Assembly: GCA_003990765.1 (NCBI GenBank)
Contig: RBNJ01000120.1
Location: 1-40,461 of the forward strand
Source: Jimgerdemannia flammicorona
Taxonomy: Eukaryota
Reading direction: 5' to 3'
Length of the DNA stretch: 40,461 bases
Shown here: piece by piece, positions 1-40,461 of the stretch
Layout: the number at the start of each line of letters is the position of its first letter
Numbering within the stretch: position 1 is the stretch's first letter
Notes under the pieces: model-generated
Seen by the model: only the letters and a program-made list of their open reading frames with translations
Database searches by the model: none
What the model was told of the DNA's origin: nothing
Program-made: the position numbers and the translations under genes

Positions 1-60
1 TTTTTAACGGACTCATGTTCTGCGAATTTTTATTGGAAGGAAACCTAGACTATATAGGCC

Positions 61-1155
61 AAAACCCTCCCCCACCACCCACCAAGCACTGCCTCCTCAT
101 TAACCTAGGCTAGCTATTGTCCAGCAGCTTGACCATACCAGACACAGCAGGGCTAATTAGGCCTGCATCTCATTCTGTATACCATACTCTCCCTACCACC
201 AGGAGAAACCCAACCATATGCCAATGACCGAAAGTGCATGTCTGAGAACCCAACGTATATATAAGGCCATGCCCGAGCCAAATAGAATAGCCCCTGCTAC
301 TTCAAAGTGAATGACAGATAAAGAAAAAACTCTCATCAAAGCACAATATGGTGGGTAGGGCCTGGTTCTCCCAGTCAAGGTAAGTAAAGAACTTATATAT
401 GAGACAGGAGGAAACCCCCAATATTCCACTACTCAAGCCTACAGGCCTCGATCATGTTGCCGTGTCAGCTCCTGGTTCCAGTTGAGTGTAGCCAAGATGC
501 CTGAAATAGATAGCCTCGGGCCTCTTGACCCCCCCTGACAACTGGGGCCCAACCCTGCTGACTGTCAAAAGAAGCTGATAGTGATACCTACTACCTAACC
601 ATGCCATACCAATCAAAAGACCCCACCAAAGCAGCACCTGCTCCAGCCCTGATGACCGCCCCCAGCCTGGTACCCTACTGGTTCACCATTATTGCCCTTC
701 CTCCTATCTGTAACAGCTATCTCCCCTCCCATCCTGACAACATCCGAAAAACAGTCACCTATACCAGAACTGCACTTGCCAGAAAGCTCGCCAAAGCCAG
801 AGGGCCCCACTACAGACATCGAGAACCTGCAGGTAACTTATACTGAGCACTTGATGCCCAAGGTCGGCCGACTCTCTACATAGCCCGAGATACATCAAGA
901 CAACACCTTGTTAGTGATAGCAAAAGGAAGAAGGTACTATACCAAAACAGGTATACCCTAGATGCAGCTGAAGACACCAGAATCCACGAAAAAGTGGAGG
1001 AAGCACTGATCTGACACCGATAAAGAGGCAACTCATCACCATTGCCCTCCTTCCACCATGCCCCTGCAGATACAGCAAACCAACCTGAGGTAGAGGGGGT
1101 AATAATAAGAGAAAGGGAACTTAGAAGGTCACCTACCAAACCTTGTAACTGGTAA
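61..1155. mobile_element. Decayed repeat/transposon-like remnant, class unassigned
   Basis: Moderate GC but only about 15 CpG in about 1.1 kb by hand count, TpG/CpA-rich, with broken coding-like frames. Neighbouring genes are CpG-rich. No recognisable TE domain. Confidence 0.4.
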
Positions 1156-1749
1156 GATAGCAGAGAAAGGACTGGATTTGTTTTGATTCTCTATTTCAAC
1201 ATATCTCAGTACTCAGTATATATGTATTTGATCTTAATTGATAAGATTCTGTTTATATAAATCTTATATTCTATAACTTTATATTAACTCAACTTTATGT
1301 ACTGTAACTTCAGTTTAACTCAACTTTATTATCTTACAGATGATTTTCAAATTTGTTCAGAAATTATATATAATTTCAATGGCTTAAAGATTGTATACTT
1401 ACAGTTTCAGATGTCAAAAATGAAAGCTACTACTAAATATTGAGCAAAACAAGAAAAATTAGAAGCTCAAAAAGCAAGCTAAGATTACTTAATACAATCA
1501 GTAAATTTCTGTTATCTCCTTCTCATCATTAAAAAATAACAAGCAAAATGGCAAAAATAAAATCTTTGAGCCTAATGCCCGAGTAACATCAAATATTCAC
1601 TTTGTCTGGTTTTGTTGCAGCACGCTCCATATGTTAAATTGCTCCCTCTATCTCTGTATGCTATACCACACTATATTTAAGAATCCTCTAAAAGCAATAC
1701 AGAGACTGTCTATTAGGTCCAGAAAGTCAAAAAGGTCCCGTACCCTAGG

Positions 1750-1750
<1 letters not shown>

Positions 1751-1790
<40 letters not shown>
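1751..1790. repeat. (AG)n microsatellite
   Basis: Near-perfect AG run of about 40 bp with one interruption. Confidence 0.95.
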
Positions 1791-1795
<5 letters not shown>

Positions 1796-1852
1796 CGCCT
1801 ACGTCATCATAATTTTTTTTGCCTGCTATTATTCGGTACCCTGCCTCCACTA

Positions 1853-3805
1853 CTTAATATTGGGCCGATGACTTTGATTACGTAGTCCATCTCGGATAGA
1901 TTCTGTTTCTTTATCAACAAAAACGTGTGGATCAGAGAGGAACATGTCCAGGCTAGCGAAAAATTAATTCGGATAAGATTACGAATGCACAAAAGCGAGC
2001 GCGTAATTGCGTACACAAAATAATAACTCTTCATTATTTGTTGATGTAAGATTCCTGTTGATTCGTCCATCAACTTCTCTAGAACAAATTTTTTAGCCTC
2101 CGAATAATGATAAGACGTGCAATTCTGATACATTAAAGGAATTCGATGTTATTTTCAGTTCGACAAATCGACAAAAACCTCTTTTCGCATACGTACCTTC
2201 ATGATTTTTTTTAATATCAATCTTCACAGGGTCGTCAAATTGCTTCGTCGTCACATTCAAATGCTCCAATACCTTTGCCTTGAGTGTTGGCCAATCCTTG
2301 CCGAACCATTCATGCATGCCCCCCGGAAATTCAAATGATTGACGAAAGTCCGAGCCTGCATACATATATATACATCGGCATCTTAGTACTGCAAATAGCA
2401 GAGCAGAAGGAGAGAAAAAAAAAAAAAAAAAACCGGATGTCACTGAGAACGCACGAATCTCTTTTTTTTGGACTTCTTCGTTAATTTTAGAGACTCATAT
2501 GTTTTGGAAATTAGCATATTCCTTACACTACTCCCGTCATCTAACATCCATCCGCCTTCTTCATTGTTATCTGCGAAGGGGTCTAAGAAGCAATCGGCAT
2601 CCTGAGCAACGCAATTTTCTTCATCGTCTGAGCTGTCTGCTAAGTAGTCATTTTCCTCGTAATCGCTCTCAGACGATTGGCATTCGAGCAAACGGATCTT
2701 TATATTCTTTTTTAAATAATAATAATAGTAAAAGGCGTTTAGTCAGTCAATCCCATATCGTTTCAACATGTCTGAACATTGTCCTACCTGATCATATTTG
2801 GGCAGATTTGCCATCTTCCGCTTGCTACGTGTCGAAGTGGAGAGTATTGATAAGCTATCCATAGATCCGGGGCTCGTATGTGCTTCATGAGACGTGTTTG
2901 TTGTTTGCAAAGGAGTACTTGGGCGTGAGTTCTAATGATACAAAATAATAAGTAAGTCAATGAGATAATTATCAAAAGCTTGCTCTGATTTTAAATAGTA
3001 AATTAAAACTAACCTGATCCAAAATCTGCATTGTACTTCTAGTAGCAGATTTTGCGTACATTTTTATCTGCTGCGTAAATTCCTGTTTGACTGCCAACTT
3101 TTGTTCAGCCTATAGAAACATCAGCAAGAAATTAACTGGTTATTGCTCGAAAAGATAACAATAAACGAAAAGATGATCTCTACCTCCAGTACACCGATAT
3201 GGTTCTCAGTCATTTTCTCAAACCAAAACCTGTCTATGCAACCTAATTTCTTTGAATCAGTCTCGTGCAAGGTGAGTATAATAAAAGATATATAGTTAGC
3301 ATCACAGAGAGATGAATATATCTGTAACTAATATTAGCAAATTGACTGCAAAATCAGTAAGTTGGCTGCAGCGGAGACGAAGTCCATAACCATGCGGAGA
3401 CGAAGTCCCATGGGTAGCTGCAGCCTGCAGCGGAGACGAAGTCCATGGCCATGCGGAGACGAAGTCCCATGGGTAGCATACAATGACAAACTAATCTGCA
3501 GCAGTCGAGACAATGTAATTTATAAAGCCTACCTTGAACTGCAGCGCAAGACGCATTGCGTTCCTCTTTTCTTCGTCTGTGCCGTGCTCTCTTATCATCT
3601 TTAACTGTGTGTTGAATCTCCTTACTAGATTCGCCTTATCCAAACCGTAGTTGGCAGTCCATGCCTCGAAATATTCTGGCAGATTCCAATTCTCGCAAGG
3701 AGTGCTTAAAAAATACTCAAATCCAGGTCCAGGGCTATCAACGTCAGACAACGTGGTAAGTGATAATCTACAGTGACAAGATGGAAATGTTGCAATGTTA
3801 GCCAA
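1853..3805 (-). pseudogene. Truncated, frameshifted multi-exon gene of an uncharacterised lineage-expanded family
   Basis: Spliceable exons give ...FEYFLSTPCENWNLPEYF...MRLALQFK | TDSKKLGCIDRFWFEKM | AEQKLAVKQEF...ILDQ | NSRPSTP...PKYDQ | acidic segment with WMLDDGSSVR | FGKDWPTLKAKVLEHL | NCTSYHYSEAKKFV | LDMFLSDPHVF, then a frameshift into NLSEMDYVIKVIGPILS. Coding character stops abruptly near 1853. The start is not resolved. Confidence 0.6.
3366..3477. repeat. Nested tandem repeat: two 59-bp-period units, each with two GCGGAGACGAAGTCC copies
   Basis: Read directly. Units start at 3366 and 3425; it lies in an intron of the minus-strand pseudogene. Confidence 0.9.
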
Positions 3806-4005
3806 ACAGGCTTGAAAAAAAAGGTGCGAGATCCGCTGTAGGCAGTGCTAGCCTTCAGGAAAATACGCATATAACAAACGGGAATAGAGCGTAGTGGGTG
3901 CGTGGGTTTAAAGAATATAACCCACACTGCGTATTTCGCGTTTCGCGTTTGGTTACTTACGGGCAAGACAAAAGAGAGAAAATAATAAAAAGCCACCAGC
4001 ATGAG

Positions 4006-4066
4006 TGACGTCACATGTTTACTTTGTCACTTCGCCCTTCAAAATGTGACGTAGACGTTACGTCAC
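4006..4066. promoter_or_regulatory. CRE/ATF-like bZIP site cluster upstream of the FYVE-RING gene
   Basis: TGACGTCA at 4006-4013 and inverted repeat GTGACGTA-N5-TACGTCAC at 4046-4066, 55-115 bp before ATG 4122. Confidence 0.5.
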
Positions 4067-4121
4067 CGATAGGGAAACAATGAAAGTTGATTCCGAGAAC
4101 TGAGAGAACCACAGCACAACG

Positions 4122-7100
4122 ATGACTTCAATTCAGAACGCTCCTATCATTCCAGAGTTCGTTTATCCTCCAGTTCCTGGCGAGACACACCGCTACTATG
4201 GCGACGCTCACAACCAGCAAGTGAGACTACCACCAGTGCATCTGACCCCGCCATCTAAGCCAACCCGCAAGGGACCCCCTTCTGCTATCACCCTCCCCTC
4301 ATCATCCTTGGCAGACCTAAAGCAGCAGCGCAAGATCCCCCAGGGGGTGGAAACCGATATTTATGACGCATCTGCGTCGGGCAACCTCTTCCTACTCAGA
4401 GAGCTTCTGGCCTCTCAGAGCGTGAATGAGCCGCAGGCATCCACGGGCTTGACACCGCTACACTATGCTGCTAAAAGAGGCCACCTTGACATCGTGAAGT
4501 GTTTGATCGTTGATGCCTGTGCTACCGTCGATCTGCCGGATCGCGAGGGTGAGGTGGGTTAACGTGCAATTATACCTGTTGAGCCGCTTATATTTGGGTG
4601 TTGTAATCGGACCTGTGCAGACTTAAGAAAGACAGCAAACACAGTCGTTGATTCTATTGACCTTGCACCCCTTCACACTCCCCGCTTTAGACTGCTCTTT
4701 TGAAAGCATCGTACTACGGTCACATGCAAGTCGTTCAATTCCTTGTGGGTCAGGCCAGGGCCGATGTCCATCAAAAAGACAAAGATGGCTGGACGGCACT
4801 GCACAATGCTTGCTCACGTGGCCACAGTGAGATTGTTCAATTCCTCATAGAATGTGGCGCCAAGGTTGACGTTCGCAATAAGATGGGCCACACTCCACTA
4901 GGTTAGCACAGTTTTATCAATGTCAATTTATGTTATGCCTCCACGTTTGTTTTTCAATGCCGATCTTGATAGAGTTCTCCAAACGACTACCTTTCTATTG
5001 ATACTAACACACCACATGCACCTACATCTTTCCTAGTAAACGCCGCGTCCAAGGGTTATCTTGCAATAGTCGAATATCTTTTGTATGATGCCGACGCAAA
5101 TCCTCTTATCAAGAACAATTTCGGCGAGGCCGCGTATGATGCGGCGGCGGCGTCATGTGAAGCCTACATTTGTGAGGTCTTGGAGCGCTCGGAGAGACTT
5201 TGGTGGACCGGGAAGAGAAAGGGAATGCCTTCTGAAGAGCGTAAGTTCTTGTTGTTTCTCTCCATATTGATGACAGTGATAATGGTTCCCAGACGACATG
5301 CTCAAAACATTTGAATGTTTTCAACATTGACAATAACAAATGGTTGATTCGCATGCGTCCTATTTTTACACTTACATATTTAGCATTTGATATCACTACG
5401 TTCACGGATAATCAACCCTATGACCCTCTTAATTTCCATGTCACTGTAATTGTGATTGTGCACGAGAATCAGCGTTCCACGTCTTCGTTTCCACTTCTAA
5501 GCCTCGCACGCCCACAGTTCTCCGCACAAGCCCTTTCAAAGAGTGACACCCGTAGCCCATGGTCACTCCATCCATCGAGCAAACCTTCGTCTAAGTATGA
5601 CGTTCCTCAGCGCGGCTGGTTTTGGCTCACTGATTGGCAAATCGATTATACGGACCCACATGTCGACACAAACTCCGGCTGGCAATACGCAAGAACGTTT
5701 GAGGAGCCTGATGAGGCATGGGTCCATATGGCTCCTTCCTCTGGATTTGGGTGGGTCCGTAGGCGGCGCTGGATTCGTGTCATGAAACGTCGGATGGATC
5801 TTATTAATGGATCTGGCGGCGAAAATACTCAACAGGAGAATACCGAAGAGGAAGAGGCGATACAACAGGAGCAGGAATCATCTGGGATGGATTACATCGA
5901 GAGGGCGGAGGTGGTGCTCATGAATGGGAAGAAGAGAGATACGACGAATTCGGGAGAAGAGGCAGAGGATGAAGGGTTTGTTTTGGCCGGTGATGAGGGG
6001 AGGAAGGGAGCGAATCTGACCGTAGCTAGGGAAGAGCTCAAAAGATATGAAGAGGCGATACAGATTTTATTGACGGGTATCAAAGGTCAGTATATGACAG
6101 AAAGTAGCAAACCCAGTTATTTTTGAGTACCAACTTCAATATGATACACACATTATATATAACGAGAATCTATCTGTGCCTCGAAAAACTTAGCGGATCG
6201 TAATCCTCACCGGAAGCATCAAGCTACCACCCTCGCTACCGCTCATATTAAGCGCGCTGAACAAATTAGCGCCGCTGTGAATGGTACAGATAAGCCTCCA
6301 CAGCAACCCCGGAACGAGGAACTGGAAGAAGTCGGCCTCTTCAATAACAGTCCTGACATTGTATATCACGCCGAAGGCGAGTTAACAAGTAACCCGTGGT
6401 CGCAGCACCTCGCCGGAACACCCCCGCTTAACACCGGAGGCCGGTTACCTCCGTCACGCTTGTCCAGAGCACAGTCGGTGGCTGCAACAATAACAAGCGT
6501 GAACACTGGGCGGTCTTCCAGAAATGTGGACCTGGTTGGTGGTAGCGACGATGAGGATGAAGTTGGCGGATCTGAATCTGTGGGCAGGCTTGCAAGACAT
6601 AATAGAGATGAAACCGAATCAGTAACCTCGAGTGCATTTGAGACTATTCCACAAACACCATCCACCACAAACGCGAGCGGAATGGCTGCACAGCATGCAA
6701 GAGGCGGTCCTCGACGCAGTAACACTTCCATGATGCTCGGTCAGAGCACAATGATGGGGCAAACATACCAGTGGGAGTCTGATGTGGATGCTCATGATTG
6801 CAGAAGATGCGGCAGGAGATTTACTTTCTTGGTTAGAAGGCACCATTGCCGGTAAACGACGCATTTTTGTCTTTAATTCGGGTTTGTTTGCTTGAAGTAC
6901 CTCCAATTGCTAAACAACTGTTCCTCAATTCTAAATGTAATGCAGGCGATGTGGCTTGGTCGTCTGTGATCGTTGCTCGACGTGTCGCACGACTTTGCCA
7001 CCCTCACAGATCCTGCAAGACCCCAGTCTCAATCCTGCTGTGGCACCTCCTATAAGCCCGTCACAACCGCAACGTGTTTGTGACATATGTTTTGCCGATA

Positions 7101-7729
7101 TAGGCATGCCTACAACACCCTCTGCCTCGTCGTTCTCGCACCCTCACAGGACTTCCAGCCTCAACTCATCATTCGAAGCTGGTGGCTCGACGAATGTCAC
7201 CCATGGGTTGAGGCGCACTGATAGCAATCAAAGTATGAAAGATTGTCCTGCATGTGGCAAAACCCTTATGGATATGGCAGGTGGAAAGGCTGCTCAAGAG
7301 CAGCACGTCAAGGAATGCCTGGAAAAGGGACGGGGCGGCAGTGTTAGCGGGGTGCGCTATGTCGGTGAGTAAGTGTTTCGCGCCGTTTCCTTATATTATG
7401 TGTATTCGATGCAATGCGTGTTTCGCATCAATCGTGTTTCTGATCGTCCTCTTTGAATCGCTCGCTTAAAGTGTCCAAACTCGACCTCAACTCGCGACTG
7501 GTGGGGCAGGAGTGCCCTATCTGTTTTGAGGAATTCCTTCCAGGTGGGTATGATGACCTTGGCCATCTGAATTTTGGTCTATGATGAACTGTATCTTCTA
7601 ACGTCCTCAACACATTATCACTTCCAAGGTCACACCATTGCCCGTCTTAATTGCCTGTGCTCATATCACCGGCACTGCATTCATAAATGGTTTGCAAAGG
7701 GAAAGGAATGTCCTTTTCATTCTCGGTAG
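4122..7729 (+). CDS. Ankyrin + DysF/peroxin + MIT-like + FYVE + RING-H2 protein (Pib1-like E3 ubiquitin ligase), 8 exons
   Basis: Exons 4122-4553, 4691-4901, 5037-5240, 5384-6085, 6194-6851, 6946-7364, 7472-7543 and 7629-7729 are all phase-compatible. Motifs: ankyrin (TPLHYAAKRGH, TALHNACSRGH), DysF (WFWLTDWQID..GWQYA..WVRRRRWIR), FYVE (WESD..C..C..F..RRHHCRRCG..VCDRCS..RVCDIC), RING (ECPICFEEF..ARLNCLCSYHRHCIHKWF..CPFH). Confidence 0.9.
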
Positions 7730-8454
7730 TGAGATTTCTTTAATTAGTTCGCCTTAATATATGAACAACCTCTATGTATCACACCTTTTCATTTTGTTCT
7801 TGTCATCACCCCGACTTTGTAGAATCCATGAGTGACTGTATACGACGTACTGTCATGTGATGATATATTTTATTTTTGTTATTTTTTAGCAAAAATATAT
7901 GTTACATAAAATTTAAAGTTTTTTTTTTTGGTTATTGAATTTGGTTTGTTCTATTTTAAACTATGGAGTTTAATATAATGAGGCTTGGTGTTCTATTTTG
8001 TGTTATGGTAGCCTATTCAAAATCTGAACTTTTGTTCTGGCCATACACACTAACTATTTTGTTTTTATGACAGATAAAAGTGTAAAGCCAACAGATTCAT
8101 GATCATTCTACCTATCCAACATTTGCTAGGAGAGAGCAGCATGTGAAAACACCACAGCAGTGAAAGACAGTCTAACGGGTTGGGTTTATACATACAAATA
8201 CATACCGCAAGGGTGTTTACTGCGAGGGTGTTTACTGCGGCCAGATGAAAACATCCCAAACCGCATTCATCCACATTCCTCGTGAGTGTATAGTCAGGAA
8301 GACATCAACGGCGATGGGCACAGAATAATGTTTCCTTATACACATGCCACAAGTGTGACCAGATGAAACATCTCGAGAACACGAATATAAAGTGTTTCCT
8401 CACCTCATGAGCGCGAATAGCATACATGAAATAAGCGAAAGAAAGAGGACTGAC

Positions 8455-9095
8455 CTGTAAACTCTCTAAGTAAAGTTCGGGCACGTCTAGCCTGATGTAT
8501 GACAGTAGTGTCCTTCATGCGCTCCAGGTGCTCGATAAAGCTACTTTGGATGGCATTGTTCGATATATGCGGATCGTTGGGACAAAAATGTGCCTTCCAG
8601 GTCTCTAGGGACCACGTAGAGATCGGCCGTTCCCAGTACCCTATGTGTAGGAGAAACAAAATGTTAGGCAGTTGTGGTGGACATCATGGAATAAAGAACT
8701 TGGAAGATCGGTCAATCAAAAAAGGTCTTGATCATTTCTGCCTGCATTACAGACAAAGGATTAGTGGACATAAGGTTTAACTTACCGTGGATGCGAGGGG
8801 CTTCGAAGGTGATTGCAACAGTAGAGGGCTGTAGAATCTTGCTTTTGTTTCTTTGGATTCTTCTTGGGTTCCGAAGGCGACGCAACGATGGGGGATTGTA
8901 GGATCTTGCTTTTGCTTCTTGGTTTATTCTTGCATTCCGGGGCGGCGCAACAGTTGCGGGAGGTGGTACCTGTTCTGCTTGCACATCGCTGTTTAATACT
9001 TTTTCGAGTTGGTAAAGAGTTGTTTTGGCTGATTTAAAATGGATTCGATGTGTATCTAGTTCAATTACGCCACTATCAAACCCAAAATCGTACAT
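8455..9095 (-). pseudogene. 5' fragment of a gene of an uncharacterised expanded family, related to 1853-3805
   Basis: Intron 8785-8641 (GTAAG...ATAG) joins ..APRIH to GYWERPISTWSLETWKAHF..SFIEHLERMK..ARTLLREF. There is a donor at 8454 but no convincing downstream exon. The start is uncertain. Confidence 0.4.
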
Positions 9096-9137
9096 CAGTA
9101 GATACGGGACCTTGCATTTATGATGACTTCCTTCATC

Positions 9138-10570
9138 ATGACCTCTGCTCCGTTCGACGAAACCCTCGCTGTTCAGATTCCCACTCTCAATTTCAGCTAT
9201 GGAGGTCCCCCTATTTTGCAGGATATAAATTTGCAACTTCCTAGGGGAGCGAGATGTCTCTTGGTTGGCGCAAATGGCACAGGTCCGTCTGCGTACTTCA
9301 CCAAACTAGGCGATTCCGTGGTCTTATCGTCTAACTCAATACTATTGCACTCAATAGGAAAGACTACTCTCCTCCGCATTCTCGCGGGCAAGCGCATGGT
9401 AAAGGACGAGGTTCGCGTCTTGGGCAAGAATGCCTTCGTTGACGCTCCACTTGTAAGTAGTATTTAACTGTGCTGGTTTATGCTCGTGCTTTAAGAAGGG
9501 TTTTCGCATTCGTTCTGTAATCCTGTAATACAACTACAGGGTGTGACGTATCTGGGCACCGAATGGGCTGCCAACCCTGTCGTTCGCTCCGACCTTCGTG
9601 TGGATTATCTGTTGCAGAGTATGGGTGGCCATAGATGGCCAGAACGGCGTGACGAGCTGCTAGATGTACTGGATGTCAACATCAACTGGAGGATGCACCA
9701 GGTTTCCGATGGTATGTGTTATCTCTATGACGTATAGTGGTTGTACATCTCTGTCGTTTGTGTCATTGACGTTACTGTCGAATAAATGTTTTACAGGTGA
9801 ACGGCGTCGTGTCCAGCTCGTCATGGGTCTGATGCAACCATGGGATCTTCTTTTGCTAGACGAGGTTACAGTGGACTTGGACGTGTTGGTGAGGTCGGAC
9901 TTCCTGGAGCATCTCAAAAAGGAGACTGAAGAACGTGGGGCGACCATTGTGTGTTTGTAATTTATATCATTGCTCAGATGAAAAGGTGTGCCTTTCGTAT
10001 CTCACAAGCTCACGATTTGGCGAATTTTTCTGTTATATGAATTGCCGATACGCGATCAGGTCTACGCCACACACATCTTCGATGGTATGACCCTGTTAGT
10101 GTTTGGATATGGAGAAGCAACGCATCACGTTGTCCTATGAAATTTATTCCATGTTTCTTCGTTTCTTATTGTCCAGGCCTGGGACAATGGCCATCACATA
10201 TTGGTATGATCACTATTTATCTATTTTTGCCAATTCCATTTACTGTTAGTTTTCAACTGATCTTCAACTACTGTACTCCTTCACAGGTCACATGACTCAA
10301 GGCACAATTGTTTCCCTCAACTCTCTGCATTCATTTCCTGAGCTCGAGCTATTCAAGCAGTACAATCGTGAGCACGGCATTTTCGACTCGCCGCTTGTGG
10401 CGTTGTGCCTTTCCTGGCTGCGGCAGGACCGAGATCGGGAGCGAAAGAGAAAGAGGGGCGATCTCGAGGCGCCACTCGAGTCGACGGGCAAAGCGATCAC
10501 ACGTTGGGATGAATTGAGTGAAGATATGAAAAAGTATGGTGATAGGTATTACAATTACTGGAAGACATGA
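9138..10570 (+). CDS. CAF16: CCR4-associated factor 16-like soluble ABC ATPase
   Basis: Walker A GANGT|GKTT across intron 9283-9357; [24 protein letters not shown]; Walker [14 protein letters not shown]-loop [16 protein letters not shown] on two micro-exons. Alternative ATG at 9120. Confidence 0.9.
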
Positions 10571-11178
10571 GTCACATGGATGGCTCCTCGGGTTTAGAGT
10601 TGTTTGTTTTCATTGTCGTTTACGTGAATCTATACCAACAGTACATACATTCCATTCTGAAGATTTCGTTCCACTTGTATATACGTAGAATTACAATTCA
10701 TATAGCTGTACATGAATACCCATTTCGCTCAATGGAAGGAATTATTAGTAAGTTATGAGTTTTGAAAGAATCATGGTAGTTGACCACCTATTCCCGAATT
10801 CAGCCTTACATCCCCCATACTCATATTACCCATGAGCTGAGGTCGTGTAATTTTCAAAGACACAGTTCTTCGAACATAGCCTGCTTCCGATATCTGATAT
10901 ATTTATTACTCTCGGGAAAGGCAGTTTATCAAACTTGTTCCTATAATGATTGCCACTTGACACCGCCAGGTCACTTTACCTTCAGCCAATGCGAATAAGA
11001 TATGCAAGTGCAAGGTGGAAATGTCACGCCAATTCAAGGTGTTGAAACCAATATATCCTACATAAACCTGCTCAGTGTTCTTCACCATCTTCTAATATTT
11101 CTATTGCCGCCAAGAATGTCCAGATCCTCCTCAATCAATTCACAACCATGGATTCAAATATACACTATTCAAACCAAC

Positions 11179-12156
11179 TCACAAGACAATCTCCCCCTCA
11201 ACAGCCCTCTGTTCGAGCCCGAGTTCCTTCAGACACGTATAATACCGGCTGAGGTCTTTCCGCTTGAGGTAGCGGAGCACGTTCGCGCGCTGGTGGACCA
11301 TGGAGCGGAGCTGGCGGTAGTTGTGCCGATCCTTGTGGTGTTGCTCGAGGTGCTTGTTGAGGTTCTGGATGCGGACGGTAAGGATGGCGGCTGCGTAGAG
11401 AGAGGAAGGATGCCAAGAGGAAGGATGCCAAGAGAAACGATATATAGTGTGGATGTTAAAGATTATTCAGATTCGTGCTGGGAATAATAAAGTTACACAT
11501 TCGCTATTACGCACGCCTCTCCCAAAGGGGTGGCACCCACCTTGCACCTCCGAGTTCCCCGTATCTCCTACCTTCCTCCCAAAATATTCCACCGCCCTCC
11601 TCACATTCCACACCCCCACAGCTTTGGCACTTGCATTCCCAAGCCCTACAATCCTCTTCACCACACCAGCCTTTTCCCTCTCCCTCTCCACAGTAGAGTT
11701 GCTCCCGTCAGCGGCCAGTTCGGCAACAATCAGAGGTGTATCCATGAATAGAAACTGCTCCTCCTCGGCCGTGAGGAGGTACTGCCAGGCGGAGCCTTGG
11801 GGTGGGGGCACGGCCGGATCAGTCGGCGGAGTCGGGCGAGCAAGCGAGTCGAGGAAAGCGGACGGGCCGGAGACAATGGGGGAGGGCTTAGAGGCTTGGA
11901 GGGCCGCGAGAGCCGAGGCGCGTTTAGCGAGGTTATTCTTTTTTATTTGCTTGGGGTGGCGTTTGCCAGGACCTGAGGCGATGCTGTGGAAAGGGAAGGC
12001 GTGGAGGGGGTGGGAGGCTGAGAATAACCAGAGGGGAACTGACTTATTAGGGTTGATGCAAATCAGTTCGGAGATGGAGCACATCCTGGAAACAGGTGTA
12101 CCTATCGCACCAAGTAATAGCCGGCGACACGGCATGTTCACCGATATTGACGCCAT
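11179..12156 (-). CDS. MRPS28: Mitochondrial small ribosomal subunit protein uS15m, 2 exons
   Basis: Exons 12156-11541 and 11390-11179. S15 signature DTGNSEVQAAILTVRIQNL..H..KD.HN.R.LR.MVHQR...LRYLKRKD..RY, with an N-terminal presequence-like extension. Symbol follows yeast nomenclature. Confidence 0.9.
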
Positions 12157-12281
12157 TTATCGAATGTTTTTTGGGACGTCGCGTTCTCGTCCTTTTTCTG
12201 GTGGCTGGTCGCTCACGTGATTCACATTTTCACTTATTTTTATTGATTGATGATTCCTTTTTGCTATATGCTATTCGGCGC

Positions 12282-14054
12282 TTAGGCGACAAACTTCTTG
12301 CCTTTCTCGATGTTATCCCGAAGCTCGGGAATCGCGGCGGCGATTAAGGACTCTTCGTAGGGCGAGAGCTCACCAAGACCGTGTATTTTCTCGACACCGT
12401 TGGGCTACGGTAACGGTGACAAACCAAAGATAATCAGCATGGTGAGAACTCTGGTCGTAGGTAACAGTCACAGGAATACGCGGAAACAAGAGACACGTAC
12501 ACCGAGGTCAACGTTTGAGGCAAAGAACTCGATGCCCTCATCGGCAAACAGGGGAGACTGGACATAGGTAGGCTCAGTGACAGTCTTCTTGCCAGAAGCG
12601 GCTGAAAAATGGTTGGGTAATAGGAGGAGATATATGTTAAATACGAGATACAATCAAGTGAGTCAAATGGCACACCATGTATGTCGACACATGTAATCAG
12701 TCAATCTTCGTTTTGGTGGCTTAATATACTTCAACTCTGCTGTTATCACATCGATTTCGCCACACAAATAGTAAGAATAAAAAAGGAGCAAAACGGAGGT
12801 TTGGAGAGTTATGCGGTACATACCACTAATCAGCGCGTTTGCGAACTTCGCTCCGGCGAAGGCCATCGAAAGCGTCGCCGAACCAGTACCGTTCTTCGCT
12901 TTGACGACTTCGTCACCGCCAAATTGGATGCGGTGAGTCAGGGCCTTAATCTCGTCCTCAGTGAAAGAATGACTGGACTGGGACAGCAGGGGTACAATGG
13001 TGACGCCCGAGTGGCCGCCGACGACGGTGATCTTGGTTTTGGAGCCATCAGTATCCTTGAGCTCGGAGACGAAGCGCGAAGCACGGATAACATCGAGGGA
13101 GGTCACGCCGAAGAGGCGCTTGGGATCGAAGACACCGTGGAGTTTCAGGACCTCGGCAACAATCGGGACGGTTGAATTGACGGGATTGGAGATGATGAGG
13201 ACGTGGGCCTTGGGCGAGTGCCTAGGGGGAAGGGTGCGCATATATTAAAACGGCGAACAAAATTTTCCGCAATGCTATGGAGTCAGGTCGGTTGACTTCA
13301 CGATTTTACTTCAATTGTAATGCATACTTAGCGATGGCGGTAGCAAGATCGCGAACGATGCTAGCATTGGTGCTGAAGAGGTCATCACGAGTCATATCGG
13401 GCTTGCGGGGGATACCAGCTGGGATGACAACAATATCTGAGCCCTCGAGGGCAGTCTCCAGTCCATTGTTCTCGGGGCCGTGCCCTGTGACCTAGGGAGC
13501 GACATAAAGGTTGATATTGAGCCTCAATTAATGTTCATCGCCCTAAACAGAGGACGTCCTTGACACTGTACCACCCATTACTGAAAGCGAGCGTGCTGGC
13601 AAATCAAAACTCTCGCCCATGGGAGGCGCGCCCAAAGGATTTCTCTGTTCCAGGGTTATGGCTTTTCAAATGCACGTCCGACAGTATGTCTTCCGGTCCT
13701 CTCTTTGAGGACTCTCTCTGGTTGTTATTGTCTTGATACAAATCGAAATATCGCCAAAGTATTTACCACAGCGTTTGTGTTGATATGGCTCAGGTCAGCA
13801 GCAACCCCGGGAGCATTGACGATGTCGTACACGGAGAGGTGGTTAACTTGAGAATTCCGCTTAAGAAGTAGAGAGAGGGGCTGACCAATACCACCAGCGG
13901 CACCGAGAACGGTGACCTTTGTGGATTTCTGTTTGGTCTGTTGATGAAATCACGAGATTACTACAAAGTATGCGATGCATATGGAAAGCATCAGATCATG
14001 TGAGAAGCTTACGGCAGTGGAGAATGCGCGCTTAGCGACAATGGAGGTGAACAT
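12282..14054 (-). CDS. MDH1: Mitochondrial NAD-dependent malate dehydrogenase
   Basis: Presequence [88 protein letters not shown]; ends KGKKFVA*. Confidence 0.96.
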
Positions 14055-14140
14055 TGTTTTTTGGTTTATTTTTGCTGAGGAAGAGAGAAACCAGGGGGGG
14101 CTCGCAAGTCGCGGCGCGTTGGAAAGGAAATCACCATGAG

Positions 14141-14175
14141 CCAATCATCATCGTGGTAAAATGCGATGACGTCAT
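14141..14175. promoter_or_regulatory. CCAAT box and CRE palindrome upstream of MDH1
   Basis: CCAAT at 14141-14145 and ATGACGTCAT at 14166-14175, about 90-120 bp before the MDH ATG. Confidence 0.45.
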
Positions 14176-14242
14176 TCCACCTCCCATCATCAATTTTCTT
14201 GTTACAAAAACAGGGAAAATGCTAGGCTAGTACAGGAACCAC

Positions 14243-17041
14243 TCAAGGTGCAACTATCCGGCCCTTCAAGTACTGCATCACCGCCTTCGTGCCGCCTTCA
14301 AGAATAGCGCGTCGCGGAACACGAAAACTGTGGAGCAGATTTTTTTTTTTTAAAAAAAAAGTCAGTACCATCCATTTACAACCCGAATGTTCTTTAAGTC
14401 TGCTTGGTAACCAAAATTGGGAAGTACCTGTTTCCATCAATCATTAGTGTCTGTATTGAAGTAACGTTTCCAAGCTCCGGTGGCAAATACCCAATGTCGT
14501 TGTTGGACAGATCAAGTATATTTAGATTCGTGAAGCTGGATGCTGTGATCTCCGAAATCCGATTTGACGCGGCCATAAAGCTGGTTAATGCCGGGAACAA
14601 GGTCGTTGTCAGATCGGCGGGTAATGCAGTGAGGCGATTGCTTGTCAAGTTGAGAGTTTGCACAGCTGGAAAAGCGGTAACACCGGAGGAGGATTGGATG
14701 GCTGTGATAAGGTTATGGGACAAGTCGAGAGTTTGCAGATTGGGCAGAACGACATTGCCAGGTAAGGAAACGATGAGTGTGGTGATTTTATTGTGGTGGA
14801 GGGTGAGATGAGTGAGTGTTGTAGAAAAGACGTGGAGGGAGGTCGGGAATTCCGTCATGTTGTTGAACTCTTTAAATGTATGATGAATGACGACAGAAAA
14901 AGAAAAAAAGAAAAACGTTAGACAAGAACACGAGCAAACTACTTTTAACATATCAAATTCACTGGAAATTGATCTTCAACGAACCGAGAGCAATAGACAC
15001 GGGATCAAACGGCACTCCCACTAAATCATCCTCAGACAAACTAGTGATGTTTTTCCTCGGCAGCTCAAGAGTGCGTGTGGAGTTAGCTTGCTGCGACTGC
15101 GCTGGTAGACTCGACTTGGAAGCCGCTGCGGCTGCATTACGAGTAGATGTGGCCGGGTTTGTGAACTCGGCTTTGCTTTTTGGAGCCTTGCCCATGCCAA
15201 GGCCACCAAAAATTTCGGCTGCCTCTTGGACGTTGATGTCTATCAGCATATAGAATACCGAGAAAATAATAATAATGACGATATATGAGACTCACCATGG
15301 TATCACATAGCAGAGTTCTCAAGCGACAATGCACATGGGTTAAATATTTTACACAAACCTGGATCAGCTGCTAACCGATCCCGCAGCGACTTCAACAATT
15401 CCGTGGTGCTCCTGCCCACCTTTGGCGCATTCTTGATAGGATTCCCTTCCCAGGTCAAAACACTCAGGCTCTCAAGCAATCCCAGTTCTGCTGGTAAATG
15501 CGGCAGCAAATTTCCCGCGACATCAAGGCGATTCAAGGTACGAAGCGTCAATAGCCCATCCGGTATTTCCACGAACTTGTTACCTTGCAGGTCGAGAGTC
15601 ACGAGATCAGGGCACGTGTGTAGCAAGGGCCCTAGAGAAGCGAGTTGATTTCTTGCAAGCAGAAGTTCTTTGAGCTTAGGCAGTAAAACGGGTGGGCGGA
15701 AAAGCGAGCTGCTGTTGGCGGTGGCATTGCCACTATCAAAATTTTTTGGCTGAGGAGCGTCGTCAATGCGGGTGATTTTATTTTGGCGGAGATCGAGGTA
15801 GTGTAGAGTTGGAAAGGTGACGTTATCGAACGACTGACCGAAACCTAATATCATGATGGGTTGACAGCGTGGAAAAGAGTAATGGTTGATTATAGGGCTC
15901 ACTTTGAGTGGGTTCGTTTAAAAGCCAGTCCTTACCTCGGAAAGCCACAGTCAATTGATTCTCGGCCGCCTCAAACTCCGCCAGCTTCGTGAGTCTCGCA
16001 AGCACCTCCGCAGACGGCAATGCCGCCAGACGATTCTTTGACAACTTGAGCTTCTTCAAATTCAATAAATCCCCAATTTCTTCTGGCAAACCCGTCAAGT
16101 GATTCTGCGATAGATCAAGGTACTCTATACGGGTCAGTCGGCCGATTTGAGGGTCCACGGACTCAATCTGGTTGCCAGCAAGATGCAATTCGTTCAACGC
16201 TTTCAGTTGAAATATAGGCGATGGCATAGTTGTGAGTCGGTTGTGAGCTATGTTGAGCTGCGTGATATGTTCGAGTTGGCCGAACTCGCGAGGAAGGGTT
16301 GAGATTTTGTTGTTGTGGATCTGTGAACAAGGATTTGCATAGATGAGTTGATCATTGCTCCAGATGGTGATAACTCGTTCTCTAACTACTGGCTTTAGCT
16401 TATTGCCAGACAGGCGACAATATCTCGCAATCTCCGCCCATAGAGATGGGCACATTGCCAACTCGAAGGCAACAATAAATAATAAACAAACATACATCGA
16501 AAACCGTCAATCCGAGAAACTCCTCGCCTATCCTTGGAGATATTTCTTCGATCGCGTTATCAGCGGCAATGAACTTTGTCAGATCGATGGTCTCGTACCA
16601 GGCATCACCGCCAGAGGAGTTGAAATCGATGTTGATTGCCTTGGTGTCCGTGTGGTACATATCCCAGACGGCATTGGGGATCAACGTGAGCGAGCGATTG
16701 GAGATGTTGAGGCGACCTGAGTGTACCCCAAACATTGAAGTAGGAAGGGAAAGCAAAATGCTCTTCAACACTCTTGATCGTTGTCTACCAAGGAAATGCC
16801 TTTTTAACTTCGTGTTTTAAATACAGCTCAACTCACCAGAAGACCTAGCCTGCTTAATTAATCTCTCCAAGCTGAGCCCGCCCGCGGCTTCCTCGTTCAA
16901 TTCATTGTCAGGTCGGGTCTTGTTAGCTCTCTGCTGCGCCATAAAGGACCGAACGCCATCGGAGGACTTACTTCCTGTACGCGAGGAAGAGGTTGTGGGC
17001 CGTGGGGTGCTCTGAGGTGAGAGTTTTTTGGGAGATGACAT
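14243..17041 (-). CDS. Leucine-rich repeat protein, LRRC40-like
   Basis: Many LxxLxLxxN repeats. N-cap LIKQARSSGRLNISNRSL..WYETIDLTKF and C-cap NSFRVPRRAILEGGTKAVMQYLKGRI-type motif match my recollection of LRRC40 termini. Confidence 0.85.
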
Positions 17042-17188
17042 TATTATTGGCAGTGGAGAACAGTGGAGCAAACGCGCTGCAAGGCGATGTCATCGCACCC
17101 TTAAATACTTGGGTGACTGCCATTCCTCAATGATAGAGGGACAAACGCTTAGTCATAAAAACAAAACATTCTCTCTCAACAAATTACT

Positions 17189-18223
17189 ATGTTCACTGGC
17201 ATCATTGAGCATATGGGCACGGTTGTGTCCATCGTCCCACAAGATACCTCCTCCTCTGGTGGGAATGGCTGGAGCGTTACTGTGGGCGACTCCTCCGTTG
17301 TCTTGACCGACTGCCACATTGGAGATAGCATCGCTGTGAATGGTTGGTAAACATGCTTTTGGCTCATCTTACTCTCAACGGTTTTCGTCCGTTTTTCAAT
17401 TCAGAATTCCACCCTTATGATTTATATATGTCTTTGAATTATAGGCACTTGTTTAACTGTTACCGAGTTCGACAAGGATTGGTTTAAGCTCGGTATTGCG
17501 CCTGAGACACTGCGAAAAACGAATCTGGGTATGAATTGGGCAACCTGGCATCCTCTTTAACACATAGAAGCATTGCTGAACCCTGGTTCTTTTCCAATTT
17601 TACGATCAGGTGACCTCAAAGTCGGTGACAAGGTCAACCTCGAACGGGCAATGGCAGCTGGCCAACGTTTCGGCGGGCACATGGTGCAGGTACTATTCTC
17701 TCTGTTTAGATCGTGTGCCCATTGTCCGTCCGAATCTAGACGGACCAAAACAGGGGTCGTCAATAAGCTTGATGGATTGGCTTACACATTATCGCGGCGG
17801 ATATATCACTAATCGATCATATGATTTCAGGGCCACGTCGATTCTCCAGCAACCATTACCTCCATCACCCCCGAAGAAAACTCTCTCTGGTTCCGATTCA
17901 CCCTCCCAGACTCCAGCCTGCTGCCCTATATTATCCCCAAAGGATTTATTGCCATCGATGGCACATCGTTGACGGTCTGTGATGTGAACGATCGCGAGCG
18001 CTGGTTTACCATCATGATGATCGCTCACACGCAGAATCACGTCGTACAGGCAAAAAAGCAAGTGGGAGACAGGGTCAACATTGAGGTGGACATGGTGGGC
18101 AAGTACGCGCTTAAGCACGTTGAGGGGTTATTTGCGGGTTTGACTGGGAAGGGGAGGGAGGGAGAAGAGAGTATATTAGAGAAATTGGTGAGGAATGTGT
18201 TAGAAGAGAAGGGGAAGATTTAA
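17189..18223 (+). CDS. RIB5: Riboflavin synthase (alpha-chain type)
   Basis: Starts MFTGIIE; GDSIAVNGTCLTV; KVNLERAM...RFGGHMVQGHVD; KGFIAIDGTSLTV; VNIEVDMVGKY; 3 introns. Confidence 0.96.
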
Positions 18224-19030
18224 TTTGGTTGTATGAATAGCGATAAACGCCATTCCAGTTACATTCGACTCTGTGGCTGTGCCTTTCCTGGATGGTTGCG
18301 TCATAATTAAAATAAGTAATCCTGACCCTCCTTCTGTCATCGTCGTTCTCATCAACACATCGTCGACATCCCACCGCTATCCTCTCGGTTTTTTACTAGT
18401 GTGAAAGTGAGCTGCCCTCCAACCCTGATTCCATACTGTTCAACCATTCCTCGTTCCACACTAACCGGTGGGTCATACACCTCTTCCTCAGATCTCTGTT
18501 GATCGTCAGTATCGTCGAGACCTGCCACGAATAGTAAACTGTTTCCTCCCTTCGTAAATTGTATATCGATCAAGGTCGTTATATCTGCCGAGCGAAGCCT
18601 ATACCTAGCGGATCAATTTTCAACAAGAAGGCGGGTTTGAGGACCTGATTTCGAAACCGACCCAATATTTTCATTGTCCCCTTGACAACCCAAGCCTACG
18701 GTGGACTATCAAGACGAGGGCATTTGTTTGGGATTACTCAGAAGATCAGGACAAGCAAGCATCCCGTTCAAAACCGTATTGTATCACAATCGGAGACAGA
18801 GAAAACCCCCGCCACTAAGCAGATAACCAGATACGATTATCACCAATCAGAAACCATCACTGGCCTCACTAGCATCGAACCTGAGACGGTACTTTTTGAA
18901 CATCACTAAGCGTTAGAAAGTAGGCAGCAGACATTTTACCCCGCACCATCACACTCTTTTTCTACATTAGCTTGTCTTCCAAACCCTCCCTCGAACGTTA
19001 AGGTTATATACGCAGGAGCGATATTTAATC

Positions 19031-20285
19031 ATGGAATTACCTACATCAACGTCCACGGTTGCGAATCCCATCGATACCGTACACTCTGCCGCGACCTTGC
19101 AGGTGGGCGTTCAGCCACAACCGTTTTTAAGCAAGAACACGAAGGACACGTTAGTTGGATTTATTTTGGGCGGGGTGGCGGCGTGCGGAGCGGTAACATT
19201 TACGAATCCGTGGGAGGTGAGGATTTTGTGTTTAGACAGTTGCCAATGGTGGGGTATATCGTTGCAAGACGTGATTTGGGTGCTAGCCATAATACAATGT
19301 CATGTGGGCCTAATATGAGTTTGTTGATCTCGTCGCTTTAGGTAGTAAAAACGCGTCTTCAACTACAAGGTGAACTTGTACGTGCTGGCAACCTAGCTGA
19401 AACCGCCCGCCCATACCGCAATTCTTTCCAAGCGTTAGTACTTGTGTTTCGTCACGAAGGAATTCGCGGTATACAACGTGGTCTTGGATCAGCGTATGTG
19501 TACCAAATCTGTCTGAACGGCACCCGCCTCGGTCTTTACGAACCCATTCGCAACGGCATAAACGATTTATTCAGCAACGACCACAGCAATAACAACATCC
19601 CGGTTCGCATCGCCTCGGGCGGCATCTCGGGCATTTGCGGCGCTGCTATCGGATCTCCTTTCTACCTTGTTAAAACGCGCATGCAGTCGTATTCTCCCTC
19701 GTTTAGCCAGATTGGGCATCAACATCATTACACGTCCATCTATAACGCGCTCTCATCCGTGTTCCGTGCAGAGGGGGTCCGCGGTCTTTATCGCGGAATA
19801 GATGCCGCGATGGCGCGTGCTGGCGTGGGATCTGCTGTACAGCTGCCGACGTACGATATGACCAAGCAGGTATTACGAACGCGCTTTGGAATGGGGGATA
19901 ATTTCTCGACGCATTTTGCATCCAGCTTGATTTGCGGGTTCTTTGTGTGCTGCGCCATGAATCCGTTTGATGTCATTAGCACACGTATGTATAATCAGAA
20001 AATGGATCCGGTGACGGGACAGGGTGTACTGTATAAGAATCCATTGGACTGTGTGGCGAAGATGCTCCACACGGAGGGAGTTGCTGGGTTGTATAAGGGA
20101 TTTTCGGCGCATTATTTAAGAATCGGGTAAGTGAGACGTTGGTGTTTCTCTTGGTTGTTTTTGCTTTTGCGGAGTGTCGCCCAGCCAATAACAACGGTTA
20201 TGGTTTTGTTGTTAGGCCGCATACGGTGCTGATGTTCATCTTCCTCGAGCAATTGAAGAGGGCGTACCATTCGCAGTTCAATTAA
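19031..20285 (+). CDS. OAC1: Mitochondrial oxaloacetate/sulfate carrier (SLC25)
   Basis: GGVAACGAVTFTNPWE|VVKTRLQLQGEL; YQICLNGTRLGLYEP; PFYLVKTRMQSYS; NPFDVISTRMYNQ; LRIGPHTVL; 3 exons. Confidence 0.92.
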
Positions 20286-20513
20286 GTGGTATCCCATATT
20301 ATAGACTAATGTAACTTACATTGCATATTAAATGGTCTTTTGTAACTATGTACGTACACAACCATGGCAAAATCAATATGGAACAAAGCATCACTCGCAT
20401 GATATAGATACTGCTTTGTTCAAACAAAACACGCGACTGCCAAGCCACCTCCTTACTTTGCCCTGACAAGAAATAGAACATCGCAAAGGCTCTTTTTTTC
20501 CCACTCAACCACA

Positions 20514-21697
20514 ATGACTGCTGACCAACCCTTTTCCGAACAGGAATCGTACTACCAATGGCTACATTTACGCTTTGACTGGAGGGGGCAGTGCGAAGGC
20601 ATGTCGCCCTTGGTGCGGAAGACCGTCGAAGACTTTTTTGAACCTGCAATCTTCTTTGGAGAGGGCACCCAGACCGCGAGGACGCAGTTCTTGCTCGGTG
20701 AGACAACTTGGAGGAAGATCATTTCGCCTTTCTTTATGCTTTTCTCTTACTAACACTACCAATGCTTCGGGTCTATTTATAGGCACCAGCCAATTCGACG
20801 GCCGCCGCTACGTCCTCCTTTCCGAACTCGTAGCTTTGCAGCTGCGGTCGCTTCTCACTAACCTTTTGAATCGAAAAATCACCCTCACGGAGCCCAAAAC
20901 TTACTCGCACACCTACCACGACCTTCAACCAATCGTTTTCGAGTCAAAAAAGGTATACTTCAAAACTATGGAAAAGCTCAAGAATATCAATAAGGCGATC
21001 AAGACGAAGGAACGTCTCGAAAACCTCCAAAGCCAATGGCATCGCGCCGCGCAGCTGGTTTCGGAGAAGAAATACATTTTCCTATCTGTAGACATCGAAG
21101 CTTGGGAACGTGATCACTCGCGTCTCCTCGAGATTGGGTGGACACTGTACGATTCACAACGTGAGCAGCTGCAGGATCAACATTACCTGATTTCGGATTA
21201 TCGCCATCTCACGAACGGTAGCTTTGTTGCAGACCGGAAGCAAAATTTCATGTTTGGCACCTCGGTGTGGTCGACGCTGCAAGAGGCTCTGCACGAGCTG
21301 AACAAGGATCTGGCGTGGGCGGTCGACCGTGATGGAGGAGTTGTGCTGGTGGGGCATGACCTCAAGTCAGATATCGTTTATCTGGAGAAGGTCGGGGTCA
21401 TGTGTGGCGAGAGTAATGAAAATGTCGTGGGCCGGTTTGACACGGCGGAAATTTATGCAGCGAAGAATAAGGAACCGAATAATCGGGCCAGTTTGGGCAA
21501 GGCGTTGGACGGTTTGGAGATGGAGAATTGGTGTTTGCATAATGCAGGTGAGTATTCGGGGTTGATACTTTTGTGGGCGCATCAAAGGTTGGAATTTTCC
21601 TCAAATCCTCCGTTCATATTTTGCAGGAAACGACGCCCACTACACCATGGAATTGTTCCTCAAGCTCTGCGACCTCTTACTCGCTGCCGGAAGTTGA
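20514..21697 (+). CDS. Gfd2/YDR514C/QIP-like RNase H-fold DEDD 3'-5' exonuclease, 3 exons
   Basis: Motifs FLSVDIEAWE..LLEIGW, NGSFVAD...F.FGTS, LVGHDLKSD, FDTA, SL...L..L, and LHNAG|NDAHYTM across the last intron. Confidence 0.85.
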
Positions 21698-21900
21698 GTG
21701 ATATATGCACATGGTTGATAATATGTATATGCTCGAGAGAAAGACACTGCTCAAGCCTCACCCTGTACATACATATACATACAGTCTTCCTGTTATGAAA
21801 TAAAGCGACTTGTTAGTGGCTGATTGGACTGGGGTGACTGTTGTTTCTCTCCAAAAACCAGCGAATTTGTCGGATTCCTTTCTTACCTGACAGAACTCCG

Positions 21901-24191
21901 ATGCCGATGCCGTCCGAACTTTCCCAACCCAACGAACCCATCTCGGCAGCATCCACCTCCGCAACTTCCCGCCGCACTACCACCACCAGGCAACCTGCCC
22001 TCGACGAACAGGACAGCACCGACGACTCCTCGGCCAGCACCGGTACTACAACCCGCACCCGCCGTCCGCACCACAGGAAGTCCGACCGCCTCTCCACACC
22101 AGACCCGGAAAATCCGCCCTCGCCTTCCAATTCCGCTGCCGCGAGGCGACGCAGCCCACGACTTAGCCGCGGAACTGCGAGGGGCGACGCTATGCTCGAC
22201 GGGGAGACGAGCGAAATCGTTTTGCGCGACTTGCGCAAGAATAAGGAGTTTGTTGACGAGGAAGACGGAGAAGAAATGGCAGTCGGGATGAGCATAAGGA
22301 GAAAGGCAGGGGATTTTGGTGGGAGGGAGGAGGGAGATTACGCCGAGGGAGTTAACGGCACCGTTGAGGCCTCGTCGGGGGGACACACGGCTGCATCGGC
22401 CCTCTCGAGAAAGGATATCGGAAACATCACCCTGCTAGTCGTCTTGTGTAAGTACACAATACCCCGTCGGGTTGGTTCGGCTCACTTTGCAATGGAGCAC
22501 ACCTCATTCAATATCCTCCCCTCTTCCCAGATCTCCTCCAAGGCATCCCCGTGGGCTTGAGCTTCGGCTCGATCCCCTTCCTCCTTAAGGCGCGGCTCTC
22601 CTACTCTCAGATCGCCGTCTTCTCCCTCTCCTCCTGGCCCTACTCTCTCAAACTTCTCTGGTCGCCTGTCGTCGACTCCATTTACTGGCCCTCATTCGGC
22701 CGGCGGAAGAGCTGGATCGTGCCAATACAAATCCTCACGGGAGTGTTGTTCCTGTGGTTGGGAGCCCATATCGATGGCTGGTTGGCGGAGGTGGGTTGAA
22801 TGGAACTGGGGCAGGAGGCAGGGTTGGAGAGAAATAGAGAGGGCGGGGAAAGTACGGATGTTGTACTTTCAGATCTTTGTGGGAAAACGGGGTTTGACAC
22901 GGTTTACGGGACTTAATGATGAGAGTATCAAATAATATGTTTTCAGCGAAAGCGACCAGCACCGTAGAAACGAAAAAAAGTACCCGACCTCACCGATATC
23001 CTCTCTCCGCATACCCTCCTCCCAAACAGGACCACGTCAACGTCCACGCCCTGACTCTCATCTTTTTCTCCACCATTTTCTTCTGCGCGACCCAAGACAT
23101 CGCAGTCGATGGCTGGGCCCTCACCCTACTCTCCAAATCCTCTCTTTCGTACGCCTCCACCGCCCAGACTGTTGGCCTCAACACGGGATACTTTCTATCC
23201 TTCACCGTCTTTCTCGCGCTCAACTCGGCAGAGTTCTCAAACAAGTATCTTAGGGCCTCTCAAGCATCTGAGGAATTGGGAGTGTTGCGGTTGGGAAGCT
23301 ATCTGATGTTTTGGGCGGTTATGTATTTTGTTATCACGGCATGGTTAGTCGTGATAAAGAAGGAGGTGAGGAATCCTTTTGTAATATACATTTTTCGAGG
23401 CAAAGAGGAGGGGGAGGATTTATATATGAAGTGATTACGTCTACGTTCTACGTGCAAATTGTGTGACGTAATTCCTGTATTAACGGAGGTGATAGTTAGT
23501 GCCAAAAAATAGCTCCATACGAAGAGTTCTCTTTCCGCGCGGCGGATTGGTTACAGTAGCATGTTTTATTGTCGAATTTGTGACTCACGAACCACCTGTC
23601 TTTCCTTATCATCTTCCTAACCTCCCGGTATTAGGAACCCACTACCAGCGATGAGGATCTTGGCATCAAAGGAGTGTACACTACAATCTGGAAGATTTGC
23701 AAACTACCGCGTACGTCCCATCTTTTCCTTCCCTTTTTTTTTTTGCTTTTGTCGGTGCTATTAATTATAATAATCTCACCCATCTCCACTCCAATTCTGG
23801 CAGATATGAAATCTTTCATTCTCGTCCTTCTGACCTCCAAGATCGGTTTCATTGCTAACGAGGCCGTCACGGGACTCAAGTTGCTCGAAAAGGGATTCTC
23901 AAAGGAAGACCTCGCGCTCGCCGTCCTCATCGATTTTCCGTTCCAGATCTTGTTTGGATATTATGCCGCCAAATGGAGTAGCGGGGTTAGGCCGTTGAAA
24001 CCGGTGAGTGTGTGGTGGAGTGAATAGGGAGAAAAAGGCGGATATGGAGGACTGGACTGAATGATGAAAGGGAGAGATTATTTGAATTGATAAGTAGGGA
24101 ATTGGGTTGGTGTTGGCGTCGTGGTAGCGCGCTGATGACAGAAACCTTCTTTCGTACGTTAATATATTCTTCCCTTCACCCTCCCCTCACC

Positions 24192-24222
<31 letters not shown>

Positions 24223-25294
24223 GGCTTTACGCCTTCTATGGCCGTCTCCTCTTCGCCGCCCTAGGCATGGCCGTTGTGCGCTTCTATCCAAGCGACGGCC
24301 ACGTTACTGCCTTCTACTTCTGGGTTATTATCGCCTCCACTGTCCTCTCCAGTTTCATGTCCACCGTCCAATTTGTCTCCATATCGGCGTTCATGACCAC
24401 CATCGCGGATCCAGTTATAGGGGGGACATATATGACGGTGGGTTGGATGAGTCAGCGGTGTGTGTGGGATAAGTAAGAGAGGAGGAGAGAAAGAAAGTAT
24501 TGCGGAAAAGGTGGGATGTATCGCCTTGGAATTGACAAGCGTAACGATAGATGAGTGGGCGAACAGGAGGATGAGTATTTTACTGATACACTAACTGCTT
24601 ACTGATTGAGAGGTTCATTTGTATCATCTTCCGTGCTCCACCCCGTGAACGCAGCTCCTCAATACCTTCAGTAATTTTGGCGGTACCTGGCCAAAATTCT
24701 TTGTTCTTGAGGCCGTTGACTACTTCACCGTTGCCACATGCGACGTACCGGAAACGAATGGCTCGGGTTTGTATTATTTCTTCCCGTTTGATTGTCGCAA
24801 AAAAAATAAAAAATAATAATAATAATAATAATAATAATACAGTTAACAAAATACCCTTCGCCCTCTCTTCCGGTTTTCGATCGATACTGACCCATCTACC
24901 CCCGCCTAGCCCTCTCATGCGTCTCCGAGGCTGGCAAGACACAGTGCCACGACTTGGGTGGCACGTGCATCACCGAGCAGGATGGTTACTATTACGCGAG
25001 CACCATATGCGTTGCCATTGGGTTGGCGATAATGCTGGCGTACGTCAGACCAACCGTGCATTATTTGGAAGGTTAGTGTTGTCATCCATTAATCTCTTTC
25101 TTTCTTTTATTTTTATTGGGGGAGGAAGGACTTCGTACTGGGGATTTGCCGAAAGGCATTGTTCTCGGCTTTCAGTCTCTGGCAGCGTTAGTTTGGTTCC
25201 AATTCGATTCCGATGTTCGGATAATACCATATTGATTTGCACCCTTCTTCCCACAGGCCTACCTAAGAATATGTGGAGGCTGAATCGGAAGTAG
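21901..25294 (+). CDS. Acetyl-CoA transporter 1 (SLC33A1/AT-1 family, MFS)
   Basis: LLQGIPVGL; WPYSLKLLWSPVVDS; GRRKSWIVPIQ; ATQDIAVDGWALTLL; YASTAQTVGLNTGYF; DPVIGGTYMT|LLNTFSNFGGTWP; multi-exon. Confidence 0.93.
24813..24839. repeat. (AAT)n microsatellite, intronic
   Basis: About 9 AAT units. Confidence 0.85.
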
Positions 25295-26364
25295 GCGTAG
25301 AGGAGCTTGGATTGGAAAATCTGTTTAGATTTCTTTCATTACTTTATTACTCCATTGTAATTTAGATCATGTTTGGAAATATATCGTGCGAAATTTTCTG
25401 AGTAAGAAATTCATTACTAAATAACTCTCATCTGTGGCGATTGTATGTAAGCTGTACATCAGCATCTGTGACCCGAATGGCTTCGCTTAACTACGCGTTT
25501 AACAGCTCGTTGGTGTGGTTGTCGGGCGGTAAATCCACTTGCTGTGCATAGGACACTGGGTTAGAATGTAGATGTATCTGTTTATTGGGCGTTTGCTTGT
25601 TGAGGACATAGTGCCATATGGGCCGAGCTTATGACTCGGTGGACGACTTCTCCCGCAAACGAACACATGTCGCACATATTCAAGGCCAGACCCTAGCCCC
25701 GTAATTATTTCTGCTAGCAGCCGATTTCGTTGGGCCCAAATGGTCACAGCTAAACACACTGCAGAGCGTTGTGGCATCATTTCGAGAGCATTTACGGAGA
25801 AATGACTGCACAGGCGAATAAAAAGAAGTAAACCGCGCGCGACTTGGGTGATCCCAGTCTAGCTTTCAAGGGCAGATGGAGATTGGTGACCGCCATGCAT
25901 TTTGTTGAATTATGATCATAATCCTTCCTTTGAAAATATGATTTTCATCTTCGTGTATGGCGAAAACAAAAATAAGGTCTGCTCCATCATGCGACGTCCA
26001 AAATGAAACCAAGTGCTTCAATCCATCGACCCTCCAGTGTTCACGTAACAAGGATAGACATTCTTTGATAGGAGAAGTCATTATTATTATTTTTTGGCAG
26101 GGGGAGGGGGCAGCAAAAAATACAAACACCATGAGGAAAGAAAGCACATCAGTTCCCAAACCATTGTCACGCGCAACAAATACAAGCTAAGCATCACAAA
26201 AACTGTTATACAAGACAGAGAAATCAGAAGTACAAACTGCAACCGAGAAAACCTGCAACCAAGAGAAAGTTGTAATCAAGAAGTGAAACCTGTGCAAAGC
26301 AGACAATTATGTGCAAATATACAAATCAACAAACCGAGGAATTGGAATAATCCACGAAAGTTGT

Positions 26365-26510
<146 letters not shown>

Positions 26511-26657
26511 GAGAGATGCTAAAAGAGGGGGAAGCAAGAGAGAATAATCGACACAACGTAAACATTTATACAAGTATCAAGCAAACTTTTTGAAATACAT
26601 GCCCAGCATGCGGAGGGACGTCGCAAAGGGTAGACATTCCGGAACCATTGTTCACGC

Positions 26658-29099
26658 TCACAACACTTCCTCCATCTTTACTTTCGTCATCCAGAACCTC
26701 GCCCACCCTGTCCTCGCGGTCACCATCTCCCTCGCTCCTTTCCCCATTTTAATCAGCTCCTGTTCCGAGTACGGCAGTTTCCCACCAGCTAACATCTCCA
26801 CCCTCTCGCACGCGTAATGCCCCACATATTCCCATTGGTTCGCCGCTCGCCACACGAACATCGGCACCGACCTACCCACATTTTCGCGCATTGTGTCAGT
26901 GTCCCGTCCGCCACCAAACAGGATACGGGGAGCAAGACGGTTGTGATCGATACGGATTTTGATCCGACCGAGAACGGTGGAAGGGTCACAGGTTTCTGGG
27001 TGGTAAATGATGCGTAGGCCGTATGTCTTTTGGTGGCCGCCACCGTAGAGCACGTGGATCTGTTCGTTGGTGTAATAACTGCCCGTGACGATGGCGGGGA
27101 GAAGGGAGCTAGCCGGGAGCCGGAATGGTTTCGTGAAGCTGGTTGGAGTATCGGAGCCGTCGCCGAAGGAAGCAGTGTCGTCCAGAGAGGATAGGTCGGA
27201 AGCATCCCAATCGTCGATGTTTGTGGTATGGTCCCCCTTGAAAAGGAACTCGTCCAATGCCGGATCATGCTCCTGCTTAAACAGGACCGAATCGGGGCTC
27301 GACAGATTGGGCGCCAACAGTGGCTTCTTTCTGGGTTCGTTTGGCTCGTCTGTCTTCCTCTTTGTACCGCCCTGGCTCACATCTACGCGATCACCTTGCG
27401 GATCACTCCCGTCGCTCGAACTGTCTCTGTCTCTGTCTCTGTCTTCCCGGGTGTTCCTTTTCTTTGACGCCTTTGATCCAACGGCGATTTTTTTGCGCGC
27501 CCTCCTTTTGAAGGCATCACCAGTAGCAGCAGCACGAGACACAACCTGTTCCTTCGCTCCGTTTCGAGATGGCCGGGTCGTGGCGGCGCCTCCTACTGTC
27601 GAGCCGGTAGGGGCTCCTTGAACCCTGCGCCTCCGGCCTTCGCCGAGCTCGCCAAGTCCATTTCCACCATGAGCAAGGCTAATCACCTCTCTCCATTTCC
27701 TGGATTTGATCGGCTTGGGCGAACCATCCCGCTGGTCCGCATCAGTCACTGGATCGGTAGCCATGTCAGTCGCCGCATCGGTAGCCAGTTCAGTCGCTGC
27801 AGTCGCCGCAGTCGCCGCATCGGTAGCCGGTTCAGTCGCCGCATCGGCAGCCAGTTCAATCGCCGCATCGGTAGCCAGTTCAATCGCCGCATCGGTAGCC
27901 GGTTCAGTCACCGCATCGGTAGCCGGTTCAGTCACCGCATCGGTAACCAGATCGGTAGTCGGGTCAGTCGACGCATCGGTCACCGAATCGGTAGCCGGGT
28001 CAGTCGCCGCATCGGTCGACATCAATTTGGTACCGGGCTCGGCAGAGACAATCTGAGGTGGGCTCTCGGGCATGGCACCACTGGATCTGGCATTCGCGAG
28101 GGCCGGGAGTCCGCCCGTGCGCACCGCCCATCGCTTCTTCGTTGTATACGGGAAACCCATTCTTTCCATCGGCGACAGATCTTGCGATTCCGGTGGCGTC
28201 GGTGGGGCGATTTGGGGTCCATCGGGCAGCGGTGAGCCGTGCGTGTGATGGACAAGGCGTGGAGACAACTGATTATTGACTGTGGGTATGGTCGACGATG
28301 AAGTATCCGTGAAAAACGGGTTTCGATTTGATCTACAGTCGTCGAGCTTATTGATGAGTTCCGTGAGAAAGTCAGGTTCCTGCTTCACCATAGCCTCGAA
28401 ATGATCGTGAGCCAAAGAATCGAACGTGGTTTCAGGCTGAGCAGGAGGCTGCGCACTCGAGGACGATGCAGTCAGGCAGGTTTCATCGTATGTAGTCGAC
28501 GGTATCGATGCACGACGTGGCGGGAGAGGTTGACCGGATCGCTTTGCGACGTTCTTCGGGGAGGACGGGGAGGACAATGTTGACACTGACGAAGGTGACG
28601 GTGAGGATGCGCGATCCGTTGAAACCCGGCGGGTTTGCCAATGGGACGCCAATGATTCTTGAGTCATGGGGGGCGTCGGGATACCGTCCAATGCGCGGCC
28701 AAGATCACGATGATTGATTATCTTCAGTTCTGGGAGGAGGGGACGTAGGCGCGAGGGTAGAGGTGAAGACCGCCTGCAAGTATTGGATCTCTTGTCCAGT
28801 TGCATCGTAACTGGAGATGACTCGAGAAGAATGTCCGTGATCTCTTCCTCTTCGTCGTTGCCGTTTACTTCCTCCTCTAGTTTCAACCGTGACGAGCGAG
28901 TCTCGTGGGCTTCTGCCAATAGGATCTGTTCGGTTAGACTATGGTCTTGGATGGAGGCCAGGGGCAGGGGGACAGATCTCTTTGCCACGTTGCGCCGCAG
29001 GTCCTTGTTTTCGTCTGTGGCAGAGCCGGGAGGGGAAGGGGGTAAAGTCGGCTCCACGTTTTGTTCAGGGGAGCTGGTCAAGGTACGATAGTGGTGATG

Positions 29100-29133
<34 letters not shown>

Positions 29134-29369
29134 TGGCTGTGGCTATAGGAGCGAAAGGTAGTATAGTGGGGCCTGTAGTGTGTCCGGTGTGGGAAGTTTG
29201 TGGGAGGTTCGTCTGGGTGGTTCCAGCAGGCCTCGTAGTAGGTGGGTCTGTGGTGCTCGTCTGTCTTGTAGTGTTGGGGGCGTATCCAGGCCACGGTCTC
29301 CTCTATATCACGGGATGCGTGGAGGGGGAAGTAGGCGGTCCTGTTGGGGAGGGGCGTTGGCCTGAACAT
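26658..29369 (-). CDS. Intronless ~900-aa low-complexity protein with a C-terminal SRA/PUA-like (DUF6697-like) globular domain
   Basis: Uninterrupted 927-codon ORF (first ATG 29441, likelier start 29369). Rich in S/P/T, with TDAATEPA repeats and basic NLS-like patches (KRRARKK, KRK..RKK). Last ~140 aa: GSYYTNEQIHVLYGGGHQ...SVPMFVWRAANQWEYVGHY. The ORF is solid; the domain call is tentative. Confidence 0.75.
27740..28020 (-). repeat. Coding 24-bp minisatellite encoding TDAATEPA-like units (about 11 copies)
   Basis: Repeated gcatcggtagcc(g/a)gttca(g/a)tc(g/a)cc on the + strand. Confidence 0.9.
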
Positions 29370-29507
29370 GGTTTCGCAGCAAGAAAAAGAGGATAGATGA
29401 CACGAACCACCACGACAACACAACACAGCCCACCTATGCACACAGACCCATTTCAGTCAGAGTCACCTGCACGTGACCACGGCCATCAAACCCACCCAAC
29501 CCCTACA

Positions 29508-30576
29508 TCACTGCATCTGCTGCATCTGCTGCATCTGCTGCTGCATCTGTTGCACCTGCTGCACCTGCGCCATCACGCTCTTCTGGAAAATTCGTCCACT
29601 TCTTTCCGCAAGAGAACAGACGCGTCCCAACTGCCCCGCAGACAGCACCGATCCATGCCTCCGGACAAACATCACCAGCATCTGCCCCAGCTTCCGTGAC
29701 ACCGCCACCGAACCACATATATTGCTGGACAACCCTTGCAATATCTGTTCCACAATCCCATCATCGAACTGAACCTTTTGCTGAAGCACACTCAGGAGAA
29801 TCGTTGCAGTCATATCCGGCCAGAGTGACCCCCCCACCTGGCCGCAGAGAATCGACCTATATATGTTTTTGGGAGAATAGAAAGAGTGAGTACACCAACC
29901 ACGTCATGAACCCCATAGCGGCAACTATCGTCACCTTAGCAAAGCCAGAGTGGCCATCTCGTTCAGTCCTTCGTTGATGGCTCTTGTCGCTACATCGATC
30001 TGTGGCCGCCCTGTGGTGCCGACGATAAGATGCGCCAAACACAACGTCAAAACCGGCGGCCGTTCTCTTCAATCAATCCCTCGCCGCTCCTTTTGTCCAT
30101 CCCATAAACATACCAACATCGTCACCATGTACGAGCGGTAACAATAGACCATCAACCACCGCCTTGCCCTTTGCCTTGGACGCGTTCAGAATGGATGTGA
30201 TGAGAATTCGCGACGGGGCGGTAGTCAGCTCACGTACCTTATATATCAAAAAAGGAAAGCGTTGACGATTCACACCAGATTGATCGATTGCGTGTTGGAA
30301 ATTTGAAAGGAAATCAAACACACTGACCTTCACCAGAAGGGTAGACTGCAGGAATGTGACACAATTCTGATACACCACATCCTCCGCCTCGCACATTTGG
30401 TTGCACAAACTGGCAATGACTTCCTCATCAAGCCGCGACAAGTTCAAGTCGTGTAATATGGTCTCCATCTTCATATATATATAGCCGACGAAACCGTAAT
30501 AAGACAAGCGGGAGGGGGAGTGGATTGAGCTCGATACAAAAAAAAAAAACTACACTTTGGCGTTTCCTGACACGAG

Positions 30577-30614
<38 letters not shown>

Positions 30615-31374
30615 GCGCCAGGTAGCCGCATAAGCGCATCGAACTCGTCCCGCACGTCAACCTGTGCAAGCGAGTCCCCTTGCTCGTTCTGCGTAAGCTT
30701 CGCCTTAAAGTTTTCCAGTAACTCGATGTTATATGGATAGTCTTCGGGTGTGTTAACGTTGGCCTCGTGTTGTATTCCACTCTCTCCTATTTCTTCGCGC
30801 CACGAGGATTGAACAATTGAATGCGATATTAATACATAACGGCAAAAAAGCTCCCACCAAGTTACAATGGTCTCGTCAAAACGTGCAATATGCTTGGGTC
30901 ATTGGTACCCACCGAGCTGACCAATGCCACCGAACGACCGCTTCCAGCGGTCTGAATTCCGCCGGCGCTTCGATCTAATGTACTCGCCCGAGACGTAATT
31001 CATAGAACTCATTGTTAAGGATCACGTAGTGAACTACCGGCACAGCACTTCAACCCGGAATCCAGAAAAAAAAAAAAAGGATATGAAAATGGGTTCGCAC
31101 GTCCTCTTGCTTCTGGCGCTATGATCATCTACTGTCTGCACGAGTGTGCCTGCAAGCCAGATATAGCATTAGCCGACGACATTTGTGTAGCAAAAGACAA
31201 GGAGACCAATTTCGAAGGTCAACCTGGGAATTGTAGGAGTGGAGCCGGCTCTCTGCCACCTAAGTTTGCTAGGCTATTTGAAATAGTGGCTGGCATAGCA
31301 AATAGCGGTGCGTGTGTTCCAAGATGGTGCTTCCATTCCTGCAGAGCCGGTGCGTTGGCGGGGTGGAAGGTCAT
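29508..31374 (-). CDS. FANCE: Fanconi anaemia group E (FANCE C-terminal domain) homologue
   Basis: LNLSRLDEEVIASLC..YQNCVTFLQSTLLVKVRELTTAPSRILITSI..AVVDGLLLPL and W...ILLSVLQQKV..SRKLGQMLVMFVRRHG..IFQKS parallel the FANCE C-terminal helical repeats as I recall them. Q/M-repeat tail. 5' end uncertain: ATG 31374 with a well-formed intron 31223-31150, or ATG 31012. Confidence 0.72.
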
Positions 31375-31689
31375 TGCGCTTGGTCTTGTCGCGGTAGACG
31401 TGGCGAAACACGTTAAATTTGCTTGTCACGTGGGTCTGATCTTGCCAATGTCTCAAACCAGTAAGACGGTATGTATTAGCGGGCAGAGTAATTTGAGGAT
31501 TGTTCAATGTAAGAAGATTTTAGTCACAAACCGAATTTGAATTTCATTTCTTTATATCCAGAATTTTCATCAAGGGAGGTATACATTAAGTACAAGACAA
31601 TCTATAACATGGTCAAACCAGAGGGCTCCAAATCAAATCCATATTTTTTTTCTTCAAACAACCACTAAGGTCATTGCTGTCATGTCCAT

Positions 31690-33743
31690 TTACAACTTCG
31701 CCTTTCCGGTAATCAAGGCGTACGACCTCTCTCTCTGCTTCTCGAGAGATTTGGTGACCTCCGCGGCACGACGGAGCTCGACTTTGCCAATCTGCGCAAT
31801 GTGGACTTCGTCGGGACCTTTGATGGGAATGTTGTAGATGATCGGAGGTCAGTAAGATAAAAATAGCACGTGTATGTAAATGCCTAAAACTTACCATCGG
31901 CGTATCGCAGAGTCCTGGCCTGAGCATAGGACCTAGCGAGGATGAAGTCCTGGCTCACGCCGCCGGCGCCGTGAGCTTGCATGGCGCGGTCGAGGACCGT
32001 GAGGAGCATGGTGGGGACAACGGCCTGGCGTTGTCAAATAACAAAGTCAGCAAAGGATGAAGGTACACTTGAAGTTCACAAAATAATGCTCCAAGTATTG
32101 AGAGTAGTTTACAGCCAACTCATTGTTCGCGGTGGCTATTCACAGCGATGTCTCAATGTGACCCCTTACCTTAGCCATGCCAATCTCCTTCATCGCGCCT
32201 TTGGCCTTAACCTCGTCGATTCGTTTCGCGGCGTTTAGGACAAGGAACCTAGCCTGATCGATATCCATACGCGATTTGGCAATATCAGCAACGACGGTTC
32301 CATGCTCAGCGAGTAGCTTGCCGAAGGTGCGACGCGACGGGTCCGTCACGCGAGCGAGCAATAGGTCCAAGGCACGCTCGGCGACGCCGATGCAGCGCAT
32401 GCTACAAGATGAGGTGATGATTTCAAAGTGTCAAGAATTAGCTTTTCGATGCATGAGATATCGAGATCAGAAATTTTCTGAGTTTGTATACATACCAGTG
32501 GTGAATGCGGCCAGGGCCCAACCTGCCCTGAATGACCTCGAACCCACGACTCTCGCCCAGAACCATGTTCTCGACAGGGACACGCACGTCCTTAAACAGG
32601 ATCTCGCAATGACCCTCTGGCGCGTCGTCATAGCCGAACACGGTCATGGGGCGCACGACGGTGATGCCAGGGGTGTCGGCGGGAACGATGATGAGGCTTT
32701 GTTGGCGATGCTTTTCTTTGTTCTTGGGATCGCTCTTCCCCATGACGAGGTAGACCGCGCAGCGTGGGTCACCGGCGCCCGAAATCCACCACTTAAGGCC
32801 GTTAATGACGTACTCATTACCGACGCGCTGGATCGAGGTCTCGATGTTGGTGGCGTCGGAAGAGGCGACCTTCTTCTCAGTCATAGCAAAGGCCGAGCGT
32901 ATTTTGCCGTCCAGGAGAGGCTTGAGCCATTTTTCCTTCTGGGCTGGGGTGCCATATTTGGCGAAGACCTCCATGTTGCCGGTGTCGGGGGCGGAGCAGT
33001 TGCAAGCCTGAGAAAATTTGAGGGATTAATATGCCATGGTTCATACGTTTCAAAGGTGATATATCTGTGGCCATTCGGGCGAGGATGTCAGTTCCGTCGC
33101 GCACAAAAAAGGCATGATCATATAACCCTCGCGATCAGTACTGCCGAAAACCATTTGCTATTGCTCTTCATTGGAGCAGCACACGGTTTATCAAAGTTGC
33201 TCGGGGTGTAAGATAATGGCTCGGTAACCCGAGATCGATCAACTCACCTCGGAGGCGATGTGCAAGCTCCTACCCATGACCTCTGCCATAAGAGCGTACT
33301 CGAGGTTGCTCAGGCCAGCACCCTCCGGGTACTCCTTGGTCAGGAAGAGGTTCCAAAGGCCGAGCGAGCGGGCCTTCGTCTTGAGTTCCTCCATAATTGG
33401 GGGGACAACCTAAGTGATCGAAGTGAAAGTGAGCGTTATGAGAGGTGGTTTGTAGTATGACCTGACAGGACGCCAATGACGAAAGCTAGTGCAGAAAGGA
33501 GCGACAGACAAGATTTGCAACACACCTTCCAACGATTCTCGCCTTGGCCCAGTTGCGCCTCGAAGACCTTCTCTGCGGGCATGCAGTCATTCTGTTGTGA
33601 GCGGTAGTTTAGTTGGAAGTGAAGGGACATAGTAACGAGCGGACGGGGCAAGGCAATACCTCGACAAAGTCCTTGAGGGTGGCGTAAAGATGCTGAAACT
33701 TGGGCGAGAAGGTCCTGATGTCGACGAGGGATTGGGTTGCCAT
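31690..33743 (-). CDS. Peroxisomal acyl-CoA dehydrogenase (ACAD10/11-like, no kinase-like domain)
   Basis: [73 protein letters not shown]-terminal PTS1 -AKL*. Confidence 0.93.
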
Positions 33744-33797
33744 TGTTCGATTTTCGGGAAGGGAAGGGGGGGATGCAGGATCTTTGAAGGGTCCGCG

Positions 33798-33834
33798 GTC
33801 ATGTGACCTTGCTTTTTGGCATTAGTCTGATTGG
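33798..33834. promoter_or_regulatory. bHLH-type site and CCAAT in a 151-bp divergent promoter
   Basis: GTCATGTGAC at 33798-33807 and ATTGG at 33830-33834 between head-to-head ATGs 33743 and 33895. Confidence 0.4.
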
Positions 33835-33894
33835 CTTACCCCACATTTAACATTCGATGCCTCCTGCAATCCTTCTGCGTGCCGCGCCTACACA

Positions 33895-36800
33895 ATGCCA
33901 CCGATCCCTCATGTAGAACCAGCTACCGTGCAAGTCACCATGGTCTCCGGCGCAATCTGGATCCCACCTAGTTCCGTAACAACCGACCCTCGCTACGCTG
34001 TCTTGCTACGCGGCCTACCAAACTACCAGGATCTACTCCTAAGGAAGCTAGGTGGCGTTCTGGTACAGCCGTCAAAATAAAATTTACAAGTGATTTAGCA
34101 TGAATGGACAACGCCCTCTGAACCTTCTCTTGCGTGCATAGATAGCTGTTGGAAGCGTCTTCGAACTCACCGTCATCGGCAATCGTTGCGCTTTCCGAAT
34201 CGAATCAATCAATGATTGCCGTGACATCGTCGCGTGCGTCAACCGCACATTGACGCGGATCGTTATCCTACCGGGCGCCGTACCAATTGAACGAACACCA
34301 ACCGGTGGGATTGATGTGCTGGTGAAGAATTTGACCCAGCTGATTGGTGCGTTTATTCGTGTCTTTTTGCCAGACACTTCCCTATATATATATATATATA
34401 TATTATTTATTTATTTTTTTGATGGACGCTACATCTACTGCATTCCATCTGTAAATAGTCGATTCGTATTCGAACGCCAATGCGCATTGTATTCTTAACA
34501 TACCGCCGATCAAAACGGCCCTCATTCACGGTGCTGCCGGCATTGGGAAGGCGACCTTGGTTAAGTATGTGCAGTTTTGCACCCTCTAAGCCACTATATA
34601 ATACTTCATGTTTTAGCTGCTGATATAGGAATCGAGCCTTCAATAGAACTGTTTGCTTGACTCTCGGCTGCAACCTGCACGCTCTCTCCATCTCGACGGT
34701 TTTGACTGTAAAAGACCAAGTAGATGAGGAGGCGTTTGGCACAATAGATCCTGTAAAGATGATCTTCGATAGGGCCAAAATATCGGCACCGTCTGTGATC
34801 ATGATCAAGGATCTCGATCTGCTGTGCAGAGGTAAGCTGCTCGAGAGAGTATTTAACATACAATATTAGATGTTTTGCTTCGTCAATTAATGAAGAATAT
34901 TCGCTCATAGACTCAACAGTCGATAGCACGGTAAAATCATCAGTCATTAAGATCCTCTTAAAAGAAATCGACGGCTTAGGCAGCAACGAAAAGGTACGAA
35001 GCACTCACGTTAATTTTTGCATCTGATTTCCGGAATTCGCATTTTTCTCATTGGACCTCATTGCCTCAATTTGTTTTACAACTCCCTTCGACATTCCACC
35101 CAGGTTTTTCTGATCGGTATCTCGCGTAATCGTTCCAAACTTCCCGAGATCTTGCGCAAGCCTGAGCTATTTCAATACGACTTGCCCGTCCCTGTCCCAT
35201 CAAGGTTAACACTACATATCTCTTGACTTGGTGGTTGCCAACTTGGTCTCCTTGGCATGTCAATCGATTGGGAAGCTGACACACACCGCATATGAATTTT
35301 TTATGCTTTGGTCAGACCTCAACGAGAACTAATACTGAAGGCATACCTATCGGTTCTAAATTTGCACCCTATGCCAAGCGCACAGGATGTGGTGAGTCAC
35401 TACGCGAACGAAATCGGTCAGAAAACTTCGGGATATGTGGCTCGAGATCTCGTACAGCTGTGCCGGTCGGCCGTACTGCACGCGATGCGGCGGCGTGACA
35501 TCGATCATAAGGACGCGAATGAGATGGACGTGTTGAGCCGGGGGATGGCGGGACTGAGAGTGGCCGAAGCTGTGAAAGCAGACGCGTATGCATAATATTT
35601 TGTGCTTTATTGGTTTTTTCCGGCAGTATCTTCCGATCAGTTGGCGAACTTAACGCTGACACGTTCGTTGTGTATGGTAATAGAAACAGCATGCCAATTG
35701 AATGGCGTGATTTTGAATACGCGCTCTCCATCTCTAAGCCGTCGCAGCAGGTAGAATTTGAATCGACTTTACCGAAGCGAAGCTGGGAGGATATCGGCGG
35801 GTAAATACACCATGAGTTATTTTTATTTTTTTTGGGGGGAGGGAGGAGGTGAGCAGTATTATTCTTGGTCGTTTGAATAGGGAAAACATTGAAATGATTA
35901 TACCAGATGGGGAATCGCTCCAACGATTGAGCAAACCGCTTCCCCTCATTAGCTACGCTGCCATCAAGAAGCGGATGAAACAAGTCGTGATTCTCCCTCT
36001 CCTCAAGCCTGAGGCCTATCGAAATCTCGGGATTTCGCCGCCGTCGGGCCTGCTGTTGTATGGGCCTTCGGGTATGTTGCATGCGATTGAGATGGTTATG
36101 TGGTAAAGGCTGGACGTTACATTAACCATCAGTTCTAATGTATCATGACGCGTTGCAATTAGGTTGTGGCAAGACAATCTTGGTGCAGGCCTTGGCGTCG
36201 CAATCTGGCATGAATGTTATCGCTATCAAAGGGTATGAACCTTTTTGACTTCATTTCAAGACCTACTGGAATATATCCATGTCAACTCATGTAATTATAC
36301 CCACGTATGTGCGCAGACCTGAGATCTTTTCGAAGTACCTCGGCGAGACGGAGAACACTCTTAGGCGGCTATTTGCTATGGCGCGGCAGATCGCGCCATG
36401 TATCATCTTTTTTGACGAAATGGATTCTATTGGAATGAAAAGAGGCGAGGAGTTGATCTAGCTTCGTTTCTCTAGTCGATTCACTCTACACATCACTACT
36501 GACTTTTATTTTGGTGCCGATGGGTTCTATCCACTTCTAGAGAGGAACGCGGGCGACGGTACGAGTGGGATCAACGAGCGCGTCCTGAGCACGCTGCTTA
36601 ACGAGATGGACGGGGTGGAAGGTCGACGCGGGGTGTTTGTCATTGGGTGCACGAACAGGCCCAATCAGATTGACGATGCAATACTACGGCCTGGTGGGTG
36701 ATGGCAGTCGCATTCATCGTGTTTTACGAGTTCTCTTTCAGTTGGTTGCTGATCATGAGTCTCTTGGCTCCTAGGCCGCCTTGACCAGTTGTTATATGTC

Positions 36801-37200
36801 GGATTGCCCGACGAAACCGATCGCAAAAGCATTTTGACAGCCATTACGCGCCGAGTTCCAGTAGCGTCAGACGTGAGCATCAATTTGTTGGCACAGCAGA
36901 CCGAACAGTTCACGGGGTCGGACCTGGAAACGTTGTTTAGGTGCCATTCCCTATTATTTTCCTGAATCATCGTTGTCCGGAAAATCTATCATAATCTTGC
37001 TTATATTATGTTCTTGTCTGATAATTAATGTGAATAGAGAAGCTGCTATTCGCGCCCTCCGCGAGAATATCGATATGCCGCTTGTGCATTGGCGCCATAT
37101 CGAACCCGTCTTGGCGAAGATGGCGGCTGCGGTGAGATCGAGTGCAGGCGAGGATCGGTTGGAGTTGTTTAGGAAGTTTCAGGAGAGGGCGAAAGGATAG
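33895..37200 (+). CDS. Type II AAA+ ATPase, AFG2/SPATA5L1/CDC48-like, with degenerate D1
   Basis: D2 is canonical: GLLLYGPSGCGKT, KGPEIFSKYLGETE, IIFFDEMDSIG, ERVLSTLLNEMDG, TNRPNQIDDAILRPGRLD. D1 reads GAAGIGKAT / VIMIKDLD. Many introns. Confidence 0.85.
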
Positions 37201-37876
37201 GCGTAGGAAGGTCTCGTTCATATATTGTAAAAATCGCATATCGGAGCAACTGGTGGACTGTTGACAAAAAACGCCACTCACTCTATAAAGCGAGGCATTT
37301 TTGCGGACTTCCCCCCTTAGAATTGTCACCCGATCACTCGCAGAGTATAGTTCGTATACGTGACTTAGGGTTCGCGCTCAACTATACACTGATAATCTTT
37401 TTGCTGAGCTTGCACACCGATGTTGTTCCGGCCGAGACATTAGTGTCTTAATTGTGTCCTTCAAAACATGGTTTTATAGTATGAAGCGGGAGCGAATTTT
37501 GCCAACTTCAATATCAGTACAATTATTTTCACTTTTTACTTATTTCACAGTAACAAACACGGTTCAACACGCCGTCATTAGAGCGGAGAAGTGTTCAAAG
37601 TGTTTGAAGGCGACAGTTTCGGCTGTGACGAAATGTCCACTTTAGTGTGTATATAGAGATTACTATATACCTCTAAGATTTGACAAATGACGTTGAAGAT
37701 TTCAGGTCCCGCTGACAGCAATTTGAAAATGACATATGCCAAAATAAAAGCGAGATCGCCCTTGTTATGAATAGCATCAAACACAAGGTTCGAACGTGAC
37801 CAGCGGAAGAATATCAAGAATTGCCGAAAAGGGAAATTGAAACCCAACTCCTTCATATTATTATTGCCCTGAATTT

Positions 37877-39841
37877 ATGGACGATTTTGACGACAAGCGC
37901 TGGCAGACCTTGACAGCTCGGTATCATATCCGAGCATGCATTGTGTCAGGAATTGGATTCTTCACGGACTTGTATGATCTCTTTGCGATCGGTATCGTTT
38001 CATATACGATCGGATTGGGGTATTATCCCGGCCGTCTGGTGATGATCTATTGCTCAAGGTCTCGGCGAGTATTGGTAGGTTTCAGTAGGATGGCCTAACG
38101 CACCGAAATATGATACCATATCCATATAGGATCGATGTTTGGTCAAAGTCTTCTTCGGCTGGCTAGCCGATCGTCTCGGACGTAAACGAATGTACGGGAC
38201 GGAGCTCATCACCATCATCGTCGCGTGCTTCGGAAGCGCCTTGTCAGCCAGCTCACCCGTCGCAGTATCATCATCGGATTAATCGTATTCTGGCGCGTCG
38301 TTATGGGAATCGGGATTGGGGGCGATGTGTCCAAATTTGATTTGTTGGTGTGGATAACATTCTGACTCGATATGTATTTTATTCCACGGTATCCTTTATC
38401 ACGTCCGAGTTTGCGAATACAAAGAGACGCGGAGCAATGATGGGTATAGTGGCCTATCTTCCCCCCCTGTTTGACATGGTTGACATTAGCGCCTTGCTTA
38501 TCGTTTTTGGACCGCTTATATATTGTAGCCGCTGTCGGTACAATCTCATTTGTTTCCATTGTCTTCGATCTTCTGCTTCAATTACTGAATTCATAACCTA
38601 TCTTCATCTCGTTTTCCTTCTTCACTCGACGTCCAGGCTTTGGCCAACTCGCCGTGGCTCTCTTCTCCCTCACCGTCATCGCGGTTTCCCCTTCCGCTCT
38701 CACCGCCAATACATGTATGTTGACTACACTTGGCGTATCGTCACAGGTCTAGGCGCCATCCCGGCCATAATCGCCTTCTACTATCGTCTGACGATACCAG
38801 AGACGCCGCGATACACGATCGATGTGGCGAACAAAGTCAGCCAAGGTGTGCAAGACGCCTCCGCTTGGCTTGAGACTGCCGCAGCGAGAGGCAACTACGA
38901 AGACGTGGATATAATCGAGAAGGCATCCCGCCTCTTGGAGCGATTTCGCGACCTATTTTCAGCCAGTGGAAGAACGCGAAACTTCTGTTCGCGACATCAT
39001 TTTACTAGTTTGCGTTGGATGTTGGTAAGTTGATGTATTATACATATTTTTCGGATTTCGACCTCCAGATATTGTTCCAGCTTTCTACGACTCGCATTTT
39101 TCATTCACTCCCTCTTATTACTATTATTATTATTTCCAATTTTACGTGTCCTTCAGCTGCCTATGGCATCGGCCTCAACAATACCAAGATTTTGACGGCT
39201 ATCAACATCGGCGGCAATACGGCGCGGCCCTACGACGCTTTGTATAGGTAATACGCTTATCAACCTGCTGGGCACGCTCTCCAGTTATTGGCTCACCGTC
39301 TTTCGGTGTGTTAGCCGTCATTTATCTCGTTATGGGATTTGGCTTTATCGCTATTTACAGCACGTCGAAGGTGTTGCTTGTCCTGCTATACACGCTCGGT
39401 CAACTCTTCCAAAATTCGGGCCCAACGCAACGACGTAAGCTGGATTCTTTCGAGCTATGTAAACGTGGCTACCATAAAGGCATAACGCTGATTGATCCCA
39501 TTCCACAGCTTCATTTACCCCGGCGAGATGTTCCCAACGCGCTACCGCTCTACTTGTCATGGTATCTCAGCTGCCTCTGGTAAGCTCGGTGCCGTTGGTG
39601 CGTAGATCGGCTTTTATTACCTGACCAAATCTGAGAACGACGACCAGTATAACCGCAGCCTGGGCAACTTTGTCGCCATTGCTGGATTCTTCATGCTCGC
39701 CAGGTTTCGCTCCGTAATTCATTAATTGACCAATTTTGTCGTGTTTGTTATTATTGCGTGCAGACGTTCTTGCTGCCGGAGACGAACAAGTCACTTGAGG
39801 AGCTTTCGAACGAGGATCAGTCCGGGTTTGGGAGACGGTGA
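37877..39841 (+). pseudogene. PHO84: PHO84-type phosphate:H+ symporter pseudogene
   Basis: Motifs SGIGFFTDLYDLF, FGWLADRLGRKRMYG.EL, WRVVMGIGIGGD, ITSEFA..KRRGAMM, YYRLTIPETPRYT and [25 protein letters not shown]. In-frame TAG at 39006-39008 and 39603-39605, plus several frameshifts (near 38145, 38262 and 38930-38960). Confidence 0.9.
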
Positions 39842-40461
39842 AGATTTAGAAAGCATGATGCGGATGGTATGTAGTCATCGTAATGTGTACAAAGGTTAGG
39901 TGCAGACTGATGCTACAGTATATATATTGAGTTTGCGAAGTGCCGGCGACGTAGATGTCTGGTGAAGTCCGTGGTACGACGCGTGCAAGAATTTCTGCAC
40001 TCATAATTTTGTATACTAATTATATAATTACCTACCTATTGGCAGTGCCTGGGCAGAATGAGGATAGTTGGTGGAACTGTGATGTTGGTACACCCTTGTA
40101 CAGTTTGATCGAGGCAAAGTTCCATCTTCTTGAATAGCACGATTCTCAAGCTTGAATATCGGAACTTGAGCAAGTTGATAACCAGCTTAAAGTCCGATTA
40201 ATCAATGTAGTATATTATAATATAATAATGGTGGCCACAGCGTCGCGTAACTCCTGAGAGAGCTGTCAAACCCGTGCCCAGAAATTCTTGCTGCAGCAAC
40301 AAGGGTCTGGCGTACGCTCGTACCAACCCAGTTGTTCATAAACCATGGGCAAAAATTTAATCAATTGTGGTAGGTAGGCAGGTTCGGGACAATGCATGCA
40401 TGACATGACACCGCGGATGACTGAGCAACCGGAGGGAGTGATATTTCTTTTTTTTTTTTTG

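Follow-up and report, generated by a model that had tools for sequence, protein, structure and literature searches.

A nuclease-less DUF6697-type domain with a predicted SRA fold on a long low-complexity fungal protein of Jimgerdemannia flammicorona: a candidate reader of modified DNA

Introduction

The window analysed here—positions 1 to 40,461 of contig RBNJ01000120.1 of Jimgerdemannia flammicorona, 40,461 nt in total—carries on its minus strand a long open reading frame (ORF) without introns. An earlier note on this DNA proposed that the encoded protein consists of a disordered stretch and a terminal SRA/PUA-like domain of bacterial style, and that it could read 5mC or 6mA in chromatin. The locus hence raises the question of whether the ORF is a gene and, if so, whether its product is a reader of modified bases that resembles the DNA-binding part of a restriction enzyme. 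Described proteins that are dedicated to reading DNA modification are few in fungi. A 2026 review notes as a fungal reader only the stripped-down UHRF1 homologue of Cryptococcus, which assists DNMT5 in C. neoformans; for 6mA, according to the same review, a canonical fungal reader has yet to be identified (PMC13297926). Eukaryotic SAD/SRA domains are considered to be derived from DNA-binding domains of restriction enzymes (PMC3417536).

Results

Gene structure and transcription

The ORF is a real, intronless, transcribed, and conserved gene. Its coding sequence occupies a single exon at 26658..29369 of the minus strand, stop codon included, and encodes from the first ATG a protein of 903 aa (P0001). 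The earlier note had set the ORF at 26658..29441, of which the ORF itself holds and the upper boundary does not: position 29441 lies in open frame upstream of the ATG at 29369, and this frame stays open as far as 29456. The ATG is supported by the orthologue P0003, which begins in a similar manner (EETVAW at residue 16 vs 23). The RNA contigs are colinear across the ORF with zero internal joints, and the neighbouring genes are spliced, as had been remarked from the sequence. Among the joints listed, 11 GT..AG introns of the plus-strand neighbours (19214–25255) are skipped by the RNA runs X1 and X2, and 3 CT..AC introns of the minus-strand gene at 31815–32496 are skipped by RNA runs; these are the 14 neighbour introns listed, and 3 further joints fall outside this list. 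None of the joints listed links the ORF to the upstream gene on the same strand, which ends at 29508, and the RNA cover between them is thin (depth 0.4–3).

The earlier note had made its reading dependent on transcription, and the ORF is covered by RNA from two strains as well as by environmental RNA. The RNA depth on the ORF amounts to 4.5–7.2 in X1 and 12–93 in X2, compared with 0–1.6 in intergenic controls, and two contigs of a root metatranscriptome match positions 27097–27363 and 26862–27039 with 0 differences. In a variant strain, all indels within the ORF are in-frame (6 nt, 3 nt). The 3′ flank or UTR features a homopolymer tract of 135 nt at 26365..26499 of the minus strand, reading T on the gene strand, and the RNA contig of run X2 skips from 26290 to 26643 with noncanonical ends. 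The GC content is 57% in the gene vs 48% in the window, whose mean is likewise exceeded by further coding stretches. Other frames and the complementary strand at the locus contain long ORFs as well. A second copy of the C-terminal domain within the window was not found by tblastn.

These further ORFs, the low-complexity sequence, and a 24-bp tandem repeat would fit an ORF that arose by chance in repetitive, GC-rich DNA and is no gene at all. This reading is scarcely credible in view of the RNA cover, the orthologue at E 2.1e-67, the confident predicted fold, and the exclusively in-frame indels; orthologue, fold, and RNA together refute it for practical purposes.

Orthologue and low-complexity N-terminal region

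The orthologue P0003 (E 2.1e-67) is 68% identical to P0001 in the C-terminal domain and 36% over the full length, and is the only one found in an exhaustive search of 1.84 billion representatives. In JGI metagenomes, a peptide-pattern scan for fungal relatives confirmed none of 212 candidate stretches, and the hairpin specific to the clade, searched as a degenerate DNA pattern, gave 0 matches. Two further candidates, P0004 and P0005, were judged spurious by eye, being internally repetitive and matched in 8–9 short stretches. Among the strain differences listed, synonymous and nonsynonymous changes stand at 5:3 in the domain and at 9:11 elsewhere.

Residues 1 to 750 are made up to 49% of Ser, Thr, Pro, Ala, and Asp, compared with 22% in the C-terminal domain, and a Pfam scan of this N-terminal region found no domain. 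The disordered stretch, which had been put at about 780 aa, thus corresponds to about 750 aa of low complexity by composition—the label "disordered" being based on composition and on visual inspection. Three copies of a short motif with the conserved consensus [NT]x[AC][KR]R[ST]..LP run through it: NVAKRSVPLP at residues 127–136 (28962..28991), a second at residues 196–205 (28755..28784), and a third at residues 273–283 (28521..28553), all on the minus strand and colinear with P0003, where they stand at residues 108, 149, and 228. The motif NVAKRS..PLP had been described as duplicated; the motif itself is there, and the number of copies is three. The P-T/S-P-P motifs, said to be repeated, occur as well, albeit with few matches (6).

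A block of 27 aa at residues 555–581 (27627..27707, minus strand) is 100% identical in P0003, with poorly conserved surroundings. The 24-bp tandem repeat spans 11.7 copies at residues 452–543 (27742..28016, minus strand) and codes for an acidic, T/D/A-rich repeat of 8 aa; no counterpart in P0003 aligned to it. The NLS-like patches that had been seen are found as basic stretches at residues 621–640 (27450..27509, minus strand) and at residues 669–682 (TKRKT..PRKK, 27324..27365, minus strand), the latter being kept in P0003, and they are called NLS-like by eye. In addition, two psi-K-x-E sites are conserved in the low-complexity region. Because the colinear P0003 retains the short motifs and the invariant 27-aa block, selection is likely to act on the whole protein. 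The protein is lineage-restricted and probably nuclear.

The C-terminal domain is a divergent relative of DUF6697

The C-terminal domain comprises residues 759–903 (26661..27095, minus strand). Its compactness, claimed by the earlier note, is borne out by the elevated identity to P0003 and by a confident predicted fold. The sole Pfam family matched by the fungal protein is DUF6697 (PF20411), and this match spans only profile positions 38–90 of 177. It stays below the cut-off of 23.9 bits for P0002—the C-terminal part of P0001 used as domain query, in which residues 51–69 correspond to residues 781–799 of P0001—at 20.1 bits, for P0001 at 17.2 bits, and for P0003 at 19.2 bits. A bacteria-only HMM built from 105 bacterial relatives, in turn, scores P0002 with 37.1 bits (E 1.2e-13 for one sequence). 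All 107 rows of the alignment A2, which holds the 105 bacterial and the two fungal domains, match PF20411 at E ≤ 1, the best at 3.2e-8, and several bacterial members exceed the PF20411 cut-off. The domain is hence connected to the DUF6697 superfamily via intermediates, namely the bacteria-only profile and the A2 rows matching PF20411, and the resemblance to fungal DUF6697 pointed out in the earlier note is that of a divergent relative. By language model, Basidiomycota DUF6697 clusters come closest (0.94 and 0.93). For a bacterial member, the nearest named Atlas clusters after exclusion of the DUF6697 clusters are SRA_ScoMcrA and SRA at 0.85–0.87, which serves as a lead only.

Sequence profiles did not connect the domain to canonical SRA families. 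The Pfam families SAD_SRA (PF02182) and SRA (PF18491) are absent for P0002 at E ≤ 10 and for the 107 A2 rows at E ≤ 1. The search for PF18491 was empty in two genome sets (0 of 3; 0 of 401) and in the control genomes alike, and its zeros are therefore uninformative as to absence. A comparison of A2 by hhalign with five bacterial SAD_SRA domains (alignment A5; PF02182 from 5 of 401 genomes) reached a probability of 3.8% and an E of 0.011 over 31 columns, confined to the PVRVIR/YDG hairpin. A single-sequence search of the PDB returned no match, profile searches of the PDB yielded chance matches only (ANC27 at E 0.044, eL43 at 0.38, and gp120 at 1.2), and NCBIfam and PADLOC gave no match for P0002 and P0006. 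Among the papers searched, none names DUF6697 or PF20411.

Bacterial relatives and their genomic context

Beyond the orthologue, the closest relatives are bacterial—small proteins that stand alone or carry an HNH or HD nuclease as fusion partner. Among 15 relatives scanned, six contain HNH at E ≤ 0.01, three of these above the Pfam cut-off (P0018, P0139, and P0140), and one is an HD_4 fusion. One relative carries the source name "5-methylcytosine-specific restriction protein A." The fungal protein bears no such nuclease, as had been stated beforehand: the domain ends the protein, the stop codon following at 26658–26660, and the Pfam scan of P0001 found neither HNH nor PD-(D/E)xK nor another nuclease.

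Defence or mobile genes neighbour the bacterial copies at 12 of 34 loci (AIPR, Mrr_cat, ResIII, TIR, PIN, a toxin–antitoxin pair, integrases, and transposases), and for at least 7 of the 34 the position is within or between housekeeping genes, namely gltB, nuoL/nuoM, RNase J, IMPDH, and DnaG. Two copies are in-frame inserts in GltB (L022 and L026). Because of these mixed contexts, with the housekeeping loci and the GltB inserts, a selfish or mobile module fits the bacterial family as well as a defence sensor does.

This bears on the fungal gene, which might be the remnant of a horizontally acquired selfish module of bacterial type, fused to random low-complexity sequence and of little or no function for the host. 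The intronless gene amid intron-rich neighbours, its GC contrast to the window, the bacterial type of its nearest nonorthologous relative, and the behavior of the bacterial copies as mobile inserts would be in line with such an origin. However, transcripts of the gene come from two strains and from environmental RNA, P0003 is colinear and preserves, within the disordered region, both the short motifs and the 27-aa block, and the GC contrast is shared by other coding stretches of the window, so that a functionless remnant is improbable.

Predicted fold of the C-terminal domain

Two AlphaFold models of the domain have a pLDDT of 74.8 and 76.4, with a core above 90. A scan of 48,161 PDB chains, independent of Foldseek, placed SRA domains at all of the top 15 positions with Z 8.5–6.5, the next match following at Z 4.7; Z scores of 7–8 are commonly the best ones even for models without a true match, and the case for the SRA fold rests on the uniform SRA ranking and on the drop to Z 4.7. 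The SRA matches cover model residues ∼25–173 and are led by AspBHI (Z 8.5, 2.9 Å, 118 aligned residues), followed by LpnPI (8.2), SUVH5 (8.1), ScoMcrA (8.0), AbaSI (7.7), MspJI (7.1), and TagI (7.0). In a second structural comparison (VIA), ranks 1–48 of the best 50 entries are SRA domains with Z 8.6–5.9. The top matches of Foldseek are SUVH5/6/9, TagI, AspBHI, and ScoMcrA; taken alone, the Foldseek E-values are weak, the best being 3.4e-3 with no match reaching 1e-3. The residues aligned structurally with SRA domains are 8–16% identical in sequence. In these comparisons, which include the check that had been suggested for the domain, AlphaFold followed by Foldseek, SRA folds stand on top, including ScoMcrA, TagI, AspBHI, SUVH5, and UHRF1. 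It is well supported by these models that the domain adopts an SRA fold, a PUA-like β-barrel.

All structural neighbours with known ligands are readers of cytosine modifications, as judged by PDB titles. A preference for 6mA, which the earlier note had considered alongside 5mC, finds no support. The domain might also read modified RNA bases or free nucleotides instead of DNA, as do the PUA-like YTH, EVE, and ASCH/YqfB domains. Such domains do appear lower in the fold list (YqfB/ASCH at Z 4.6, YTH at 4.0–3.6, and EVE of VcaM4I at 4.0), and the location of bacterial copies at metabolic genes such as gltB and nuo would be odd for a DNA sensor. Yet the PUA-like matches cover only model residues ∼67–173 at Z ≤ 4.7, the 15 matches that reach Z 6.5 or more are without exception DNA-binding SRA domains, and relatives are fused to HNH nucleases acting on DNA; a target other than DNA is quite unlikely.

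Residue-level divergence of the fungal pair

In columns that are at least 80% conserved among the bacterial domains, P0002 is identical at 19 of 34. The near-invariant bacterial residues changed in the fungal pair are R to N in YTR, D to L/Y and P to R in NPDAP, and K to W in FLKR, and a conserved bacterial Q is deleted. Both fungal proteins thereby lack, through replacement or deletion, four polar residues that are near-invariant among the 105 bacterial relatives, and ligand binding may be altered or lost because of these changes. The core motifs Y36, GGG, N80, AP, PxF, and WEYVG are retained. In addition, the fungal pair alone carries the insertion KTYGLRIIYHPETCDPSTV at residues 781–799 (26973..27029, minus strand), opposite which the bacterial rows of A1 and A2 are gapped and which is modelled as a low-confidence loop with pLDDT <50 at residues 51–69 of P0002.

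The lineage may hence have kept the SRA scaffold and lost or changed the reading of modified bases, leaving, in a lineage-specific protein that evolves fast, a modification-blind DNA or RNA binder or a module for protein interactions. The four polar residues, the 19-aa insertion, the retention of only 19 of the 34 columns, and the single orthologue among 1.84 billion representatives with none in the JGI metagenomes would agree with such a loss. On the other side, no other well-conserved part of the protein is as large as the domain (68% vs 36% overall), the strain differences listed lean synonymous in it, and the core motifs are preserved. A loss or change of base reading is therefore regarded as a serious, albeit minority, possibility.

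Discussion

Proposed function

The best explanation, held with middling confidence, is that the domain reads a modified or flipped base in DNA, has no nuclease, and is joined to a disordered tail bearing short motifs that are conserved. In this mechanism, the last ∼145 residues form the predicted SRA-fold β-barrel of the DUF6697 superfamily. The domain would bind duplex DNA and recognize a modified base, with cytosine as the most likely one, and this base would probably be flipped into a pocket, as in the SRA domains of type IV enzymes and of UHRF1/SUVH. A role as reader or adaptor is proposed since the fungal protein lacks a nuclease. The disordered region of ∼750 aa with its motifs, the 27-aa block, the psi-K-x-E sites, and the basic patches may recruit partners to the marked DNA.

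Significance

More broadly, and rather tentatively, the DUF6697 superfamily could be an unrecognised branch of SRA-type readers of modified bases, with the fungal gene as a second, independent recruitment of a restriction-type reader of bacteria into a eukaryotic chromatin protein; this extension is possible but doubtful. The superfamily would here comprise the many short Basidiomycota proteins, the fungal protein with its long tail, and small bacterial proteins in the hundreds, which are free-standing, HNH/HD-fused, or inserted in housekeeping genes. If true, the fungal gene would be one candidate for the dedicated reader of DNA modification that is missing in fungi, and a second case would be added of a restriction-enzyme DNA sensor turned into a eukaryotic chromatin reader—the route proposed for SAD/SRA (PMC3417536). 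DUF6697 gains a predicted fold and a testable putative activity, plus a link to bacterial nuclease fusions. A nuclease-less version of DUF6697 type occurs on a conserved and transcribed fungal protein. If the domain binds no modified DNA, the finding reduces to a fold assignment for a DUF.

Comparison with known systems

Compared with the DUF6697 family of Pfam, the fungal protein is long: the Atlas clusters of this family feature short proteins of 167–258 aa, and the fungal protein has 903 aa. The bacterial-type profile also fits the fungal domain better than PF20411 does (37.1 vs 20.1 bits).

The SRA modules of type IV restriction enzymes—ScoMcrA, TagI, AspBHI/LpnPI/MspJI, AbaSI/PvuRts1I, and SauUSI—are the best structural matches of the fungal domain. 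The SRA–HNH enzymes among them, as described in two sources (PMC4333417 and PMC6212794), share their architecture with the HNH-bearing bacterial relatives. The nuclease of these enzymes is not found in the fungal protein, and there are zero HMMER matches to their PDB chains.

The SAD/SRA readers UHRF1/UHRF2 and SUVH5/6/9/KRYPTONITE belong to the same fold class, with Z 8.1–8.6 for SUVH5 and 6.6–7.9 for UHRF1/2. The invariant GGYxDDxDxG..IYTGxGG of the five A5 sequences has no accepted alignment to the family of the fungal domain, and the RING, PHD, tandem-Tudor, and pre-SET/SET domains of UHRF1/SUVH are absent from P0001 and P0003 (Pfam, E ≤ 1). UHRF1 and SUVH are, like the fungal protein, eukaryotic and nuclease-less, and by this likeness the fungal protein would work as a reader.

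The gene and its transcript

P0001, the 903-aa product of the studied gene, is encoded on the minus strand at 26658..29369, counted from the first ATG. The earlier note had located the ORF correctly but with a slightly longer span (26658..29441), because the frame stays open upstream to 29456. The motif EETVAW lies at residue 23 in P0001 and at residue 16 in the orthologue P0003, so the starts are equivalent. The sequencing runs X1 and X2, labelled 'RNA?', were taken as RNA because their contigs skip introns in neighboring genes: at least 11 GT..AG introns in the plus-strand genes at 19214-25255 and, in a gene on the minus strand (31815-32496), at least three CT..AC introns. On the P0001 ORF, the contigs of both runs (including 26528-27902 and 28656-29087 for X1, and 26643-27293 and 27916-28531 for X2) are colinear and carry no joint. 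The gene is thus genuine and transcribed, it lacks introns wherever contigs cover it, and its neighbors have several introns each—the single-exon ORF among intron-bearing genes that had been described. Contig depth on the ORF is 4.5-7.2 (X1) and 12-93 (X2), and 1.6/0 and 0/0 in two bins between genes, 25538-26004 and 30675-31141; since contig depth is a poor gauge of expression, only the presence of a transcript is claimed. Two root metatranscriptome runs add one contig each inside the ORF (27097-27363 and 26862-27039) with 0 differences. An untranscribed ORF, named beforehand as a refutation, is thus not what the X1, X2, and root contigs describe.

X2 stems from a variant strain, whose indels in the ORF preserve the frame (6 nt absent at 27239 and 3 nt added behind 28253). 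Half of the 28 base differences listed for the ORF (14) are synonymous; the synonymous to non-synonymous ratio is 5:3 in the C-terminal domain and 9:11 elsewhere, which, next to 68 further differences across the compared stretch, is only indicative. Past the stop codon (26658-26660, minus strand), an X2 contig jumps 352 nt at 26290->26643 with the non-canonical ends TG..GG. A 135-nt homopolymer (26365-26499, T on the gene's strand, the minus strand) lies 160-290 nt past the stop codon, and the joint probably reflects an indel of the strain or an effect of assembly at this homopolymer rather than an intron.

The window also encodes an acetyl-CoA transporter, a mitochondrial carrier, and a DEDDh exonuclease, which marks the DNA as eukaryotic and fungus-like. 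The upstream gene on the same strand (29508-30898, minus) ends approximately 140 bp before the ATG of the ORF. Its Q/M-rich tail is encoded by a CAG/ATG repeat (29511-29568), its RNA contig depth is very low (0.4-3), and its sole match is a weak, sub-threshold U3snoRNP10-like one.

The N-terminal region and the orthologue

Residues 1-750 of P0001 are of low complexity: S, T, P, A, and D account for 49% of them, compared with 22% of the C-terminal domain, and no Pfam family was matched, which bears out the long disordered-looking N-terminal part proposed earlier. The motif NVAKRS..PLP, seen as duplicated in the earlier note, is indeed repeated, but in three copies (residues 127, 196, and 273) with the pattern [NT]x[AC][KR]R[ST]..LP. 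A tandem repeat with a 24-bp unit and 11.7 copies (27742-28016, minus strand) encodes an acidic T/D/A-rich 8-aa repeat at residues 452-543 and has no counterpart in P0003 in the alignment of the two proteins. The repeat may differ in length between strains, because X2 RNA contigs cover the neighboring bin 27406-27872 less well.

P0002, the last 173 aa of P0001, was compared exhaustively by phmmer with 1.84 billion representatives. This gave four matches at E<=1e-3, and P0003 (847 aa, E 2.1e-67, 68% identity) is the sole orthologue among them. Two internally repetitive proteins were set aside as spurious. P0001 and P0003 are colinear, with 36% identity across 929 columns, and have in common the three KRS..LP motifs, AQPPAQPE, VKQEPD, KKRWAVRTGG, a 27-aa block, and KQEHDP. 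The block KSRKW...GEGRRR (residues 555-581; 27627-27707, minus strand) is 100% identical in P0003—a conservation exceeding that of the SRA-fold domain—in surroundings that align poorly, and matches no Pfam family. The basic patch TKRKT..PRKK (residues 669-682) is largely kept in P0003 but not identical.

Predicted fold of the C-terminal domain

The C-terminal domain was modeled with AlphaFold2 from two alignments, A1 (15 rows, mean pLDDT 74.8) and A2 (107 rows, mean pLDDT 76.4, pTM 0.68, residues 81-130 at 87-94). The low-confidence parts are the N-terminal linker and a loop at P0002 residues 51-69, the latter being an insertion found only in the two fungal proteins. Foldseek against the PDB found nothing at E<=1e-3 (best E 3.4e-3, TM ~0.4-0.5), with a ranking headed by SUVH6, SUVH5, TagI, SUVH9, AspBHI, and ScoMcrA. 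Realignment of the Foldseek candidates with VIA-align placed SRA domains at ranks 1-48 of the best 50 with Z 8.6-5.9, among them SUVH5 (3q0d; Z 8.6, rmsd 3.3 Å, 106 aligned) and ScoMcrA (5zmm; Z 8.0). In a scan of 48,161 representative chains independent of Foldseek, the top 15 were SRA without exception: AspBHI (Z 8.5, 2.9 Å, 118 aligned), LpnPI (8.2), SUVH5 (8.1), ScoMcrA (8.0), KRYPTONITE (7.8), AbaSI (7.7), SUVH6 (7.3), PvuRts1I (7.1), MspJI (7.1), TagI (7.0), UHRF1 (6.7/6.6), SauUSI (6.6), and SUVH9 (6.5). Z then drops to 4.7, and below follow phage tail-tip proteins and the PUA-like YqfB/ASCH, YTH, and the EVE domain of VcaM4I. Models that have no true match often reach a best Z of 7-8; the predicted fold is called SRA because the top matches are uniformly SRA, the whole domain is covered (model residues ~25-173), and a gap lies below. 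Rows within 1 Z unit are ties, so no SRA subfamily is preferred. SRA domains head all three structural rankings, including that of the AlphaFold and Foldseek check that had been proposed.

At the sequence level, the SRA families of Pfam are absent for P0002 at E<=10 and for every row of A2 at E<=1, and PDB sequence searches gave no credible match for the domain or its family. The ScoMcrA-type SRA likeness noticed earlier consequently stands for the predicted fold but not as a sequence link to canonical SRA. Alignment of A2 with five bacterial SAD_SRA domains by hhalign reached a probability of 3.8% (E 0.011) over 31 columns only. It paired VPVFLKR...WEYVGxYRV with PVRVIR...YRYDGLYRV and so fell on the YDG hairpin, which the earlier note had flagged. 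With DUF6697 excluded, the nearest named ESM Atlas clusters of a bacterial member are SRA_ScoMcrA and SRA (0.85-0.87, a lead only).

Relationship to DUF6697 and the bacterial family

P0006, a metagenomic protein of 289 aa, matches P0002 with a phmmer E of 6.5e-4 and 31% identity over 132 columns (pairwise BLASTP). A search from P0006 yielded 14 proteins with E<=1e-3 among 1287 candidates, and one with A1 yielded 216 with E<=0.01 among 1923. The best 120 of these 216 are mostly free-standing proteins of ~120-145 aa, many with a precomputed PF20411 label; three of the 120 carry source names, from Gemmatimonadaceae ('DUF6697 family protein'), Actinobacteria, and Chloroflexi MAGs. A search for longer forms gave nine proteins, including HNH fusions and an HD_4/HD fusion, and one longer relative is source-named '5-methylcytosine-specific restriction protein A'. 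Pfam places HNH with E<=0.01 in six of 15 relatives (P0016, P0018, P0019, P0136, P0139, and P0140), above its cut-off in P0018, P0139, and P0140, and HD_4 in P0138. In P0001, where the C-terminal domain closes the protein, Pfam finds no nuclease domain, as had been stated.

The sole Pfam family for P0002 is DUF6697 (PF20411; 20.1 bits, E 6.2e-4, profile positions 38-90 of 177), below the cut-off of 23.9 bits. All 107 rows of A2 (105 bacterial sequences and the two fungal domains) match PF20411 with E<=1, the best with 3.2e-8, and an HMM restricted to the 105 bacterial rows gives P0002 37.1 bits (E 1.2e-13, single target) and P0003 29.6 bits. From these matches and scores, the C-terminal domain is assigned by sequence to the DUF6697 superfamily, and is by score closer to the bacterial type than to the Pfam model. 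The suggested likeness to fungal DUF6697 accordingly holds for the superfamily, with a sub-threshold Pfam score. The first ESM Atlas neighbors are Basidiomycota DUF6697 clusters (0.94 and 0.93, again a lead only). In the literature library that was searched, no paper names DUF6697 or PF20411.

Of the 34 columns whose conservation among the 105 bacterial sequences is 80% or more, P0002 retains 19, at core positions: Y36, T37, I41, G46, G47, Y59, P61, V69, N80, A83, P84, G90, P106, F108, W116, Y118, V119, G120, and R150. Both fungal proteins replace R->N in YTR, L->H/D in YLP, P->R and D->L/Y in NPDAP, L->F, and K->W in FLKR, and both lack a Q that is 93% conserved in the bacteria. The polar residues among these would be the first choice as contacts to DNA or a base; if so, the fungal domain could bind something different, or nothing.

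Genomic context of the bacterial relatives

When one genome was scanned for each prokaryotic species, 34 loci emerged, all of them in MAGs; these represent Verrucomicrobiota, Gemmatimonadota, Planctomycetota, Acidobacteriota, Chloroflexota, Desulfobacterales, a gammaproteobacterium, and others; 128 ORFs within ~1.3 kb of the matches were considered. Defense-type or mobile-element neighbors occur at 12 of the 34 loci: IS110 transposase (L001); ResIII, PIN, and DUF7008 (L002); PIN (L006); an integrase (L010); IS481 and TIR/SEFIR (L013); ParE/RHH (L014); AIPR (L028), joined by Mrr_cat in L030; CAP12/Pycsar TIR (L032); rve integrase (L033); ORF6N (L034); and the Gemmatimonadaceae locus L008. At the latter (L008:2756-3913), the domain gene comes after a WYL/PafC regulator and a protein of 386 aa whose 'Pua-like' Pfam match is sub-threshold, and before an IrrE-type M78 peptidase and DUF4411; these would be two PUA-type sensors adjacent in a defense-like island.

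Other copies sit in housekeeping operons. Free-standing copies lie between two nuoL/nuoM-like Proton_antipo_M genes in two Verrucomicrobia MAGs (L011:3992-4372 and L019:4001-4381) and between gltB and gltD in L027, and further copies follow RNase J (L014) or adjoin IMPDH (L020) and DnaG (L021). The nuo-like, RNase J, IMPDH, and DnaG settings suggest a small mobile gene landing in operons that are conserved. In two Verrucomicrobiota MAGs (L022:1079-6184 and L026:7-4311), a DUF6697-like domain of ~125 aa lies in frame inside GltB, the large subunit of glutamate synthase, and divides the Glu_synthase Pfam domain. Judged against the uninterrupted GltB of L027 (L027:6-3635), the insert site is identical in both, between ...GGEDP.R(F/Y) and ...DSKNSAIKQVASGRFGV, and Pfam finds no intein (Hint) domain. 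The mixed contexts fit a small mobile DNA-sensing module without proving one. In a Planctomycetaceae MAG (L009:4001-4837), a simple ORF call joins a DUF6697-like domain and PF06983 (3-dmu-9_3-mt, glyoxalase-like) in one 279-aa frame, which may reflect a genuine fusion or be an effect of the permissive choice of start codons.

Proposed function and comparison with known systems

P0001 is proposed, with even chances of being right, to be a nuclear reader that lacks a nuclease. The SRA-fold tail would bind duplex DNA at a modified base, the disordered region would bring partners via the short motifs conserved in it, and basic patches would send the protein to the nucleus. The base would probably be a modified cytosine, because the structural neighbors with known ligands, as taken from PDB titles, all read 5mC, 5hmC, or glucosyl-5hmC; support for 6mA as the specific ligand was found in none of the evidence gathered.

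P0001 would thus work like the SRA readers, while its domain failed the SAD_SRA and SRA sequence tests. It differs from UHRF1 and the SUVH proteins by the absence of their partner domains and from type IV restriction enzymes by the absence of their nuclease. With respect to DUF6697, to which no function is assigned, the domain is a divergent, sub-threshold relative. Eukaryotic SAD/SRA domains are held in PMC3417536 to descend from restriction-enzyme DNA-binding domains. A 2026 review (PMC13297926) names a single fungal 5mC adaptor, a stripped-down UHRF1 homologue, and describes a canonical 6mA reader as not known in fungi. As judged from the models, P0001 places a predicted SRA-fold module of an uncharacterised superfamily in a new eukaryotic architecture.
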